Source: a virus. Taken from it: a stretch of 64,000 bases of DNA. The notes beneath the pieces were generated by a model, which saw only the letters and a list, made by a program, of their open reading frames with translations, was not told the DNA's origin and made no database searches. Below, piece after piece: positions 1 through 64,000 of this stretch. The position numbers were made by a program, and so were the translations under genes. Position 1 is the first letter of the stretch. Each line of letters opens with the position of its first letter. Location: the IMG/VR virus record IMGVR_UViG_3300023181_000005, positions 5,427 through 69,426 of that record. One strand, written 5' to 3'.

Positions 1-3000
1 TCCATCTTGTTCTTATGGACCGATCCGGTACGTAGAGTATTCTTCGCCTCTTCCACGCCACGACGGAAGCCGCCGGGGCCAGCCATGCCTTTAATCATTG
101 CCAGTGCATCACTCACGCTGCCGTTGCCAACCATCAGAGCCAAAGTGTTCATGAAGCCTAGAGCGCCATTGCCCCAGACATTGACCGCTTGAGTGGAAAG
201 GCCCGCCAGCACGTTCGCATACCACATGCCCATGATGGCATCTGTTGCGGATACGCCTTTGATGAGCGCCAGTTTGTTAAGCAACTCGTTGGTTTTTAGA
301 TCACGCAGAGAACCCTCGGGCAGCTTGTTAATCTCCCGCGAGAGCTTGCTGATTTGTGAGCGGTCTTGGCTGGTAAGCTTTGGAAGGTCGAAGGCATCGC
401 TGAAAGCGTCACTGAAACTTTGATCCGAAAAGACGCCGCTGCCATCAGACTTCAAGATGGCGCGAATAATCTTTGGAACTGCACTGCGAGCCTTGCGCGT
501 CTTCGGGTTAAGATCGGCAATCGCTTTCTGAACAGCCTCTTCCATCTGCTCATCAGTTAGCTTGCCACCTTCGCCCGCTGCTTTCTTAGACTCATCAACA
601 ATGCGCTTTACCTTTTTTCGCACATTACCCAAGTCGTTACCAAACTCTTGCTTCGATGCTTTGTCGCGAATGCCTGATAGCATGCGCTCAAAACGACGTA
701 GCTTGCCTTGCGGAGACATGCGTGCCCAGGTATTCGCCAGATTAACTTCGCGGGCGGCATTGTTTAGGCGCGTCTCAACGTCCACCTTCGCCTCAATTGC
801 ACGATCCATCAGGGAATCGTATGCCTCGCTGCCTGGAAGGTTGCCCATCGCTTCACGCGCATTGGCGAGCAGGTCGTACTGCTGGGCCACTTGCATCAGG
901 CCAGCAAGGCGAACCTCGGGCGGGATGCTGTTATCCAGATCCTTAAACTTCACATAGGCCAACTCCAAGCCATCAGCCTTAATGATTGCCGCTGCTTTAT
1001 CGTGCGTGTCTTGCTGGTGCTTAACTTCAAACTCTGTTGCGGGCGCATCTTGGAACTCTTGCGTGAACCGCTCATCAGCTTGGAGGCGTTCGCCAAAGTC
1101 CGAGAACCGAGACTCGGGATTCTCAGGGTTCAATGAAGCTTGTATCTCAGGCTCAGCTTCGTCTGCTTGAGACTCACGTTGCGCTTTCACGCGCTCCGAG
1201 GAAATCTTGAGGCGTTCAGCCATAGAGCCTACAGCCTCGCCACTCTTGAGCTTGCCGCCGAACAGAGACTTCCGTTCGCCGCCGTTTTGCAGCCCCTCGA
1301 TGATCTTGCCAACGGATTCATCAGGCGGCTTCTCGCCTCGGGCTACAGCGGCAGCATCGGCCAAGACCTTCTGGGAGTTGGAGAGGCTGGCTTGCTTCGT
1401 GTTGTAGCCGCTCTTCATCGGAATGCGACCCTCTGCCACAGCCCTGACAGCAGCCGTGTAGAACTTGTGCAGAGCAGCATCGTTGAAGGCATTTGGATCA
1501 CCGCCTAGACGCTTGATGATGGCACGGACAATGCGCTTGATTTCATCCCAAGCTTTCTGCCATTTGCCCATCTCCTTGAAGTTGGCAGGATCGGCGCTCT
1601 GGTATCGTTCAGAGAACTTTGCCAGCAACTCATCTGCGTACAACTGTGAGCCGCGCTTAGTGCTGTAAGTTTTCTCGATCATTTTGCCCAACTCAGGGTC
1701 AACATTCTCGATGATACGGGAGATACGGGCTCGCTCAGGCGCAGTCGCAACTGCATTCACCCCCATGTGGCCGATGATCTCATGCAGCAAGTTCTCGCGA
1801 GCTTCGGCGCTGTTAGCGATACTATCAGTGACGATGTAAACAGTGCCTTCACGATGACCAACCCATGCTTTCACGTATTCAAGGGGGATGCCTTTGGCCG
1901 TGAAGAAATCACGGCCACCCTTCAGCCGGTCGCTTTGCTCAAAATCCGCAAGAGACACGACCTCAACTTTTGGCATTCCAGGCAAAATTTTTCGCATGTC
2001 TGTAATGACCTGCAAAACAGCGGCAGGCTTCACACCCTTGACTGGAGGTGGTGATGTAGTCCAGCTAGTGCCGTCTTCATCATTATGCTCAACGGCATCA
2101 ACCTTACCCGTGGTCTCACGAACTCGAATCTCATCCTTGCTCTCTGCATCCGCAATTCGGCGTTCAGTTTTCGCTTCGTTGCGAGTAAGCATCTCCTTCA
2201 ACTCGGGCAACGAGTCCAAGTAGGTATCCCGCACTCGCTTTCGTTGTACTGAGGTTAGATCGTCAAGGATGGAAATGTCGCCCGTGCGTGCATACTGTTC
2301 AGCCGCATCATAAACTGCTGGAGTCCACTTCGATAAAGCTTCAGGCGAAAGCTCGGACTCATTGCGAGCGCGAAGACTCTGAACAATGTCATCTGACAAA
2401 GCTGCTTGGAACTCAGGCGCAACCGAGACACGTTGAACTGGAGCTTGGCGAATACTGCCGTCGTCCATCTCAATTCGAGCAACGCCATTTGACACGCTCA
2501 CAAGCTTCCCTTGTTGCATCACACCTTCCTGCTTGAAGGAAACGCGGTCATTGGGCGTTGCTACCTCTTGCGCAGTTTTAGGCGTTTGAGACGCTGTAGT
2601 TTCTGGTAGCGGTTGCTCGACTTCGGTTTGCGGCGTGACATCAGATTTCGATTCGGGAGTAAATGACTCAACAGCGTCTTTATTCAGCAAAACCCATTGC
2701 GATCTGCCTAACGCATCCAAACCTCGGACTGCATCATATTTCTTTGCCAACTCTGCACGTTGCGAAGCATTAAGACGGTCTATATTTTCCTGCGTGTAGC
2801 GCACGCGAGAACCTGTCTTTAGGCGAATGCGATGCACCGCCGCCCCGCGTTCTTTAGCATACTTTTCTGACCAGTCACGGCTACTACCATCGGTGAGATA
2901 AAATCCACCATATGAGCGATTGCGTTTGTTTTGCTGCGAGCCAGCGCGCTCCAAATCCACTTGATCTAGCGTTGCGTCGTGCGGCAAGCCTCCATGGAAA

Positions 3001-4394
3001 AGATCGACTGGCCCGCTTGAGATATGTAGCGTTGGATCTTCCTTTAATTCTTGTTCGACTTTATCCCGATTAGACGGTTGATCTTGATTTGGAACTTCCA
3101 GTTCTTCAGGGATTGCAACTCCCTCTGCGTCGGAAGTGGCATCTTGCACGCTCCCGTCTCCTTCCAGAATGGTTTCTTGGGCAATATCCTCTGGGGGTAC
3201 ATAAGTTTCTTGCAGTTGGGTTTCTACAACTGGCGCTGTTTCAGTGGGTGATTCGACAATCTCCTTAAGTACTTCCGCTGTCTGGGGCGCAACAGCAGCA
3301 TTCGCCTCAACATTCTGCGTCAACTCCGCGACTTCCTTATCCACGACGGATTCAGGCTCAGAGGCTTTGATTTCTGGCGATTCGGCAACTGGTAACTTAA
3401 CCAGACCACTGTCAGTCAGGATCTTGAGATCCTGTGCACTCATGCCCGCGAGAAGTTTAGGGTCTGAAATCTTGGTAGCATTATATTGCACCTTGCCGAT
3501 GCCCGGAATATCTGCCTCGCCAATCTCGTCCTCAAATACTTCCCCGACTCCAGATTCAATAGTCTGCGCTTTACGATTAACGCCAGCTAAAGAATTTACA
3601 CCAGCAAACACAGAGCCACCCACCATTCCAAGAGCTGTTGCTTCGCCAGCCCCAGAAAGAATTCCTGGTGTTTCAGTTCCCTCTGGGGACATCGTTTTGT
3701 TTAGAGAGTTACCAGCAACCTGGGCCGCAAACTCCTCCGCCCCTTCAGTTCCAATAGCTTTAGCGGCCCCGCCAACTCCAGCTTCAAGCGATTCTCCCAA
3801 CATCCTGCGAGCCATAGCGGTTTCGCTGCCCATGCCAAAAAGTAGTTTTTCCGTGGCTACTTCCACCGCCCCCCCAAGCAATGCGCGGGCATAGGCAGTT
3901 CCGCCCGTCATGCCATATCGTTCAGCGTCTTGACCCCCACCTCTTGCGCCCTGCAAGAATCCAGAGCCTAACATAGATAGTTCAGCGCCAGCACGAACGC
4001 CGCCCAAAGCTTTACCGATACCACCGCCAATGCCTCCAGTCGCCAGCATGGAGATGGCTTGCCCGCCAGCATTGGCTGCTTTCATCGGAAAGCTCTGCTC
4101 GTAAATAGGATTCACGGGCAGGTAAGATTCGATGCCTTGCTCGATCTCGTTCGCTGTTGATTTCAGTCCCTCAGAGCCAGTAAGGTAGCCAACGCCACCA
4201 ATAGCCCCAGGCACAACGCCAGCAAATCCTCGGCCAGCGGATGAGGCTAGGCTGGATACATAGCCTTGACCTGAGTCTTTGGGCTGACTTGATGATGCCT
4301 GCCTATAAGCTTCCGCAAGAGTGGTTGCCGCCTCGGTATCGCCCGCTGCGTCCGCGCTCTTTAAGGCCTCTGCGATTTGGTCGAGCGTTACCAT
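1..4394 (-). CDS. Large polyvalent virion/ejection protein (>1460 aa, truncated by window edge) with ART-like and zincin metallopeptidase domains
   Basis: Not in the ORF track. ATG at 4394 overlaps the upstream TAA (TAATG). Translated by hand from 4394 to about 1380 and over 1-60 in the same frame with no stop; the stretch between was not fully translated. Gly/Ala-rich N-terminus; LFHGG...GGFYLT...KYA...YDAV...QWVLLN at about 2670-3010; LLHEIIGHMG...ADELLA at about 1620-1790. Confidence 0.85.
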   Translation of the reverse strand, partial: MVTLDQIAEALKSADAAGDTEAATTLAEAYRQASSSQPKDSGQGYVSSLASSAGRGFAGVVPGAIGGVGYLTGSEGLKSTANEIEQGIESYLPVNPIYEQSFPMKAANAGGQAISMLATGGIGGGIGKALGGVRAGAELSMLGSGFLQGARGGGQDAERYGMTGGTAYARALLGGAVEVATEKLLFGMGSETAMARRMLGESLEAGVGGAAKAIGTEGAEEFAAQVAGNSLNKTMSPEGTETPGILSGAGEATALGMVGGSVFAGVNSLAGVNRKAQTIESGVGEVFEDEIGEADIPGIGKVQYNATKISDPKLLAGMSAQDLKILTDSGLVKLPVAESPEIKASEPESVVDKEVAELTQNVEANAAVAPQTAEVLKEIVESPTETAPVVETQLQETYVPPEDIAQETILEGDGSVQDATSDAEGVAIPEELEVPNQDQPSNRDKVEQELKEDPTLHISSGPVDLFHGGLPHDATLDQVDLERAGSQQNKRNRSYGGFYLTDGSSRDWSEKYAKERGAAVHRIRLKTGSRVRYTQENIDRLNASQRAELAKKYDAVRGLDALGRSQWVLLNKDAVESFTPESKSDVTPQTEVEQPLPETTASQTPKTAQEVATPNDRVSFKQEGVMQQGKLVSVSNGVARIEMDDGSIRQAPVQRVSVAPEFQAALSDDIVQSLRARNESELSPEALSKWTPAVYDAAEQYARTGDISILDDLTSVQRKRVRDTYLDSLPELKEMLTRNEAKTERRIADAESKDEIRVRETTGKVDAVEHNDEDGTSWTTSPPPVKGVKPAAVLQVITDMRKILPGMPKVEVVSLADFEQSDRLKGGRDFFTAKGIPLEYVKAWVGHREGTVYIVTDSIANSAEARENLLHEIIGHMGVNAVATAPERARISRIIENVDPELGKMIEKTYSTKRGSQLYADELLAKFSERYQSADPANFKEMGKWQKAWDEIKRIVRAIIKRLGGDPNAFNDAALHKFYTAAVRAVAEGRIPMKSGYNTKQASLSNSQKVLADAAAVARGEKPPDESVGKIIEGLQNGGERKSLFGGKLKSGEAVGSMAERLKISSERVKAQRESQADEAEPEIQASLNPENPESRFSDFGERLQADERFTQEFQDAPATEFEVKHQQDTHDKAAAIIKADGLELAYVKFKDLDNSIPPEVRLAGLMQVAQQYDLLANAREAMGNLPGSEAYDSLMDRAIEAKVDVETRLNNAAREVNLANTWARMSPQGKLRRFERMLSGIRDKASKQEFGNDLGNVRKKVKRIVDESKKAAGEGGKLTDEQMEEAVQKAIADLNPKTRKARSAVPKIIRAILKSDGSGVFSDQSFSDAFSDAFDLPKLTSQDRSQISKLSREINKLPEGSLRDLKTNELLNKLALIKGVSATDAIMGMWYANVLAGLSTQAVNVWGNGALGFMNTLALMVGNGSVSDALAMIKGMAGPGGFRRGVEEAKNTLRTGSVHKNKM

Positions 4395-5755
4395 TATTTC
4401 TTTGGTGGATACTTGTTAACGAGATCCTCAATAGTCTTATCTGATAAGACCTTCGCGGCGGCAGGGGGTGCGGCTGCTTTCTCTTGCTCCGAGTGGGCCT
4501 TAATCACATCTTCCGCAAAGGCTTTGAGCAATTCATTGTTGGTGACTGTTTGCGTTCCAAATCGCAAATTCCCTGGCTCATCAAATGCAGCCCCATTTGG
4601 GTCAAGGCCAAGCTTCTTAGCTACCAGCACCCCATAAGGCACTTGTCCAACAACACCAACATTATCATCGACATAACTTGGGGTATCTGGATCTTCCGAT
4701 GGCAATTCGTCCAAAATAGCACGGGCAGCAATCAACTGTAAATCAGGCGATGGATAGGCTTTTAGGAAAGGATTAATCAATTTCGACTTGGCTGATGTCC
4801 ATGCCTTAGCCGCCTCTTGCTCCTCTTGAGCGGCCTTATCCATTGCTCCTTTTTGGGCGATGAATTGTTCCGGCGTGACCCCTTTAGGAATACGCTCACT
4901 TAAAGGTTTGAATGTGACGGCTGGAACTAGGCTTTGAGCCTCCGGCACGGGCGCGACTTTTGGCTCCACAACCGCAGGAACAACGGCAGGCTTGGTCTTT
5001 TCGAGGCCAGCCCACAAATAACCATTATCGCGGGCAGTCTGCGCGTACTCTTTAGCTAGCTCGGGGTCCATTTGCTTCAACTCCAAATACTTACCAAGCA
5101 TCTCGGAAGTAACAGCCCGCTCACGCCGAGGGTCACTTTTCACTGACTCAACGGCACGGGCCACCTTCACGGGGTCGTACATGCCATCTTGCCCTTGGAG
5201 GGTTCCCCAAGTTTCTTCTGGCACGCCTGCCGCCGCCAACTCCTTGGCCTGATTGTCCTTAAACTCAAGCAGACGAACTTGCTCAAAGGCTGTATGCGGG
5301 TCCGCTCCACCTTCAAGGAGTGCGTTATACTCCTGAACGTGACGAGGATCTTTAATCTTGAGTGCCAGTTGAGGGCCTAGAACCTGAGTCGAGAGGCGTG
5401 ATGGACGTTGCTCACGCTGACGAAATCCAACGTACGCTGCATTCTTTGGGTCCGAGAGGACTTCAGGGCTGATGGTTTGCAGCATCTTCTCGTAGCTGCT
5501 TCCGGGCGCAGTCTTGCTGAAATCGTAGGCGGCATCTTGCGCTTCCCATTCGCGACCTTGTCGCAATTGAGCGCGTTGCTGTTCCGCCTGAGCTTGCAGG
5601 ATCGCGTCATCCTCACGAAACGCAGCCTGCGACACGGGCGCAAAGGATGGATCTAACGCTTCATCGCCACCTTCTGGCCGGAAGTACTGCATGAGCGGAT
5701 GGCGACCAATCCCAAAATATTGATTAGCGCGAGGGAGTGCAGATGGAGGTGGCAT
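4394..5755 (-). CDS. Hypothetical protein, probable internal virion (ejection) protein
   Basis: 453 aa helical Ala/Glu/Gln-rich ORF between the adaptor-like gene and the giant polyvalent gene, coupled to the latter. Function inferred from position. Confidence 0.55.
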   Translation of the reverse strand: MPPPSALPRANQYFGIGRHPLMQYFRPEGGDEALDPSFAPVSQAAFREDDAILQAQAEQQRAQLRQGREWEAQDAAYDFSKTAPGSSYEKMLQTISPEVLSDPKNAAYVGFRQREQRPSRLSTQVLGPQLALKIKDPRHVQEYNALLEGGADPHTAFEQVRLLEFKDNQAKELAAAGVPEETWGTLQGQDGMYDPVKVARAVESVKSDPRRERAVTSEMLGKYLELKQMDPELAKEYAQTARDNGYLWAGLEKTKPAVVPAVVEPKVAPVPEAQSLVPAVTFKPLSERIPKGVTPEQFIAQKGAMDKAAQEEQEAAKAWTSAKSKLINPFLKAYPSPDLQLIAARAILDELPSEDPDTPSYVDDNVGVVGQVPYGVLVAKKLGLDPNGAAFDEPGNLRFGTQTVTNNELLKAFAEDVIKAHSEQEKAAAPPAAAKVLSDKTIEDLVNKYPPKK

Positions 5756-5757
5756 AT

Positions 5758-6699
5758 TTACCAGGAGTTGAAAGCGCCGACACCACTAGACTGTGGCAAG
5801 TTGATTGGGAAACGTGCGCCTCCGCGTTGGTGGCGGAGTTGCTGATTAAGCAGATTCTCAGCCTTCTGCCAGAATGTTTCAGCGGTAGCGATTTCAGAGG
5901 CGGCAGATGATTGCTCAAAGTTCATGGCTAGAACGGCCATCTTGAGAGCCCCAAGATTCGAGGGATACACTTGATCGCTCTCGTTGATGTAGGGAATGAA
6001 CCGGCGCTTGCACTTCGTTCGGATAGCTGGGAATCCGTCAGACGATGGCTGAATAGTTCCAGTCTTGTACCGTCGATATTGAGGATTCGTTTCTGGCGGC
6101 TTATAGGTGGATAGCGGTAGAACCGTTGCGCCATCGACTGAGGAAATAACGATACTGCCAAGCGTGATGTCTTTGTTCACCGCTGTTAGAATGAATGATT
6201 CCGTGGATGTGACAGTTGGATTTGCTAGGGTCAGTTCAACCCCAGGAATGCCCGCTGAATCAAATACTTCGCCGGTTGCATTGTAGCCGAACAAGCGAAC
6301 CTTCTTGCCCGCATCTGCCGCATTGCTGAGCGTGATTCGAATAGGCAGCGGCGTCTCTTGTTTTACCAGAGTCGGCCATTGACCTTCATCCACAATATTG
6401 CTGTATGCCGCCGCATCTTCTCGGTCATTAAAAAAGCCAGGGCCAGATTCGATAAACTCATGGTATCCGCCATAGATCGGTACTGGCACACGACGGATAG
6501 CGCAACCCATCAAAGATTCATACTGCCAAGGAAGGGTGATATAGCCAATAGCACCATCAAAATCCACGATAGCAGTCAGACCACCCCATAGTCCACTTTG
6601 CATCAACCGTTCAGATCCTTGGTTAAGGAACGACAGGAAGTTATTCGAATCAACCAGGATGCCAAAGGCTGTTCTGCATTCCGCTACGGTAAGGGCCAT
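5758..6699 (-). CDS. Putative head-tail adaptor / tail tubular protein
   Basis: 313 aa with helical N- and C-termini around a beta-rich core, in the virion module. Assigned by size, architecture and position. Confidence 0.5.
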   Translation of the reverse strand: MALTVAECRTAFGILVDSNNFLSFLNQGSERLMQSGLWGGLTAIVDFDGAIGYITLPWQYESLMGCAIRRVPVPIYGGYHEFIESGPGFFNDREDAAAYSNIVDEGQWPTLVKQETPLPIRITLSNAADAGKKVRLFGYNATGEVFDSAGIPGVELTLANPTVTSTESFILTAVNKDITLGSIVISSVDGATVLPLSTYKPPETNPQYRRYKTGTIQPSSDGFPAIRTKCKRRFIPYINESDQVYPSNLGALKMAVLAMNFEQSSAASEIATAETFWQKAENLLNQQLRHQRGGARFPINLPQSSGVGAFNSW

Positions 6700-6709
6700 A
6701 ATGGCCCCT

Positions 6710-6738
6710 AGTATGCAGGGATGAATCTATAAACTCAA
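6710..6738 (-). promoter_or_regulatory. sigma70-type promoter for the adaptor/ejection genes
   Basis: Minus strand TTGAGT-N17-CATACT, 10 nt before the ATG at 6699. Confidence 0.55.
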
Positions 6739-6748
6739 GGAGTATTGT

Positions 6749-7396
6749 TTAACCCAGAGTCACCTTCCACTTGCCGTCCACCTGCTCAAGTTTCGGCTGG
6801 ACCGAATAGCCGTAAAGTTTACGCCCTAGGCTTTGATCGCACAATGAAGACGATTGGCAGACCGTGACGTTGATTCCGCGCCAGTTGGCATCACGAATCC
6901 AATACTCCATACAGCCGCGTCCAGCCTCCGCGAAGCCGCGGTTGTCAGGATACGTGAAGTCGAAGCCGTAGAGCTTGATGTGCTTTACCCCCATGTAGAT
7001 TGCCAACGCCAAGGCGTAACTACTAGTGTTGTTGAGGTAAGGGTAGTTGATGACGTTTAGCACGGCCTCAAGCGGATACTCCACTGATCCGGGAAACTCA
7101 GGGTAAAACTTGGGCGTATAGATGGGGCCTGGGTGAGTCTTGAGCCAAGTGGCATATCCAGCGAGGCCGGGGTTAAGCTCCCTTGCTGCCTTCTCAAAGT
7201 ACGGCAACTCATCCATCATGATAGCTCGATCATGCTCAATGATGCCAGCCATCGCGTTGATCGCCCACGTTTCGTCAGCTACGCCCTTGCGACCCTTAGC
7301 ACCGATGCACTCGTTCAGGTAATCAACGTGACTTGGCCCCATTGCCACGATTGCCACCGTGTAAGGAGCGCGGTTGTCGTCGGTGGATGTGCTCAT
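6749..7396 (-). CDS. DUF115/Maf/GT42-like (sialyltransferase-fold) protein
   Basis: VAIVAMGPS at the N-terminus, WAINA, and NTSSYALALAIYMGVKHIKLYGFDF, the pattern seen in MptE-like/Maf/CstII-fold proteins. Confidence 0.6.
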   Translation of the reverse strand: MSTSTDDNRAPYTVAIVAMGPSHVDYLNECIGAKGRKGVADETWAINAMAGIIEHDRAIMMDELPYFEKAARELNPGLAGYATWLKTHPGPIYTPKFYPEFPGSVEYPLEAVLNVINYPYLNNTSSYALALAIYMGVKHIKLYGFDFTYPDNRGFAEAGRGCMEYWIRDANWRGINVTVCQSSSLCDQSLGRKLYGYSVQPKLEQVDGKWKVTLG

Positions 7397-7605
7397 TTCA
7401 GATGGAATCGAATCATGTTTAAGCAGGTGATAATATCATCAGCTCTTTTCTGGTCGCTGGAAGGCTCAACATAATCAGCAGGCATCCCAGGCCCACATGG
7501 GCCACTCTTCCCTAAAGGACCAGAACCTAACGGAATACAAATCTCATTATAGATCGACTCAACCTCAGACCAAGCTTTGTCGAGCCTGTCAGAATAATCA
7601 CTCAT
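7393..7605 (-). CDS. Hypothetical protein
   Basis: ATGA overlaps with both neighbours; start moved to MSDYSDRL. Confidence 0.55.
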   Translation of the reverse strand: MSDYSDRLDKAWSEVESIYNEICIPLGSGPLGKSGPCGPGMPADYVEPSSDQKRADDIITCLNMIRFHLK

Positions 7606-8291
7606 CGGAATGGGGGGCCTTTGAACCAAGTCACCAGCGAGTACCGCTTGCCGCTCTCAACCTGAGTCACCTGATGGCGGTTGAAAGCAGGGAAGAAAAT
7701 CATGTCACCTTGACCGCCAAACTCGCCTTCAGCCAGCGGCCCACCTTGCAACTCAAGCTTTCCGCCTGTGTAGGTAGTGGGATCTGAAAGCTGAATCACC
7801 ATACTCATCTTGCGTTCAAGCGGAGCGTAGTCTTGCGCTTTTTCGTTGAAGCACTTGCGAGCATTCTCTTTGGCAAAGGCCTTCTCACCATCGCTGGCAT
7901 TGTGAGCAACCTGAAGGCAACCGAAATCCTTCCACCATTTATCGAAAGGATCGTAAACCCAAGTGTTATCCTCATGCCAAGAGTAATGGCCTGCGCTTTG
8001 GGCGTCGTACTCGGTGAATTGAACCTCTGTAAAGTCGCGAATATCGAGGCCAAATGACTTATTGTTCGACCACTCAGCACGGGCGCTAATCCGATCAAAC
8101 ATCCAAAGCAGGTCTTTATGCCACCGTGGCAACCAGCGAATCGTTGATGATCGCATATCCTTGTTCACGACGAACTGACCGCCGTGGCCGATGCCGCCCT
8201 CAACAGGTGGAATCGACATGCCAAAGTCAATAATGCGCTGGCACTCCTCGGGCGTGAAGCAGCCCTTCCAGATTTCTCTCCAAGATTTCAT
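7602..8291 (-). CDS. 2OG-Fe(II) oxygenase, prolyl-4-hydroxylase/PKHD-like
   Basis: HYSWHED (HxD), RKMSMVIQLSDP..YTGGKL, GDMIFFP...HQVTQVESGKRYSLVTW (distal His and 2OG-binding Arg). Confidence 0.9.
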   Translation of the reverse strand: MKSWREIWKGCFTPEECQRIIDFGMSIPPVEGGIGHGGQFVVNKDMRSSTIRWLPRWHKDLLWMFDRISARAEWSNNKSFGLDIRDFTEVQFTEYDAQSAGHYSWHEDNTWVYDPFDKWWKDFGCLQVAHNASDGEKAFAKENARKCFNEKAQDYAPLERKMSMVIQLSDPTTYTGGKLELQGGPLAEGEFGGQGDMIFFPAFNRHQVTQVESGKRYSLVTWFKGPPFR

Positions 8292-8294
8292 TCG

Positions 8295-10454
<2,160 letters not shown>

Positions 10455-10455
<1 letters not shown>

Positions 10456-10829
10456 TAGATAGTGGGCTGAGATGTGCTCATGGAGGCAAGAAGTCGCGTT
10501 GGCGTATAGTAGTTGCCACCTGCTGTTTGAAACTCCCAGTGTGACTCAGGCCAAGTCAATGATCGTGGCGCAATGTGAGCGGCATTGTCATCAAGCTCAG
10601 TTTGGAATCCAGTGAACTCAGGCTGACCAGCAGTAACGGTGTACTCTGGGATGTTAGTCCAGCCTGGACCTTGAATCAGAACCGTGCCAGCAGCTTGCGG
10701 GAAGTTTTGCAGCGTGTCGCGATACACTCCTTGGGCCATCGTTTTAGTGACGACTATTGGAGTGGATGTGACGTTAGCCACTTTCGAGACTATGCCTGTG
10801 GTCAGGATGATGTAGTAATCTTGCGGCAT
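10455..10829 (-). CDS. Hypothetical virion-module protein
   Basis: 124 aa, tiles the operon. Confidence 0.6.
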
Positions 10830-10834
10830 AAAAG

Positions 10835-11668
10835 TTAGACTCTAGCAGGCCCGGTTCGTGAGAATGCCTTGCGCCAAAGTTCCATGTCTTCAGCGGTATT
10901 CTGCGGCTTGGCGTATTTATTGGCCTCACCCTGACGGTTAGCGGCATCTTGAAAGAAGTCTTTGCCAGTCTGATTGCCAACCATCATGCCAGCAGGGCCA
11001 CCCGTACGACCTGTGCCGTATTTCGAGCGCAAGTAGCCATTGCCATCAGCCCCCACTTGGACGGGCGATGGATTGTCCAATTGACGCTGCATTCCGATCT
11101 CATCAGCACGACTTTGCAATGCGGTTCGACGTTGCGCAATCAAATCAGCGCCACTAGGCATGGCGGCAGGTGTGGATGCAGTAGCGGCTGGACCTGTGCC
11201 AAACGGGAATGCAGAAGTTGGCACTTTCGGCATGCCGCTGATAGTCCCAACATTAGGCTCAAGACCAAAGTTACGCATCATATCACCCCTGATTGGCCCT
11301 TGTGATTGCATGGGGGCGGGAGCAGGCGGTGCGCTTGTAACAGCAAATGGATTGTTATTCGGGTCCAAGTATCCCGGCAACGGCGCGGCAGGTTGAGCTT
11401 GGGGTTGCTGACGAAGACCGTAGGGTTGAAGGCCATTGCGACCAACTTGCATCCCTTGATCATGCGCCCATGCGGCTTGCTCCTCAACGCTGGGCATCTT
11501 GGAACGTCCACCTGGAAACGCAGGCACAGCCCTGTTCTGCAAGATATACCAGCCATCAAGACCTGTGGGCTGAGTCGAGATAGGCTTAGCTCCTTGGATA
11601 CGACGACGCTCCCGGCCTGTTTCTCGGTCGGTAGTTCTACCCCATCTTTCCGGTGTTGGATAAGCCAT
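10835..11668 (-). CDS. Pro/Gln/Gly-rich low-complexity protein
   Basis: 277 aa, tiles the operon, probably disordered. Confidence 0.6.
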   Translation of the reverse strand: MAYPTPERWGRTTDRETGRERRRIQGAKPISTQPTGLDGWYILQNRAVPAFPGGRSKMPSVEEQAAWAHDQGMQVGRNGLQPYGLRQQPQAQPAAPLPGYLDPNNNPFAVTSAPPAPAPMQSQGPIRGDMMRNFGLEPNVGTISGMPKVPTSAFPFGTGPAATASTPAAMPSGADLIAQRRTALQSRADEIGMQRQLDNPSPVQVGADGNGYLRSKYGTGRTGGPAGMMVGNQTGKDFFQDAANRQGEANKYAKPQNTAEDMELWRKAFSRTGPARV

Positions 11669-11672
11669 GTCG

Positions 11673-12275
11673 TTACGGTAAATTTGATTGACTCAGTTTA
11701 GCCAGTTCTTGCATTCTAGCAATCTCTGCCGCTAAGCTGCTTTGATAAAGTTCGTGGTCAGGGCTTCCTGGCAGTGGAGGAACAGGCCATCTATCTAAGA
11801 TGCTTTGAGGGGTAGTTAATCCCATGCTCTTGAGTTTATTCTTGGCGGCATCCATCGCGCCATCAATGATGTCATCAGCAATTGACTGAGAACGCTTAGA
11901 CCACCGATCAACCGCAGGTTTTGAAACAAAGTAGCATGCGCCTGATGCCATGAAGCCAAGGGCGATAACAATGATAGGGTCTGTTACGATCTCGCTAAAG
12001 TAGGAACTGAAAGATGCGAGGCGGGGCAAAAGCACGCCGCCCACTAGAGCAAAGGTTGTGCGCCCAACTACAATTCTAGCTGCCTCACGATCTTTATTGA
12101 ATAGGTAGCAGACGGCGGCGGCAATTAAAGCACCCATTAAAGGAAGTAGTGACCAACGCAAAGCTTCCTCTTGCGTTTGGCTGGTAGCCGCCATGAGTAA
12201 ATATGTAGCTCCTGCATTAACCGCTAGGAAAATGCCTGTCATAAACTCTGACATGTGTATCAAACGATGCGGCAT
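11673..12275 (-). CDS. Multi-pass membrane protein
   Basis: About four hydrophobic segments; start moved to the TAATG overlap at 12275. Confidence 0.6.
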   Translation of the reverse strand: MPHRLIHMSEFMTGIFLAVNAGATYLLMAATSQTQEEALRWSLLPLMGALIAAAVCYLFNKDREAARIVVGRTTFALVGGVLLPRLASFSSYFSEIVTDPIIVIALGFMASGACYFVSKPAVDRWSKRSQSIADDIIDGAMDAAKNKLKSMGLTTPQSILDRWPVPPLPGSPDHELYQSSLAAEIARMQELAKLSQSNLP

Positions 12276-12763
12276 TACAGTTGGCTCGCCTCCTTGAAAA
12301 GTGCATCTACTTGAGAATCGGTCCATGCCATTTTCTCTTGCAGGAAAAGGACCAGTTGGTTTGTGCGTGTAAATGTTCCACGCGACTGCCATTCGGTTTG
12401 CATCACCAATCGAGTGTCGGTGTTGGGCTCGCTATTCACAAAACCTATGGCATCCATACGCTTGCCTGCATTATGAAGCCATAGCTTGAGTTGCGCGTTG
12501 CAAATGTCAGGCACTTCAGCGCGAAGCTCGGAAGGAGTTTTATCTGCAATATCCCAGCCGTAGATGTACGCCGTTTTGCCCGCATTGATCCCATTGCGAG
12601 GAATCGCTTTTTGAGTGCTTGTTAATGTTGGCGCAGGGTCATGAACAATTATCACCTCAATCTTGCCCGTTGGAGGAATGCCAGGAACGCCATCAACAAT
12701 GTAGCCATTAGGCCACAATGGCCCACATAGGCTTTCACCCTCCAGATCGTAAAATTGTGTCAT
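12275..12763 (-). CDS. Putative tail-fibre-associated/assembly protein
   Basis: Follows the fibre genes; C-terminal WTDSQVDALFKEA motif typical of small fibre-associated phage proteins. Confidence 0.5.
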   Translation of the reverse strand: MTQFYDLEGESLCGPLWPNGYIVDGVPGIPPTGKIEVIIVHDPAPTLTSTQKAIPRNGINAGKTAYIYGWDIADKTPSELRAEVPDICNAQLKLWLHNAGKRMDAIGFVNSEPNTDTRLVMQTEWQSRGTFTRTNQLVLFLQEKMAWTDSQVDALFKEASQL

Positions 12764-12769
12764 AGTGGA

Positions 12770-13426
12770 TTAAAATGCGGATGATGAAGCCTGAACCACA
12801 TCGTAGTAAGTACGAAGGGCTGCGATAGATGTAGTGGTTCCAAGATACAGCCTATCAGCATTGGATGTGCTTGTGCCATCAGATGACACGCAGGTTTTAT
12901 TTGAGCTTGCGACAAAAGTTGGCTTCACATCAGAAGTGGCCCAGCCTGCCCTAGCAATCGCGTTAGAGCCAGTACCCTTGACGTATTCAAACCAAATCCA
13001 AATAGTCGTGCCTGTTGGCATCGTGTCGGAGGATTGGTTGAGCGTGCCCCCTGAAGCGGTGACAGTTAGGAGGCGAGTGCCGCGACTGGTTAACGTAGCT
13101 AATAGTGTGGTACCGTTACGGATTGAAGCGATAACAGCGTTGGATGTTGGCGTTGCAGCAACCTGAAACTGGAACTTTACAAAGAGCGAGCTTTGCGATG
13201 TGAAGGCGGTGAATGTCGATCCTGTTTGAGATACCAAGTTGATTTCAAGAGTCTGTGTGCCTTGAATAACCACAGCACTTTGCGCTGGAGACACCGTACC
13301 AGTCCCAGCGCCAGTCCATGTTTCACCGTTATCGTAACCCGTTGTAGGAGTTTCAAACGTCTGGTTTACAAGAAGGGCCTGACCCCTCCTTCGGCTGCTG
13401 GCAATGACTGATAGGATTCGGCTCAT
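12770..13426 (-). CDS. Thr/Ser-rich beta-sandwich (lectin-like) fibre-tip/receptor-binding candidate
   Basis: 218 aa beta-rich ORF coupled to the collagen gene. Confidence 0.5.
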   Translation of the reverse strand: MSRILSVIASSRRRGQALLVNQTFETPTTGYDNGETWTGAGTGTVSPAQSAVVIQGTQTLEINLVSQTGSTFTAFTSQSSLFVKFQFQVAATPTSNAVIASIRNGTTLLATLTSRGTRLLTVTASGGTLNQSSDTMPTGTTIWIWFEYVKGTGSNAIARAGWATSDVKPTFVASSNKTCVSSDGTSTSNADRLYLGTTTSIAALRTYYDVVQASSSAF

Positions 13427-14160
13427 TAAACAAGATCCCAGATGTTCGTCCCCACTTTCTTTAGGGCGAAGGTGTTATTCTGAACCATGCTAGCAACCGC
13501 CGCGACATTGTTGATCGTGGCGCTGGTACTGAAAGTTGGAATGCCTGCCGCTGCAATGCGGAAGTCGATTTCAGTATTTGCCACCCATGCCTGAGTTACC
13601 TCAAGCGGAAGGGTGATTGTGCATGGCGACCCATTAGTGAGGCGAAGGTACTTGCCAGCATCAGCTAGGGCGAGGCTGTAGGTTGTGCCAGTAACAGTGC
13701 CTACTGGAGCATAAGGAGCGCCAGTTGGACCCGCTGGACCTGGAGGTCCAGTTCCGCCTGCTGGGCCGGTTGGACCCGTTGGCCCTGTGCCACCAGCGGG
13801 ACCAGGAGGCCCTGTTCCGCCAGGAGTTCCTGGTGAACCAGTGCTGCCTGTTGGCCCGGCTGGACCAGGAGAGCCTGGAGTTCCAGGTGCGCCGTTAGGA
13901 CCAGTCGGCCCCGTTGGTCCAGGGCTTCCTGCTGGACCTGGGGACCCCGCAGGGCCGGGGCCACCAGGGGAACCTGTAGCCCCCGTGGGACCACTCGCGC
14001 CCGTTGGACCTGTAGATCCAGGTGAGCCGGGAGCGCCTGGACTACCCGGAGGACCAGGAGCGCCAGTTGGGCCAAATGGCACGCCAATAGCCGTCTGCAT
14101 AGCCGCTTGGTCTGCGGCCTGCATGAAGGTATCTACGGCGGGTGATGTTACGAGGTCCAT
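13426..14160 (-). CDS. Second collagen-like fibre protein
   Basis: About 40 uninterrupted Gly-X-Y triplets ([12 protein letters not shown]), then a [12 protein letters not shown]...TITLP...KKVGTNIW domain common in phage fibres. Confidence 0.9.
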
Positions 14161-14237
14161 GAATTAAGGTCTGTAGTATGTCGATGTCCCGTCTGGCCTT
14201 ATATAGCGACTTACCCCATCGGGTCTGAAGTAAGTCG

Positions 14238-14672
14238 CTAAACTCCCCCCGGAAGTTGGGTGCTTCCTATGTTGCTTGAGGGGCCGTAGCCCGCATCGTT
14301 TCGGGGTCTGATCTCAAATGCGTAAACTCCAATTGTAGGAGTTTGGTCTGTATTGAGGAAAAGGTTAGTTGTACTGGCAAGAAAAGCAAAGCTGCCCGCA
14401 TCAACCTTCATCCAAACTTCATAAGTAAACCCAGGCGATCCCGTGCGATTGCTGGCTGTCCATGCCAAATTTGCCACAAAGCTCGCTATCTCAGCGTCCA
14501 CCATGAGGATAGGTGCAACACTTGGAGGCTGAGGCGTTGCATTACCCGCATCAGCCCATCCCCCAGGCATCACGGGGCGAAACTTACCAAGCTGCGTAAA
14601 TCCACCATCCAGCACCCGCTTCAGCGAAGGGGTTTGAGCAAATCCTGGGGATATGATGCGCTTATACGACAT
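14238..14672 (-). CDS. Fibronectin-III-like virion protein (extends to 14164 in the -1 frame)
   Basis: LAWTAS...YEV...YAFEIRPRNDAGYGPSS is the FN3 pattern; see the frameshift finding. Confidence 0.7.
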   Translation of the reverse strand: MSYKRIISPGFAQTPSLKRVLDGGFTQLGKFRPVMPGGWADAGNATPQPPSVAPILMVDAEIASFVANLAWTASNRTGSPGFTYEVWMKVDAGSFAFLASTTNLFLNTDQTPTIGVYAFEIRPRNDAGYGPSSNIGSTQLPGGV

Positions 14673-14675
14673 CGA

Positions 14676-15020
14676 CTAGGATTGAGTGATGGTCAGAATA
14701 AGGTCATCATCAGAAGCCGCGCCGTTGACGTAAACGAATGTTAACGTAGCAACCGTTGCCCCATTCATTTTGAATGTCTGAGTCTGAATGTTGTTGGTGC
14801 CGCCGTAGTAAGTGAAGGCTTGTGAGTTGAATGTCGGGATACTGAAGCTGCTGCCATTGGAGACAGTAACAACAATACCGCCACCGCCAGCGCCCCCGCC
14901 CCCAAGGGTGACGAAGATTTGGCGCAGCAAATCAACTTCTTGATCGCCAACGAATGACGCACCAATACCAGTGATGGCCTGAGCCGCCGCCGCGTTTGAG
15001 TAAAGATTACCAACAATCAT
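14676..15020 (-). CDS. Hypothetical virion protein
   Basis: 114 aa with a Gly linker, tiles the operon. Confidence 0.6.
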   Translation of the reverse strand: MIVGNLYSNAAAAQAITGIGASFVGDQEVDLLRQIFVTLGGGGAGGGGIVVTVSNGSSFSIPTFNSQAFTYYGGTNNIQTQTFKMNGATVATLTFVYVNGAASDDDLILTITQS

Positions 15021-15032
15021 AAAGGTGTGGGA

Positions 15033-15359
15033 TTAGTAGCCAGTCGCTTTGGCAGCTTCGCGCAAGGTTGGGGCGGTTGATTCGACAGCGGCAATTTCCT
15101 CTTCAGGCATTACCTCTTCCTCAACTTCCATTTCTTCCTCTTCAGGATTATCGCCAAGAGCGATGCCGTTAATGGATTCGATCACAACCTGACCGCCTTC
15201 CATCTTGCATTTAGCGACCACATCGAAGGTTTCGCCATCGCGCACATCGTCGGGCTGCTTAAAGCCAGGAGGAGGAGCGAACGAGACAGTTGTCGATTCA
15301 GCCACCTCTTCGGCTTCGGGGGCCTCAAGGGCCATCATGGATTCAAGTGGGTTCGCCAT
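15033..15359 (-). CDS. Acidic hypothetical protein downstream of MCP
   Basis: 108 aa Glu-rich ORF. Confidence 0.6.
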   Translation of the reverse strand: MANPLESMMALEAPEAEEVAESTTVSFAPPPGFKQPDDVRDGETFDVVAKCKMEGGQVVIESINGIALGDNPEEEEMEVEEEVMPEEEIAAVESTAPTLREAAKATGY

Positions 15360-15390
15360 AATTGAGGTTGCTAACTTTTGAAATACGGTC

Positions 15391-15432
15391 TAAATAAACA
15401 AGGCTCCAGCCGGTAACAGCCAGCTAGAGCCT
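15391..15432 (-). terminator. Intrinsic terminator of the MCP transcript
   Basis: Minus strand AGGCTCTAGCTGG-ctgtta-CCGGCTGGAGCCT followed by TGTTTATTT. Confidence 0.55.
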
Positions 15433-15455
15433 CTAACCTGTAACCCATCAACAAC

Positions 15456-16097
15456 ATGAGTCATCAAGCTGAACCCAGCATACGTCTGCGTGGTCATCCG
15501 CGCAAGGAATTGCCGAGCATTGAATTTTTGCGTGAGTGCTTCACGTACGAGCCGGAAAGCGGAATTTTGAGATGGAACAAGAGGCCGGTCCATCATTTTG
15601 TGGGTCAGGGGAAAGCGAATGCTTGGAATGCTAAGCTTGCTGGCAAAGAGGCTGGCAGCAAATGCTGTAGGCCGGATGGTTCCAAGCGGTATATGGACGT
15701 TGGGCTCGGCTCCTTCGGAAAGAAGGCGTGCCTCTACTCGGTCCATTTGATTATTTTCAAAATGCAGGGAGTTGATATTCCAGTTGGCCACGAGATTGAC
15801 CACAAGAATAGAGATCCCCAAGATAACCGATGGGAAAACCTTCGCGTGTGTACGCCTCAAAATAACACTTGGAACAGAAGGGGTCATCGCAAGAAAAAGT
15901 CAGGTCTACCTAAAGGTGTTTTTTGGGATAAGGGATGTTTAATGTCTAAAATCAGGACGAATGGAAAATATACTGGACTTGGATATTTTCATTCAATAGA
16001 GGAGGCTAGCAAAGCTTATGAAGACGCATGCAATGCTTTTCACGGAGACTTTGCCTGCCCCTCCAATTCCCCTCAAGTACCTCTTGAGGGGCTATAG
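15456..16097 (+). CDS. HNH endonuclease with AP2-like C-terminus (free-standing homing endonuclease)
   Basis: FTYEPESGIL, EIDHKNRDPQDNRWENLRVCTPQNN, KGV...LGYFHSIEEASKAY...FHGDFA. Confidence 0.9.
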   Translation: MSHQAEPSIRLRGHPRKELPSIEFLRECFTYEPESGILRWNKRPVHHFVGQGKANAWNAKLAGKEAGSKCCRPDGSKRYMDVGLGSFGKKACLYSVHLIIFKMQGVDIPVGHEIDHKNRDPQDNRWENLRVCTPQNNTWNRRGHRKKKSGLPKGVFWDKGCLMSKIRTNGKYTGLGYFHSIEEASKAYEDACNAFHGDFACPSNSPQVPLEGL

Positions 16098-16103
16098 GTT
16101 GCT

Positions 16104-17276
16104 CTAGTATGAGCAACCTAGGATTCCTACCTGTGGGCACCTACGGACACGCAGTACATAGCCATAACGGATCTTAGCAGGCTTCCACGCGGCTTGGAGA
16201 GGAGCGTAGTACTTGCCAATGTTGCTTAGCGGATTTTCAGTCTCGCTCGGAATGTTCTTCCAGAGCAATTGACCACTCCAATTGACTGCTTGGCCGGAAG
16301 TCATGCCGCCAACCGACCCAAGTGGCTTCGGCATCTGGCGAATCACAACCTCAGGGTGCCACAGATACACATCTTCAAACTCAGCGTTCGTGTAAGCGGC
16401 GCTCACATTAGCCTCAAGGCCGATGGTTGTTGCACTCGATGTGTAGTATGGACGAGGCACCCAAGCGCCGTTCACAAAGTCGTAACGAGGCATGCGGTTG
16501 TCGATACAGTGCATGAAGCCACCGTACACACGGTCAACACCCCAACTTTGCATCAGAACAGCACCATCGCTCTTGCCGGAGTCAGCCCAACGGAAGTCAT
16601 CACGAACGGAAGGATCGCCCTTGATAACGTCACGGCTACGTTCCATCGACATGATGGCCGTAATGAGAGGAGCGCCGTTGCGTTTAGCGTAAGCTTCCTT
16701 GCCGCCACCATCTTGGATGATGCGAACATAAAGCATGTCCAGCAAGCTCTGCGTGAGAATACTCGTCGCAGGAGTTGCTGGCATCGTGGTGCCGTTGGTC
16801 GTCTCGGTGAGAGACTGATTGTACACAATCTTGTGACCAGAGTTGAGGAAATACTTTTCCTTGTCCTTGTCTTCCCAGGTGTCGGTAACTTCGGCAACAA
16901 GGTTGTCTTGGATGGCCTTCACCTGATCCTCAAACATGTAACCACGCCGAGCATCTTCAAAGCAGATAGGCGCAGACTTGATCATGTTCGCTTCTGCCGT
17001 GTAGCTCAGAAGAGTCGAAGCAGGAGAAACAACGGAGGCGGAAGGAACGCAGTTATTAACGCTGCCGTCTTCTTGGACTACAGCCGTCCAGCCATTGCCG
17101 CCAATGCCAGTAGAACGCTGGTAAACGACGGAGTTGAAGTTGAAGCCCATGCCATCGGGCAGTTCGCCCTTTTCCATAAGAGCCGATACACGGCCCTCAT
17201 TACGCATGATTTCATAAATTTTACCCTGAAGACGCGAAGCATCTTGTTCAAAATAGTTGTCGAGAGGAGTTGCCAT
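16104..17276 (-). CDS. Major capsid protein
   Basis: 390 aa, follows portal and scaffold, has its own near-consensus promoter and long leader. Confidence 0.8.
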   Translation of the reverse strand: MATPLDNYFEQDASRLQGKIYEIMRNEGRVSALMEKGELPDGMGFNFNSVVYQRSTGIGGNGWTAVVQEDGSVNNCVPSASVVSPASTLLSYTAEANMIKSAPICFEDARRGYMFEDQVKAIQDNLVAEVTDTWEDKDKEKYFLNSGHKIVYNQSLTETTNGTTMPATPATSILTQSLLDMLYVRIIQDGGGKEAYAKRNGAPLITAIMSMERSRDVIKGDPSVRDDFRWADSGKSDGAVLMQSWGVDRVYGGFMHCIDNRMPRYDFVNGAWVPRPYYTSSATTIGLEANVSAAYTNAEFEDVYLWHPEVVIRQMPKPLGSVGGMTSGQAVNWSGQLLWKNIPSETENPLSNIGKYYAPLQAAWKPAKIRYGYVLRVRRCPQVGILGCSY

Positions 17277-17496
17277 ATTGGCGATGAAGTAAAGGAAGTT
17301 TGAGACTCCGCCTTGCTTCTTCGTCGGGCCACAAAGCCTGACGCAGCAAAGACGGTTGGCAGATGATCTGCCTCGTTGCGTGCATCAGGGGAGCAACCCT
17401 GAACTCCTCCTCATCGAAGGGCGTTTAGCTCTTTCTGTCTAAATCACCAAGGGAGCCACCTTAGCCCGTTAGACAACGGATTTAAGCTCTGTGGCA

Positions 17497-17525
17497 TTTA
17501 TAGTGAGTTAGACGATAAAGGTCAA
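17497..17525 (-). promoter_or_regulatory. sigma70-type promoter of MCP
   Basis: Minus strand TTGACC-N17-TATAAA, about 220 nt upstream of the MCP start. Confidence 0.7.
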
Positions 17526-17534
17526 ATGCTATTT

Positions 17535-18689
17535 TCAGCCAACTCCCTTTAGGGTCTGTGCAGCAGCGCCCATAAGAGTCAGCTTAGGCCCGCTATCTTG
17601 CTGTTGTGCTGGCGACTGACCATCCATAGAAGGACGGGCTGCGATCCTGGCTTTCTCAGCCTTCTTGAGAGCTTGCAGTTCGGCCCGCATCTCCAAGAAC
17701 TGTTTGGTAATAGCTGGCAGCAAGACCGCAGCTTGAGCGTGATACGCACGATCCATCACCGTTTCAGGCTTAGGCGCGGCATCAAACTCCTTACGCAACT
17801 CAGGGTCATTCTTGAAGATTTCGGCAAACTTCGGACCAATGCTACTCGCCACTTCCTTGTAGGCATTGGAGTACTCAGCTTCCGATTTCTGCGTTTCAGC
17901 AGCCGTCATCTTCTCCTTCTCGCCCTTGAGCGAGGTTTGAATCTCCAAAGCTTTAGCTTTCAACTGCTTTTCCTTGGCTCCAATGTCATGCAAGGCTTTA
18001 GCGGCAATGTTTACCTCGGGCAGAATAGCAGACACATCCTCAGTAGATTCAGCCAGTACGGCAGCAACATCCTTCGCCCGCTTGAGGGGATTTGTCTCTT
18101 GAGTGGCCGCAAGGATCTTGTCTAGCGCGATGCCGGAGAACTCCGATACCTGCTGAAAGTACTCCATTTTCTCGTTCCACGGAGTCACTACGCTCTCAAT
18201 GAAGTGCGGTTGATTCTGCAAATCGAAGCCTGCACGCCACTTGCGATGATCTTCAAGCTCCTTGGAAACATCCTCAGGCACAGGCGGCTTAGTCTCGTAC
18301 TCTTGAAGCTTGGCACGAAGATGCTCCAACTCAGGTTTAAGAACCTTGTGCTCTGCCTCAATGGCGCGAAGCTCTTTCCAGCGGGATTCTTTTGGCGTGG
18401 CATCGCCCTGAACCTCAGTTTCCGCAGGCTTTTGCGTACTATCTACAGTAGCCTCCACCTCTTCAGCTTTCACCTCAGGAACTTTATCCCACGCGCTAGG
18501 CTTGGCGGTCTTGGCGTCCAGCTTAGGCGCTGGCGCTTCAGACTTAGGGGTTTGTTGCGCTGGCGGGGTTGGCGCTGCTGGTGCGGCAGGCGTACCATTG
18601 CCAGCCATCTGAGCAACGGTTGCGGCAGCGGCTTGACCGAGTGCGCTTGAAGAGAATCCTGGAACTGATGGGGCGGCGGCTTCTGACAT
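17535..18689 (-). CDS. Putative scaffolding protein
   Basis: Pro/Ala-rich N-terminus, long Glu/Lys coiled coils, directly upstream of MCP. Confidence 0.7.
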   Translation of the reverse strand: MSEAAAPSVPGFSSSALGQAAAATVAQMAGNGTPAAPAAPTPPAQQTPKSEAPAPKLDAKTAKPSAWDKVPEVKAEEVEATVDSTQKPAETEVQGDATPKESRWKELRAIEAEHKVLKPELEHLRAKLQEYETKPPVPEDVSKELEDHRKWRAGFDLQNQPHFIESVVTPWNEKMEYFQQVSEFSGIALDKILAATQETNPLKRAKDVAAVLAESTEDVSAILPEVNIAAKALHDIGAKEKQLKAKALEIQTSLKGEKEKMTAAETQKSEAEYSNAYKEVASSIGPKFAEIFKNDPELRKEFDAAPKPETVMDRAYHAQAAVLLPAITKQFLEMRAELQALKKAEKARIAARPSMDGQSPAQQQDSGPKLTLMGAAAQTLKGVG

Positions 18690-18691
18690 AA

Positions 18692-19030
18692 TTATTTGGG
18701 TTGGTTAGCAAGCTGGTACTCTTTCGATATTGAATCCTCAAACTCAGGGACTTCTACATCCACCATCTCATCGGGGGCCAAGTTGGGTGGGTACATCATG
18801 CCGCGCAGAGTTGCGATAGCTTCAGCAACGCCTTTACGGAACTGCCGGTCATGCGCCAAAGTCGAGTCATACGGCAGCCCTGGTCGTTGATCGGGGTCAG
18901 AGCGCGGAATAGCCGCCATTTCGATAGCTAGTAGCGCAGACTGAAATGTTGAGCTTTTTTGCAATTCAGCCAAGGCATCACGACGAATGCTCGACTTGCG
19001 GAACTGAGTGATTTGTGATGAAGAGAGCAT
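18692..19030 (-). CDS. Small hypothetical head-module protein
   Basis: 112 aa between portal and scaffold, coupled to the upstream gene. Confidence 0.6.
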   Translation of the reverse strand: MLSSSQITQFRKSSIRRDALAELQKSSTFQSALLAIEMAAIPRSDPDQRPGLPYDSTLAHDRQFRKGVAEAIATLRGMMYPPNLAPDEMVDVEVPEFEDSISKEYQLANQPK

Positions 19031-19575
19031 TAGGCTAATGGGTTGACTGGAATCTCATTCGACTCTTTAAGGCGTCTTGCCGTTTCCACGTAATCCACCC
19101 GCCAATCTGTTCGAGCACTAAATCTTCCGATATTGCTCAATGGATTGAGGCGTTCACTTGGGGCATTATTCCATTGCACAATATAAGGACCAAGAAGCTT
19201 TTTGGATTTAACTGAATCCATTAATGTTTTAGCTATATTTTCCGCGTGCTTCTGAAAAGCTTCGCTATCGCGTCTAGCATCCTCAAAGCACAACTTTTCG
19301 GAAAAAATTGGCTCCTCTACCACAAAAGTAGAACCAATTTCGCTGCATCTAAACCAATGATTTAACGCATCCTCCATTCTTTTTGCTTCCCCGCAAAAGA
19401 ATCGGTCCAGCGGAGTCGCCTGTGACCCCCATCCAATTAATTCCCGAGAGGACTTTATGGGCTCACTAGCCGCTACGGGAGTTGGTTCCGCCTGCGGTAC
19501 TAACGCTGGTGATTTGGTGGCAAATAAACCACTAAAGAAGGCTACTATTGTCTGAATGAAGCTTCGTTTTTTCAT
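19030..19575 (-). CDS. Miniature MCP paralogue with Tat-like N-terminal leader
   Basis: Shares ATPLD, CFEDARR and W.N.PSE..NPLSNIG blocks, in order, with the MCP; N-terminus MKKRSFIQTIVAFFSGLFA. Confidence 0.75.
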   Translation of the reverse strand: MKKRSFIQTIVAFFSGLFATKSPALVPQAEPTPVAASEPIKSSRELIGWGSQATPLDRFFCGEAKRMEDALNHWFRCSEIGSTFVVEEPIFSEKLCFEDARRDSEAFQKHAENIAKTLMDSVKSKKLLGPYIVQWNNAPSERLNPLSNIGRFSARTDWRVDYVETARRLKESNEIPVNPLA

Positions 19576-21830
19576 GCTGATTTTCTGTTCTTGAGTTTCT
19601 GATTACGGAGATCCGCTGCGGTGCGAGCATCGTTAAAAGCAAGCTCTTGGGCGTTCTTCTGGCGCATATGGTTAAGCTCCATCTTCTTCTTGGCGAGGTC
19701 GAGCCCAACAGACTCAAGTTTAGCTTGAGACTCCACAGCCTGAACAAGCATCCCTGGAGATATTGCATCCCCTCCACTCTGTTGCGCTCCTTCTTCCTGG
19801 CCACGTTGCGCCTCGGCGTCGATATGCTTCTTGCCGTTGATGATGACTTCACCCAACTGCTCCAACGCTTCCTTGTACTCGCGTACACTTGGGTTCTCGG
19901 GGTCGAGATAAGGCATGTGTTGATTCGCGTGATCCCAGATTGGGAACATCTGATTAATGGCAGGCTCCATCTCAATCTGCATTTCAGTGAGTTTACCGTT
20001 GATTTCGGTCAACCGCTGCAAATGTGTCTGCACATGAACCATGTGATCCTGATTCGGAATCACGTTGGCAGGTTGTCCGAGTGCCATCAGATCATTCTCC
20101 AGACCAGCAATCTGTAGGTCAACAGGCGGACGCAAGCCAGCCACAGGAGGAACGAGACGAGACGCATACCGAGTGCCTGCATAGGCGGCGGCTGTATCAC
20201 GGGTGAGCATTTGCTGGCCTTCTTGGTCCAGGCGGTAGTAAAGCTGTTCATTGAGGACTCCTAAAACAGATTTGCGCTCGGAGGCGGAACCTTTACCGAT
20301 GCCAGTATTGATTTCGATCCGGTCAATATCTACCGCATCAATCGCTTCACCAGGAACGCCACGCTCAAGACAGCGGCGACGAAACTCCCACACTTCAGCA
20401 CCCCCAGGCTCGGCGGCAGAGTAATCCTTGCGGCAAATGCGGCGAACGATTTCCTTGAAGTGACGCCTCCACGCAGCAAAGAACAAGTTCATACCAGCCG
20501 AGGAGAGTTTGCCCTGTTGCTCGGTCTTCATCTGCCACTCGTACTTGGTGCGCTGAGTGTTGTCCGTGCCATTGGCAGATACCGGAGAGTATGGCATGGC
20601 CCGTGCCCGGTAGATTTCCTTGATCTGCTCAATGGCGGGAACAAGATTCTGCGCAAATGGCGGCATCATCTTCTCCACGAACTGAAAGCCTGACTGGACT
20701 ACCATGTAAGGCCCCATTGGGCGCACGGCATTTTCTTGGCCCGCGTCTTCGTTGTCACACTGAAGGTAAGGAGTAGCGGCATGAATTGCCATATCCAACT
20801 CCTTGCAGATCAATCGGTTAAGCCCCGTTGAGGACGAGAATAGTTTTTGCCCAAGGCCGCGAATAGATTGGAAGTCCCCATTCGACCCAACGCCATAGAG
20901 GTAGGCGAACATGACGCTCGACATGGCGCGATGCTTGCCTTCGCATTTGTAGAGAAACTCGCCATTACCATCCATGCGGGAGATGTACTGCGAAACCGTT
21001 CCATCCACTTCACGTACCCAACCGTGAACCGTCTCAACACAGGAGACCGTAGTTCCGAGATTGATGTCGTTGTCCTTCCATGCCTTCTCCCACTCTTGCG
21101 GATCATTAGTGGGAAGCGTGTGCTGGGCGCAAGTATCCTTGATGGCCTCAATGACTGCATTGCGATTCCAGTAAGAATCCTCTGCAACTTTGGCATTCTC
21201 CACTTTTCGGTAGAGTTCATGCGGCAGCATGTCCACTTTACAGGTCACAATGTCGATCTTGTTGACGTTGGCCGGAATGCGCCGTGGAAACTTGAGAAAC
21301 TGCTGGCCGTAGATGCGGTAGCGCCAATCCTGTTCATCCTCATGGAAAGCGAAGCTAACGCCTTCAGCCACAAACAAGTGCGCGTTCTGCTGCCAGAGCG
21401 GGTGAAAGTCATCCCAGTTCTTGAGCATGCGAGTGATCTCCTCAGAAATCACCGTGCCCCAAGTGTCCTGACTCTTCTCGTCACCAAAGGAAGTTGGGAT
21501 GTCGCCAAACACATCCAACGCATCCAAGATGTCGTTGTAAGGCATCTCAGCCTCCTCTTGTGCTTGAGCCGCCAAGCCCCAGTTGACGTTGACTCGACCC
21601 GAAATCCCCTCAGACCGATCTTTCCCAGGCGCATAAGGTGGAGCGCCGTCGATCATGGACTGATACAAAGCTCGCTGGCGGGAAGCCTGCCAATCCGCTG
21701 TGTGCAAAGTCCAGTAGGTGCTGATGAGTGCCTGCGGATCTTTAATGCGGCCTCTCTTGATGAGTTCGCCATCCTCGCCGGTGATGGTCGGGATATTATT
21801 GTACTGCGGAGGCGTGGGGGATGCGCTCAT
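19572..21830 (-). CDS. Portal protein
   Basis: 752 aa, first large gene of the head module, with a Gln-rich coiled C-terminal barrel as in P22/T7-like portals. Confidence 0.75.
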   Translation of the reverse strand: MSASPTPPQYNNIPTITGEDGELIKRGRIKDPQALISTYWTLHTADWQASRQRALYQSMIDGAPPYAPGKDRSEGISGRVNVNWGLAAQAQEEAEMPYNDILDALDVFGDIPTSFGDEKSQDTWGTVISEEITRMLKNWDDFHPLWQQNAHLFVAEGVSFAFHEDEQDWRYRIYGQQFLKFPRRIPANVNKIDIVTCKVDMLPHELYRKVENAKVAEDSYWNRNAVIEAIKDTCAQHTLPTNDPQEWEKAWKDNDINLGTTVSCVETVHGWVREVDGTVSQYISRMDGNGEFLYKCEGKHRAMSSVMFAYLYGVGSNGDFQSIRGLGQKLFSSSTGLNRLICKELDMAIHAATPYLQCDNEDAGQENAVRPMGPYMVVQSGFQFVEKMMPPFAQNLVPAIEQIKEIYRARAMPYSPVSANGTDNTQRTKYEWQMKTEQQGKLSSAGMNLFFAAWRRHFKEIVRRICRKDYSAAEPGGAEVWEFRRRCLERGVPGEAIDAVDIDRIEINTGIGKGSASERKSVLGVLNEQLYYRLDQEGQQMLTRDTAAAYAGTRYASRLVPPVAGLRPPVDLQIAGLENDLMALGQPANVIPNQDHMVHVQTHLQRLTEINGKLTEMQIEMEPAINQMFPIWDHANQHMPYLDPENPSVREYKEALEQLGEVIINGKKHIDAEAQRGQEEGAQQSGGDAISPGMLVQAVESQAKLESVGLDLAKKKMELNHMRQKNAQELAFNDARTAADLRNQKLKNRKSA

Positions 21831-22036
21831 GGTTTCTTAATTTCCCCATTCTCTACCGGATTACAAGACTTTTCCATTTCAGCGGCGTTGCAGTAGTTCA
21901 ACCACAGCGCCTCAGTCAGATAGGATAAGCCGCGAGCACCCGCATGAGTCCGAATCCGACGCACTATATCCGCCGAAGCGGTCAAGTTTACTTTGCGTCT
22001 GGTGCGTTTTTCGGGTGGCATTTCGTATGCGCCCAT
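21827..22036 (-). CDS. Ribbon-helix-helix-like DNA-binding protein
   Basis: RRKVNLTASADIVRRIR...LSYLTEAL; ATGA overlap with the portal gene. True start may be MPPEK at 22021. Confidence 0.55.
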   Translation of the reverse strand: MGAYEMPPEKRTRRKVNLTASADIVRRIRTHAGARGLSYLTEALWLNYCNAAEMEKSCNPVENGEIKKP

Positions 22037-22079
22037 TGTCTATGCGGACAGTAGGCAATGCAACCACAAAGATGCGAGG

Positions 22080-22108
22080 TTGCACATATGGGCATGTTTT
22101 GGTAGGTT
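22080..22108 (+). promoter_or_regulatory. sigma70-type promoter of the lysis genes (leaderless); a divergent promoter lies at about 22034-22062
   Basis: TTGCAC-N17-TAGGTT-N7-ATG; minus strand TTGCAT-N17-GACAAT. Confidence 0.55.
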
Positions 22109-22115
22109 TCAGCAC

Positions 22116-22313
22116 ATGAGAAACATCGCCACCTACATCGCCCATCGTTTAGCTGAACCGTCAACCTACAGAGGTCTGATTGGCCTTCTCACTGCCGCTG
22201 GAGTCGCCATCTCCCCTGACATGGCCGAGAAAATCATCGCCGTTGGCATGTTCCTCATTGGCCTTATCAACATCGGTAAGAAGGACGCAAACTCACCTGA
22301 CGCCACGAAGTAA
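22116..22313 (+). CDS. Putative holin
   Basis: 65 aa with two hydrophobic helices (EPSTYRGLIGLLTAAGVAISP), upstream of the amidase. Confidence 0.7.
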   Translation: MRNIATYIAHRLAEPSTYRGLIGLLTAAGVAISPDMAEKIIAVGMFLIGLINIGKKDANSPDATK

Positions 22314-22317
22314 GAGT

Positions 22318-22446
22318 ATGACTCTTATCCTACTCGCCTTCGCTATCGTTTGTGCCCTCCTAGCCTCAGTCGGCGTCGGCGCTCCTCGCTTCCACCTCGG
22401 CTGGATGGCGCTCGCCCTTTACCTCATCACTCTGATTCTGCGATAA
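22318..22446 (+). CDS. Small membrane protein in the lysis cassette
   Basis: 42 aa with two hydrophobic segments. Confidence 0.5.
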   Translation: MTLILLAFAIVCALLASVGVGAPRFHLGWMALALYLITLILR

Positions 22447-23034
22447 ATGAAAATCACCCCCGATCATTGGCTGGAAGGCGTTAAGCGTGAACTGCTCCCT
22501 GGTGGATCGCCAATGCCAGTGAGGCGCTTCTTGGTAATTCACCATACGGCGGGAGCATCTGCCATGTCCTCTATCAACTTCTGGCGAGAACCAGAAGCGC
22601 GAGGCGCTTGTGCTCACATCGTCATTGATCGTGACGGCACCATTTACCAGTGCCGCCCATTCAACATCACCTGCGGGCATGCAGGCGTTTCTAAGTGGAA
22701 AGATCCCAAGACGGGAAAGGAGTACTCGGGCTTGAACTCCTGCTCCATTGGTATTGAACTAGCGAATGCTGGCGATGATGAGGCCCTGGCGAAACGGTGG
22801 ACCAAACTGCCACTTATCACTGCTCGCCACAAGAACGGCGGCCCCATCAAGAAATGGGAGGATTACCCACCCGCCCAAATGAAATCCTGCGAGGAAGTTT
22901 CGAAAGCGTTGGTGAAGAGGTATAATTTGGATGACCTAGTTGGGCATGACGACATCGCTCCAACTAGAAAAATTGATCCTGGTCCCGCCTTCGATATGAA
23001 GGCGCTTAGGGCTGCCTGTGGGTTTAGCGACTAG
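22447..23034 (+). CDS. Endolysin, N-acetylmuramoyl-L-alanine amidase (Amidase_2)
   Basis: LVIHHTAG, AHIVIDRDG, HAG, NSCSIGIE, VGHDDIAPTRKIDPG. Confidence 0.92.
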   Translation: MKITPDHWLEGVKRELLPGGSPMPVRRFLVIHHTAGASAMSSINFWREPEARGACAHIVIDRDGTIYQCRPFNITCGHAGVSKWKDPKTGKEYSGLNSCSIGIELANAGDDEALAKRWTKLPLITARHKNGGPIKKWEDYPPAQMKSCEEVSKALVKRYNLDDLVGHDDIAPTRKIDPGPAFDMKALRAACGFSD

Positions 23035-23046
23035 CCTCCTGCTAAG

Positions 23047-23289
23047 CTAGTCTCCCTTTTCAAACGGGTGCTCAAGCTCGTGCTGAAACTGAGTCACATA
23101 GGTCTCGTTGAATTTCAGCACCATCTCAGCGCGCACAACCTCTTGCTCAAGCTTGTCGAGAGCAGCGTTGTATTCCGCTAGCAGCTTCATCTTTCCCTCA
23201 CGCAAGGACTTCTTAGCTTCCTCTACGCGAGTACGCTGAATATCACAGTCGATCTGTGCACGCTTAACTTTGGCTTCAGCTTCATTCAT
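23047..23289 (-). CDS. Coiled-coil hypothetical protein
   Basis: 80 aa, coupled to the upstream gene. Confidence 0.55.
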   Translation of the reverse strand: MNEAEAKVKRAQIDCDIQRTRVEEAKKSLREGKMKLLAEYNAALDKLEQEVVRAEMVLKFNETYVTQFQHELEHPFEKGD

Positions 23290-23483
23290 ACCTCAAACTC
23301 CTCCCGCGCTCCGCTCTTGTGCTCGATGGTGACTTTGCCGCCGAGTGGAATGACTGATGCTAGAGCCCGCTTCAATTTCTCTTGGCGTTTCCTCGCTTCT
23401 TCCTGTTGCGTGAATCTGGCGAAATCCTGAGAGGTTCCTTGATGGGGAATATTGAAGTATGGTATGTAGAGTGGCGGTTTCAT
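23286..23483 (-). CDS. Hypothetical protein
   Basis: 65 aa, ATGA overlap. Confidence 0.5.
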   Translation of the reverse strand: MKPPLYIPYFNIPHQGTSQDFARFTQQEEARKRQEKLKRALASVIPLGGKVTIEHKSGAREEFEV

Positions 23484-23493
23484 ACTGGTAAAA

Positions 23494-23946
23494 TTAAGCT
23501 GGCACCCACCATTTCCACCAAGGCATAGGAGGGTCTGGCAGCTTCCTTTGCTCGGGCTCTTTGAATTTCCGTTCAGGCTCAGGTATTATTTCGACCTCAC
23601 CGCCAAATTGCTCCCACGATTGAGATGACCATTCATTTGCATAGAACTGTCTCAGTTTACTTGGCCTTGGAAGGCTCATGTGCCGACATGCCTTAGCATA
23701 ATCATCAAACTTCGTTAAGTTAAAAGTTCCTTTTGAGGTAACGACTGTGGGCAATATAAAGCCCAAGTGACAAGAATGATACCACCCCGACACCGCTTTA
23801 ATATCAGAGAGCATAACTTTCCCACGCAAGTCAGCAAGTGACCGAAACTCTCCGTCTCGATGATGCGTTTGCAGAACGCCGTGAATAAACTCAGGGCTGC
23901 GCTTGGGTTTGTGAGTGAGGCGGAGTGGTGATAGTGAGTGCTTCAT
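23494..23946 (-). CDS. Hypothetical protein
   Basis: 150 aa, ATGA overlap. Confidence 0.55.
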   Translation of the reverse strand: MKHSLSPLRLTHKPKRSPEFIHGVLQTHHRDGEFRSLADLRGKVMLSDIKAVSGWYHSCHLGFILPTVVTSKGTFNLTKFDDYAKACRHMSLPRPSKLRQFYANEWSSQSWEQFGGEVEIIPEPERKFKEPEQRKLPDPPMPWWKWWVPA

Positions 23947-24200
23947 GCGAGTAGGCGGTTGATTTCTTGGAGTAGGAAGCGACAGGAATCCTTTTGAGTA
24001 GTCGGACGGCCTTTTAGGTTTTGAATAGCGATGCCACAGAGATGAACTCCAGAATCGCCAAAAATCATTTGCTGCACCTTACTTAGCCTTTGGATATAAA
24101 CTATCTCAAGATCAGCCCAAAATACGTACCAATGGTGGTTGGTTTCTTGCCAAGCTTGCTCATACATATCCTCGGCTATTGCGGCTTCGTGGTAGTTCAT
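23943..24200 (-). CDS. Hypothetical protein
   Basis: 85 aa, ATGA overlap. Confidence 0.5.
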   Translation of the reverse strand: MNYHEAAIAEDMYEQAWQETNHHWYVFWADLEIVYIQRLSKVQQMIFGDSGVHLCGIAIQNLKGRPTTQKDSCRFLLQEINRLLA

Positions 24201-24390
24201 ACATATCTTTCTAGTGCAATAGCATCCTCAATTGCGCGTATGCACCGGAGTTGCTTTAACATGCTTGGAGAGGGCATAAGAATCCATTCAGGTGCATCTA
24301 ATTCCGCAACCCTAGGCACAACCCCGTTATCTCGATGGCGGCAGCACAGGCTACGCCCGCTAGGAGTTTGAAGATGTTTCTTTTTGTCAT
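24197..24390 (-). pseudogene. Small gene frameshifted at a G4 run
   Basis: MTKRNIFKLLAGVACAAAIEITG continues in the -1 frame as VVPRVAELDAPEW...LERYV*, ending in an ATGA overlap with the next gene. Confidence 0.45.
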
Positions 24391-24517
24391 GGTCGTTTCT
24401 CTAGCGCTTCTACCCGCTGTTGTAGATCCTTGATAATATCTCGGAACTTGATTAAGCTTCCAGCCATCCCATACAGTAGCCCGCAAAGCATTCCGCACGG
24501 AATTACAATTCTTAGCT

Positions 24518-24829
24518 TCATCCTCGATCCTCCTTCGTTAGTGGTTTGCCGCAGAGTGAGCAGAAGTTGAATATGGTATTGTTTGGGCCAGCGATCATGC
24601 GGCCATTACTACGGCTCCACAGTCTTGTGTAATCCCAATCAAGCTCAAATCCAACGATATGATCGCAGGTGTCGCTTCCGAGTGGGCGGCGGATTGGTAT
24701 CAGCCAGTCATTTTTACGGCCCACATCATTACTTTCAATTGCCATCCAATCGCAGCCCTCGCCATCCCAGTATTCATCGCCCTCTTGAATCGTGTCGCCT
24801 TCGGAAAGGAGTTGGTAGTGTGTGCTCAT
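24518..24829 (-). CDS. Hypothetical protein with C-terminal Zn-ribbon
   Basis: EGDTIQEGDEYW module, then CDH...FNFCSLCGKPL. Confidence 0.6.
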   Translation of the reverse strand: MSTHYQLLSEGDTIQEGDEYWDGEGCDWMAIESNDVGRKNDWLIPIRRPLGSDTCDHIVGFELDWDYTRLWSRSNGRMIAGPNNTIFNFCSLCGKPLTKEDRG

Positions 24830-25209
24830 GGCGCAATTGTATCCCATCCGTCTTTAGGTTCGCAAGGCACGCCGAAGTTTGAGAGGTTGGCGTTGTGATC
24901 GGCTAACATCTTTTCAGCTTTAGTTATGCAGGATGTACATAGTTTGCCAACTTTGAGTAAGAGAAGAAGTTCAACCACCTGCTTACACTCCTCGCACTGC
25001 ATGCGTAGCCAGCTATCATTATTAGTGACAGCGAGAACCTCTTCGCGTGAGCATGTATCTTTGTCTAAAGCTTCAAGCTCATTGCCGACATCCGCCATCG
25101 TTAGCCCAGGTCTAGTAAATACGGGCCAATTAGCTTTGTATCCCGAGTACTGATCGCGCCATCTCTGCGCGACACTTTGGATCATCATGCGCTCAGTTAG
25201 GATGTTCAT
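24826..25209 (-). CDS. Hypothetical Zn-finger protein
   Basis: CEEC...CTSC. Confidence 0.55.
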   Translation of the reverse strand: MNILTERMMIQSVAQRWRDQYSGYKANWPVFTRPGLTMADVGNELEALDKDTCSREEVLAVTNNDSWLRMQCEECKQVVELLLLLKVGKLCTSCITKAEKMLADHNANLSNFGVPCEPKDGWDTIAP

Positions 25210-25223
25210 AGGATTCTCAGCAT

Positions 25224-25496
25224 TCAATCGTTCGTCTGCCAGAAGTCGCCTTCTGAGTTGTAGGTCATCATCTCCTCAGTGAAGCCAAGGGACTTAAGGC
25301 CGTCGAAGGTGCCGATGAGTGGTTGTGTGCGGCATCCTCCTTTATCTGGATCGACCATCTTTTTGTAGAGTGCGTCGAGGTGGGCTTGATCTAGCGAAAA
25401 AGGATCTTTGATTGGAGTGAACGCAGCTTTTGGAATGGACTTAGCGCCCAAGCGTAGGGGCTTGCGTTGGAGTGGCGGGTGGTGGCGGGGTTTCAT
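25224..25496 (-). CDS. Hypothetical protein
   Basis: 90 aa, coupled. Confidence 0.5.
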   Translation of the reverse strand: MKPRHHPPLQRKPLRLGAKSIPKAAFTPIKDPFSLDQAHLDALYKKMVDPDKGGCRTQPLIGTFDGLKSLGFTEEMMTYNSEGDFWQTND

Positions 25497-25696
25497 GATC
25501 CAGAAAAAGAGAAGCCAATTTGAACTCCTGTTTGATCAAGAATGATCTGACAAGCTTGGGCTAAAACTTCATGCGACTTTGGAGTTTTTGACAATTCCTT
25601 CCAATAGGACGCGGCTTGATCTTGAAAATCCTTTGTGTGGATTTGTTCCACTGTAGTTGATGATGCCCACTCAATGCAGGGGTGTCTTGTGCTCAT
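25493..25696 (-). CDS. Hypothetical protein
   Basis: Start moved to MSTRHPC. Confidence 0.5.
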   Translation of the reverse strand: MSTRHPCIEWASSTTVEQIHTKDFQDQAASYWKELSKTPKSHEVLAQACQIILDQTGVQIGFSFSGS

Positions 25697-25703
25697 AGGA
25701 TTC

Positions 25704-25886
25704 TCAGGGTTTCGGGGGTGTTGGTTCGTCAGATGCCCAATCTTCCATTCTTGGCGGCTCTGGATTTGCTGCAATAAACTCTTTGTGAAGTGCCGCTATC
25801 TGTGCATTTAGCTCATTCCTCTGAGTAGTCAGATTTTGAATTTTTCGGTAGATGATTAGATTCTCTTTAGCTTTGTCGGGGTTCAT
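25704..25886 (-). CDS. Hypothetical protein
   Basis: 60 aa, ATGA overlap. Confidence 0.5.
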   Translation of the reverse strand: MNPDKAKENLIIYRKIQNLTTQRNELNAQIAALHKEFIAANPEPPRMEDWASDEPTPPKP

Positions 25887-26089
25887 AAAATTCTCAGCAC
25901 CTCCGTCTTCCCGCCCTTTCTCAGAAGTATCTCGCCACCAGATGCCTGCTGATCCAACACAAGCTCGTAAAGGGCGATTGCGGAAACGATGGTCTCGCGC
26001 ATGGACGCTTTCTTGGCTTTGGTTTGCAGGATGAGGAGGGCGGTTTTGGCGGCATCCGTTAGGTCGATCTGGACTCGGTTCTTTGGCAT
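25883..26089 (-). CDS. Ribbon-helix-helix-like protein
   Basis: NRVQIDLTDAAKTALLILQ...SMRETIVSAIALY. Confidence 0.6.
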   Translation of the reverse strand: MPKNRVQIDLTDAAKTALLILQTKAKKASMRETIVSAIALYELVLDQQASGGEILLRKGGKTEVLRIL

Positions 26090-26148
26090 GAGGGGATTAT
26101 GAGGAGGATTTGAGTGGTGTCGAGGGGTATTATTTCCCATGTTCCTTT

Positions 26149-26427
26149 TCATGGCATCCTTAGCCGCCTGCGTTTATCCGCTGCCTCAACCTCGCTTGTC
26201 AAAAGTCGTTCAGCCAACTCATCCACGCTGATTCCAGATAGTAAGTAGGTTCGCAACTTCATCTCTGCTTGTTGGGCTCGTTTTTCATCGAAGTAGCCTT
26301 GACCGTACTCCTCATTTGCAATGATCTTGGTCACAAGCACGCGCATCTGGTCAATCTCCGTGAGGGCATATCGACGGGGCATGGATTGGAATTGTTGGGA
26401 TTCAATGGAGGGGTTCATGGTTGGCAA
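26149..26427 (-). CDS. Hypothetical protein
   Basis: About 90 aa ORF in the operon. Confidence 0.5.
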   Translation of the reverse strand: MPTMNPSIESQQFQSMPRRYALTEIDQMRVLVTKIIANEEYGQGYFDEKRAQQAEMKLRTYLLSGISVDELAERLLTSEVEAADKRRRLRMP

Positions 26428-26477
26428 TTGGGGTGATCTGGGGTTGTTTTCATAGCGGTGTGTATCTGCCTTTGGGT

Positions 26478-26996
26478 TTATCTACGCTTCTTGTTCGCGT
26501 TCAATTCTTGGTAGGCTAGGTATACGGGTGACGGTGGCCTTGGACCTTGTTTATCATTCAGCCACTTCCAATCCACATCCTTGTGACTGAGCTTTTTATG
26601 GCATCGGAAACAAAGGAGCTTTAAGCATTCCGGATGAAGGTGCTCATTACCACGGAACTCGTATGTTTTGTGGTGAACGTGCATAAACTTGCCGACACCA
26701 TCGCATGACTGGCACAAAACCTCTTTAGCTAGGATGTGATTTCGCATCGCTTTCCAGTAGGTTGTGGTGAGGAATTTCGGATAAGGCATTGTCGCCAACT
26801 CCGGCTTCCACTTCTCATAAGCCTTTTGAAGCCATGCCTCGGGATGGAAGGCTATCGCAAAACATGGCTTCCCGGTATCTGGATCATACATGTTTGCAGG
26901 ATCTCTGGAGATACATTCTCGAAAACGAGCAAGAGCGTTCTGTCTGCGTCCATCTTTAGATTCTGGGGTAAAAATATATGAGGTGTCAGTATTCAT
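26478..26996 (-). CDS. HNH endonuclease
   Basis: CQSC...HVHHKTY...GNE...LLCFRCH. Confidence 0.8.
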   Translation of the reverse strand: MNTDTSYIFTPESKDGRRQNALARFRECISRDPANMYDPDTGKPCFAIAFHPEAWLQKAYEKWKPELATMPYPKFLTTTYWKAMRNHILAKEVLCQSCDGVGKFMHVHHKTYEFRGNEHLHPECLKLLCFRCHKKLSHKDVDWKWLNDKQGPRPPSPVYLAYQELNANKKRR

Positions 26997-27286
26997 GGGC
27001 GTTTAGGTAGATCGAGAAACTCTCGGGCATGCGATGGCGCTGGCCTGTGTTTGGTGAGAAAGTTCTTCCATTCGGCTCGCTTCTTGGACCACTCGCGCAT
27101 CAAGGGAGTCGCCTCGTATTTATTGATGACTTCGAAGGCCGTTGTGAAGTTGAGGTTGTCGGCACGTTTAAGCTGCCGCCACTGGGCTCGGACAAGCGCC
27201 TCCGTCTTTGGGTCCATTCCTGTGAGGTCGATGCGCTCAGCCTCACGCGCACGGTCCTCTGCGGAGTATTGGGATTGAAATCTCAT
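26993..27286 (-). CDS. Hypothetical protein
   Basis: 97 aa, ATGA overlaps on both sides. Confidence 0.55.
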   Translation of the reverse strand: MRFQSQYSAEDRAREAERIDLTGMDPKTEALVRAQWRQLKRADNLNFTTAFEVINKYEATPLMREWSKKRAEWKNFLTKHRPAPSHAREFLDLPKRP

Positions 27287-28011
27287 GAGAAGAAATTGGT
27301 AAAGCGGACGGACCTATAACCGGATGTTGCAGCCTCAAGAATCCGGCCTGCAATTTTTTCTGCGGGGTGCTCTCCAATCTCATTGCGAGTCTGCTCATGA
27401 AGGGCCTTTGCCATTTGCTGACTCCAAGGAGTGCATTCACGCTTAGTTCTGCCAGCCGTTGCCATCTCCTCTCGGTAAGCTGCAAACGTCATGAGTGCGC
27501 TTCGGACCACTTCCGGGAAGTCTGCGGGTGGCAATGTGGCGCAAGCAACCTCTGCCTGGAGCCGGTAAGAATCCCTCCACTCCTCCTCTCCCGCTTTTTC
27601 TGTTAGCTTTTCTCTTCTTGTCTTACTGTTAGCTTTACACGATTTTGTACCGTTTTTCTCACGATACCTCTGCATGTATTCCCTCATGTAAGCAGCTTTA
27701 GACTCTGGTGTACGCACCTCCCGATACTTGAAATAATTTAGGACTCGAAAGCCTCCATCGCACCGCTCAATCCTTCGTCCATCGAACTCAGGTGAGCGTG
27801 AGTCAGGATCAGGCGATTCCAGGCACGCCACAGCCTCACGCGCTTGCTCAGGCGTTACGTTAGCTGTCCTTGGTATAGAACCAGGAGAAACCCGCGCTAC
27901 GCCGTCTCCATCGCAAATGGCGAGTAACGTAATCCAGACCGCCCGTATATGAAGCGGCTCTTGCCAAATTGAAGAGGATGGCAACTCCTTGAATAATTTT
28001 GTAAAGCCCAT
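27283..28011 (-). CDS. Replication initiator-like (replisome organiser) protein, paralogue 2
   Basis: FTKLF...SSIW...LLAICDGDG...SPDPDSRS...GRRIE...VLNYFKYR aligns by eye with the product of 40518-41273. Confidence 0.75.
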   Translation of the reverse strand: MGFTKLFKELPSSSIWQEPLHIRAVWITLLAICDGDGVARVSPGSIPRTANVTPEQAREAVACLESPDPDSRSPEFDGRRIERCDGGFRVLNYFKYREVRTPESKAAYMREYMQRYREKNGTKSCKANSKTRREKLTEKAGEEEWRDSYRLQAEVACATLPPADFPEVVRSALMTFAAYREEMATAGRTKRECTPWSQQMAKALHEQTRNEIGEHPAEKIAGRILEAATSGYRSVRFTNFFS

Positions 28012-28408
28012 TGAGCCATAAATATACCAAGAGGAATGTCTTTGTAAAGTTTTACTGAAGTTTACAGACTTGATTTTGAGAGATTATTTTTTTGGAAGGT
28101 GCGCCTATAATTATTAGAATTTGAGTTTTTGGGAATTAATTGTTTCAGAGAGTGATACGTCTAGCAATGGTGGCGAGCCCATGGTGCCCCACCGCCGGGC
28201 GTGGTGTCTGCCTCAAACGAAAGCTTCCTCTCTCTACACGTACACAGGTAGCTCGACCTTCACCACCATGCACACTAGCCTCTATTGCGTCTCAACATGC
28301 CCCGAAACGTGGGCTAGTAGGGGCAATTACAGGCACCACTAATGCGACACATTGATACTCAACGAACTACACACGGTCTGTACTTTACATTCCGGTAGTT
28401 GTACGTAG

Positions 28409-28882
28409 TTATGACGATGTATTTACAGCCTCCTCGCTCTCCAGGTCGATGACTCGGGGGGATTCACCAGTTGTCACACCACCACCCCAGACGTTCACTT
28501 GAACAGCTGTTTGGGGGGCTGACCAGTTGCCAATCTTGCCCGCAATGTCGATTGCCAGCTTGGCTTCCTGCCAGTTTTCGGGTGTCGGCGCTTGCTCGTA
28601 GAAGCGTTCCAGCCCCTGTTTTGCAAGCTTCATGCCCGTAAACTTCACACTTTCGCCAAGTTCAGCCAGTGACTCGGTAAGCTTTGCGACACTTTGCGAC
28701 GCAATTTCAGCCCTTTTCTTGTCGTATGCGCGGAATTGCGACATCCATTGACCACGCTCAGATCTCTTGCGTAGAGTCTTCTCTTTGATGTCAAACGCCT
28801 GGGCAGTCGCAGTAAAGTCGCCTCCAGTCGCAATAAGGTGGGTTTGAACGACTGACCAATCAATAGGTAATGCGACAGACAT
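28409..28882 (-). CDS. Putative terminase small subunit
   Basis: N-terminal HTH (IDWSVV...TLRKRSERGQW), helical middle and C-terminal beta strand AVQVNV, the usual TerS architecture. Confidence 0.6.
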   Translation of the reverse strand: MSVALPIDWSVVQTHLIATGGDFTATAQAFDIKEKTLRKRSERGQWMSQFRAYDKKRAEIASQSVAKLTESLAELGESVKFTGMKLAKQGLERFYEQAPTPENWQEAKLAIDIAGKIGNWSAPQTAVQVNVWGGGVTTGESPRVIDLESEEAVNTSS

Positions 28883-28957
28883 ACGACAAGGATGCGACAG
28901 AGGCTCTTATTCTGTGCGGACACTACCACAACCCCACGGCTCAAGTCAATAGCGGCA

Positions 28958-29215
28958 TCATGGGCCACAACGTCCATCATCTGTAGCCCCTTTACGCTCC
29001 ACCCTAAACACCGTCAAACCATCCCAGTGTCCGACCTCCTTCACGCTCGCATCCAGCTCCTTTGCCAGCATCCGCGCAATCTTCCGTTGAGCTGCAAACC
29101 TTCGCGCCATCACTACGGGAAGCTTAAACTCGACTCTGCCCGCTTGCTCTAGCTGCTCGGTGACTTGTGCAATCAATGTTCCAACCGCGTCGAATCCCTG
29201 GTCTTGTGTTTCCAT
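28958..29215 (-). CDS. Hypothetical protein
   Basis: 85 aa ORF upstream of the TerS candidate. Confidence 0.5.
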   Translation of the reverse strand: METQDQGFDAVGTLIAQVTEQLEQAGRVEFKLPVVMARRFAAQRKIARMLAKELDASVKEVGHWDGLTVFRVERKGATDDGRCGP

Positions 29216-29350
29216 ATGCGCACAATCCCACCACTCCCCATCCTTGCCAAGCTAAAAACCGTACAGCTCCCTCTCACCGCCTTCCGTTATGTCATATCCT
29301 GCTATCTGAATTAATAATCCTGCTATATCACTCAACATACAATAAAGGTG

Positions 29351-29378
29351 TTTACTTTTATTTGAGGTGTGGTAGATT
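29351..29378 (+). promoter_or_regulatory. Early promoter
   Basis: TTTACT-N16-TAGATT with a TG extension and AT-rich upstream region, at the strand switch. Confidence 0.5.
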
Positions 29379-29412
29379 GATTGCGTTAGAGAACAACGAA
29401 CACCAAACAGAT

Positions 29413-29790
29413 ATGAGCACCATGAATCAACCAAAAATAATGCGTAAAACTTCCATTCCAAGATTGCCAGCACTCCCGGCAAATTGGGTACTCAAAGGCG
29501 ATTACCTCACTGATGACGAAGGTTGTCAGCGTTACATCAAAGATAAAGGCGGAAAAATCGACAGAATGCGGATAGCACAAATCCTGGAAGGATACAGCTT
29601 TCAAGAGCATGCTGCCGCGTGGAAGCACGGAACTGAAGCGTATCACAATAACGCACTTATTTCTGCCATCAAAGCATGCCTACCTAATCTTAATCAGCAC
29701 GCAAGCGCCATGCCGGAAGGGGCAGCAAAGAATGAAGCTTTCGCCCGTATCCACGCCTTATATGAGTCTTTGCCTTCCGTTGAATCTTAA
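29413..29790 (+). CDS. Early hypothetical protein
   Basis: Start moved to MSTMNQPK after an A-rich leader. Confidence 0.6.
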   Translation: MSTMNQPKIMRKTSIPRLPALPANWVLKGDYLTDDEGCQRYIKDKGGKIDRMRIAQILEGYSFQEHAAAWKHGTEAYHNNALISAIKACLPNLNQHASAMPEGAAKNEAFARIHALYESLPSVES

Positions 29791-29793
29791 CCC

Positions 29794-29826
29794 CCTTAGC
29801 CCGCGCTGTTTAGGCGCGGGCTAAGG
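29794..29826 (+). other. 13-bp perfect intergenic hairpin
   Basis: CCTTAGCCCGCGC-tgtttag-GCGCGGGCTAAGG with no U tract. Confidence 0.8.
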
Positions 29827-29871
29827 CGGCACAACCCACAAGGGTTAGAGAAACCGAACAAAGATCAAAAT

Positions 29872-30093
29872 ATGACAACCGAATCCACTATCAAAGACGC
29901 CATCGCCCGCTCTATCAGCCACAATGAAATTGTCCGAGTGACCTTCACGGGCGGCGATATTATTGCCGCCCTGACTGAGGTCCAAATCATTGCTGAAGAC
30001 TGCGATAACGTCACTGAAAATAATGGCGATGAGGACGTATGGGGCACGATTGAAAACGGGGATGAGTTCCGCATCCGTATCGCTATTGCCTAA
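29872..30093 (+). CDS. Acidic early hypothetical protein
   Basis: 73 aa, A-rich leader. Confidence 0.65.
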   Translation: MTTESTIKDAIARSISHNEIVRVTFTGGDIIAALTEVQIIAEDCDNVTENNGDEDVWGTIENGDEFRIRIAIA

Positions 30094-30173
30094 GTATGGA
30101 ATAACGCCTAGACACTCGACGCTTGGGGCAACTCAAGCGTCGCAGTCTGGACGAACCAGAATAGAGAACCATT

Positions 30174-30377
30174 ATGAAATTCCGAGTCAACTATAACCAG
30201 GGTCAAGTGTCCCAACGATTCCATCGCATCAATGACGCCATCACTCACCGTAACGCTAACGGCGGCAGCTACATCCAGAGGCAAGAGGCAGATACCGGCG
30301 AATGGTTTCCTTGCAGCGACAAGGGTGCATTCCTTGATATGACTGCAAAAGAGAATGCTGACCATCCCGCGAAATAA
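30174..30377 (+). CDS. Early hypothetical protein
   Basis: 67 aa. Confidence 0.6.
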   Translation: MKFRVNYNQGQVSQRFHRINDAITHRNANGGSYIQRQEADTGEWFPCSDKGAFLDMTAKENADHPAK

Positions 30378-30378
30378 A

Positions 30379-30430
30379 GGTCGAAACGCTCCCCCGAGCG
30401 TCTGACGGTAAAGCCGTCACTGAAGAGACT
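30379..30430 (+). ncRNA. Hammerhead ribozyme, type II
   Basis: GGTC-GAAA-CGCTC(cccc)GAGCG-TC-TGACGG(taaag)CCGTCA-CTGAAGA-GACT: full CUGANGA/GAAA core, GUC cleavage triplet (cut after 30402), all three stems pair. Confidence 0.92.
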
Positions 30431-30472
30431 AAACAAAGAGAGGAAGGCACTCTACAACGCCCAAAAACGAAC

Positions 30473-30883
30473 ATGAACGCAACATACAACGCAGACGCAA
30501 AGACAAAATGGACACGCAGCCACCGCAAGGAAGGTAAGTGCTATTTTGAGTCGTACCAGATCGTTACGATTGACCCTAAGGCAGCGCGCCCTGAATGGCG
30601 AGCAAAGGTCTCTGTGGAGCTTCGGCTCTACGGGACAGGCAACGTTAACACGGCCTGCCTTTGGGTCTGGGCCGAGAAGGTAAACACACAAGGAAGTGGT
30701 CGCGCCGGCGGCTACGGCTACCACCGCCCAAGTCAGGCAGCAAAGGAAGCAATCGAGAACGCGGGCTTTACCTTGTCACAAGACATCGGCGGAGTCGGTG
30801 ACAGCGCTATCACGGAAGCCCTTTGCGCTATCGCTGACAGCCTTGGACTTGAGAACTGGGGTCTAGTGAAGTCACACGCCTAA
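30473..30883 (+). CDS. Early hypothetical protein
   Basis: 136 aa with GSGRAGGYGYHRPS, a motif recurrent in small phage early proteins. Confidence 0.7.
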   Translation: MNATYNADAKTKWTRSHRKEGKCYFESYQIVTIDPKAARPEWRAKVSVELRLYGTGNVNTACLWVWAEKVNTQGSGRAGGYGYHRPSQAAKEAIENAGFTLSQDIGGVGDSAITEALCAIADSLGLENWGLVKSHA

Positions 30884-30980
30884 CCCCGCTGAAAGCGCCC
30901 AACCCCGTTTCCTGCAAGGGAGCGGGGTTGCGGCAGTACAAGGGCAAACCTGCCCGATGAACGGAAACAGAGAACACATT

Positions 30981-31286
30981 ATGAATGCACACGATCACTT
31001 GAGAGAAGCACGCGCTAAATTGGCAGGGCTTCAAAGGATACTGAAAGACATGGACCCTGCTAGCGGGGTTTCATTCGCTGTAAGGCGTGGAGTTGCTAGA
31101 GACGATGATGAAGTGGATAATGACAGTACCAAGCGCCCCTGGGTGACGCTGGAGCTGTCAGAAATGGCACTCGTAAAGGACACCTTAGATTCCCTTATCG
31201 AAGGCGCAAAATACAACGTCACCTTTTGGGAGGGTGCCACCAAGCGCCTGATTTCCGAAGCTCAAAAGGTGCTAGATGAAAAGTAA
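30981..31286 (+). CDS. Early hypothetical protein
   Basis: Start moved to MNAHDH. Confidence 0.6.
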   Translation: MNAHDHLREARAKLAGLQRILKDMDPASGVSFAVRRGVARDDDEVDNDSTKRPWVTLELSEMALVKDTLDSLIEGAKYNVTFWEGATKRLISEAQKVLDEK

Positions 31287-31364
31287 TTAACCCTCACCCA
31301 ATCGCCCGTTGCTGCTCATGCGGCAACGGGTTTTGGCGGTACTGAGAAAGAACAAATACAGAAT

Positions 31365-31673
31365 ATGAAATACGCGACAACACTACAAGAAAGAGCTGCC
31401 TTAAACGGCGTGGAAAGCTATCAGAGAATCGTTCCAGGTGGGCGAGTTGTTATCTATTCGGAGCACACGGACGGAGAAGGTAAGAACTGGCGTTTTTGGC
31501 TATGCTTCCAACATCGCATAGACGCTCCATCAATATTCACTATACGAGATCAGCTTTATTTAGATAAAGACGGACGATGGAGGCATCCACACGGCGCATC
31601 ATCGCGGCGTCACTTCCACAGCCCAAACGCTGCGGCTAAATATGCGGAGGGGTTACAATACGCCACCGAATAA
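31365..31673 (+). CDS. Early hypothetical protein
   Basis: 102 aa. Confidence 0.6.
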   Translation: MKYATTLQERAALNGVESYQRIVPGGRVVIYSEHTDGEGKNWRFWLCFQHRIDAPSIFTIRDQLYLDKDGRWRHPHGASSRRHFHSPNAAAKYAEGLQYATE

Positions 31674-31831
31674 ACCCCTGACCCTCCTAACGGCTATCCG
31701 GCTACTCCTAGCGGCCTGTGTGGCACTCACCAAAACAATCGGGCGCTCCTTTAATCGGGAGCGCCCTTTGAGTTGCCAGAGCTTATTGTAAAATAAGGGC
31801 GAACTGAAGATGAATTAGAACTAAAAACAAT

Positions 31832-32371
31832 ATGACATTCAAACCACAGCCGAAACACACACTGACCGATGCACAAACACTGCACCTATCCTCTCCCGAG
31901 ATGGTGGCTCTTTTCACTGGACCCGATAGGTACTGTATCAAATCCCCGATGCTTTGCGCGTTCATGGATGAGCTAGAAGAAACCGGGTACGTTTACAATG
32001 CTCGCGCTCAAGTGGAGTTTGAGAAAGTTCACAGCCTTTACCCTTCTCCTCTCGATGGCGAACCGGGATACCGCCCGCTCGCCACACTCGTCTATAACTG
32101 CCAAGGATACCGCCGTCATGACCAGCTTGTGCGTGATGGCTGGAGGGTCGGCACGGAGGAAATGCTGCGCGAAGCATTCAACACAAAGCGGGGCATTATG
32201 ATAATAGGCGAAAGTATGCTTGGGAATCCGGCCCAAGAGGTTTTCAAGGTGCGCGAAATTAACGGTAAGCTTTACGCCTTGCGTCCAAACGCTCGCAAGT
32301 TTGCCATGAAAATCATCGGACACCCTTGCAAAATCGTGCCACTCCCAAAAGCAAAGAAACAGCTAGCGTAA
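31832..32371 (+). CDS. Early hypothetical protein
   Basis: 179 aa. Confidence 0.65.
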   Translation: MTFKPQPKHTLTDAQTLHLSSPEMVALFTGPDRYCIKSPMLCAFMDELEETGYVYNARAQVEFEKVHSLYPSPLDGEPGYRPLATLVYNCQGYRRHDQLVRDGWRVGTEEMLREAFNTKRGIMIIGESMLGNPAQEVFKVREINGKLYALRPNARKFAMKIIGHPCKIVPLPKAKKQLA

Positions 32372-32456
32372 TGCACCCCAAAGCGCGGAAACTCACCACC
32401 TCCGCGCTTTCTATTTCCGGTAAGAGAAAATGGTTGCGCCTCAACACCAAACCACC

Positions 32457-32651
32457 ATGCCAACACCCACACCACCCAAAAAACACGCAGGACGCCCCCA
32501 CAAGGACGCAGCCACAAAAGCAAAAGGTTTCAACTGCAAACTCTACCCCTGGGAGATCGAAAAACTCAATTCCCTGCGCGGTGAGCAAAGTGCAGGCCGG
32601 TTCTTCGCCCAGCTTATGAGCGAGCATGAGGACAAAACAGATGCGCCCTAA
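32457..32651 (+). CDS. AT-hook plus RHH-like DNA-binding protein
   Basis: AGRP followed by FNCKLYPWEIEKL...SAGRFFAQL. Confidence 0.55.
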   Translation: MPTPTPPKKHAGRPHKDAATKAKGFNCKLYPWEIEKLNSLRGEQSAGRFFAQLMSEHEDKTDAP

Positions 32652-32734
32652 TACAATATTACACTTTTACACTTGCAATAGTCGAGTGCGATGTGAAAAT
32701 GGAAACGAAAGAGAAAATAACAACGAAACAAATT

Positions 32735-32971
32735 ATGAACTCACCTCACTTCTTCGGAATTACAAAAGACAAGCCATCGCGCAAAGATGCGCAAGCATGG
32801 AATGCACAAGCACAAAAAAATGGAGGCCACTTTGTTGAAGTGAACCTCAAAACTGGATCTGCGCCTGGAATCAATAACGGACGCTACCAAGGATGGTTTG
32901 AGATCGAAAACTTCGGATCACCTCACAACGAGCGCAGAGCTAATGAAATCAAGGATGCGTGCGGAATCTAA
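32735..32971 (+). CDS. Hypothetical protein
   Basis: Follows a TTGCAA-N16-GAAAAT promoter-like site at about 32672. Confidence 0.55.
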   Translation: MNSPHFFGITKDKPSRKDAQAWNAQAQKNGGHFVEVNLKTGSAPGINNGRYQGWFEIENFGSPHNERRANEIKDACGI

Positions 32972-33065
32972 CCCCCATGAAACTCCTCCTCTTCATCCTC
33001 CTAACAACCGCCCTCCCATTCGCGCCGCCCTTCATCGCTAAAGCAATCTCTCAATACCAATCGAA

Positions 33066-33494
33066 ATGAATACACAAAAACACACGCCTGAGCCTTGGAC
33101 TGTTGCGGTCTCAAATACTTGGCCTCATGGAGAGCCTGAGTTGAAGACCAAGCAACTCTGTATCCATGGCGGGAATGGACAGCCGGGATTCGATGGCAAT
33201 ATCATTGCGCCAATCTCTCCCGAGAAGTATGTCACGCCGGTTGATCGAGCTAATGCAGCCCGCATCGTCTCCTGCGTAAACGCATGCGCCGGGATCAATC
33301 CAGAGGCGGTGCCAGCCCTCCATGGCGGGTTAGAAATCCTAATGAACGTCACGCGCCTGCTGTGTGATGAGGTTGGCGTTGATCTGGATTCACCAGTCAA
33401 TGTGAGTTGTAACAGTGAAGCCCTTGCGGGTCTTACTATCGGGAAACTCCTCAAAATGTGCAGTGCCGCACTCAAGAAAGCAAAAGCCCAATGA
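33066..33494 (+). CDS. Phage hypothetical protein (HTPxPW...ANAARIV family)
   Basis: KHTPEPW...DRANAARIVSCVNACAGI. Confidence 0.7.
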   Translation: MNTQKHTPEPWTVAVSNTWPHGEPELKTKQLCIHGGNGQPGFDGNIIAPISPEKYVTPVDRANAARIVSCVNACAGINPEAVPALHGGLEILMNVTRLLCDEVGVDLDSPVNVSCNSEALAGLTIGKLLKMCSAALKKAKAQ

Positions 33495-33818
33495 ATACAC
33501 CAATACAAGACGGAGGACCAGCTTATCCAAGGGTCGGAATGCAGTACAAGGATGCGTCAGGACTGCCTCTTGCTGCTAGCTCTGGGTATGGCTGGGAACT
33601 TGAGCCTCAAAATGGCATGAGTTTGCGCGACCATCTCGCCAGTCAAGCTTTAGCTGGTATTTGTGCTAATCCATCTGTCCACGCGCCCAATCCAATGAGT
33701 GGCTGGATATGCTTACCATTTGGCAGACGCAATGATATTTGCTCGCACGGCATGCCCCCACGGGAAACAGCCAGAAAACTGCACAGCTTGCAAACAGAAT
33801 AAGGAATCAGCCCAATGA
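33491..33818 (+). pseudogene. Frameshifted GGPAFP...MSLRD-family phage gene
   Basis: GGPAYP...GMSLRDHLASQALAG in one frame; the family C-terminus AYHLADAMIFAR is in another frame after about 33706. Confidence 0.65.
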
Positions 33819-33891
33819 TCCACGCAATCAACGCCTGCTTCACACTCGCCCTTGGGATCGTCCTGATCCTTGGGGCGGCAATTTTACTCTC

Positions 33892-34107
33892 ATGAACTAT
33901 CCACGCACACAAGCCGCCGAAGCCATCAGACACTTCGACAACCCATTTTCCGCCAAGGAGTTTTCTCGGCGGCTGGAGGGTGAGCTGGAGGATTATAGGA
34001 AGGTGCTGGAATTGATTCTTAAAGCTTCCAATGGACTGCCAATTCCAACGATCCTTCATTCACCAATCGCAAAAGCTCAATCAGCCATCAACAAACACAA
34101 GCCCTAA
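33892..34107 (+). CDS. Hypothetical protein (PRT..A / FxRxLE family)
   Basis: MNYPRTQAAE...EFSRRLE; tandem paralogue of the next gene. Confidence 0.55.
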   Translation: MNYPRTQAAEAIRHFDNPFSAKEFSRRLEGELEDYRKVLELILKASNGLPIPTILHSPIAKAQSAINKHKP

Positions 34108-34108
34108 C

Positions 34109-34327
34109 ATGAACTCAAACACACCACGAACAGATGCTGCCGAATATGGTCCAGGGAAGGGCGGAATTTCTGGAAGTTGCTCAGCAGACTTCGCCCGCCA
34201 ACTTGAATTGGAGTGCGACAAATATCGGGAGACGCTGGAGGATTTACGGAGAAATGCAATAGCTCTAGGTAATAATGGAACAGTGGAATGGATCACTAAA
34301 ACACTCAACAAGTACGACCAATGCTAG
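34109..34327 (+). CDS. Hypothetical protein (TPRTDA family)
   Basis: MNSNTPRTDAAE...ADFARQLE. Confidence 0.6.
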   Translation: MNSNTPRTDAAEYGPGKGGISGSCSADFARQLELECDKYRETLEDLRRNAIALGNNGTVEWITKTLNKYDQC

Positions 34328-34460
34328 CACCCCTCCTAATCGCCGCCCTACTCGTCTGCGCTGGCTACCTGTGCCTCGCAGAACACTTTAACATTGATGA
34401 GCACCGCCGAAGGAATAGAGCGCGGGCCGCTAGGAATCTGAATAGGATGGAGAACGAATT

Positions 34461-34697
34461 ATGAATGTTGATCCTGAATATTGGAAGTCTTTGCAAAAGG
34501 AGATGAATGATTTGGCTAATGCCCTCATTGAAGCAACTCCAGCGGAGGAGTTGTTTGACATCTCATTCGGGGATAATCCCACTGCCATCACGCTATCGGA
34601 GGCGCGCATCAAAAGCGCCTTGGCCGAGGCGCTTAAAAAGCAAATGCTGAATGGTGAGTTTACTCCCGAAAATCTCAAAATGGAGAGCCAATTATGA
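34461..34697 (+). CDS. Hypothetical protein
   Basis: 78 aa, ATGA overlap with the next gene. Confidence 0.55.
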   Translation: MNVDPEYWKSLQKEMNDLANALIEATPAEELFDISFGDNPTAITLSEARIKSALAEALKKQMLNGEFTPENLKMESQL

Positions 34698-35068
34698 CAC
34701 CCGAAAAACAACGCATCGCCATCGCTGAAGCGTGTGGAGCGCATTACCTCATCTACGAAGGGGGTGAGGGATGGCTCACAACTGAAGACTATGAGCACGC
34801 AGAACAAAAATTGTCCGCTAAGGATTTTACGGGAGATAGGTCGAAGGTGACAGTTTCTGACATCATTCCCGACTACCTGAACGACCTCAACGCCATTCAA
34901 AAAGCAGTTAAGAAACTGCCGTTAACGCAAAGAGATACGTTCATTCGATATTTATCCCAGGTTACTCAACGCTCGCGAATGGCGACTGTTTGTTGGACAA
35001 ATGCTACAGCTAAAGCTGATCAGTTATCAGAAGCCTTCCTTCGCACCATTGGAAAGTGGGTGGAGTAA
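34694..35068 (+). CDS. Phage hypothetical protein (ABA-sandwich-like)
   Basis: QRIAIAEACG...PDYLNDLNA...ATA...EAFLRTIGKW. Confidence 0.6.
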   Translation: MTPEKQRIAIAEACGAHYLIYEGGEGWLTTEDYEHAEQKLSAKDFTGDRSKVTVSDIIPDYLNDLNAIQKAVKKLPLTQRDTFIRYLSQVTQRSRMATVCWTNATAKADQLSEAFLRTIGKWVE

Positions 35069-35083
35069 CCCCACCCCCAAACA

Positions 35084-35113
35084 CCTGCCACTAACCCTGG
35101 CGGGTTTCTTTTT
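35084..35113 (+). terminator. Intrinsic terminator
   Basis: CCTGCCA-ctaaccc-TGGCGGG followed by TTTCTTTTT. Confidence 0.65.
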
Positions 35114-35145
35114 GCCCTAGTGCCGCCCTTGTGCCACAATCAAGA

Positions 35146-35556
35146 ATGACCCTCTCCACTCTCGCCACCCTGTTTCGCGCCATGCAGCTTGTCGCCCACG
35201 CTGCTCACAACCTCGTCAAAGGCCCGACATTCTTTTCCGATCACGAATACCTGGGCGAGCTTTATCCAGCCTACGAGGAAGCGTACGACTCCCTGATTGA
35301 GCGCAGTATCGGGCTCAAGATGCCAATCAACATCCAGCAGATCACCACCGAGGCGTGTAGGATCTTCGGCCAGTCCAAAATCACAGGGGATGCCAAGGCT
35401 GATTTAACGATCATTGACCGATTGGAAGTGATGACCCGCAAGGAGATTGCCGTCCAGATGAAGGCTAACCCCTCGGACGGCGTGCAAAACCTGCTACAAG
35501 GGCTCGCAGACGACTCGGAGGCCCGCAGCTATAAAATCGGTCAACGGGTGGGTTAA
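35146..35556 (+). CDS. Dps/ferritin-like protein
   Basis: HAAHNLVKGPTFFSDHEYLGELY...DSLIER, the Dps ferroxidase pattern (HxxVxGxxFxxxH...DxxxER). Confidence 0.8.
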   Translation: MTLSTLATLFRAMQLVAHAAHNLVKGPTFFSDHEYLGELYPAYEEAYDSLIERSIGLKMPINIQQITTEACRIFGQSKITGDAKADLTIIDRLEVMTRKEIAVQMKANPSDGVQNLLQGLADDSEARSYKIGQRVG

Positions 35557-35777
35557 GACGCCTCCACGGGCTTGTATTCGACCTCTACGGGTCTCTCCTG
35601 GAGCTTTGGCAGGCCGAACATGAGCCTCCATCTGTTATCCTCGCTCATTTCAGCCAGCGCCTTGTGATTCTGGGCGCGGGCGTAGTCGTATTTCGACCAG
35701 AGGCGAATATCGGATGGTAGATCCTCATCGTTATTCAGTTTCGAGCACATTGCGGTAGGCGTTATGAGCATGAACAT
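35553..35777 (-). CDS. Hypothetical protein
   Basis: Last gene of the long minus-strand operon. Confidence 0.45.
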   Translation of the reverse strand: MFMLITPTAMCSKLNNDEDLPSDIRLWSKYDYARAQNHKALAEMSEDNRWRLMFGLPKLQERPVEVEYKPVEAS

Positions 35778-35991
35778 GCTGAGAAACTTCGTTCAATTGC
35801 TCTCGTATTGAAGGCATAAACCGAGCCGTTGAGCCTTTTTGAAGCAAGCGCAGGTTGTTGAGAAGCTGGGTGCATTCTCTGATTGCGATTCTCAATGACG
35901 CATCAGCGGACTTTTGGAGTGATTCTTGTGTTTTCATTTGGACTGAAAAGGCGGATTGGGCCGCAGTTTCCCGCAACCCGCTCCATTTGTT

Positions 35992-36231
35992 CTACTTCCC
36001 GCTGACCTCAATCGTTGTCGGCGCAGGCGCAAGCACTACCGAGCCAACTTCGCGAACAAGGTTGGCATCCTCTGCACTGATTTTGCCTTTGCTCTGTGCG
36101 TACGAGATCGCAAGATTCGCAATCGCACTCGCCTGGGCCTGTTGAGCCGGGGTGAGATTTGAGCACGAAGGCAAGCAAACAGACGCAACGATAAGCAACG
36201 CGGTGATAACGGGAATGGTAAGGATTTTCAT
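35992..36231 (-). CDS. Putative lipoprotein
   Basis: MKILTIPVITALLIVASVCLPSC: signal peptide plus lipobox. Confidence 0.6.
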   Translation of the reverse strand: MKILTIPVITALLIVASVCLPSCSNLTPAQQAQASAIANLAISYAQSKGKISAEDANLVREVGSVVLAPAPTTIEVSGK

Positions 36232-36743
36232 ACTTCGCTAGTTTGGCCGGGTGAGGGCGTGGAGTCAAGTTTCATCGCGGCGGCTATGGCTTCTCGGGCC
36301 GTCTTGCCAGATGAAATCTTTCTCACGATCAATTCGGCATAAGTCTCCCACTCGAATAAACCACCCTCGTTTTCTTCGCAACTCAGCGACAGACCTTTAA
36401 GTTCCAGCCAGTCCAAAAGTTCCGTGTCGGTAGGCCCGCTCACCTCCGCAGTCGGCATTGCGGCATCGTCTGCGTATCTCCAGCCGATGAGGTCAGTATG
36501 TGAATTTATTCTACTCCACCTAAACACATTGGCGGCCATCGTATAGAGAGAAGGTTTTTCATCTTTTGAGATAACAAAAATTAGGCTCTCCCCATCAACA
36601 GGCCCCGGATTTCCAGGAACGTGCTCGATCCAAACTTTGCCGTGAGCTTCAAATGTCCTGACTGGCGGAAATGATTTATCACTCCCAGGCTCATGGCTCT
36701 CCCATGTCATTGGATTATTTTTAGTTGCTTCAAATTGTTTCAT
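36228..36743 (-). CDS. Hypothetical mosaic protein
   Basis: WIEH.PG.P.P module plus TDTELLDWLE...AREAIAAAM module. Confidence 0.6.
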   Translation of the reverse strand: MKQFEATKNNPMTWESHEPGSDKSFPPVRTFEAHGKVWIEHVPGNPGPVDGESLIFVISKDEKPSLYTMAANVFRWSRINSHTDLIGWRYADDAAMPTAEVSGPTDTELLDWLELKGLSLSCEENEGGLFEWETYAELIVRKISSGKTAREAIAAAMKLDSTPSPGQTSEV

Positions 36744-37009
36744 AAATATAATTTTCCAAATTCGTTTTTAATTTCCTGATCGTCTCTGGCGCAATTGATG
36801 ATGTTGGTAACGTATTGACCGGCTCCACATGCAATGGATTTCACCTCTGATGGGTAGCCGTAGATGTCTTGAACGAAGCGTCCATAGCTTTTACCTTCGC
36901 CGTCAAACATATCTGCAAGATGTTGCATAATGAATGCGAGTTGCTGGCCGGTTGGCTTGCTTTGCCCCTCAAGAATGGAGTCGTGACGGTCATCTGGCGG
37001 TATACTCAT
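36740..37009 (-). CDS. Hypothetical protein
   Basis: 89 aa, ATGA overlap. Confidence 0.55.
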   Translation of the reverse strand: MSIPPDDRHDSILEGQSKPTGQQLAFIMQHLADMFDGEGKSYGRFVQDIYGYPSEVKSIACGAGQYVTNIINCARDDQEIKNEFGKLYL

Positions 37010-37496
37010 CCCTCACCCTCCTTATACTTGGCGCGGAAGGTGGTTAAAACTCGCTCAAGAGAACTCCACTTCTCAGCGGTGTGACAGGCTGCACATCCTC
37101 CAGAGGTACCATAGCGGGCGCAAGCTGGGAGAGGGCGGCTTTACTGATGCAAACAAGACACACATTCCCCGCTTTGTGAGAGATTGGCCGTGGATGATCA
37201 ATCCCCTCTTCGCCCCAGTCAGAACAATCGGCACCATCCAGCCAAAGTTCCACCACCCCTCTAAGCACAGCCTCCCGCGCCTGGGATTCGCGCTGCCCTC
37301 GCATACACTCCTGAGCTATCTCATGCTGCCTAATACCGTAATCCATCTGGCGCTTGTACTCATCCTTCATTTCCTCCAGTTGCTTTTGGAGTGAGGCATA
37401 TTCTGCGATGTGGACGCTATCGCCAAGGGTGAGTCCGCAGGTAGGGCATAAAGTGGCAAGCTTTGCATCTCTTGGCGTGTCAGTATTACTATTCAT
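37006..37496 (-). pseudogene. Hypothetical gene with a probable frameshift near 37085
   Basis: The frame stops at 37044, but the shifted frame (..ERVLTTFRAKYKEGEG*) ends in an ATGA overlap with the next start at 37009. Confidence 0.45.
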
Positions 37497-37680
37497 TATC
37501 GTGCTCATGTTTAATTCTTTCTGATTTTGGAATTTCGTAGGTGAATGAGCTTTTGATAAAACCCCTCTTGTCTGGCATACAGTCACACTGACTAACGGGC
37601 TCATCGGCATAAGCGCCAGCACAGCTTTTGCAGATATAAATAGCCCGTGTTACTTTCATTGTTTCAGTATTACTATTCAT
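37489..37680 (-). CDS. Small Cys-rich protein
   Basis: ICKSC...QCDC; flanked by a 17-bp direct repeat. Confidence 0.55.
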   Translation of the reverse strand: MNSNTETMKVTRAIYICKSCAGAYADEPVSQCDCMPDKRGFIKSSFTYEIPKSERIKHEHDNE

Positions 37681-37981
37681 CGGTTTTCTTGGTTAGGGTG
37701 TTGTAGGATGTGAGGGCCTCTGATACATTGCGAATATTATTCAATGCGCTTGGTGGTGCTGATTCGAAGTCTGGATAAGGATCTCCGACTTGCTCCGCGC
37801 ACACTACGCGAAGGCGCTGGACACAGCCAATTAGAGCATCATAGAGGTCTTGAGCAACCTTCTCCATCTCCAGCCCGCGCTTAGCGGTGGCGAGGAGTTG
37901 CTGGAATTCAGTTAGGTTCATTTTACCTAAAGAGGCCGTATCCTCAATGTGCTCAATCTCTGCGAGTGTGAGTGTTTTCAT
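37673..37981 (-). CDS. Hypothetical protein
   Basis: 102 aa, overlaps the next gene. Confidence 0.55.
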   Translation of the reverse strand: MKTLTLAEIEHIEDTASLGKMNLTEFQQLLATAKRGLEMEKVAQDLYDALIGCVQRLRVVCAEQVGDPYPDFESAPPSALNNIRNVSEALTSYNTLTKKTDE

Positions 37982-37982
37982 T

Positions 37983-38183
37983 TCAAATATTCACCTTCCC
38001 AGGTTGAGTAGAGGACTTGAGAGCCATCCTTATTTTGAGGGCTGTTGCTGGCGATACAGCTATGCCTTCACATAAAGCCGCCATTAAAGCTTGGTGAGCT
38101 TTGTTCTTTTCAGAGATAGCCGTTAAAAGCTGGTCTCGCAGGCTTGCTATTTCTTGTTCCATTGCGTTTTTAGGTTCTTTCAT
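37983..38183 (-). CDS. Hypothetical protein
   Basis: 66 aa. Confidence 0.5.
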   Translation of the reverse strand: MKEPKNAMEQEIASLRDQLLTAISEKNKAHQALMAALCEGIAVSPATALKIRMALKSSTQPGKVNI

Positions 38184-38217
38184 AATCCTTGTTTCTCCAT
38201 CGTTTCTATCAGTTTCG

Positions 38218-39003
38218 CTAGTTTCTTTCTCCTCGGCATTGAGGTCCGCATGACAAATTCTCTTTGGGTGCCTCCATGCAAAGTGGGTCCAGTTCGTCTA
38301 GGAAGATGCGGACTGATTTCCCTTTCCTCACCCCTGGAGTATAGCGAGTAACTTTCACAAGCTTACATCCAATAGCTCGGGATTGTTCACATCGAAGCTT
38401 AAAAACATCTGGAAAGTCTCTGCGTGTCCTATTCCAATAGGCAGGTGAGCTAGATTTAACGCATCCAGGGCAGTTATTATTCTGGTATCCAAGGCGATAC
38501 ATCATGGGGATCTCGATGCCAGCCGCCGATACCATATCTTTACACGCCTTCTTGCTTAGATTCCAATCTAGAAGAATCCACTCAAGGCATAGTTCATGAT
38601 TGTTATTCTCGAAATTACGAACCCTCTTACGCTCCTCAATAGACATTCCGAATATATGAATATCATCTGGCTTTTGATAGCGGAATCTCGGAACCTTTTT
38701 CATCTCAACAGTACATTTAGCGCCCTGAACTCCGCTCATATAGCGGTTTTTCTCGAATACTTCGTTAATGTCCGCATACTTCGTGCTGCTGAGTATTTTA
38801 ATCTCCTTCCCGATCCATTGTTCAACGTCTCGTAAAAACCTTGGGTTGTCGGAATGCTCGCTGGCAAACGTATTGCAGTATAGCACCTCAACAGAGTCGC
38901 CATAAGTATCCACGGCAAGCTTTGCAGCTACTGCGCTAGGAGCGCCACAGGAGAACCACACAAGGCGGCGGCGAGGGCGGGTGAATAGATCGTAATCAGT
39001 CAT
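38218..39003 (-). CDS. PAPS-reductase-like (adenine nucleotide alpha-hydrolase) protein
   Basis: LVWFSCGAPSA (PP-loop variant), AKCTVEMK, IPMMYRLGYQNNNCPGCVK. Confidence 0.8.
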   Translation of the reverse strand: MTDYDLFTRPRRRLVWFSCGAPSAVAAKLAVDTYGDSVEVLYCNTFASEHSDNPRFLRDVEQWIGKEIKILSSTKYADINEVFEKNRYMSGVQGAKCTVEMKKVPRFRYQKPDDIHIFGMSIEERKRVRNFENNNHELCLEWILLDWNLSKKACKDMVSAAGIEIPMMYRLGYQNNNCPGCVKSSSPAYWNRTRRDFPDVFKLRCEQSRAIGCKLVKVTRYTPGVRKGKSVRIFLDELDPLCMEAPKENLSCGPQCRGERN

Positions 39004-39135
39004 TGGAGGTGCATTCTAGTTCCATGGATTTCATCCTCATTGTGAAAATGAGTTTCGCTAGTTTCGCTTCGAATTGCTCGGGGGTGAGTGGGTCGGGGAT
39101 GACTATTGGTTGGAACTCGTATGGTTTCATGTTGG

Positions 39136-40521
39136 TTAAAATACAGGTTCAAATCGGAAGAACTGCCCAAGTAAGCGCATCTTGATACTGACGTTCTTTG
39201 GTCCATCGCGGTTCTTGTGAATGGCGATCTCTCGGACGTTGCTCTCCTCGGAGCCTTCGCCCTCCTTCTCTTTTTGCTTCTCATATCCGCCTCTGGTCGC
39301 CTTCTTTTCTTCGATCCGCTTGATCTTGAGCATCACATCAGCGTCGTTCTCAATGTCCATTGCCTCGCGGGCCTCGCCATCGGTGTTCACTTGGCTGGGA
39401 ATGATGATCGTGATACCCAACGTCTTGCAGGTCTGCTTGAGTAGGCTTGTGATGTGGGCTATCTCGCGCTGGCGGCTGCTGGCCTTCTGACTGGTCAAGG
39501 CAAGCTGAACGTAGTCGATGAGGGCAATGAGCTTCTGCCCTTCCTTGAGCTTCTTCCTGCGGCGTTTCAGGCTGGAGACGATGCGCTCCACTCGGACGCC
39601 TGCACAGTCGATTACGCGAATATCCCAGTCTTTAATCTGCCTGACTGCCTTCTGAAAAGCTTCGCCTTGGGCTCGGGTGTACTTCCCAAACTTCACCACA
39701 TCGCGGGCTAGGTTTCCTTGCGAGCAAACCATGCGGCCACCTTCCTCCTTATCCATCATCTCATAGGTGTAGATGTCGCAGGCGTGACCCTGGGAACAAG
39801 CGTGCTCAAGCATCTGCCGCGCCAGGGATGACTTGCCGTCACTGGATGCAGCGGCTATCACCCAGAGCCGTCCTTGCTCAAGGCCTCCGGTCTTTTCGTC
39901 CAGCCATCCAATGCCGGTTGATACCCCTGGCAGCTTCCCGGCGCTCTCTGCTTGCGCCTGAGCGTCGTCTATCACTGCGTCTAGGATCTCAGCTATCGGT
40001 CGGTGCGGAATCTCGTCTGCAAGGTCTTCTTGCGTGACTTGGGATAGAACCGTTTCGACTTCTTGGCAGATGCTCGCCAGCGTGCTTTCGCCTGGAACTG
40101 AGCTGTAGGACTGAACGAGGGATAGGCTGGCGGCTAGCGCACCGATTTTGAGCCGCAAGGTAGCGGCCTCCATGAGGGTGTTGAGGTAGAAGTTGAAGTG
40201 CGTAGGAATCGGGCATTGCATCCCGAGTTCGGTCAGCTTGTAAGCGCCTCCGATGGCGTCCAGGTCGCCTTTCTTGCGGGCAAATACAGTCAGGGATGGC
40301 GCGTCAATCGGCAGGTGCTCCTTGTGCATCTCGGTCAGGAGAAGGAAGATGCGGCGGTTGGCGTCGACATGGAAAAGTCGGGAGGAAACGAGTTCAGCGT
40401 CCAAGCGGTCTGGAATCTGGATCAAGCAGGCGAGAATCCCCTCTTCCGCTTCATTGGAGAACGGGAGCGGTTGGTTCAGGCTGGCAAGGATTGCCTCGGT
40501 TGTTGGAGGGATGGGGATCAT
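39136..40521 (-). CDS. dnaB: Replicative DnaB-like helicase
   Basis: N-terminal PFSNEAEEGIL, GVSTGI..LD..TGGL, Walker A AASSDGKS, YEM, IDYVQL, SQVN, IENDAD, KNRDG. Confidence 0.92.
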   Translation of the reverse strand: MIPIPPTTEAILASLNQPLPFSNEAEEGILACLIQIPDRLDAELVSSRLFHVDANRRIFLLLTEMHKEHLPIDAPSLTVFARKKGDLDAIGGAYKLTELGMQCPIPTHFNFYLNTLMEAATLRLKIGALAASLSLVQSYSSVPGESTLASICQEVETVLSQVTQEDLADEIPHRPIAEILDAVIDDAQAQAESAGKLPGVSTGIGWLDEKTGGLEQGRLWVIAAASSDGKSSLARQMLEHACSQGHACDIYTYEMMDKEEGGRMVCSQGNLARDVVKFGKYTRAQGEAFQKAVRQIKDWDIRVIDCAGVRVERIVSSLKRRRKKLKEGQKLIALIDYVQLALTSQKASSRQREIAHITSLLKQTCKTLGITIIIPSQVNTDGEAREAMDIENDADVMLKIKRIEEKKATRGGYEKQKEKEGEGSEESNVREIAIHKNRDGPKNVSIKMRLLGQFFRFEPVF

Positions 40522-41273
40522 TTGCGGGAGCGGTCAGGATCGTAGGTTCGGCCAAGATCAACTTCTTCAGTCCAGTTGTTCAGGAGGGTGGCGAGTTTCC
40601 TGCGTTTGTAATCACAGCCCGATGTAGCGTGAAGCCAGCGGACGACATCAAAATCCTCACCGTTGAGCGGTTGGAGTTTGCGCCAAGCCTTAATTTCCTT
40701 TTCGTCCCATCGGGTCGAGGCTCTGCGGTTGAACCATGAAGCGACCTCAATCTGTTGTGGCGTTGGATTCCAATTTGATTTTTTGGAGTCAGTTTCGCCA
40801 GTATTGGACTCTTCTTCTGAATCTGCATTCTGCCTCTGCATGGCGTTACATGCGTTACCGTCCGTTACATCACCGTTACCACTATCCGTAAATCCTTGAG
40901 TCTGAGCCTTTTTCGCCGCCCTATGCTTCCTAACTCGGAGGCGAACAGTTTCTCGAAGTTGGTCAGCGTCCCTCATAGCCCGGTATGTCTCATAATTGAT
41001 AATCCGCCATCCGTAGCCAGCACGTTGAACCGGCTCGATTCGGCATCCACGCTTGTCCTTTGTCTTGGATCTCGGGTCAGGCTTTTGAAGCTCAGCAAGC
41101 CCCCATTCAACCTCCTCTAAAGAGGCCCCGATGCGGCGAGCAATCGCCATTTCGGTCATAATCACGTATCCTTCGCCGTCAGCGCAGAGAAGAAGATCGG
41201 TAAAGAAGTGCCTCAACTTTCGGTCGTCTGCGATAGACGAGTCGAGGATTTGCTGGAATAGCTTAACAAACAT
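40518..41273 (-). CDS. Replication initiator (replisome organiser), paralogue 1
   Basis: Coupled to dnaB; N-terminal wHTH-like domain, RxRVRKHR helix, iteron-coded linker (GNGDVTDGNACNA). Confidence 0.8.
   Translation of the reverse strand: MFVKLFQQILDSSIADDRKLRHFFTDLLLCADGEGYVIMTEMAIARRIGASLEEVEWGLAELQKPDPRSKTKDKRGCRIEPVQRAGYGWRIINYETYRAMRDADQLRETVRLRVRKHRAAKKAQTQGFTDSGNGDVTDGNACNAMQRQNADSEEESNTGETDSKKSNWNPTPQQIEVASWFNRRASTRWDEKEIKAWRKLQPLNGEDFDVVRWLHATSGCDYKRRKLATLLNNWTEEVDLGRTYDPDRSRK
40844..40879. repeat. Iterons, probable replication origin inside the initiator gene
   Basis: CGTTAC x4 at 40844, 40853, 40863 and 40874; the same motif recurs upstream of the gene (TGTAACGTTACA 41289-41300, CGTTAC 41304). 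Confidence 0.7.
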
Positions 41274-41338
41274 GTCGGGAGTAATTACTGTAACGTTACA
41301 ATGCGTTACATGTTAAAGCAACACCAATTCAACGGGAA

Positions 41339-41764
41339 TTAAAAGTGAGGACTCATATGCTCCCTAGCCATGTCTTGTTCAATGGCATCGGCACAGTTAT
41401 CCAGCCACTCTTTGGCCCGCTTTTTAAAGTCGAACTCAGCCCAAGGTGGAGAATCCGGCCTTCCTTCATCTTCATCCGGCATCCAAGCGCATCGCGCCGC
41501 CCATGCTTTCGATTGCCTGATCCCGGCCAGCATGCAAGCAGGGCATCCTTCGGCGTAGAACTCCAATGAAGAGAGTCCTCCCTCATCAAACAAATCACCC
41601 AACAGGGAGGCGCTCAGAGGCTCCAACTTGCCAAGGCGGCACATATTGCATGACCGATCTGGATTGAGCGTGCAGTGCGCCTCATGCTTTATCATCGCAG
41701 CTTTTCCGCAACTACCCTTGCGGCAGTGATCGCAGTAGTATCGTAAAACTCGTTTTGTTCTCAT
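41339..41764 (-). CDS. Cys-rich hypothetical protein
   Basis: YYCDHCRK...HEAHC...CNMC...CPAC. Confidence 0.65.
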   Translation of the reverse strand: MRTKRVLRYYCDHCRKGSCGKAAMIKHEAHCTLNPDRSCNMCRLGKLEPLSASLLGDLFDEGGLSSLEFYAEGCPACMLAGIRQSKAWAARCAWMPDEDEGRPDSPPWAEFDFKKRAKEWLDNCADAIEQDMAREHMSPHF

Positions 41765-42078
41765 TGCGCAGCCCTCACTATTTGAGTTTTAAGAAACCAG
41801 TTAGTCGGCTCGTTGATGAACGCTTTCCAAGTGACGCACTTGTCCAGCCAGTCTTTGCGTAGGGATTCATTGTCTGCATTGCAGCACTCGCAAACCAAAG
41901 GGTTGCCTCCAGCATGCGCCATATCATTCGTGTACAAGCCGCGCCACAGATCACCGATTTGGAATTTGTGACCGCAGAATCCACAGCGGAAATTCTCGCC
42001 CGGCTTGGCGCACGACCATCTCGCTTTGCATTCCTGCTCGGTCGCAGGGCGCAGTTCATTTCGGAAGATGTTGCTCAT
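41761..42078 (-). CDS. Zn-finger hypothetical protein
   Basis: FRCGFCGH...VCECC. Confidence 0.6.
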   Translation of the reverse strand: MSNIFRNELRPATEQECKARWSCAKPGENFRCGFCGHKFQIGDLWRGLYTNDMAHAGGNPLVCECCNADNESLRKDWLDKCVTWKAFINEPTNWFLKTQIVRAAQ

Positions 42079-42284
42079 ATGTCAATTTTGAGTTCCGAAG
42101 AAATACGCCCAACTGCGCCGTGCATCCCCTCAAGAACCATCGCCTTGAAGCATTCTGAAAGAGCTACCCTAACCCTGTCAGCTTCTTCCTCCTTTTTCTG
42201 CAATGCCTCAAAAAGATCCGGCGTGCAAAAGTATCCACCACCGTAATCTCGATGCGTATGTTCGATAAAATCGTCAGTAAGCAT
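42075..42284 (-). CDS. Hypothetical protein
   Basis: 69 aa, ATGA overlap. Confidence 0.5.
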   Translation of the reverse strand: MLTDDFIEHTHRDYGGGYFCTPDLFEALQKKEEEADRVRVALSECFKAMVLEGMHGAVGRISSELKIDI

Positions 42285-42298
42285 AAATACAAAAATTT

Positions 42299-42403
42299 GC
42301 CGCTCTGATCTATCTCCTGAGTGCGCCCCGTACTACGGGCAGGAGACAGATCGGAACGGCCAATGCTGCATTATTTGAAACTGACCGAGGGCACTACTCC
42401 TCG
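42299..42403 (-). promoter_or_regulatory. Structured intergenic RNA element
   Basis: 21-bp stem 42299-42319/42340-42360 (2 GU pairs and 1 mismatch on the minus strand), inner hairpin CCCGT/ACGGG, second hairpin 42386-42403. Confidence 0.55.
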
Positions 42404-42482
42404 ATTTGTCTAACCCTCAAACCCTACACTCCAACCTCATCCGCGCAAGAGGGAATTATCGTTTCTCTCGGTGGCACATTGG

Positions 42483-42791
42483 TTATTGGCACAGGTCGCA
42501 TATGCACGCGTAGTAGCCAATCTTCGGCCATTTATTCAGCGTTGCCTCGATCTTGCTGACCTTGTTTTTACATTTCAGGCAGGTAAGCGTACCTCCAGGA
42601 ACTTCCTTCCACTGCCTAGAGTCTTGTGCTCGTCGCTTAACTTGAGCTTCCGGCTTCTTAACGTACTTGGCTGTCGCTTTTTTAGCCTCTTCGCTACTGT
42701 TCCACTTCTTGACAGCTTTTTTACCCGCCTCAGTCTTGCGGTATTCACGGGCAGCAACAGCTAGCGGGTGCATTGATAATTCTCGTTTCAT
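42483..42791 (-). CDS. Basic hypothetical protein with Zn-ribbon
   Basis: Lys-rich repeats, CLKC...CICDLC. Confidence 0.55.
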   Translation of the reverse strand: MKRELSMHPLAVAAREYRKTEAGKKAVKKWNSSEEAKKATAKYVKKPEAQVKRRAQDSRQWKEVPGGTLTCLKCKNKVSKIEATLNKWPKIGYYACICDLCQ

Positions 42792-42804
42792 ATATCTTTC
42801 GCAT

Positions 42805-43143
42805 TCATACTCGTTCCTCCAAAACCTTAGCTTTCTCCGCGTCCTCGCTGGATGCGCTCAGGGCTGATTGAATTGTACGGAGATCAATCAGAATTGAGCC
42901 AGGATAATGCCACACTCCTTGGCGCTCGTATGCGGCCAGCAGGTCTTGGCACGCCTTTACCATTAGTCTCACAGAGGATGGCTTAATCCCTCCATAAACC
43001 TCTATCACTGCTTCCTTCACATTTCCAAATGCTGCTAACTGGGCAGAATATCCCTCAGGAAGCTCTATCTTATTTTGATTCCAGTCATTCAGGGTCTTGT
43101 AATAGACCTCAGATAACTCAGCGTCGGTTGGTAGCTCATTCAT
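42805..43143 (-). CDS. Hypothetical protein
   Basis: 112 aa. Confidence 0.55.
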   Translation of the reverse strand: MNELPTDAELSEVYYKTLNDWNQNKIELPEGYSAQLAAFGNVKEAVIEVYGGIKPSSVRLMVKACQDLLAAYERQGVWHYPGSILIDLRTIQSALSASSEDAEKAKVLEERV

Positions 43144-43152
43144 AATTGTCGC

Positions 43153-43395
43153 TCATCCTTGTTTCTCCAGTTCTGTTATTGCTCTCTTTAAGTAAACCGC
43201 TTGGTCCAGACATTCCTCGTAGGCGTGCTGGAGCCATTGTAAATGCGTGAGCGGATTGTCTGCCACTGTTACACCATACTTAGACAGTCCGAATGCCTGA
43301 CGCTTTGCAACGTCTTGGCAAACCATGGCTTCGATGCCTGATGGAGTGGGCGGCTTCGGCTGCATTGAGCCAGTTGGCGCGATGGGTGTTATCAT
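43153..43395 (-). CDS. Small all-alpha nucleotide pyrophosphohydrolase-like protein
   Basis: GLSKYGVT...WLQHAYEECLDQAVYL (EExxD). Confidence 0.55.
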   Translation of the reverse strand: MITPIAPTGSMQPKPPTPSGIEAMVCQDVAKRQAFGLSKYGVTVADNPLTHLQWLQHAYEECLDQAVYLKRAITELEKQG

Positions 43396-43536
43396 GGTGA
43401 GAAAAATGAACCTGAATCGTTGTCTTCCAAATCCGCCAGCCACATAGACAGGCAGTCTTGGTGCTTAAATCGCCAGTAGTCGCAACCTACTAGCTGTGCG
43501 CCAGGATCGGTTGATGAGCATCGTTCGAAAAATTCG

Positions 43537-43728
43537 CTAGGTGGGTTCATTCGGGTTCTTTGTTTTTAGTTCTGAGACCATGGCGTTCTTGTTGTGGTAT
43601 CGCTTAGAGTCCCAAACGCTAAGACGGCAGACCGGACCAGCAATCTCTTGGATCTGCGCTCGGCACCACTTGGGTTTATCCTTCTTGGTGGCGGCAAATA
43701 GCACGTACACTGTGTCGCCAACATTCAT
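43537..43728 (-). CDS. Small SH3-like protein
   Basis: MNVGDTVYV...AQIQEI. Confidence 0.5.
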   Translation of the reverse strand: MNVGDTVYVLFAATKKDKPKWCRAQIQEIAGPVCRLSVWDSKRYHNKNAMVSELKTKNPNEPT

Positions 43729-44105
43729 AATGGTATTGAGATTTGTTCCATGTCGCCGCACTTGGACTTCGTGACCTTAGACAGCGGAACGCCATCAGCA
43801 ACGCACTCTTCGCCATTGTCCACGGTTCGAGTCTTCATTAGTTCGATGTACTCCGTAGCAGACTCGTTGGCGGTTGGGCCTTCAAAGGTCGCGTACACTT
43901 CTCCGAACGGTTCCCATTCCCAATTAGCCTTCTCATTCGCCTTGGCAGTGTTAGCCCACATTAACTGACTCACACTAACGATTCGACGCTGTGCCACATC
44001 TGGGATTTCTATCAGACCCTTTGGCCTACTAGTTTTCGATGCTCCACGCTTGATCTTTTCAAACGTGCCTATTTTAAGGTCTCCTGGTGCTGGCTTGTTG
44101 TTCAT
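43725..44105 (-). CDS. Hypothetical protein
   Basis: 126 aa. Confidence 0.55.
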   Translation of the reverse strand: MNNKPAPGDLKIGTFEKIKRGASKTSRPKGLIEIPDVAQRRIVSVSQLMWANTAKANEKANWEWEPFGEVYATFEGPTANESATEYIELMKTRTVDNGEECVADGVPLSKVTKSKCGDMEQISIPL

Positions 44106-44108
44106 ACT

Positions 44109-44489
44109 TCAATCTCCGTTAGCTGTTTCGTTTTGTGGTGGAGGCGGGAGCGGGCGGAAATGGGTTGCTGGATAACTATGCGTTTCTTCATAAGCAAAAG
44201 AAGCGACTGCATTATCAGTCCATGCGCCAATTTGAGTTGAGCCTCTAATATCGTCATAAGTGAAATCAAACGTGGCATCCCAATAAGAGGATCGTTGTTG
44301 CCATTTGTTGTTAGTCTTGTCAAACCAAGCAATCAGGACGGTAGAACCATCCTTCGGAGCCTCCCCTATCGGCCTCCACCCGCAGAGTTCACGGATAGCG
44401 ATTGCGGCAGCTTTCTTAACATCTTCATTTGATAGAGGCACTAAATCTCTTAAAGTCCACGCCAGTTCTTCCTCGGTTATTTGGTTCAT
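44109..44489 (-). CDS. DUF551-like protein
   Basis: WRPIGEAPKDG...ATHFRPLPPPP. Confidence 0.75.
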   Translation of the reverse strand: MNQITEEELAWTLRDLVPLSNEDVKKAAAIAIRELCGWRPIGEAPKDGSTVLIAWFDKTNNKWQQRSSYWDATFDFTYDDIRGSTQIGAWTDNAVASFAYEETHSYPATHFRPLPPPPQNETANGD

Positions 44490-44650
44490 TACTTCGCCCC
44501 CTTTCTCCTCGCGGGCTTCCCAACCGGCATCATAGCAAGTCGCGTCTTAACCGCAGCCTCCACGAATTGCTGCAAAGTCTCGCCGGTTTCCAGCGCCCTC
44601 TTTTTTACCGCCAGATGGAGTTTCTCGTCAATGTTTACTGTTTTATTCAT
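44489..44650 (-). CDS. Ribbon-helix-helix protein (53 aa, not in track)
   Basis: MNKTVNIDEKLHLAVKKRALETGETLQQFVEAAV. Confidence 0.7.
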   Translation of the reverse strand: MNKTVNIDEKLHLAVKKRALETGETLQQFVEAAVKTRLAMMPVGKPARRKGAK

Positions 44651-44692
44651 GAGCGGCATTATCGCATGAGTGTGAGATTACACAACTACATT

Positions 44693-45193
44693 TTAGAGAT
44701 TTTCATTCATAGCCCATTGAGCGATGAGGGCAGCGTCAAACAAACCCGAGTGCGCTTTGCTGCTTCTCTTGGTCGCAAGCCACGACTCGTTAGGCCATAG
44801 CTCCTTGGCTTTAGCGAGTGCCAGCACCTTCGTATCATCGCCCTTCTTTGGGGCCAGCATCGGCTTCTGCCATGTGTGAGCGGTGATCGCCTTGTATGGG
44901 ATGCCCTTGAGTTCGCAGAGGCAGCGTAGGGCCGCGAATGAAGCCGCCATTGATTTAGCGGCGTTCGCAGATTTGCTGCCGCTTGGGGTTTCGATGATGG
45001 CTGTTGAGTGTAGCTCAAGGTTGTTTTCTTGAATCCAAGCCCAGAGAGCCTTCACATCTACCTCCATGCCCTTTCTAGCCTTCTGGACTGGCATTGCACG
45101 CATAGCAATGATTCCAGCGCCAGGAGTTGCGGAGAGGGCGCAGATGCCGCCGCCGAGACCGTTGTCAAAGCCTAAATATAGGGAGGTGGTCAT
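44693..45193 (-). CDS. RuvC-like Holliday junction resolvase
   Basis: YLGFDNGLGGGI, IIE, W, AKELWP, DAALIA. Confidence 0.8.
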   Translation of the reverse strand: MTTSLYLGFDNGLGGGICALSATPGAGIIAMRAMPVQKARKGMEVDVKALWAWIQENNLELHSTAIIETPSGSKSANAAKSMAASFAALRCLCELKGIPYKAITAHTWQKPMLAPKKGDDTKVLALAKAKELWPNESWLATKRSSKAHSGLFDAALIAQWAMNENL

Positions 45194-45531
45194 GGTGATG
45201 GTGGCTTTGGGGCTTTACGCCAATGCGTAGCTGAAGGGCCCCCATCCTCAAAGGCATCATTACTGTGGTTTCTCCATGGCAGATGATAACCCTCAACGTA
45301 TCGGCATATTGCAACCCGGATAGGCGTGCTTGAGTATCCGCTGTCACCGCAAAGCTCAATAAATCTGCCATCCTTCGGTGCACTTTCAATAGGCTCCCAA
45401 CGCTCACACTCCGCAATCGCCAACTTAGCAATCTCAACCCAGTCGTTGAAGGTGTCAGTGTTTCGCAACTTTGGGTCAGTTCCCCATTGCGAGGTTTCGA
45501 GGATCTTTGCTAGTGATTCGGGGGTGGTCAT
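45190..45531 (-). CDS. DUF551-like protein
   Basis: WEPIESAPKDG...ATHWRKAPKPP. Confidence 0.7.
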   Translation of the reverse strand: MTTPESLAKILETSQWGTDPKLRNTDTFNDWVEIAKLAIAECERWEPIESAPKDGRFIELCGDSGYSSTPIRVAICRYVEGYHLPWRNHSNDAFEDGGPSATHWRKAPKPPSP

Positions 45532-45920
45532 TGAGTTGGTCCTTTCTGTTCTTGATGCCAAGTCCACATAATGTCGCGGACGTATGGAGAAATGCTGTGT
45601 GTATCGCAAAGAGCGTCAAACTTTTGCCGCTCCTCATTCACTGGATTTTTAACGTCCAGGTAATGCGTTGATTGTGGCTCCTTCGCATACCCTGAAGTCC
45701 AAATATCGCCATCTGTTGAGGTGCCGAAATAGAATCGTGTACAGCCCTCCGTAATTGGCGGCATCGGGTCAGTGATTGGGAGTGGTTCGTTAGTAATTGG
45801 AGGCTCTGGGAGAGTTGCTATAGCAGCCCGGAAGTCATCATTCCAGCTATCGCTCTTGCCTTTTTGGTAAAGTGATCGCGCATCTCTAATTTGATCCTCT
45901 GTGCAATGTCCTGTTCTCAT
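45528..45920 (-). CDS. Hypothetical protein, paralogue of 56720-57151
   Basis: LPITDPMPPITEGCTRF. Confidence 0.6.
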   Translation of the reverse strand: MRTGHCTEDQIRDARSLYQKGKSDSWNDDFRAAIATLPEPPITNEPLPITDPMPPITEGCTRFYFGTSTDGDIWTSGYAKEPQSTHYLDVKNPVNEERQKFDALCDTHSISPYVRDIMWTWHQEQKGPTQ

Positions 45921-46140
45921 ATTTCAATATCTAGCTAAGGTTTCGTTCTTCTTCTCTTTCTGATGCCAGCCTTCTTGTTGTCCTCGTAGGTAGGCTTTCT
46001 TTTCTGCCGCTTGCAGAGCCTCAATGGAGATTAATGAATTGCGGCGTACAACGCTGTTGTGGTAGATGCCACAAGCCAGCGCGGTTAAGGCAGAGCATGC
46101 CAAGGCGAGGGAGATTGGGTATTCTGTGAATAGGGTCATG

Positions 46141-46539
46141 TCAGAACTTTTTGCCATGTAGGTGTGGCCGAGTGGTGTTGTAGCCATGCTTGGCTTGAAT
46201 CGCTTTCAGAATATCAATCCCAAGACGACGACATTGATCGAAGGAGCGAATCACAATATCCGCATACTCCTCCTCGGCACATGTGAGCGGCGGCAATCCA
46301 AGCGCCTCCATCTTTTCCGCTTTGTCGCATGGTTCATTGAGCGATCCAGTGCGGACCGCAGAGAAAAGCTCACTCACCTCCTCATGCAGAAGGTTAGAGT
46401 GCATGATGACGAATTGCTCATCGGTTTCACCTCGCTCTTTGGCGTCATGGAATCCTTTAGAGATTGCATTAGCATGCGCGGCATCTGCGATGTCGTCGAT
46501 AGTTTGAAGGCGTTGTAATTCGGTCCAGTTGAGTGTCAT
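46141..46539 (-). CDS. MazG-like nucleotide pyrophosphohydrolase
   Basis: LHEEVSELF...EEEYADIVIR...KHGYNTTRPHLHGKK. Confidence 0.85.
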   Translation of the reverse strand: MTLNWTELQRLQTIDDIADAAHANAISKGFHDAKERGETDEQFVIMHSNLLHEEVSELFSAVRTGSLNEPCDKAEKMEALGLPPLTCAEEEYADIVIRSFDQCRRLGIDILKAIQAKHGYNTTRPHLHGKKF

Positions 46540-46556
46540 AAGTGGTGATGGTGCGG

Positions 46557-46880
46557 TTATGAGAAGTGGCAGGTGTGAGAAGCAAAGGGAATATCATCTT
46601 TCTCCATGCCGTGATTGTGACCACCTCCGCCTTGTGGTGGTGATTGCCTAGAAGGTGACTGTTGCTGCTTTTGCGGAGGGCCAATTTTTGCATTACCAAG
46701 GATGGGGCCACGCTCTCCAGCTTCACGCGCCTCTTTCGGAACGCTCTGAACTACCATATGGGTGTCACCCCACTGGCTAGGCTTTTCAATGAGAATGATG
46801 TCTAAATACTTTGCGCCATTCTTACCGGCAAAAAGCCATTTCTTTTCGATTTTTGTGCAATCTATCTTGATGGTATCCAT
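46557..46880 (-). CDS. Single-stranded DNA-binding-like protein
   Basis: KIDCTKI...GAKYLD...PILGNAK, Q/G linker, acidic DDIPF tail; next to exonuclease and Bet. Confidence 0.7.
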   Translation of the reverse strand: MDTIKIDCTKIEKKWLFAGKNGAKYLDIILIEKPSQWGDTHMVVQSVPKEAREAGERGPILGNAKIGPPQKQQQSPSRQSPPQGGGGHNHGMEKDDIPFASHTCHFS

Positions 46881-46891
46881 AATTAGTTATA

Positions 46892-48073
46892 CTAGACTTC
46901 TTTATCTGTGATGCTATCCGCCGCGACAAGTTCCATTGATGGGTTGCTAAGAGTCACAGCGCCATCAAGGATTGTGGCGACGGTTGACTCTAGGTCTTTA
47001 CCTTTCTTCTTGGTGGAAGCCTTTACAAGGTCCGTTACTGCGCTAATACCAATGCTGCATTCCTCCGTGAATGCGTCTGCCGTGACTCCTTGTGCTGCGG
47101 CGCGCTGAAACACGGCTTTTACATCTGAGATTGATCGCCTCCCTGCTTTTTGTTTGAGCACAAAAAATCGTTGGAACTCAGGATCATTTTCTGCTCTGGC
47201 TTTTGCTGCACCTTTAACAGCGTCAACATACCGTTCCACCATAGCCAAACCACGCACGGATGCGGCAAGTGATGCTGGAGTAACTTCCATGCAGCGGGCA
47301 AACATAGCGGCTCGTTGTGTCTTGCCATCCATGCCAGCAATTGACATTGGCTCCACAAGCTCAATGGATTGAAGGGTTATGTCGCGGAAAGCCGGGCATA
47401 CAGATTGGGCTTTGCAGTACTTGCAGTGATCGCCAGCACGTAGACTTGCTGGCGTAGCCTCTTCTGCTGTCCTCAGAGTCTCTAAAAGCCAGCGTTTAGC
47501 TCCCGCCAAGGCGGCCTCGTCATAATCGCATACAGTCGGCTTACCAGCCCACGGCTGAACAATAGCAACACGAACGGACGTAACCCCATGACGGCCAGCC
47601 ACCAAAACAGCAAGCGATGCCAATTGAGGGTTATTCAAAGCATCCGCAACCTCGCCTCGTCCAGTTTTCCAGTCAGCGCAAAAAGCTCGTTTACCCTCCA
47701 CAATTACCCAGTCGGCCTGTCCAGTAAAAATAAAAGCAGCCTTAGACTCGGGCGTAACATCCATCACCTTACCAAGAGCGGTAAGGCCAAGTCGCTTCTC
47801 TTTGTAAAGACCTGTTACTGGTTCTTCGCCCATCCACTCTTTGCGCAGTTCGATTTCTTGGGCTGCGCACATTTCTGCCGTAGTCATCTCGTCAGCCGTT
47901 AGCGTGTATTCATCGTCAATGCCAGCCAAGACATTGTGAATCCTAGTGCCGCTAGATGCCTCTGGGCTCTCTGGCGGCTCATGGCATTGAGCTTCCATTG
48001 CTGGAGACGCTGGGCAAGCCACAACACGATATAGCGAGCTTGCGCTAGGAACCCCTCTTCGCTCGTCGATCAT
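46892..48073 (-). CDS. PD-(D/E)xK exonuclease (DUF2800/Cas4-like)
   Basis: SASS...CP, GTRIH, GQAD...DWKTG, NPQL, GDHCKYCKA...CP. Confidence 0.85.
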   Translation of the reverse strand: MIDERRGVPSASSLYRVVACPASPAMEAQCHEPPESPEASSGTRIHNVLAGIDDEYTLTADEMTTAEMCAAQEIELRKEWMGEEPVTGLYKEKRLGLTALGKVMDVTPESKAAFIFTGQADWVIVEGKRAFCADWKTGRGEVADALNNPQLASLAVLVAGRHGVTSVRVAIVQPWAGKPTVCDYDEAALAGAKRWLLETLRTAEEATPASLRAGDHCKYCKAQSVCPAFRDITLQSIELVEPMSIAGMDGKTQRAAMFARCMEVTPASLAASVRGLAMVERYVDAVKGAAKARAENDPEFQRFFVLKQKAGRRSISDVKAVFQRAAAQGVTADAFTEECSIGISAVTDLVKASTKKKGKDLESTVATILDGAVTLSNPSMELVAADSITDKEV

Positions 48074-48888
48074 TGGTTGGCCTCCTTGCGGATAAGTTTC
48101 ACAATAGCATCCCAACTTGCGAAAATTTCTTCACGGTCGCGCTGGTTGGTATTGCCAAGAGTTTCTTGAGGTGACTCCATAATGCCATTATTTTGAGCAA
48201 CACGAAGAATCGCGCTTTCTTCCACACGATCACGCTCAAGAAGCTGATGTAGCGTACTCAAAGTAACTTCTCTGGCCTCAGAGACATCAAATAATGGCGC
48301 TTCAATCGCGGTAAATAAGCTGGACTGTGAAGCACTCGGTGGCGTCACATCCTGAGCCTTTGCCACACGTTCCGCCTCATCTTCATCGTAAATACCTGAG
48401 AAGCCAAAGGCGATACGCACCGCTTGGCAAAATGCCTTGTGACGAAGCATGCGATGCTCCATTTTCCATGGATCGGTATTGCGCTTGCACTCCTCCAGAT
48501 ATTCTGTGATGCGGATAGGGTGAGATCGGTCCTTGCGATGGACAATGCAAGTGCAAGCAATGAGCTTAGTTCCTGCGTGTTCCCACTCAAAATCTACGCC
48601 ATCCATCTGCGGATGCGAGTTTGCAAGGTTTGCCCATCCGTCAACGGATACTACAGGAACGATGCCGCCACCCTTTGCTGGGAATGCGTAAATCTCTTTT
48701 GTTAGTGGGTTGAGATTGTAGGAGTTGGCAACAATAACAAGTGCCTGCAACTCTTCATTATTTCGCGCTGCCGCAAAGACGGTGGCTTTGAGTGTTTCAA
48801 GTAGCTTGGCTGGGTCCGCATTGAAGCGGGCGGCCATGACGGCGAGGGGGGATGCTTTTTGCGCGGTGATGGTGGCTAATTGGCTCAT
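48070..48888 (-). CDS. bet: Bet/RecT ssDNA annealing recombinase
   Basis: LNPLTKEIYAFP...IVPVVSVDGW...EYLEEC...RMLRHKA..QAVRIAFGFSGIYDEDEAER. Confidence 0.92.
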   Translation of the reverse strand: MSQLATITAQKASPLAVMAARFNADPAKLLETLKATVFAAARNNEELQALVIVANSYNLNPLTKEIYAFPAKGGGIVPVVSVDGWANLANSHPQMDGVDFEWEHAGTKLIACTCIVHRKDRSHPIRITEYLEECKRNTDPWKMEHRMLRHKAFCQAVRIAFGFSGIYDEDEAERVAKAQDVTPPSASQSSLFTAIEAPLFDVSEAREVTLSTLHQLLERDRVEESAILRVAQNNGIMESPQETLGNTNQRDREEIFASWDAIVKLIRKEANQ

Positions 48889-48893
48889 AATAA

Positions 48894-49421
48894 TTATTTT
48901 TTTACCTTTATTTTCCTTGGGCGTTTGTTAGCCGCTTGTTCTTTACTGGTTGCCCAGCGACAGTTTTCTTTGCTGTATGGTCCGTCGTTGTTTATGCGGT
49001 CGATAGATAGATTTGAGGACGGACACTCACCCATATCCGCCAGGAAGTTCTCAAATGAGTTCCATCGCTCGCAAACGATGATTCCGCGTCCTCCGTAGCG
49101 TGAGAAATGAGGGACGTTTGGATTGTTGCAACGCTGGCGCATATCAACCCAAATTGTGAATGTTCTCGTTTGGCTAAGGCCGTGAGTGGTTCGCCGCTTA
49201 CTTACCATTTCTTTACGAAGACATCCGCAAGATTGCGTTTTATCCATGATGTCAGCACGGAAGGCAACAAAGTCTTTGCCGCAATCGCATTTGCAATTCC
49301 ATCGTACTTGAGTCTTGCCGCTGCGCATTTCATTAGAAGCGCGATTTTGAATCAATAATCGGCCAAATCATTGACCTGTTAAATCTCTTCTAACGCGTAC
49401 TTGGGCAGCTGATCGACTCAT
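48894..49421 (-). pseudogene. HNH homing endonuclease with in-frame TGA
   Basis: MSRS...RDLTGQ*FGRL (family consensus DLTGxRFGRL), stop at 49368-49370; then WNCKCDCG, SCGC, YGGRGI, SIDRINNDGPYSKENCRWAT. Confidence 0.8.
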
Positions 49422-49447
49422 AAAAATGTTTGCAGGTTAGGGGTTTA

Positions 49448-49675
49448 CTAGTTGCTCAGGGTGATCTTGCCGGTGAAGGGTTTCCATACTTCCGCGTTTG
49501 TTGCCGAAGTCCATTCAGTATCAAAATGAGACCCCATAGGATGCTTGATGGCAAGCCCTTGAAATTGAGAGATAAACAAAACAACCATTGTAGATGATGG
49601 ATCTTTGGTTGCCATCAGCACAGGATACTTCAACTCGGGCGATTGTTCTTCGGCGGGTGTGATTTCGATTTGCAT
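49448..49675 (-). CDS. Hypothetical protein
   Basis: 75 aa. Confidence 0.55.
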   Translation of the reverse strand: MQIEITPAEEQSPELKYPVLMATKDPSSTMVVLFISQFQGLAIKHPMGSHFDTEWTSATNAEVWKPFTGKITLSN

Positions 49676-49687
49676 GGTGGTGTTTGG

Positions 49688-49897
49688 TTAGGCTTTAGCG
49701 AGACGGCGATTCTTTTGATCTTCCGCATTAGCGAGGAGATGATTGACGTACGCTTGGTCAACTTTCATGCGGGCATCATGCAAAGCTCGGGTGGCTTTAC
49801 GTCGGCCCAAGATTGGGCGGCTGCTTCCGCTTAGTGCGAAATATCCAGCGCGTTTGTTTTTTGACAAAGTGACGGGTGATTTGGATGTGAGTCTCAT
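49688..49897 (-). CDS. Basic hypothetical protein
   Basis: First gene of the leftward operon. Confidence 0.5.
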   Translation of the reverse strand: MRLTSKSPVTLSKNKRAGYFALSGSSRPILGRRKATRALHDARMKVDQAYVNHLLANAEDQKNRRLAKA

Positions 49898-50028
49898 AAT
49901 GTTTTATTTCTCTCCAGCGTCTTGCTGGCGGTGTGATTATGCCAACAAATCGGAGGCTGTCTACAACAATCTGTTATTTTTTGTGTTATTTTGCTAGACT
50001 CTTTAACGGTCTGTGTTTTAATGCGCCT

Positions 50029-50187
50029 ATGTCCGCTCCTATAAAGCCACAAATCGTATTCAGAGTCACGCCCTCAACTCACAACAAACTCAAGGCTCAA
50101 GCCAAGAAGAATCAGCGATCTATTACAGCGGAAACTTCCGTGATCGTGGAGGCTCATTTCGCATCAAAAAAGACGGAAGGGAAATGA
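50029..50187 (+). CDS. Arc-like RHH repressor
   Basis: PQIVFRVTPSTHNKLKAQAKKNQRSITAE. Confidence 0.75.
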   Translation: MSAPIKPQIVFRVTPSTHNKLKAQAKKNQRSITAETSVIVEAHFASKKTEGK

Positions 50188-50190
50188 TTC

Positions 50191-50442
50191 ATGACTAGCC
50201 ACATCGGCCCTCGCCTCCGTGAACTCCGCATTCAATGCGGCCTCTCTCAAGGAGACCTAGCAATCAAGTCAGGAGTCAATCAAAACGCTATCAGCCACGC
50301 AGAGCGCAACGAATCAAGGCTACGTCCAGACAACTTCGCTCGCATCCTAACCGCGCTTGATTGCAGTCTCCTTTATTTCAATCGCACAATCGCAACCCCA
50401 GAAAACAAACTGACATGGAAACCACTGAGAAAGAAGAAGTGA
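50191..50442 (+). CDS. XRE-family HTH regulator
   Basis: IGPRLRELR...LSQGDLA..SGV....ISHAERN. Confidence 0.85.
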   Translation: MTSHIGPRLRELRIQCGLSQGDLAIKSGVNQNAISHAERNESRLRPDNFARILTALDCSLLYFNRTIATPENKLTWKPLRKKK

Positions 50443-50825
50443 AGTACACACTCCACAAGCCGGAAGGCTACCAGAAAGTCGCGCTGCCAGGACTCACGAA
50501 ATGGGTTCAGGCATTGCGCTCAGGGAACTATCAGCAAGGCACAGGCTCGCTGCATGAGAACGGGCAGTATTGCTGCCTCGGAGTGCTTTGCGAGACTCAG
50601 GGGAGGTTGGTTGGCGGTTCGGACGGCGGAGAAACACGGACTAGATTGCATGTTAAAAACCCGCTATATGCCACCCTGTCTGGATGTGGATCTTTACCGT
50701 ATGTAATTACGGTATCCATTAGTGGTGGACACCATTACAGGCAATTAACATACCTCAACGACACCCTCCACCTCACATTCCCCCAAATCGCAGACATCTT
50801 GGAGGAGGTTTATTTCGAGCCGTGA
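50415..50825 (+). CDS. Conserved phage hypothetical protein
   Basis: KWVQALRSGNYQQG...YCCLGVLC...LND...TFPQIAD. Confidence 0.7.
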   Translation: METTEKEEVKYTLHKPEGYQKVALPGLTKWVQALRSGNYQQGTGSLHENGQYCCLGVLCETQGRLVGGSDGGETRTRLHVKNPLYATLSGCGSLPYVITVSISGGHHYRQLTYLNDTLHLTFPQIADILEEVYFEP

Positions 50826-50979
50826 TCCTCTTCCCCGGCATCGAAGCAGACGAGGATGAGCCTACAGAGCATCCGACGCACAGGCTAACCGAGCGATATG
50901 CTAGGATGATGGAGGAGGATTTGATGGAGATTCAGAAGAAACAAATAGAACAAGCAAAAGTAGAAAATAAATCAGTATC

Positions 50980-51270
50980 ATGAAAGCATTTACAACAATC
51001 TTAAGCGGACTAATTATCGCTCCCTTGTCAGCCATTTGGAATGGCTACGTTATCTCAATTATCTGGCGGTGGTTTATGGTGACAACCTTCAATCTTTCAC
51101 CTTTGAATATCCCACAGTCAATTGGCTTGGCTCTTATAGTGGGGTATCTCTCCCATCAAGAAATTGATCAGAAGGAACATGAATACCCTCTCATTAGAGC
51201 CGTTGTCATAACGCTCGTTAAGGGTGGATGTACTCTTTTGATTGGCGCAATCGTTAAGGGCTTTCTGTGA
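50980..51270 (+). CDS. Membrane protein
   Basis: Three hydrophobic segments. Confidence 0.6.
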   Translation: MKAFTTILSGLIIAPLSAIWNGYVISIIWRWFMVTTFNLSPLNIPQSIGLALIVGYLSHQEIDQKEHEYPLIRAVVITLVKGGCTLLIGAIVKGFL

Positions 51271-51302
51271 GTCTTGAAACCACGAACAAATAGAACAAAC
51301 AC

Positions 51303-51542
51303 ATGACAGCATACATTACCAAATACGCCCTATCTCAAGGTATTCTTGAGATGGAAGTTAAGGAGACTGGCGGTCCAGCAATGGTGGAAGGTAAAATCAA
51401 TGGTTACACCGTATACTTCCATGGAAGTAATTGGCACCTAGACCGAGAAGAAGCTGTGGCTCAGGCTGAGAAAATGCGCCTCTTAAAGATCAAGAGCCTT
51501 AACAAATCACTCGCAAAGATGGAGAAACTCAAATTCGTATGA
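51303..51542 (+). CDS. Conserved phage hypothetical protein
   Basis: YITKYALSQGI...WH..REEA...AEKMR..KIKSL. Confidence 0.65.
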   Translation: MTAYITKYALSQGILEMEVKETGGPAMVEGKINGYTVYFHGSNWHLDREEAVAQAEKMRLLKIKSLNKSLAKMEKLKFV

Positions 51543-52717
51543 ACCAGATTACAGCCCCAGACTGGCTTCCCTTCGTGGAGGCACTCGCAAACAAGAAGTT
51601 CGTCCTCAAGAGGGACGGTGACGGACGTTTTAAGAACTTTGGAGAATACAAGTGGGATGGAGACCCGAAAGACTACATGATTTCAGATACCGATCCAGAT
51701 GCGCCACAAGAGCCCGAGCCTGTAAAGTCAGCGGGGCAGGTTTTAGCCGACTTTGAAATCAAGGAGTGCGATGGTGTCGATTGCAGTATTCATGCCGCTA
51801 TCGTTGATGTTCTAATGTCTGGTCCACACAAGCTGGATTACACGGAGGCTGATTACCGAGCAACGCAACTTTGTGAGTCAGTCTCTCAAGAGATCATCGT
51901 CAACCACGAAGCCAGTAAGGCGATAGAATCCCCAGTTGTGAATGACGCCAAAGTCACCATTAAATTTCCAGCGCAAGCTATTGGTGACGGAACAAGGTTA
52001 GGTCGTGCATCAGTATTTGCTCGCGGATGGAATGGGTTCCGTCAAGAAATTCTCAAGCTCAATCCTGATATTATTGAGCGGCCTGAGTGCCTTGCGAATT
52101 ACCATGAGTACCAAGGAGATTTGGAGCATGACTCCAATTCTGATGTGACAAACCACACCCAAGCCTACCGCGATCTCATCCCTGGGGTTGATACTTGGCA
52201 GGAGGGTGATGAGTGTGAGTATGACAAAGGCGATTGGCATCCTGTATATGAAGGACGTGTAGGGCTAAAGCTGGCACTGGTAGCAAGAGGCCGTCGCAAA
52301 GTCTCAGCGCCTACGGTTGAGACGCCCTGGACCCCTCCACCGCCACCCCCAGGCCGTGAATGGCATAAACCCATCAGGGAGTGCTTTGTGGACGGCAAGC
52401 GGGCGCTGTTGGTTGGGGAGACTACAGCCTCAAATGACACGGAGGCTTGGCAGTCCCCATTCCAAGAGAGTGAGGGGTATTGGGTGGACTCCTGCTTTAC
52501 TCACACTATCACACCGAATGATGACTCCACCTCACTCCGCACAACTCGGCCAATTCCAACCACGCTCGTTCCCCTCGGGAATGAGGATGTGGTCTCTGCA
52601 CCTGAAATGGCATCAAAGACCGTCAGGATTTTAGGCATTGATCAAAACGACTATCCTGTTCAGCTATACGCTAAAATGCAGCCAAACGGCCATTGGACAC
52701 CAATTGAAACCCCATGA
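51539..52717 (+). CDS. Mosaic hypothetical protein
   Basis: 392 aa; contains a DTWQEGDE module (compare 24518-24829) and WTPPPPPPGREWH. Confidence 0.6.
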   Translation: MNQITAPDWLPFVEALANKKFVLKRDGDGRFKNFGEYKWDGDPKDYMISDTDPDAPQEPEPVKSAGQVLADFEIKECDGVDCSIHAAIVDVLMSGPHKLDYTEADYRATQLCESVSQEIIVNHEASKAIESPVVNDAKVTIKFPAQAIGDGTRLGRASVFARGWNGFRQEILKLNPDIIERPECLANYHEYQGDLEHDSNSDVTNHTQAYRDLIPGVDTWQEGDECEYDKGDWHPVYEGRVGLKLALVARGRRKVSAPTVETPWTPPPPPPGREWHKPIRECFVDGKRALLVGETTASNDTEAWQSPFQESEGYWVDSCFTHTITPNDDSTSLRTTRPIPTTLVPLGNEDVVSAPEMASKTVRILGIDQNDYPVQLYAKMQPNGHWTPIETP

Positions 52718-52814
52718 CCCTCCACGAACTCCTTAATGCCGCCTCAGTGCTCGTCAGCGCGGGCCTCCTGTGGATTGTATGGCATGGCGTAAACTGTTAG
52801 CCACAACGGCTAGC

Positions 52815-52856
52815 AAGGGCCGCGTTGACCAGAGGGTTGCGCGGCCCTTTGTTTTT
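52815..52856 (+). terminator. Intrinsic terminator
   Basis: AAGGGCCGCG...CGCGGCCCTT followed by TGTTTTT. Confidence 0.7.
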
Positions 52857-53101
52857 CTGGTTGCGGTTTGCTTGACGATATGCAAACCTCACATTCAAAC
52901 GCGGTTCTGGTGTACTTATCGCACATCTCCGACAAGGGGAAAGGCTTGGTGAAACTCCAAGGAGCCGCTCCAATTCCTCCGGCTTGCGTCCATCCTTCGA
53001 GCTTAGCTCGGTCACTTGAGCTTCGGGGCGCAGGTCGTGGCTCTGTCCAGAAAACGCCATTTCTGATACATGTGGGGAGGGATGTGTATAGTTTTGATAT
53101 G

Positions 53102-53136
53102 TGAGACTGATGCCATATCAGGATTACTGCCCCTTT
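53102..53136 (+). other. ColE2-type origin-like sequence overlapping the rep stop codon
   Basis: TGAGACTGATGCCATATCAGGATTACTGCCCCTTT resembles the ColE2-P9 ori as I recall it (TGAGAC...TATCAGATAAC.GCGCCCTTT), with a CTGAT/ATCAG inverted repeat. Confidence 0.5.
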
Positions 53137-54029
53137 GCCAGATTGCGATACCAAGTAGCTTTGGACACCCCAGCCAGCACCCAAGGTTTAGGGGAGGCGT
53201 CAGGAACGTGGCCCATCCATCGCAGTTGAGCCCTTCGCTTCTGTAAGGCGGAGAACTTTGTCAGCGTGAACTCGTCCCAGACCCAACTCGCGACTGACCG
53301 GCAAATACTGCGGACCTCTGGATAGGTAAGCTGGGCGGAAAACGTGGCATTCACTCCACTGGCAACACCTTCCAAGGAAGATTGGAATTGCTGTAACGAT
53401 ATTCCAGCTTTTTTAGCTTTTAGAACCTCTCGATAAGCGTAGGACCGAACAGAGTCAAACATTGTGCAGTTGCGCCCCATTGAGGATTCCTCAAACCGGG
53501 GCATCCAACGCTTGTCATTTTTGGTCAGACAATCATTTAGCGAATCGAGCCTGTGTGGCCGTGTCGCCATCCAGGCCGTCTCCCAACATGGAGCGAGTGG
53601 GTTTTTAGTCAGCCACCCACAGTAGCTCATATCGGCACCCAACCGGCGAGTCATGCCACGCTTTACATCGTAAAGGAACCTGAGCGCCTTCTGGCTGGAT
53701 GTGGAATAGGAAAGGACTGGCGTATCAAGTAGGTAAGCCGCATGACCGTGGCCGTTAGCAGGATTCAGCGCAATGTACGTTGGCGGAGGACAATCGCCCG
53801 TCTCATGGGCTGTAAACGACTGAGGCGAGTCAATGTCGAATGTCAGCCAAGTGTAGTTCTCCTTCCGATTAGGAGTGAGGTGAGCATACCCAATCGCCTT
53901 CTCGGCAGACATCTGAATCGGGTTGGACCCTATTCGATTCGTGCAATATGGCCTGTGTGGCAGCGAAAGAACGTAACTGGACTTGTCAACTAGGCGTGGA
54001 CATGGTACAACTTCTGGGAGCTTCTGCAT
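53124..54029 (-). CDS. ColE2-type Rep (Replicase + PriCT-1 + HTH) primase/initiator
   Basis: LPHRPYCT, WLTFDID, PPPT....NPANGHGH, ADMSY.GWLTKNP, GRNCTMFD, EVRSICRSVASW, KPWVLAGVSKATWYR. Confidence 0.92.
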   Translation of the reverse strand: MQKLPEVVPCPRLVDKSSYVLSLPHRPYCTNRIGSNPIQMSAEKAIGYAHLTPNRKENYTWLTFDIDSPQSFTAHETGDCPPPTYIALNPANGHGHAAYLLDTPVLSYSTSSQKALRFLYDVKRGMTRRLGADMSYCGWLTKNPLAPCWETAWMATRPHRLDSLNDCLTKNDKRWMPRFEESSMGRNCTMFDSVRSYAYREVLKAKKAGISLQQFQSSLEGVASGVNATFSAQLTYPEVRSICRSVASWVWDEFTLTKFSALQKRRAQLRWMGHVPDASPKPWVLAGVSKATWYRNLAKGQ

Positions 54030-54188
54030 GGTGAGATCATGTGGGGGTTAGACGCCGCCTTGGAACTTCAGATTCCATTGGCGGCGTTGTCATGTAGCAC
54101 AGGCAGCATCCGTGCGCTAGGGAAAACAACCCCAACCTATTTCTGCATTTTAGCTTGCAAGCAAGTAGCAATGCTGCATACTCCGCCC

Positions 54189-54473
54189 ATGGCTACCCAT
54201 AAATTCTACCTCCCTCGCGGATCGGAAATTAAAGTTAACGGCATTCCCTGCTCAGTCGTGGACTCCTCTCTTGTCGAAAGCGGCTGCACTCCTGAGTTCA
54301 TCTTTAAGGATGCTGAAATCCCGTGGAGTCCAGCAACCGGCAAGCAGGATGGCGGCATTCAAAGCGGCGGCGGTAAAGCGCGGGCCAAGAAGCTCACCAA
54401 GTCACAGCGCAAGGAGATCGCAAGCAAAGCCGGGAAGGCGAGTCAGGCGAAGAAGAGGGCGGGGAAAGTTTAA
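54189..54473 (+). CDS. Small basic protein with GGKARA..L...RKEIA motif (leaderless)
   Basis: GGGKARAKKLTKSQRKEIASKAGKA; preceded by TTGCAA-N16-CATACT-N6-ATG. Confidence 0.65.
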   Translation: MATHKFYLPRGSEIKVNGIPCSVVDSSLVESGCTPEFIFKDAEIPWSPATGKQDGGIQSGGGKARAKKLTKSQRKEIASKAGKASQAKKRAGKV

Positions 54474-54484
54474 CTAACATCCAT

Positions 54485-54820
54485 ATGGACGACAAAGAAT
54501 TACCAAAGCGCAAATGGGTGTACTTAATGCAGCCAATGGATTACGAGATGTCTCCATGTCCATGCGGCAACACTGATATTGATTGGTCGGAATACGAGAA
54601 GCATCTTTGGTGTCCCAAGTGCGAGAAAGACTTTATCCCTGAGTTTAGTGGCCCCTTCGACGGCCCGATTGGAGTGAATTTATGTAAAATGATAGGCATA
54701 ACATTTGATCGCTTTAACTTAGAAAGTCAGACCGTTGAAGAGTTCACGGAAGTTAAGCGTGGTGAGTGGGATTGGGTTCCATCGCCAACCCCCAGCAGTG
54801 ATGCCGAGAACCCTTGTTGA
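54485..54820 (+). CDS. Zn-ribbon hypothetical protein
   Basis: CPCG...WSEY..HLWCPKC. Confidence 0.6.
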   Translation: MDDKELPKRKWVYLMQPMDYEMSPCPCGNTDIDWSEYEKHLWCPKCEKDFIPEFSGPFDGPIGVNLCKMIGITFDRFNLESQTVEEFTEVKRGEWDWVPSPTPSSDAENPC

Positions 54821-54828
54821 TTGATTTT

Positions 54829-55140
54829 ATGACACACTACCTTAAAACAGACAAAGATGTATGGCTCGCAGTCTTTAACCTGGAGAAGACTTTTGAGATC
54901 CGTAAAAACGACCGCAACTTTCAAGTAGATGATGTGCTTGTATTACGCCCAACAAGGCACACTGGCGCAGAGATGGCGAATGGGGAGCCATTGGAGTATC
55001 TACCTCAAGAGCCCATCCATGCGATTGTGATTTATATTCTCAATGGGCCAATTTACGGACTCGCTGAAGGATGGTGTATTATGTCTATCAACACCCTAGT
55101 AAGCGTTGAGTACCAAGAACCAACCCCCACAGCAACCTAA
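54829..55140 (+). CDS. ASCH/DUF3850 domain protein
   Basis: HYLKT...KTFEIRKNDRNFQVDD...GWCIMSI. Confidence 0.85.
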   Translation: MTHYLKTDKDVWLAVFNLEKTFEIRKNDRNFQVDDVLVLRPTRHTGAEMANGEPLEYLPQEPIHAIVIYILNGPIYGLAEGWCIMSINTLVSVEYQEPTPTAT

Positions 55141-55144
55141 CGAT

Positions 55145-55369
55145 ATGAATAATCCAATTGGCCTACAATGCGAGCATCCAAACTGCGGTGCATCAGAGGA
55201 AGTTATCGACTTCCTTCCACTCCCTGAAGACGAAGAAGATGGATGGGAGAGCGAGCCGGTGGCGCTTTGTCCACTTCATTGCGAGGGCAGAATCCCCGTG
55301 CCAGCAAAAGACCCGGCATTATGCCATCGTGGCGTTGTGGGAGGGGCAACTGGGCTTACTTCTCCATAA
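55145..55369 (+). CDS. Small Cys-rich protein
   Basis: CEHPNC...LCPLH. Confidence 0.45.
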   Translation: MNNPIGLQCEHPNCGASEEVIDFLPLPEDEEDGWESEPVALCPLHCEGRIPVPAKDPALCHRGVVGGATGLTSP

Positions 55370-55399
55370 CCCCATGTTCAACCCCTTCAAACGCGAGGA

Positions 55400-55957
55400 A
55401 TGAAAAGCCACCCCAACGCCAATTACGTCAGCAATGATGATGTGCAGACGCCGCCCGAGCTTGCGCTTGGAATCATGCGTCACTTCAAGCCATCTGGTAT
55501 ATTTTTTGAGCCATGCAAGGGGGATGGGGCTTTCATTAAAGCCCTTGGTCGTTGGCAGGCAAGCGCCACCAAAGAGGGCGAATCCTCGCCCGTGCAACGT
55601 ACTGAGTGGAGCGAAATTAAAGAAGGTCGTGATTTCTTAAATCCTCACTACTATGTCATCAAGGCAGACTGGCTCATTACGAACCCGCCCTGGTCAAAAG
55701 TTCGCGAGTTCCTGCAACGCTCCATGCAGATTGCCGACAACATCGTCTTCCTTATGACAGTCAACCACTGCTGGACGAAGGCCCGTGTGCGCGATGTAAA
55801 GGAAGCTGGCTTTGGACTCAAAGAGATCCTGCTGTGCGACATGCCGAAAGAGTTTCCGCAGAGCGGATTTCAACTCGGGGCAATGCACTGGCAACGAGGC
55901 TGGAAGGGCGATATTAAACTTTCGTCGTTAGAGACGCCCAGTAAAATCCACGTTTGA
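55400..55957 (+). CDS. DNA amino-methyltransferase (N6-adenine type, minimal)
   Basis: DDVQTP, FEPCKGDGAF (motif I), ITNPPW (motif IV). Confidence 0.85.
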   Translation: MKSHPNANYVSNDDVQTPPELALGIMRHFKPSGIFFEPCKGDGAFIKALGRWQASATKEGESSPVQRTEWSEIKEGRDFLNPHYYVIKADWLITNPPWSKVREFLQRSMQIADNIVFLMTVNHCWTKARVRDVKEAGFGLKEILLCDMPKEFPQSGFQLGAMHWQRGWKGDIKLSSLETPSKIHV

Positions 55958-56006
55958 ATGAAATATGATCTTGCCAACAACTAAAGTGTAATCTAAATAG
56001 CAGCCT

Positions 56007-56714
56007 ATGAAGAAACAAATTGACTGGAATGCTGTGGATTGGAACTTGTCGAACAAGAAACTTGCCAGGAAATACAGGGTTACAACCCAAAAGGTTTCGC
56101 TCGCTAGGGGATTTGTTGGACACAAGAGGCCACCAAAGATGGATCAATTTGACTGGTCTGGTGTTGATTGGACTCTAACCGAGTTTGCCATCGTGGCTAA
56201 ACATGGCATCCCTCTCCATCATGTCAGGAAGAAGCGAATTTCACTGGGTCTGCCATTAGGGAAACAAGGCCGCAAGCCAGTCGGGCCTAAAGATCCTCGC
56301 GTGAAGGTGAAATTTAAGAAGCTGGATTTCACTAAGACTAATCAGCAACTTTCAGTAATTCACAAGGTCTCGCATGAGCGCATTCGCCAGCTACGTTTAG
56401 CGGCGGGATTGCCCTCAAGCTCAACTCTTCATGAGGAGCCTGAGTGGAAATCAAAGATTGATCCGAAGAAGACTATTTCGGAGAATGCAAGGACGCTAAA
56501 TGTCGATGCTTCTACTGTTAACGCCTTCGTTAAAAGGATGGGGATTGAATGCAATAAATATCAAAAACCATGCAAGCACAATTGGCACTCCGCTGATTGG
56601 AATCAGCCATCACCCGTAATAGCTAAGCAGCTTGGGATCACTAAGTCTTACGTTTCAAAAAGGCGAAGCAAGTACGCGCCAAAGACCGTTGGAAAATTCA
56701 GAGTGAACCACTAG
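56007..56714 (+). CDS. Basic tandem-HTH DNA-binding protein
   Basis: Repeats DWNAVDW, DWSGVDW, KKLDF and NWHSADW, each followed by a short HTH-like unit. Confidence 0.6.
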   Translation: MKKQIDWNAVDWNLSNKKLARKYRVTTQKVSLARGFVGHKRPPKMDQFDWSGVDWTLTEFAIVAKHGIPLHHVRKKRISLGLPLGKQGRKPVGPKDPRVKVKFKKLDFTKTNQQLSVIHKVSHERIRQLRLAAGLPSSSTLHEEPEWKSKIDPKKTISENARTLNVDASTVNAFVKRMGIECNKYQKPCKHNWHSADWNQPSPVIAKQLGITKSYVSKRRSKYAPKTVGKFRVNH

Positions 56715-56719
56715 AGAAT

Positions 56720-57151
56720 ATGAACACAGATCACTTAACACCCGAAGATATTACAGAAGCTTGGCGTTGGGCTGACGGGGGCAACAGAATGGAAGTGAAC
56801 CTCAATTTCATTCGACTGCTCCCAGACCCGCCGCAAAAGCCATCGCGCCCCATGCTACTTCCAATTGTAGATCCTATGCCGCCCGTGAGTGAGGGGTGTG
56901 TGAGGGTGTTTGGCGTTATGAGCGAGGGAAGGATGGATTCCCTATGCCATATCAAGGGGAATTTCGATACTTGCTACACCGACATCCTCCTCCCCGTTGA
57001 AGATGATCGTGCGGAGTTTGAGTGGGCTGTAGTCAAGACTTCTGCGCAAGCAAATCTTGAGCGCAAGGGTAATGGCTACTCCAACCCAACAATCCAGTTC
57101 GCATTCGAAGTCTGGACCGCCGCGAAGAAGGCTGGAAAGGAGGGGTTGTGA
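56720..57151 (+). CDS. Hypothetical protein, paralogue of 45528-45920
   Basis: LPIVDPMPPVSEGCVRV. Confidence 0.6.
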   Translation: MNTDHLTPEDITEAWRWADGGNRMEVNLNFIRLLPDPPQKPSRPMLLPIVDPMPPVSEGCVRVFGVMSEGRMDSLCHIKGNFDTCYTDILLPVEDDRAEFEWAVVKTSAQANLERKGNGYSNPTIQFAFEVWTAAKKAGKEGL

Positions 57152-57336
57152 AAATAATCAAACCCGGAATTCCAAAAAGGGAGATTGAAAGGGAGTGCAC
57201 ATGCACATCATGCGGATGCGTTTTTACGTTCAAGGCGCATGAGGCTAGATATGTGAGCGACTTTAGGGATGGTGATTTTCTAGCGATACACTGCCCTCAA
57301 GATGGCTGCAAAGCGGAGAACTTTATCACCCCATGA
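57148..57336 (+). CDS. Zn-ribbon protein
   Basis: KIIKPG...CTSCGCVF...DFRDGD...CP..GC. Confidence 0.65.
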   Translation: MKIIKPGIPKREIERECTCTSCGCVFTFKAHEARYVSDFRDGDFLAIHCPQDGCKAENFITP

Positions 57337-57670
57337 TCGGACTCCTCTACCGCCTCATCATCGGGCGCTTCTCATCTTGCCAGCACAAGTGGGAGATTCA
57401 TGATACCACGCGCATTGTGATTGAAAATAACGTGGCCGTTGGAACCAAGTACCACCTTCGCTGCGAGCATTGCGGCGATATGAAGAAAGTTGAGTTATGA
57501 AACGCCTTTTCTACCTATCTATCATTCTATTAATCGCCTTTGTGGTGCTTGACATATCGTCACTCTACCATGGGCAACCATTCCATTTTGGTGACATTAT
57601 AACAATGGCGAACCTTGCCATTAACGCCATCATCGCTCACAGATATGCACGGCAGGAGGAAAGTTGATTT

Positions 57671-58174
57671 ATGAAAAAGAAACAACCCAAGACATTATCG
57701 GAAGAGTTCGGACTACCAAAAGGCAGCTTCGTTAAGCACGTTAGAGCTACTCAACGCAAGGATAAGGCAGATGAAAAGGCTCATGCTAAACGCCTAACCA
57801 AGGCGATGAATAAGAAGCTCTCCCAAAAGCGCATTGACCAACTCAGCAATGACGTTTCTGAGGATATTGCCAGCGGCACGAAAGATGAACTGCGGCAGGT
57901 CATCCGGTATTGGATGGAGAGAGCTGAAGATGCTAGACAAAAGTCGCAGTCTCACAATGAGGATGCCATGCGTGGGATAATCGAAACCTCACGCAAGGAA
58001 CGGGAATCATACCAGAGGGCTTTTGATGAAATGAGGAGGTCAACGCCGCAACCTCCACCAATGACATTTCCTTCTCCGCCAATCTATGTGTGGCCTTATA
58101 TGCCATATCACACACCGTCACCGTATGAAGTCACATGCAATGCCGCCCCTCAACCATACAGTCACACACCATGA
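57671..58174 (+). CDS. Hypothetical protein
   Basis: 167 aa, ATGA overlap with the next gene. Confidence 0.55.
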   Translation: MKKKQPKTLSEEFGLPKGSFVKHVRATQRKDKADEKAHAKRLTKAMNKKLSQKRIDQLSNDVSEDIASGTKDELRQVIRYWMERAEDARQKSQSHNEDAMRGIIETSRKERESYQRAFDEMRRSTPQPPPMTFPSPPIYVWPYMPYHTPSPYEVTCNAAPQPYSHTP

Positions 58175-58365
58175 AACGCCTGCTCATCCTCGCCGCGCTC
58201 TTGACTGGGTGTGATGCGCCAGATGCCAAGAAAACTGAAACGAAGTTTGAGCTATGGACAATCATCGAAATTGATGGATGTGATTATATCCAGAATAACT
58301 CTTCGAGAGCTTCCCCGCTCATCCATCACGCGGGCTGCAAGAACCCTGTGCATCAGGGGCGTTGA
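58171..58365 (+). CDS. Putative lipoprotein
   Basis: MKRLLILAALLTGC lipobox. Confidence 0.65.
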   Translation: MKRLLILAALLTGCDAPDAKKTETKFELWTIIEIDGCDYIQNNSSRASPLIHHAGCKNPVHQGR

Positions 58366-58390
58366 CGGTTACGGCTCAGTCTGATACTGT
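58362..58390 (+). promoter_or_regulatory. sigma70-type promoter of the large terminase
   Basis: TTGACG-N17-TACTGT, 9 nt before the ATG. Confidence 0.55.
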
Positions 58391-58399
58391 GCGCCCATA

Positions 58400-60265
58400 A
58401 TGGCGTCCACTCAAAAAGTCCCAGCTCAATTCCTTGTACGCAGGTATGGAATGGAGTTCGGGCCTTTGCGCGACGTCAAAGGCAACCCAGTTGGACCTAA
58501 GCCAGACTGGCAGATTGAGATCGAAGTCCTGCGACTTTACGATTCCTTAAAGGCTCAAGGGGCCGCTGGCATGATGCCATGGGAGGAGCATTTTAAGCGC
58601 CTTGTGACAATCATTTGGGGGAGACCTGAGTGCACGTACAAGTTCACTTGGAACCCTATTGCAGACAAGTGTGTAAAAGCTGCTAGGCAATGGAAGTTCC
58701 TTGGATTAGCGGGCCACGCCTCATCGGGCAAGTCGCAGGTGGGTGCCATATGGGCAATCGTTCACTTCTTACTTGATCCTGAACACACTAAAGTCTTCAT
58801 CACATCCACCACTCTTGAAGAATCTCGGATGCGTATCTGGGGTGTTATCGAGAAGTACTGGGAGGAACTGGTTAAGTTTATGGGGCCGTTTGGAGTCCCA
58901 GGCAAGATGGTTTCCTCTCGCGGCAAGATTCGCTACAACACCGCCGACGAAAAGAGCGAACTGTCAGGCTTGGCTCTCATCGCTGGCGGCAAGGGGCAGG
59001 ACTCGGAAGCTTCAACCAAGATCGGCTTTAAGGCTAAGAAGGTCATCCTGATTGGCGATGAGCTTCCGCTGCTCACACACAAGCTGTATGAGGCCGCTAA
59101 AGGAAATTTGTTTTCCAACCCTGACTTCCAGTTCATCGGGATTGGCAACTTGACCTCCATCTTCGATCCGTTCGGAATCTTCACAGAGCCAAAGGACGGG
59201 TGGGATTCCATCACCGAGGAAATGCCAGGATGGGAAACGAAGCTAGGCTACTGCCTGAGATTCGATGGCGAGAAGTCGCCCAACGTGCTTGCTGGCAAGG
59301 AGCTTTACCCTGGCCTGCTCACACTCGAAAAAGTGATGGCCTACCGCGAGATGCTTGGCGAAAAGAGCGCCGAGTACTACCGCATGGTCAAAAGCTTCCC
59401 GAGCCCTACCGGCCTTGTTGGGAGCATCTACGAAGCGGCAGAGCTTACCGCCTCCATGGCTGCGCGGCCCGTTAACAACTGGCTGGAAGCGCCAACACCC
59501 ATTGCCTTCCTTGATCCTGCATTCTCTCATGGAGGCGATGAAGCCAGCGCCCGCTTTGCTAAGGTTGGAACAGTCAATGACAACGGCAAAATCAAGAAGG
59601 TGGTCGAATCCACTGATGTCATGAACCTCCTGTTGCGGGTGGATGCCAAGCACAAGACCAAGGATCGCAACGAGCAATTAGCCGATTTGTTCATTGAGGA
59701 GTGCGAAAAGCGCGGAGTAGCCATTCCAGACCGAGGCATCGACTCCACGGGCGGCGGAGATCCATTCAGCACCATCCTAGCTATGAAGATGGGGCAAGGA
59801 TTCCAGATGATCGGATTCGGCGGAGCGCCATCGGACAAGCCGGTATCAAGCACTGACAGGCGCACAGGCAAAGAGAGGTTCGTTAACCGCGTCTCCGAGC
59901 TTTGGTACGTGGGGAAGGAGTTAAACAAGGACGGGCAGCTAAAGGGCCTGGACGCCGCCACCATGATGGAGATGTGCGCTCGGACCTACGAGGAGCAAGG
60001 CGGCAAGGTTCGTGTCGAAGAGAAAAAGAAGATGAAGGAGCGCACGAATGGCCGCTCCCCCGACAAAGCGGACTCTTGGATGGGCGTTATTGAGATTGCT
60101 CGCAGGCGTCACGGGTTGAGCAGTAGCGCCCGTTCAGCGGCGAAGGTTAAACCGGTGAACCCATTCGGCGGTGAGTTCTCAGACATGTTCGACTGGGCTA
60201 AAAAGAAGAAGCCAATGGTCAAAGATGAGGAGCCGGTGATGATGGGCGGCGGTTGGGGCGATTAG
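58400..60265 (+). CDS. terL: Terminase large subunit
   Basis: Walker A GHASSGKS, Walker B ILIGDE, GIGN coupling motif, RNase H-fold FLDPA, IDSTGGG, SPDKADS. Confidence 0.9.
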   Translation: MASTQKVPAQFLVRRYGMEFGPLRDVKGNPVGPKPDWQIEIEVLRLYDSLKAQGAAGMMPWEEHFKRLVTIIWGRPECTYKFTWNPIADKCVKAARQWKFLGLAGHASSGKSQVGAIWAIVHFLLDPEHTKVFITSTTLEESRMRIWGVIEKYWEELVKFMGPFGVPGKMVSSRGKIRYNTADEKSELSGLALIAGGKGQDSEASTKIGFKAKKVILIGDELPLLTHKLYEAAKGNLFSNPDFQFIGIGNLTSIFDPFGIFTEPKDGWDSITEEMPGWETKLGYCLRFDGEKSPNVLAGKELYPGLLTLEKVMAYREMLGEKSAEYYRMVKSFPSPTGLVGSIYEAAELTASMAARPVNNWLEAPTPIAFLDPAFSHGGDEASARFAKVGTVNDNGKIKKVVESTDVMNLLLRVDAKHKTKDRNEQLADLFIEECEKRGVAIPDRGIDSTGGGDPFSTILAMKMGQGFQMIGFGGAPSDKPVSSTDRRTGKERFVNRVSELWYVGKELNKDGQLKGLDAATMMEMCARTYEEQGGKVRVEEKKKMKERTNGRSPDKADSWMGVIEIARRRHGLSSSARSAAKVKPVNPFGGEFSDMFDWAKKKKPMVKDEEPVMMGGGWGD

Positions 60266-60323
60266 GTTTTACGGGCATCATTAAAACTTGCCGTGTCCGC
60301 ATAGCGCATCTAGGATACTTGGA

Positions 60324-60830
60324 ATGAGTGAAACAGCGTTAGCGAGACCACACTTGGCGAAGTTCTGCGAAGGGCTCGGATTGGACATCGGATTTGGTGG
60401 GGATGCCATTGTTCCTCATGCCATCACGTTTGATATGGCCCAACCTTACACGAACGTGGGTGGGGATAAGCAGATCATGCGCGGATCATGTGATGATCTC
60501 GGGATGTTTTGCGACGAGTCACTTTCATTTATTCACAGCGCGCATTTGCTAGAAGATTTCTCATACGATCATCTAGTGAGAATCATCGCAGAATGGCGCA
60601 GAGTTTTGAAACCGGGTGGCCTTATCGTCACCAATTGCCCGGACCAACAGCGATTCTTGAAGTACATCGCGGAGCACAACCAGGGCAATAACCTTGGGCA
60701 TTTTGAGCAAGATTATTCACTGCAAACATTTAAGGAGCGAGTCTTGGCGCACACTGGACCGTGGGAAACGGTGTATGAAATGCCTGATGATGGTCGCTAT
60801 TCGTGGTATTTGACCATAAAGAAAGCATGA
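60324..60830 (+). CDS. Class I SAM-dependent methyltransferase
   Basis: GLDIGFGGD, IHSAHLLED, EWRRVLKPGG; leaderless after TTGCCG-N17-TAGGAT. Confidence 0.85.
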   Translation: MSETALARPHLAKFCEGLGLDIGFGGDAIVPHAITFDMAQPYTNVGGDKQIMRGSCDDLGMFCDESLSFIHSAHLLEDFSYDHLVRIIAEWRRVLKPGGLIVTNCPDQQRFLKYIAEHNQGNNLGHFEQDYSLQTFKERVLAHTGPWETVYEMPDDGRYSWYLTIKKA

Positions 60831-61798
60831 CCCCACACCTCCAAATTCTCTCAGCCTCTTCGTGTGGCAGCATCGACCCCACGTTCTCGCAAAACCTGCT
60901 GAACCATCTGAGGGGTCGAGTAACGACCACAGTTCACGCAGATGTGGTCGTGGTCGTAATTTCAAACGTCGCAAACTACCAGTTCAACACGGCTCTCAGA
61001 CATGTGAATAAGCCCGTTGTGGTTATCGACCTGCTGGAACTGTATGGCGACGAGCCGGGATTGAAGGATACTCTTATCTTCGGCAAGGATGAGGTGCTGA
61101 AACAAGGCGAGGAATGGCAACCTTTCCACCAATGGCTCAAAGAGAATCCGCCCGCGCTCTACTTCAAGCGTGAGCTTTTCGAGAAAGACCGCAGCGCCAA
61201 TGTCCTACCGATTGAGTGGCCGTGCGTGAATGATGCTTGGGAGATTGAGCCAAAGTCGGAGTTTGATCGCAGGCCGTTCACCCTGTTTTTTAATTGGGGG
61301 TTTAGCAACCCTATCCGACCACGCCTAGCCTCCGAGATTTACGCTCTGATGGCAGATCACAAGGTCGATGTCATCGCTTCTTTTGAGCACATCGATGCGA
61401 AAGCCTTGGAGCCGCATACCAAGTTTATCAGTATCCATTCGCTGCATACACATCGGGTTCCAATTGGTGAGATCATGCGCAGGCAGGCGCAAAGCAAGAT
61501 GAGCGTGAGTTTGCCAGGGTCAGGCAACGTCTGTTTTAGATCCACAGAGGCACCAGTTCACACAGTCCCTGTATTCCTTGCAGACGGCATGGCACACGCC
61601 TTCCCTTGGGTGGATATGGAGAACTGCATCCGCATCTACTCGCCTCACCTGCAAACGATGGCGGAACAGATTTACCTCCTTCGTGATTTACCAAATCTCC
61701 ACGACATCTACGTTTCGGCCCAAGAAAACATTGATAGGTACCGCTCGTCTCGCTTTGCCAACGAGTATGTGATTCCTGAGATTGCTAAAAGACTATGA
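60827..61798 (+). CDS. GT-B fold glycosyltransferase-like protein (exostosin/GT47-like C-terminus)
   Basis: YFKREL; SKMSVSLPGSGNVCFRSTEA...VPV resembles the exostosin-type S.F.L.P.G...R..EA motif. Confidence 0.65.
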   Translation: MTPHLQILSASSCGSIDPTFSQNLLNHLRGRVTTTVHADVVVVVISNVANYQFNTALRHVNKPVVVIDLLELYGDEPGLKDTLIFGKDEVLKQGEEWQPFHQWLKENPPALYFKRELFEKDRSANVLPIEWPCVNDAWEIEPKSEFDRRPFTLFFNWGFSNPIRPRLASEIYALMADHKVDVIASFEHIDAKALEPHTKFISIHSLHTHRVPIGEIMRRQAQSKMSVSLPGSGNVCFRSTEAPVHTVPVFLADGMAHAFPWVDMENCIRIYSPHLQTMAEQIYLLRDLPNLHDIYVSAQENIDRYRSSRFANEYVIPEIAKRL

Positions 61799-61992
61799 GT
61801 GAAGAAAGTACACCAGTGGACATCATCTCTAAATATAGAGAATCGGTATCTCAGATAACACGCATTCTTCAATCATTTGAAGATGATACGAAAATGCGTG
61901 TTTATGGTGACATGCACGTATCGCATTGGGGCAAAGCCAATGGTGAAAAATTAGACTCAGTGTCGTTCAGCATGATCCCTTCCAGCCGATGA
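61795..61992 (+). CDS. Hypothetical protein
   Basis: ATGA overlaps on both sides. Confidence 0.5.
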   Translation: MSEESTPVDIISKYRESVSQITRILQSFEDDTKMRVYGDMHVSHWGKANGEKLDSVSFSMIPSSR

Positions 61993-62597
61993 ATTTCGAC
62001 ATCCTTAAACAGCACATCACCCCTCGCTCCTGTTTAGATATTGGGGCAAATCGTTCGGCGTGGACCAAGGAAGCCCGCAAGCACTGGCCGGATGCCATTT
62101 ACCTCCTAGTCGAAGGAAACCCCGAGTGCCGTGAGGAACTTGACGCCAGTGGCGAGAACTTCCGCATCGCGCTTCTCAGTGACTCTGAGAAGGAGGTTAC
62201 TTTGTGGCAGCGCAAGGGAGCTCCAGCTTGCACAGGAGTCAGCTACAAGCGAGAGGTTGGAACTCCGTTCTACGAGGGCGACAATGCCGTTGGCGTGCCG
62301 ATGATGACGCAGCGACTTGATGATCTAGTTGAGGGCCATCCCTTCGACCTCATCAAGATTGATACGCAGGGTAGCGAACTAGACATCTTCCGTGGCGCTC
62401 CGAATACGTTGGCATCTGCTAAAGCGGTCGTGATGGAATTATCAATAATTCCCTACAACCAAGGAGCACCGTTGGCTGATGAGCAGATTCAGTTCATGGC
62501 CTCGCATGGCTTCTTTGTTTCGGCAGACTTGGGTGAGATTTGCCATCCAATTTCCAGAGAGATCATTCAAAAAGACGTTCTATTTCTCCGCGCATGA
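61989..62597 (+). CDS. FkbM-family methyltransferase
   Basis: LDIGAN, VEGN, RLDD, DLIKIDTQGSELDI. Confidence 0.9.
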   Translation: MNFDILKQHITPRSCLDIGANRSAWTKEARKHWPDAIYLLVEGNPECREELDASGENFRIALLSDSEKEVTLWQRKGAPACTGVSYKREVGTPFYEGDNAVGVPMMTQRLDDLVEGHPFDLIKIDTQGSELDIFRGAPNTLASAKAVVMELSIIPYNQGAPLADEQIQFMASHGFFVSADLGEICHPISREIIQKDVLFLRA

Positions 62598-63343
62598 CTA
62601 TCGAAGAACTGAAGATTGAGCATGACCTTTTGAACGAAGGTGTAGCGCCTGGGTTTATTCGTCTCCCTGGTGGCGTTGAAATCCCTACCGTTGAAGAATC
62701 GCGATTCGGTTTCGAGTTCTTTTGCTGGCGCTCACCTGAGATGGTTGCGGAGATGAAGGCGTTTCTGCAAGTTGCGAGGGGGAAGAGGCGGTTTTTTGAT
62801 ATAGGTGCGCTGCATGGAGTTTTCTCTTTAGCATTCAAGTCCTTAAATCCCAAAGGGTTTGTATATGCGTTTGAGCCTCATCCAGGTTCGTACAGGGTTT
62901 TATGTTCTAATTCTGAATTGGCGCATGATATGCACTGCATAGATCAAGCTGTATCAGATCATTATGGCATGATAGAAATGGGACAAGAGTGGGATTGCCA
63001 TTATTCCACCGCTAATAAAGAAGGCGAGATATATAAAATCCCATGTGTTACTGGCGACTCATATGTTCGCATGTTAGGTGCCGACCTAATTAAGATCGAC
63101 GTTGAGGGCCACGAGGCCCATGTCTTACGCGGGCTGTCTGAGACTATCGCAAATTTTCGCCCAGCAATCCTGCTTGAGATCCATCCTCTTCGTTTGGCCT
63201 CCTGCGAGGAGCATGTCGGCATCATGTTAGAGCAACTCTACGAAGAAGGCTACACGCCCACAGACACAGCTACGGGTCAAGAACTTGATTGGGATACTCA
63301 AGTTTGGAACAAGCAAGATTGCCGCATCCTCTTCACACCATGA
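62594..63343 (+). CDS. FkbM-family methyltransferase
   Basis: FDIGALHGVFS, AFEPHP, AVSD, DLIKIDVEGHEAHVLRG, LLEIHP. Confidence 0.9.
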   Translation: MTIEELKIEHDLLNEGVAPGFIRLPGGVEIPTVEESRFGFEFFCWRSPEMVAEMKAFLQVARGKRRFFDIGALHGVFSLAFKSLNPKGFVYAFEPHPGSYRVLCSNSELAHDMHCIDQAVSDHYGMIEMGQEWDCHYSTANKEGEIYKIPCVTGDSYVRMLGADLIKIDVEGHEAHVLRGLSETIANFRPAILLEIHPLRLASCEEHVGIMLEQLYEEGYTPTDTATGQELDWDTQVWNKQDCRILFTP

Positions 63344-64000
63344 ACCTACAAATCGTCGCCGTTGCGGATGGTCCGCCAAAGCATGACTACCTCATTCGTG
63401 GTTATGAAGCATTCGTTGCCTCATGCGTGCGCCATGGGATAGCGCCAACGATCCTTGGTTGGGATCAGCCGTGGACTGGTCTTGGCTGCAAACCTAAGCT
63501 CATCAAGAAAGCCATTGAGGAAGGCGTGGTGAATGCTGATTACATCATCTTTGCGGATGCGTTTGATGTGGTGTTTGCTCGCTCGCCATACACCGCATTG
63601 CAGACATTCAAAGACAACTGGGAGTCGCAATATCGCATCATGTGGAATGCGGAGCGGTACTGCTTCCCCGATGAATCGTTGGCTCAGTTCCACCCCGAGA
63701 CCCCCTATCCGTGGAAGTTCCTAAATAGCGGGCTCTCAATTGGCAAGACTCAGGATTACCTTCAAGTTCTCACCGAGATGAAGGTGGATGATATTGCTGA
63801 TGACTTCCAAGTGAACGGCATCTGGAGCCACAGCAATGACCAGCTTAACGTCCAGCACAAGTTCCTATTCGGCCAATGCGCCCCTCATGAATTAAAGATG
63901 GGTCTCGATTCGGAATGCTCCATGTTCCAGACGATGATTGGTGAAACGATGGATACGTTTGAATGGCAGGATGGTAAATTGCGCAATAAGATCACTGGTC
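63340..64000 (+). CDS. PLOD/LH3-type (procollagen) glycosyltransferase domain, truncated by window edge
   Basis: Not in the track. Hand translation from ATG 63340: ILGWDQPW.G...K, IIFADAFDVVF, NAERYCFPD, FLNSGLSIG, NDQL, LDSECSMFQTM, LRNKITG; collinear with the LH3 GT domain as I recall it (FVDSYDV, SAESFCWP, FLNSGGFIG, DDQL, LD...IFQ, IRN). Confidence 0.85.
   Translation, partial: MNLQIVAVADGPPKHDYLIRGYEAFVASCVRHGIAPTILGWDQPWTGLGCKPKLIKKAIEEGVVNADYIIFADAFDVVFARSPYTALQTFKDNWESQYRIMWNAERYCFPDESLAQFHPETPYPWKFLNSGLSIGKTQDYLQVLTEMKVDDIADDFQVNGIWSHSNDQLNVQHKFLFGQCAPHELKMGLDSECSMFQTMIGETMDTFEWQDGKLRNKITG

Follow-up and report, generated by a model that had tools for sequence, protein, structure and literature searches.

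Capsid proteins are usually viewed as subunits whose sole business is the shell. Phage T4 provides a diverged second copy in its vertex protein gp24, a paralog of the major capsid protein gp23 that retains the whole fold, forms pentons and has no export leader. T4 Imm, Sp, and RI and T5 Llp are small envelope proteins with a signal or anchor that serve anti-superinfection or lysis timing functions; to our knowledge none of them is capsid-derived and most are early genes. Capsid-like surfaces also play a part elsewhere: in the published accounts, the capsid-protein homolog Ccm of SaPIbov5 is described as redirecting helper-phage capsid assembly (PMC8569155), and the host protein CapRelSJ46 as being activated by binding the P-domain of a major capsid protein, Gp57 of phage SECPhi27 (PMC9712102).

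Here we analyze a short gene in a 64,000-nucleotide stretch of viral DNA (hereafter the window), which a preliminary description had presented as a miniature paralog of the phage's major capsid protein (MCP) with a Tat-like leader and as having no described equivalent. The latter view agrees with our own survey, as no published case of an export leader joined to a cut-down MCP was found in the portions of the literature searched.

Genomic Context and the Parent Capsid Protein

The mini-MCP is encoded by a minus-strand ORF (19030..19575; 181 aa) that overlaps its neighbors at both ends. Its ATG and the TGA of the upstream 752-aa gene overlap as ATGA, and its TAA shares one base with the ATG of a 112-aa gene (TAATG). 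The surrounding genes are as follows.

16104..17276, minus strand: MCP, 390-aa HK97-fold major capsid protein (structure model and Foldseek)
17535..18689, minus strand: scaffold-like gene, 384 aa (position, composition, and synteny)
18692..19030, minus strand: 112-aa gene, directly downstream of the mini-MCP gene
19030..19575, minus strand: mini-MCP pre-protein, whole gene (start and stop overlap the neighbors; homologs P0002 and P0105)
19572..21830, minus strand: portal-like gene, 752 aa, directly upstream and probably translationally coupled (called from size, position, and Atlas neighbors)
21993..23034: lysis cassette of two membrane ORFs and an Amidase_2 gene, just beyond the portal gene

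Within the placement between portal and scaffold given in the preliminary description, the slot follows the portal-like gene, and the 112-aa gene, which is conserved beside the portal gene in relatives lacking the mini-MCP, lies between it and the scaffold-like gene. Pfam and PHROGs contain no match for the mini-MCP, scaffold-like, 112-aa, or portal-like proteins; the portal-like protein likewise has no PDB sequence match, its profile yields 0 hits against PDB, and 12 of its homologs return nothing relevant from Pfam.

The parent MCP was assigned mainly by structure. Its AF2 model (pLDDT 81.7; H4-26, H115-145, E338-340, and E353-366) matches the capsid of phage N4 best among PDB entries searched with Foldseek (9e99_A, E 7.9e-10) and also that of HK97 (2ft1_G, E 3e-7), while the sole match in Pfam and PHROGs is a weak one to phrog_29123 and an MCP profile search of PDB sequences gives 0 hits. 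We collected 102 MCP homologs. A Planctomycetaceae MAG also has an MCP fragment on one of its contigs (2.7 kb), an occurrence too weak for naming a host.

The Mini-MCP Is Evidently a Domain-Deleted Paralog of the MCP

Several comparisons identify the mini-MCP as what is evidently an old, domain-deleted paralog of the phage's own MCP that selection has maintained at the peptide level. By BLASTP, block 3 is shared with the MCP at 19/41 identical residues (E 2e-6) and block 2 at 13/33 (E 0.002); block 1 (ATPLD..F...A.R) taken alone is not significant by this method, but all three blocks quoted in the preliminary description occur in the stated order. The Smith-Waterman local score of 75 is reached by 0/2000 shuffles (mean 31.6, sd 4.7, maximum 64), and a chain of the three blocks that allows long gaps at low cost scores 142.6 against 52.8 for shuffles (sd 8.6; 0/1000; z 10.4), so that the proposed alignment stands clear of shuffled controls in both its local and its chained form. 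At the family level, hhalign relates the mini-MCPs to the MCPs with a probability of 92.6 (E 4.6e-7), and a profile of the three mini-MCP sequences matches 102/102 MCP homologs at E <= 100, with the MCP of the window as the best match (47 bits). Every mini-MCP is also significant singly; P0002, for instance, matches the MCP of the window at E 1.3e-12, and C96, W135, N137, N144, and G150 are invariant in 48/48 sequences (3 mini-MCPs and 45 MCPs).

About 95-125 residues of the mini-MCP align to the MCP. No counterpart exists for MCP residues ~27-98 and 135-338, corresponding to the lost E-loop and A-domain, and the roughly 270-295 residues missing by alignment bear out the earlier estimate of about 270. 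In a phylogenetic tree the mini-MCP clade has a support of 1.0, indicating what appears to be a single origin; since the supports for its placement inside the MCP tree are only 0.32 and 0.67, no donor within that tree is claimed. The protein can be divided into the following parts.

19504..19575, minus strand: residues 1-24, putative export-type leader (family alignment and hydropathy)
19423..19503, minus strand: residues 25-51, Pro-rich linker ending in S.RE.IGWG, of low pLDDT
19345..19422, minus strand: residues 52-77, N-arm helix copy, equivalent to MCP residues 2-25, with block ATPLD..F...A.R (model helix 55-77)
19309..19344, minus strand: residues 78-89, short connector replacing ~70 MCP residues (E-loop region, ~27-98)
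19201..19308, minus strand: residues 90-125, strand end, CFEDARR, and shortened spine helix, equivalent to MCP 99 to ~134
19174..19200, minus strand: residues 126-134, connector KLLGPY.V. at the missing A-domain (MCP ~135-338)
19096..19173, minus strand: residues 135-160, C-terminal P-domain strands with W.N.P.E..NPLSNIG, equivalent to MCP 339 to ~366
19030..19095, minus strand: residues 161-181 plus stop codon, C-terminal tail of variable sequence (162-172 helical in the model, with lower confidence)

The connector KLLGPY.V. is conserved in 3/3 mini-MCPs, the linker motif S.RE.IGWG is conserved in and specific to the mini-MCP family and is lacking in the MCP, and the C-terminal tails of the three proteins become unalignable past ~residue 171.

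Predicted Structure

The model of the mini-MCP features two long helices and two strands (H55-77, H104-125, E131-136, and E149-156; pLDDT 79-97 over residues 52-160) without the complete fold, as the E-loop and A-domain are missing. When the shared blocks are mapped onto the MCP model, as had been suggested, they fall on the N-arm and spine helices and on two C-terminal strands of the P-domain, and comparison of the two models and the alignment places both deletions at domain boundaries. HK97-fold capsids or encapsulins account for 20 of the best 50 VIA-align rows for the mini-MCP model, with weak Z values (3.4-5.3), and the best Z (5.4) belongs to an unrelated protein; Foldseek returns nothing significant against PDB (best E 0.27). 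The capsid-like shape of the model is itself partly circular, as it was built on an MCP-dominated alignment. We infer that the mini-MCP is not a shell subunit and cannot build capsomers, because the A-domain and E-loop, which the HK97 fold generally requires for capsomers, are absent.

Retention by Selection in a Narrow Lineage

Only 3 mini-MCP proteins were found among 1.84 billion representatives. All three are intact and 46-48% identical over their whole lengths. A second contig, L043, carries portal, mini-MCP, and 112-aa genes in the same order with ATGA overlaps at both junctions, such that the expectation of intact homologs, with at least one in the same slot between portal and 112-aa genes, is borne out. 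The gene is absent from 40/40 related loci, and in 20 related phage records, of which 16 have a completeness of at least 90%, 0/20 match the mini-MCP outside the MCP frame. Nothing was found by tblastn with the mini-MCP and MCP against 50,697 phage records, nor in viral_contigs searched with the MCP alone and with the mini-MCP alignment; NCBIfam gave chance-level rows only for the three proteins, and the ESM Atlas no usable match for the mini-MCP.

Between the window and L043, synonymous sites of the mini-MCP are saturated (pS 0.77) at a pN of 0.37, and its dN of 0.51 compares with 0.25 for the portal gene and 0.56 for the conserved 112-aa neighbor. The codon counts put forward earlier are exact, with synonymous differences between mini-MCP and MCP in 5/7 codons of NPLSNIG and 3/7 of CFEDARR, and over the three blocks 19/29 identical residues are encoded by different codons. 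Taken with the saturated synonymous sites and the pN, this upholds the preliminary argument for selection on the peptide over a decaying duplicate. That the gene should be no more than a partial capsid-gene duplicate in decay, without function, is hardly credible. The small family of three members and the lack of expression data (among sequencing runs holding this DNA there is no RNA run and one DNA run, probably the source) would agree with decay, but as far as sequence can speak it is contradicted by the intact ORFs in all three members, the start and stop overlaps kept in two phages, and the substitution pattern; it is likewise at odds with deletions that sit at domain boundaries and with a conserved leader and IGWG motif. 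Reads of the DNA run show one identical contig over this DNA, with no variant and no joint.

Composition sets the gene apart from its surroundings. Its GC of 0.445 and GC3 of 0.40 compare with 0.534 and 0.61 for the portal gene, only 1.3% of 546-bp windows have a GC as low, and the same dip is seen in L043 (GC3 of 0.51 for the mini-MCP vs. 0.80 and 0.71 for its flanks). The gene thus resembles a moron in its unlike composition and patchy distribution, but not in having its own promoter or terminator, sites for which do not rise above chance; both its ends overlap neighboring genes. Overall, these comparisons indicate a working accessory gene that belongs to a single narrow lineage of phages.

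The N-Terminus Resembles an Export Signal

The leader consists of MKKRSF[IL]Q, 16 uncharged residues (5-20), and K21, followed by S-P-A with small residues at -3/-1, from which the cleavage site was placed by eye. Its layout is shared by 3/3 mini-MCPs, each with a +4 N-terminus (MKKR plus the amino end), exactly 16 uncharged residues, and K21; M1, K2, K3, R4, F6, and Q8 are invariant, and positions 5, 7, and 9 vary between S/T, I/L, and T/S, respectively. The best 15-residue Kyte-Doolittle mean of the core is 1.5-1.7, vs. 2.4-2.95 for the holin-like membrane helices of the same phage, and 5 prolines lie within residues 23-41.

By inspection and hydropathy, a positive n-region, a core of the ~7-16 residues usual for Sec-type signals, and small residues at -3/-1 are all present. 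The weakly hydrophobic, Gly/Ser/Thr-rich 16-residue core, the basic residue that follows it, and the x-F-[IL]-Q element are shared with Tat signal peptides, whose motif is S/T-R-R-x-F-L-K; the Arg-Arg pair is not, as 3/3 mini-MCPs read K-K-R-[ST]-F-[IL]-Q and therefore have K-R for R-R. Neither PF10518, searched with the window protein, nor TIGR01409, searched with the three mini-MCPs, gives a match, but the true RR leader of another locus (L013, below) is likewise missed by Pfam, which marks this kind of search as insensitive. The Tat-like N-terminus of the preliminary description holds in its layout and in the Pro-rich linker, and fails in the twin arginine. We interpret the leader as probably an export-type signal, to which KKRSF[IL]Q, the weak core, and the Lys after the core would give the best fit with Tat; the K-R pair argues against that particular route.

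A word search with residues 1-52 retrieved only the mini-MCP itself among 3 candidates, the method being insensitive for short stretches. In L013 the same slot is occupied by a different, likewise exported-looking 181-aa ORF with a true RR leader (MNRRTF...); we considered it as a diverged mini-MCP and rejected it, as hhalign and BLASTP reveal no similarity to mini-MCPs or MCPs beyond the leader. A type IV pilin-type leader was also rejected by eye, since a Gly ahead of the Phe and a Glu at +5 are both lacking.

Discussion

We propose, at a probability of roughly 0.45 and hence tentatively, that the mini-MCP is an accessory, exported mimic of the capsid surface in the cell envelope, whose likeliest use is the exclusion or sensing of superinfecting relatives. 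The HK97-fold capsid gene of the lineage was evidently copied, with loss of the E-loop and A-domain at domain boundaries, and the copy carries the export-type leader and Pro-rich linker, both of which the MCP lacks. The protein would be made late and be translationally coupled to the portal gene, as suggested by the overlapping stop and start codons, and its leader may direct it to the cytoplasmic membrane or across it through the Sec or Tat pathway, in the latter case already folded. In the weakest step of the model, the half-capsid module in the envelope would act as a binding mimic of the N-arm/P-domain face of the capsid. The sole natural ligands of this face expected to reach the periplasm would be proteins ejected from incoming virions, which would make superinfection exclusion or sensing the most likely use. 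Against such a role, exclusion functions are usually early, and a late gene coupled to the portal would be an unusual site for one.

The main alternative explanations differ in where they place the MCP-like module. A cytoplasmic head-assembly or minor virion protein, in which the module docks on the MCP, the scaffold, or the portal vertex, for instance by filling or capping sites near the portal, and the hydrophobic N-terminus is a membrane tether or a leader that is removed, as happens in some ejection proteins, would account for a gene lying inside the head module and coupled to the portal gene. The retained N-arm, spine, and P-domain parts generally face scaffold, portal, and neighboring capsomers in HK97-fold capsids, and the low GC3 could mean low expression, fitting a low-copy protein. 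We nonetheless consider this explanation unlikely: with the gene in 0/40 related loci and 0/20 related records, heads in this family are assembled in its absence; the mini-MCP lacks the E-loop and A-domain, on which lattice contacts depend; and the leader is export-like, with the positive-inside rule expected to place the module outside the cytoplasm. The same rule, which would make the MCP-like part periplasmic, and the same relatives, none of which needs the gene, lead us not to favor the membrane tether for assembly that the preliminary description had offered. An accessory of the envelope or of lysis (i-spanin-like, antiholin-like, or a blocker of the Tat pathway), for which the MCP-derived fold would be a merely reused scaffold, seems quite improbable. 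The protein resembles i-spanins in outline, with a similar size, a hydrophobic segment at the N-terminus, and a helical part that would be periplasmic; the lysis cassette is just past the portal gene, and no spanin was recognized in the examined part of the window; but relatives lyse without the mini-MCP, a membrane anchor would usually be longer than the uncharged stretch of 16 residues, and the conserved residues are the invariant ones of the MCP family. A spanin pair was specifically discarded, as no lipoprotein (o-spanin) ORF with a lipobox is embedded in or adjoins the gene.

It is improbable, too, that the protein is a bait or decoy for a host capsid-sensing defense protein, either soaking up the sensor or exporting the bound sensor by Tat, which is able to export folded proteins, as this version would require. 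Anti-defense genes are often narrowly distributed accessories of atypical composition, as this gene is, and the mini-MCP retains the P-domain, the surface described as recognized by CapRelSJ46 in SECPhi27 Gp57 (PMC9712102). As reported there, this binding activates the CapRel toxin, so that a free P-domain should be a trigger rather than a block. Late, portal-coupled expression would give no head start over the MCP, and the phage has no known defense gene or host. A decoy for cytoplasmic sensors, as first suggested, is hence not favored, as the +4 leader with its 16 uncharged residues would export the MCP-like part. In a further version, which we hold very improbable, a genuine Tat signal would be combined with a half-capsid bait that folds in the cytoplasm and binds a host protein recognizing the N-arm/P-domain face, such as a capsid-sensing immune protein; Tat would then export the pair by "hitch-hiking" and so clear the sensor from the cytoplasm. 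If true, this would be a new anti-defense principle.

Returning to the exported capsid-surface mimic, the locus appears to hold a phage capsid gene trimmed to a half-fold at domain boundaries, provided with an export-type leader, and selected through long divergence. If the protein is truly exported, a capsid surface would be used outside the cytoplasm, of which no case was found in the portions of the literature searched, suggesting a step in the interplay between phages, or between phage and envelope, that has so far escaped notice. Should it be a portal-vertex or assembly factor instead, it would represent a new kind of minor head protein. With its 130-residue module, the mini-MCP is a compact and well-delimited example, convenient for tests of export and structure.

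Relation to Known Systems

Like T4 gp24, the mini-MCP is a second HK97-fold capsid gene copy that has diverged from the MCP of the same phage, apparently under selection and located in the head module; it differs in lacking the E-loop and A-domain, in having a signal-type leader, and in being accessory (0/40 related loci). Its proposed logic would be comparable, by analogy, to that of T4 Imm and Sp or of the RI antiholin sensor; with these and T5 Llp it would share the character of a small, envelope-acting phage accessory, from all of which it is set apart by its capsid origin and its place in a late head operon. With the CapRelSJ46 trigger as described (PMC9712102), it shares the P-domain of an HK97-fold MCP as the recognized surface, elements of which it keeps; the sensor there is cytoplasmic, whereas the mini-MCP has an export-type leader and no sensor known for it. 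Finally, both the mini-MCP and SaPIbov5 Ccm, in the account given of the latter (PMC8569155), are capsid homologs encoded apart from the MCP gene that act, or in the present case may act, through capsid-like surfaces; but Ccm is satellite-encoded and helps build a capsid, whereas the mini-MCP is phage-encoded and cut down to the N-arm and P-domain parts.

Genomic Context of the Mini-MCP

The virus record, complete at 69,426 bp, has direct terminal repeats; the window takes in its bases 5427-69426 and includes a head module that carries, between a portal-like gene and a 112-aa gene, the ORF studied here (mini-MCP).

Head-module genes in the window

19572..21830, minus strand: portal-like gene, 752 aa (from size, position and Atlas neighbours)
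19030..19575, minus strand: mini-MCP ORF, 181 aa, between the portal-like and 112-aa genes
18692..19030, minus strand: 112-aa gene, downstream of the mini-MCP
17535..18689, minus strand: scaffold-like gene, 384 aa
16104..17276, minus strand: capsid gene (MCP), 390 aa (from structure model and Foldseek)

The mini-MCP is tightly packed, its ATG sharing bases with the TGA of the portal-like gene (ATGA) and its TAA with the ATG of the 112-aa gene. No useful Pfam or PHROGs match was obtained for any of these head-module proteins. An AlphaFold2 model of the 390-aa protein, built on 49 homologues (pLDDT 81.7), finds HK97-fold capsids as its best Foldseek matches (phage N4, 9e99_A, E = 7.9e-10; HK97, 2ft1_G, E = 3e-7), a model-based identification of this protein as the major capsid protein. 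The portal identity of the 752-aa protein, drawn from its size, position and Atlas neighbour clusters (SU10_portal on 11-32% of members, P22_portal on 14%), is a lead and not a proof. The 112-aa gene belongs to no family and is a core head-module gene adjoining the portal gene in most relatives: BLASTP finds a homologue in 29 of 40 related loci, 37 of which have a portal gene, and 8 more carry a 108-137-aa ORF there, usually abutting the portal gene.

Two neighbouring features were also recorded. A 213-aa HNH_3 endonuclease gene (15456-16097, plus strand; Pfam E = 5e-14), apparently for a homing endonuclease, lies 7 bases from the capsid gene end on the opposite strand. A lysis cassette (21993-23034, plus strand), which diverges from the portal gene, comprises two small ORFs whose helices are strongly hydrophobic (Kyte-Doolittle 2.4-2.95) and then a 195-aa Amidase_2 endolysin (Pfam E = 1.2e-29); no spanin was recognised in the part of the window examined.

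The Mini-MCP Retains the N-Arm and Most of the P-Domain

A word-based search of 5.8 billion proteins returned a single mini-MCP homologue, P0002 (194 aa, 48% identical), and an exhaustive profile search of 1.84 billion representatives brought the family to three proteins in total, the window's own, P0002 and P0105 (191 aa). The preliminary description had proposed an MCP paralogue with three blocks in order, and the comparison with MCP bears this out. BLASTP aligns block 3, which includes NPLSNIG, with 19/41 identities (E = 2e-6) and block 2, which includes CFEDARR, with 13/33 (E = 0.002), block 1 (ATPLD..F...A.R) reaching no significance by itself. Against shuffled controls, the local score of 75 compares with a mean of 31.6 (sd 4.7, maximum 64; 0 of 2000 reach 75), and chaining the three blocks in order gives a score of 142.6, where shuffles average 52.8 (sd 8.6; z 10.4) and 0 of 1000 equal it. 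Profile-profile comparison of the two families places mini-MCP residues 50-124 onto MCP 1-132 (probability 92.6, E = 4.6e-7), and when a three-mini profile was compared with the MCP homologues, all 102 matched at E <= 100, the highest score (47 bits) going to the MCP encoded in the window. Each mini is also significant singly, P0002 being the most MCP-like (E = 1.3e-12). The synonymous differences noted earlier are exact (5/7 codons in NPLSNIG, 3/7 in CFEDARR), and of the 29 residues identical across the three blocks, 19 are encoded by different codons; this marks the copy as old and shows that it is the peptide that has been preserved.

Correspondence between the mini-MCP, MCP and modelled MCP structure

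Mini-MCP 52-77: MCP 2-25; N-arm helix (model H4-26)
Mini-MCP 90-125: MCP 99 to about 134; strand end, CFEDARR and first two thirds of the spine helix (H115-145)
Mini-MCP 135-160: MCP 339 to about 366; C-terminal P-domain strands (E338-340, E353-366)

Absent are MCP 27-98, the E-loop region, where 12 residues stand in its place, and MCP 135-338, the A-domain, replaced by 9 residues, so that the deletions fall at HK97 domain boundaries and leave the N-arm and the greater part of the P-domain. Five columns do not vary over 3 minis and 45 MCPs (C96, W135, N137, N144 and G150, mini-MCP numbering), and all of them lie in retained parts. Within the MCP family, four cysteines (C76, C105, C380 and C388 of the window's MCP) are among 18 columns invariant in 49 sequences, and the mini-MCP retains only the second, as C96. 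A structure model of the mini-MCP, built from the alignment of those 3 minis and 45 MCPs, is confident over residues 52-160 (pLDDT 79-97), with helices at 55-77 and 104-125 and strands at 131-136 and 149-156. Foldseek gave no significant match for this model; VIA-align gave weak scores (Z 3.4-5.3), HK97-fold capsids or encapsulins making up 20 of the best 50 rows (for example 2e0z, Z 5.3 over 99 residues) and an unrelated protein the best (Z 5.4), and the capsid-like agreement is partly circular because the input alignment consists mostly of MCPs. As its fold is incomplete, the mini-MCP does not qualify as a capsid subunit.

A Conserved Export-Type Leader

All three minis begin MKKR[ST]F[IL]Q, followed by an uncharged, Gly/Ser/Thr-rich core of exactly 16 residues (5-20), an invariant Lys21 and small residues at -3/-1 (SPA, VEA and VEA); directly ahead of the MCP-like part come a linker rich in Pro and the conserved motif S.RE.IGWG. 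The leader is more like a cleavable signal than a membrane anchor, since its best 15-residue hydropathy is 1.5-1.7 against 2.4-2.95 in the phage's own holin-like helices. Near-invariance of its motif in proteins that share only 46-48% identity overall suggests that the sequence itself is recognised. Of the Tat-like leader proposed earlier, the layout stands (basic pair, x-F-[IL]-Q, weak core, basic residue behind the core); the basic pair is K-R in all three minis, so the absence of RR takes them outside the strict Tat definition. Tat models found no match in the mini leaders, a test that also missed a genuine RR leader in the related locus L013. We regard the leader as predicted export type, Sec or Tat, with Tat unproven. 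A search with residues 1-52 found no other protein sharing it; among leader-pattern ORFs in the window and 41 loci, the L013 ORF alone was judged alike, a 45-aa ORF in L008 that also met the pattern being set aside, and no other capsid pieces stood behind such leaders in 20 related records.

The L013 gene (4999-5544, plus strand) occupies the slot between portal and small gene and encodes a 181-aa protein with a true twin-arginine leader (MNRRTF...LFA), unlike minis and MCPs and without Pfam family, its GC3 lying below that of its flanks. Because this unrelated ORF sits there, the junction between the portal and 112-aa genes seems, by predicted leader, to be a settling place for genes of exported-looking accessory proteins. 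The region is an accessory-gene hot spot, one relative having a 168-aa CHAP-domain gene (L006:5920-6426, plus strand; Pfam E = 1.6e-7) that separates the 112-aa-gene homologue from the scaffold gene, and another a 105-aa ORF without family (L030:5784-6101) between portal and small gene.

A Selected Gene of Narrow Distribution

As the preliminary description had asked of relatives, the same gene recurs at the same position: L043, a 2,419-bp metagenome contig, reads portal C-terminus, P0105 and 112-aa-gene homologue, with ATGA overlaps at both mini junctions. Between the two minis pS is 0.77, with synonymous sites saturated, and pN 0.37; dN/dS between these two minis is estimated only as well below 1. 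The mini's dN (0.51) is twice that of the portal gene (0.25) and near that of the conserved 112-aa neighbour, which diverges as fast (0.56). Paralogy with MCP and selection on the mini-MCP are both firm.

MCP, by contrast, has 102 homologues and 40 loci in IMG/VR. BLASTP found the mini at 0 of these 40, where its profile matches full-length MCPs only, and a search over the full length of 20 related records, 16 of them at least 90% complete, placed all matches inside the 422-443-aa MCP frame; the gene is therefore an insertion limited to a narrow lineage. A tree over 125 shared columns groups the three minis with support 1.0 on a long stem (1.17) within the MCP family, their neighbour being poorly supported (0.32 and 0.67). 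In both phages the mini gene stands out as a compositional island, with GC3 0.40 (GC 0.445) between flanks of 0.61 and 0.51 in the window and GC3 0.51 between 0.80 and 0.71 in L043; only 1.3% of 546-bp windows across the 64 kb have GC as low. Separately, collagen-repeat genes at 8295-9629 and 13426-14160 (minus strand) combine high GC (0.61-0.62) with low GC3 (0.40-0.45), opposite to what the remaining structural genes show, presumably because GGN/CCN codons force their composition.

An MCP fragment (L044:2309-2707, plus strand; 54% identical over residues 2-135), the sole match in 185,579 species genomes, lies at the end of a 2.7-kb contig assigned to a Planctomycetaceae MAG, and leaf litter metagenome is the label of the one public run in which the window's DNA occurs; as hints to host and habitat, both are weak.

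Discussion

The mini-MCP is a selected, intact, lineage-specific gene derived from MCP, with domain-precise deletions, a predicted export-type leader and codons overlapping those of the portal gene. A dead duplicate of the capsid gene is contradicted by three intact members with a conserved leader, the same slot in L043 and pS of 0.77 against pN of 0.37. The decoy for capsid-sensing defences suggested earlier is not favoured: the predicted export-type leader speaks against it, and in CapRelSJ46 the MCP P-domain is the activator of the sensor (PMC9712102). A cytoplasmic assembly or portal-vertex factor is a rival against which the absence of the gene from relatives, which manage without it, and the predicted topology both speak, and on the same grounds the membrane tether for assembly, also suggested earlier, is not favoured. 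Against an accessory of lysis or the envelope, a further rival, no partner lipoprotein ORF was found in or next to the gene.

With low confidence, we propose that the mini-MCP is a periplasmic capsid-surface mimic. It would be made late, alongside the head genes, and would be unable to form capsomers because its A-domain and E-loop are gone, while the leader would target it to or across the inner membrane and the retained N-arm/P-domain face would serve as a binding surface. In HK97-fold capsids this face is in contact with scaffold, portal, DNA, internal proteins and the subunits next to it. The proposal arises because, among such partners, only proteins ejected from incoming virions would normally reach the periplasm; the mimic might there bind the proteins that superinfecting relatives eject, so as to exclude or sense these phages.

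Among known capsid paralogues, T4 gp24 reportedly keeps the whole fold and is built into the capsid, whereas the mini-MCP lacks E-loop and A-domain. SaPIbov5 Ccm is described as a capsid-protein homologue with a part in capsid assembly (PMC8569155). In the portions of text returned by a full-text literature search, we found no paper on a capsid paralogue that has lost domains and carries a signal peptide. Within the literature searched, the mini-MCP is a capsid-protein paralogue of undescribed architecture, in which a KR leader, a half-fold rebuilt from three ordered segments and a place inside the head operon come together.

Follow-up and report, generated by a model that had tools for sequence, protein, structure and literature searches.

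Strong RNA hairpins and a candidate hammerhead ribozyme punctuate a novel phage's operon of small, mostly orphan genes

The 69,426-base genome of the phage analyzed here contains a run of small, mostly orphan genes that are parted by strong RNA hairpins and by one candidate type II hammerhead. Six of seven consecutive spacers in this block carry a very stable stem-loop, and the hammerhead candidate occupies the remaining one. The reading that we favor, as plausible though short of probable, is that these stem-loops between cistrons mark boundaries of processing or of stability in a polycistronic transcript, and that ribozymes may fill such a boundary instead. Coordinates refer to the window, the whole 64,000-nucleotide stretch of the genome that was analyzed.

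Structured spacers in a small-gene operon

The phage is very novel, whereas the design of the operon itself is already known from T7 and bacterial operons. Most of its proteins have no family match, no close relative was found, and the nearest relatives of its 752-aa protein show at most 49 % identity. Among genes A to H (Table 1), homologues were identified for C and D only, and relatives place both in different neighborhoods, the gene content of the block being orphan and shuffled. Gene D is also present in unrelated Certrevirus phages, where it belongs to a series of small genes spaced 50-90 nt apart. For gene G, a word-based search among 5.8 billion proteins returned the query alone at E ≤ 0.001. 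The start of gene E was picked, by analogy, from the likeness of its leader (AGAGAAC..ATTATG) to that of S2. The putative promoter of the block was read by eye and scores 8/12, under the listing threshold of the scan, and the canonical terminator-like site downstream of gene M is the probable end of the transcription unit.

Table 1. Features of the block and of its predicted transcription unit (window coordinates; hairpins are named after their spacers, S1 to S7).
Feature	Coordinates	Strand	Description
Putative sigma-70-like promoter	29351..29378	+	TTTACT, 16 nt, TAGATT; TG two bases upstream; read by eye
Gene A	29413..29790	+	125 aa, orphan; no PHROG or Pfam match
S1 hairpin	29791..29829	+	16 pairs, C-C mismatch near base, dG -31.7, no U tract
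Small second hairpin, S1 spacer	29833..29846	+	5 bp, ACAA loop, then AGAGAA at 29847; from MFE structure
Gene B	29872..30093	+	73 aa, orphan; no PHROG or Pfam match
S2 composite hairpin	30105..30153	+	19 pairs, internal loop; -27.5 sense vs -23.5 antisense
Gene C	30174..30377	+	67 aa; related phages L191 and L166 have homologues (53 % and 48 % identity)
Type II hammerhead candidate	30379..30430 (Hammerhead_II match 30379-30438)	+	Hammerhead_II, 28.3 bits (gathering score 37)
Gene D	30473..30883	+	136 aa; phrog_7028, function unknown
S4 hairpin	30897..30934	+	17 pairs, bulged C, two sense-strand G-U pairs; -29.1 sense vs -22.0 antisense
Small second hairpin, S4 spacer	30942..30955	+	5 bp; from MFE structure
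Gene E	30981..31286	+	101 aa; second in-frame ATG at 30957
S5 composite hairpin	31297..31340 (core 31304-31331)	+	17 pairs; -27.6 sense vs -20.8 antisense
Gene F	31365..31673	+	102 aa, orphan; no PHROG or Pfam match
S6 composite hairpin	31722..31777 (core 31741-31766)	+	18 pairs, then UUUGAGUU
Gene G	31832..32371	+	179 aa; self-match only
S7 hairpin	32380..32410	+	10 pairs, 11-nt loop, base with A-run and U-run; -14.6 sense vs -15.9 antisense
Gene H	32430..32651	+	73 aa, orphan; no PHROG or Pfam match
Canonical terminator-like site 3' of gene M	35083..35115	+	8-bp stem, then UUCUUUUUGC; 7 U in next 12 nt

Spacers were folded with RNAfold, and the MFE of each was compared with that of 200 shuffles. 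Structure is well beyond chance in five of the six hairpin spacers: no shuffle folds as well as S1 (29788-29871; MFE -38.4, z -6.5) or is as stable as S2 (MFE -29.3, z -4.6), S4 (MFE -41.9, z -4.7) or S5 (MFE -30.3, z -5.0), and one of the 200 is as stable as S7 (MFE -15.4, z -2.9). The S6 spacer, folded as 140 nt, reaches z -1.9, and its composite hairpin encloses a 10-bp core. In a genome-wide scan, 26 stems of at least nine pairs were detected in the 69,426 bases; seven of these lie within 29791-32410, six of them intergenic, and after gene calling all six co-directional intergenic hairpins of the genome fall in the block. The spacer folds and the stem scan thus confirm the six hairpins of the first-pass annotation, far beyond chance. 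Its statement that every spacer is structured holds for 29788-32430 and fails for the next two spacers, 3' of genes H and I (32652-32698 and 32972-33065), which are unstructured (z 0.0 and 0.3); the genes beyond the latter overlap one another.

Five of the hairpins (S1, S2, S4, S5 and S6) have 16-19 pairs each, with a bulge or an internal loop, and S7 is the weakest of the six. As had been noticed, stem sequences differ while pairing is kept: stable structure recurs in six of seven consecutive spacers with no stem sequence in common. Sequence-unrelated stems of this kind do not count as covariation. The sense strand is the more stable one in four of the six hairpins, and G-U pairs number eight in the sense folds versus three in the antisense folds; as a sign of function at the RNA level this asymmetry is only suggestive, S1 being equal on both strands and S7 preferring the antisense.

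The earlier description of these hairpins as lacking a convincing U tract proved accurate for S1, S2 and S4 (0, 1 and 1 U in the 12 nt 3' of the stem) and only partly so for S5, S6 and S7 (1, 5 and 5). The core stem of S5 directly precedes UUUU, and S7 combines an A-run, the stem and UUUCUAUUU, a partial U tract; in a consensus terminator scan, S6 alone of the six is terminator-like. Judged as intrinsic terminators, all six possess the GC-rich stem-loop past a stop codon, which in five exceeds the usual 5-14 bp, and fall short of the U-rich tract. They differ from such terminators in their absent or short U tract, in stems about twice as long as that of the operon's own terminator and in their positions inside the operon. 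Terminator-like sites are not in excess in 27000-37000 (13 versus 12.2 ± 3.5 in shuffles).

Shared flanks had also been proposed, and here the evidence divides. The AGAGAA leader is strongly enriched, with 24 instances on the + strand genome-wide, nine of them in the block and six in its spacers against 0.27 expected; this short motif recurs ahead of many genes, and what the spacers share of the leader is limited to short k-mers. The CGG flank is not convincingly enriched: CGG[CT]A[CG] has 65 copies on the + strand of the genome, three of them in the 787 nt of spacers versus 0.74 expected, an excess that carries little weight for a motif chosen post hoc. The C-run and GGCGG/GCGGC of S1, S4 and S5 pair with each other in a lower helix, in which a C is bulged or mismatched; as two strands of one helix they are not independent motifs. 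Nor is the flank significantly conserved among the GC-rich hairpins of relatives, where CGGYA was found in 8 of 89 versus about 5 expected.

Ribozyme candidates in the operon and in related phages

A hammerhead had been assigned to the one spacer without a hairpin (30378-30472), and it is confirmed as a candidate by a Hammerhead_II match with an intact core (CUGANGA / GAAA / GUC). The match begins 2 nt past the stop codon and has an E-value of 0.0083 in a 4-kb search and of 3.5e-5 per genome, under the Rfam gathering threshold. It is the sole match to our own hammerhead descriptor in the window plus 42 loci, with a UH cleavage site, closed stems I and III and an open stem II (6, 7 and 4 pairs); from the core and standard hammerhead numbering, cleavage is predicted between 30402 and 30403. 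No Rfam 15 model, ribozyme-associated motifs included, matches the window at its gathering score, and a search of 29200-33200 at E-values up to 10 returned nothing beyond the hammerhead and two hairpin matches attributable to chance.

Hammerhead_II is found in 3 of 40 records of the family, one of them over the Rfam cut-off and each directly after a stop codon; the two homologues belong to related phages and likewise lie in operons of small genes. When the three hammerheads are aligned, 35 of 36 cells are paired and two stem I pairs are changed on both sides; 78 of 500 shuffles score equally. Perreault et al. 2011 (PMC3088659) proposed that clustered hammerheads flanking single genes in prophage and phage operons process long phage transcripts into gene-length mRNAs, and the present case agrees with those clusters in having a type II hammerhead between small genes and homologues in related phages. 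It differs in that the operon has a single hammerhead, the remaining slots being filled by plain hairpins. In most type II hammerheads, according to the same paper, loop I forms a pseudoknot with the tail that follows stem II. The window's copy appears to be without it, as inspection by eye shows nothing complementary to loop I in its 3' tail, whereas the copy in genome G023 has a 5-bp match for this interaction.

The same operon layout is observed in two related phages, L163 and L166, in which 5 of 8 and 3 of 5 long spacers, respectively, have z ≤ -3.7. Their operons end in canonical A-tract/stem/U-run terminators, unlike the internal hairpins, and one of the two carries a twister candidate in its operon leader. 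The twister-P1 match (48.3 bits, E 2.9e-11 per genome) is in genome G005, a phage other than the two with hammerhead homologues, and precedes the first start codon of the homologous operon by 13 nt. Ribozymes are rare in the family, twister having been found in 1 of 39 records, and the hairpin-punctuated layout is patchy rather than family-wide. Of 17 genomes, 14 have between 0 and 3 structured spacers. More than two co-directional intergenic hairpins within 4 kb were counted only in G000 (6) and G005 (4), the other 15 genomes having at most two, in an automated count that runs low owing to crude gene calling (2 in G002, where parsing of the block gives 5). Six of eight hairpins in relatives prefer the sense strand, and two, in L166, are far better on the antisense.

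Small 5-bp hairpins with G-initial pentaloops were also seen by eye in relatives; we take them to resemble lambdoid boxB sites. The distant relatives L200 and L202 are rich in near-perfect palindromes that share one conserved core.

Processing boundaries and alternative explanations

If the stem-loops are processing or stability boundaries, they would work at the RNA level, in a single long transcript starting at the putative promoter and most likely ending at the hairpin-plus-U site (Table 1), with a punctuation element in each of its first seven spacers. We infer that this transcript would be cut within or beside these elements, the hammerhead cleaving itself and the GC-rich stem-loops being cut by a host endonuclease specific for double-stranded or single-stranded RNA (RNase III-like or RNase E-like). 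The 3'-terminal stem-loop would then protect the upstream cistron against 3' exonucleases, and a second, smaller hairpin, present in three spacers, may cap the new 5' end. The outcome would be single-gene mRNAs whose stability is set individually, each followed by an unstructured, A/C-rich leader of AGAGAA type where ribosomes would start. The mRNA-processing role suggested in the first-pass annotation is the best-supported reading, though only by circumstantial evidence: the slot taken by the hammerhead, the ribozymes of relatives and the distinct terminators at operon ends.

In the T7 early operon, RNase III hairpin sites occupy the spacers of genes 0.3 to 1.3. Both systems place a single hairpin in each intercistronic spacer of a phage operon with several genes, have spacers of 60-180 nt and stems that are interrupted by an internal loop and lack a U tract, and close with a separate true terminator. 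Folding of the five T7 spacers with the tool used here yields z-scores of -1.9 to -4.2, against -1.9 to -6.5 in this operon. T7 hairpins visibly share sequence among themselves, whereas the six described here do not and, by eye, show no sequence resemblance to the T7 spacers; they are also GC-richer and more stable, and their cleavage is putative. RNase III sites typically comprise about two turns of double-stranded RNA, or some 20 bp, often with an internal loop; the stems of S1, S2, S4, S5, S6 and S7 (16, 19, 17, 17, 18 and 10 pairs) come near that figure but stay under it. Stable intercistronic hairpins without U tracts are likewise known from the REP elements of malEFG and from the puf operon, where they block 3' exonucleases and set the levels of neighboring genes. 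REPs form a repeated sequence family, whereas every hairpin here is unique and its stabilizing role putative.

A broader proposal, possible but somewhat doubtful, is that in this family the boundary between two cistrons of a hypervariable operon of small genes is one functional slot, which a plain nuclease-dependent hairpin, a hammerhead or a twister can fill interchangeably. Hammerheads and twisters of bacteria and phages would in that case be host-independent substitutes for processing hairpins of the RNase III/E type, and this phage family would allow a direct swap test of the long-open question of what such ribozymes are for; the gene context common to hammerhead and twister is described as still unexplained (PMC6765202). 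With a hammerhead in one of seven otherwise hairpin-filled spacers, and ribozymes of relatives in a like slot, the operon is a compact natural system in which it is testable whether ribozymes and nuclease-target hairpins share one job.

It is unlikely that the hairpins are instead leaky terminators or pause sites, each stopping or slowing part of the RNA polymerases and producing a stepwise fall in expression, or a timing device overridden by a phage antitermination factor. GC-rich stems right behind stop codons would suit such sites, as would the boxB-like appearance of small hairpins in relatives and the partial U tracts of S5, S6 and S7, which could terminate partially given these short U runs. 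Against this stand the near-absence of U behind S1, S2 and S4 and the lack of a terminator-like excess in the region. Both this operon and those of relatives close with canonical hairpin-plus-U sites, so a terminator signal distinct from the internal hairpins is in use; moreover, a self-cleaving ribozyme in a like slot fits termination poorly, and no antiterminator gene was recognized with PHROG or Pfam.

Exchange of gene cassettes, as had been suggested, is compatible with orphan, shuffled genes, and neither a conserved junction nor a site specific for exchange was detected. Under this explanation, which we consider decidedly improbable, stem-loops and short leader would be DNA-level recombination points that swap single orphan genes. 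Gene G without a homologue, the altered neighborhoods of C and D, the setting of D in Certrevirus and the leader motif before many genes all agree with it. The PeSL (promoter-early stem-loop) cassettes of T4-like phages (PMC4122927) offer a precedent, with stem-loops among small, variable orphan genes of a hyperplastic region and a short recurring sequence ahead of each gene; PeSLs are, however, conserved composites of terminator and promoter, whereas S1-S7 have no promoter-like site and unrelated stems. Stems without common sequence provide no homology for recombination, and the G-U pairs of S2, S4 and S5 point to a role in RNA. No homology junction ending at a hairpin could be demonstrated, because a close relative is absent. 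Integron attC sites consist of R''/L''-L'/R' boxes with a GTTRRRY core; no GTTRRRY was seen by eye at the 3' ends of the hairpins.

That the hairpin and its CGG(CA)GUAC flank form a new self-cleaving RNA class, another earlier suggestion, is scarcely credible. The slot is shared with the hammerhead, and the stem bases of S1, S4 and S5 combine a bulged or mismatched C with a G-C-GG-(Y)A..AC string. To our knowledge every known small ribozyme has a conserved unpaired core, and the six hairpins have none, nor any common loop or stem sequence; the flank is significant neither in the spacers nor in relatives, and in the search at E-values up to 10 no Rfam family other than the hammerhead gave more than a chance match.

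Compared with processing or stability boundaries, a rather improbable explanation dispenses with any RNA role and regards the hairpins as passive remnants, such as decayed terminators brought along with acquired genes, or as protein-binding DNA palindromes. The equal or better antisense folds of S1 and S7 and of the two L166 hairpins speak for it, together with the patchiness of the trait and the palindromes of L200 and L202. It sits less well with very stable structure in six of seven consecutive spacers built from stems without common sequence, with the G-U pairs on the sense strand of S2, S4 and S5, and with ribozymes filling the same kind of slot.

Layout of the small-gene block and its structured spacers

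A divergent region at approximately 29216-29412 is followed on its right by a series of small plus-strand genes. In the rest of the genome, neighbouring genes touch or overlap; in this block, the first seven spacers measure 58-158 nt. Gene D is the only block gene with a family match (phrog_7028), and for gene G, word-based searching of 5.8 billion proteins recovered no homologue other than itself. Gene D is also found in Certrevirus phages (e.g. locus L001, Cronobacter phage CR9, 84162-89545), where it sits in a run of small hypothetical genes with spacers of 45-290 nt.

Genes of the block (window positions) and copies of a spacer motif recurring in three related phages (positions within loci L163, L166 and L206)
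Feature	Position	Strand	Remark
Gene A	29413-29790	+	
Gene B	29872-30093	+	
Gene C	30174-30377	+	
Gene D	30473-30883	+	phrog_7028, function unknown
Gene E	30981-31286	+	
Gene F	31365-31673	+	
Gene G	31832-32371	+	
Gene H	32430-32651	+	
Further genes of the series	up to 35068	+	
Recurring spacer motif, L163	1902-1942, 2237-2277	-	
Recurring spacer motif, L166	1673-1713, 3611-3651	-	
Recurring spacer motif, L206	2946-2986, 2354-2394, 1010-1050	-	

Five of the six spacers to which the first-pass annotation had assigned a hairpin (S1, S2, S4, S5, S6 and S7) are significantly structured when their RNAfold folds are compared with those of shuffled sequences (z of -6.5, -4.6, -4.7, -5.0 and -2.9 for S1, S2, S4, S5 and S7). 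The composite stems comprise 16, 19, 17, 17, 18 and 10 pairs, respectively, with a 10-bp core inside the 18-pair composite of S6. Stems of at least 9 pairs number 26 in the genome by scan, seven of them within 29791-32410; at that density (26 per 69,426 bases), approximately 0.3 hairpins would be expected in the 787 nt of block spacers. After gene calling, all six co-directional intergenic hairpins of the genome fall in the block, as do four of the five co-directional spacers, among 30 of 40-200 nt, that pass both z ≤ -3 and dG ≤ -20. The claim that every spacer of the operon is structured holds for the first seven, six carrying a hairpin and one a hammerhead candidate, but not beyond them: the spacers after genes H and I are unstructured (z of 0.0 and 0.3) and later genes overlap, so that the pattern is one of seven consecutive spacers and not of the whole operon. 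Folds, together with a reading of the sequence, indicate a two-hairpin order, large then small, in S1, S4 and S6. Small 4-5-bp hairpins with an ACAA loop follow large hairpins in S1 (window 29833-29846) and, by eye, twice in L166, a locus of a related phage (spacers near 2560 and 4010, minus strand).

In S1, S4 and S5, the C-run 3' of the stop codon pairs with a GGCGG/GCGGC string 3' of the stem, and the two flanks described for these hairpins are therefore a single lower helix, with a bulged or mismatched C. The shared CGG-type flank fared poorly: the plus strand has 65 copies of CGG[CT]A[CG], three of them in block spacers, versus 0.74 expected there, and among 89 GC-rich hairpins of related loci (L162-L194) eight have CGGYA in the 3' flank on either strand, versus approximately five expected, three of these eight being a single site in near-identical loci. 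Given such weak enrichment in both window and relatives, the flank is largely not conserved. All eight cases lie on the sense strand of the relatives' blocks, a hint of meaning at most. The A-rich leader, on the other hand, is recurrent, with AGAGAA present 24 times on the plus strand, nine times in the block and six times in its spacers, versus 0.27 expected. Its distance to the start codon (1-19 nt) is too variable for a fixed ribosome-binding register, and we infer that AGAGAA belongs to an unstructured leader on which translation starts. Inspection by eye of the whole window shows most genes to lack a Shine-Dalgarno sequence and to have A/C-rich leaders, the likely promoters being nonetheless sigma-70-like. 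The CGGCAC flank was also considered as a sigma-54 promoter or a promoter internal to the spacer, a reading discarded because no consistent -12 element was apparent by eye and a scan of S1-S7 found no promoter-like site.

Ribozyme candidates and homologous blocks in related phages

The remaining spacer, after gene C, had been said to hold a hammerhead, and a candidate is indeed present: a Hammerhead_II match at 30379-30438 (28.3 bits, below the Rfam cut-off of 37), beginning 2 nt 3' of the gene C stop codon, with an intact core (CUGAAGA, GAAA, GUC) and three stems in type II order. With our own hammerhead descriptor, it is the sole match on either strand of the window and 42 related loci. Hammerhead_II matches three of 40 records of the phage family, namely the window, G030 (29.8 bits) and G023 (45.6 bits, above cut-off), and a stop codon lies directly 5' of each. 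In the alignment of these three sequences the core is invariant, 35 of 36 cells are paired and two stem I pairs are changed on both sides; with three sequences only, the same pairing score was reached by 78 of 500 shuffles. The G030 hammerhead shares a minus-strand operon with a gene C homologue and lies approximately 2 kb downstream of it. A pseudoknot between loop I and the tail can be seen by eye in the G023 copy, and is absent from the window copy. We take the window candidate as a genuine, perhaps slow, hammerhead.

An alignment of the 752-aa protein of the structural arm (29-50 % identity) retrieved those 42 loci from viral contigs. Two of them, L163 and L166, carry roughly a dozen small genes in succession at the corresponding position and with matching orientation, with A/C-rich leaders and spacers of 46-186 nt that contain one or two hairpins each without U tracts; z is at or below -3.7 in five of eight long spacers of L163 and three of five of L166. 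L166, which lies in genome record G005, also presents a twister-P1 candidate (L166:4779-4843(-), equivalent to G005:C1:44634-44698(-); 48.3 bits, cut-off 67.2, E of 2.9e-11 per genome) in which the conserved twister strings align. It is located in the 5' leader of the homologous small-gene operon, between a likely promoter and the first start codon, ending 13 nt before the latter. The hairpin-spacer trait is patchy across the family: an automated count of co-directional intergenic hairpins within 4 kb gives at most two in 15 of 16 other genomes and four in G005, and structured spacers number 0-3 in 14 of 17 genomes, under crude gene calling that under-counts (G002 has two by automated count and five by block parse). 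Close relatives for a covariation test were sought without success: neither blastn nor, for the 752-aa protein, tblastn gave a match among phages, and scanning viral contigs with one protein at a time (D, G or the 752-aa protein) yielded no close relative. Of the usable records, L082 is closest (65 % identity in a 242-aa neighbour); this 5-kb contig does not include the block, and L002-L012 (39-40 % identity in that neighbour) have neither the hairpin cluster nor the block genes.

Possible roles of the intercistronic elements

The window operon closes with a canonical terminator-like site (35083-35115), and the L163 and L166 blocks with textbook terminators (A-tract, long stem, U-run). Since the operon and its relatives end in canonical terminators, the internal hairpins represent a signal of another type, with stems roughly double the length of that in the operon terminator, interrupted by bulges and mostly without U tracts. 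The reported absence of U tracts holds for S1, S2 and S4 (0-1 U in the 12 nt 3' of the stem), but S5-S7 carry short U runs directly 3' of the stem (UUUU at the S5 core, UUUGAGUU at S6 and CUAUUUCC at S7), and S6 alone among the six is terminator-like by scan. Partial termination or antitermination control by these hairpins is, in our estimate, unlikely. That they are passive or DNA-level palindromes appears improbable. The sense fold is weaker in S7 and equal in S1, and more stable in S2, S4, S5 and S6; the six hairpins contain eight G-U pairs in sense folds versus three in antisense folds, and among eight hairpins of relatives the sense strand is favoured in six and the antisense strongly favoured in two. 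This asymmetry leans towards an RNA-level role, without proving it. The gene content of homologous blocks is almost entirely different, with only C (in L191 and L166) and D (in L163) recurring. A role of the hairpins as recombination boundaries is very doubtful. A new ribozyme class is scarcely credible. Rfam searches by E-value in six more loci yielded no ribozyme, and those at gathering score in seven loci yielded nothing; Hammerhead_3 matched none of the 40 family records, nor did Pistol, in a search whose control also matched nothing anywhere, and Twister-P5 responded only weakly, at the twister site of G005. The comparison with ribozyme-associated motifs covered those included in Rfam 15; at E up to 10 in 29200-33200 it gave the hammerhead candidate and two chance hairpin matches only.

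One slot of the seven is occupied by a hammerhead candidate, and relatives have hammerhead or twister candidates in like positions. Hammerhead cleavage would leave the stem III hairpin at the new 3' end and the stem I hairpin at the new 5' end. The simplest common function, which we favour tentatively, would be that the elements divide the long transcript between cistrons, protect the ends so formed, or do both. The RNase III sites of T7 work in this way. Analyzed with the same folding tool, the five early spacers of T7 are similar in kind to those of the block, but share sequence with each other, which the block hairpins do not. Hammerheads of phage operons and hairpins between cistrons are both already known; the novelty lies in a member of a very divergent phage lineage that has the two side by side in one operon, with relatives that vary the filler. 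A narrow literature search, not aimed at this combination, found no description of it. Cutting of long transcripts between cistrons has been proposed for clustered prophage hammerheads (PMC3088659).

Other hairpin families and genome features

The spacer motif recurring in L163, L166 and L206 consists of a variable hairpin (often with a ...CCGUAAA loop), a RAAWUUUC linker, a 5-6-bp hairpin and a UAGAGA-like string, and has no Rfam match. The second hairpin has a G-initial pentaloop, CCAGCG-GUGAA-CGCUGG being identical in two different genomes, and resembles lambdoid boxB. A covariance model (R1) built from this two-hairpin motif recovered the seven training copies and one extra weak match in 40 records, and did not match the window (best score 9.3 bits, E of 1.6). 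L200:5556-9400 and L202:5128-7881 (sense on the minus strand), from distant relatives with 29 % identity in the 752-aa protein, present as many as 12 and 8 hairpins, respectively, within 3 kb. Many share an apical core of CTTAGTGC, a 4-nt loop and GCAYTAAG, and their outer stems vary yet stay complementary, with one position being G-U on the gene-sense strand only (by eye). They resemble either a family of intergenic RNA hairpins present in repeated copies or a palindrome bound by protein.

The virus record spans 69,426 bases with direct terminal repeats, of which the window covers 64 kb. It combines a long minus-strand arm (tail-fibre-like, collagen-repeat, HNH and amidase genes) with a replication arm (DnaB, RecT, PD-(D/E)XK exonuclease and primase-like replicase), most other proteins lacking a family match. 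A search of sequencing runs located the stretch in one DNA run, which may be its source, and in no RNA run. In the structural arm, three strong hairpins bracket an HNH endonuclease gene that lies on the opposite strand (window 15401-15432, 15456-16097, 16069-16120), next to a 390-aa gene with no family assignment; the arrangement looks like a homing-endonuclease insertion. No Pfam or PDB match was obtained for a 2,013-aa protein (L208:3779-9820(-), window up to 4394), which may be a tail or virion protein of very large size or be of an altogether different kind; the idea of N4-like hairpin promoters and a virion RNA polymerase was dropped. The 752-aa protein has no match in PHROGs or PDB; of 1.84 billion representatives, 1,172 are related to it at E ≤ 0.001, with 49 % identity in the best case. 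Its sole genome match, on a 3-kb contig from the bin of a Verrucomicrobiota MAG, gives a weak hint of a host in that phylum.
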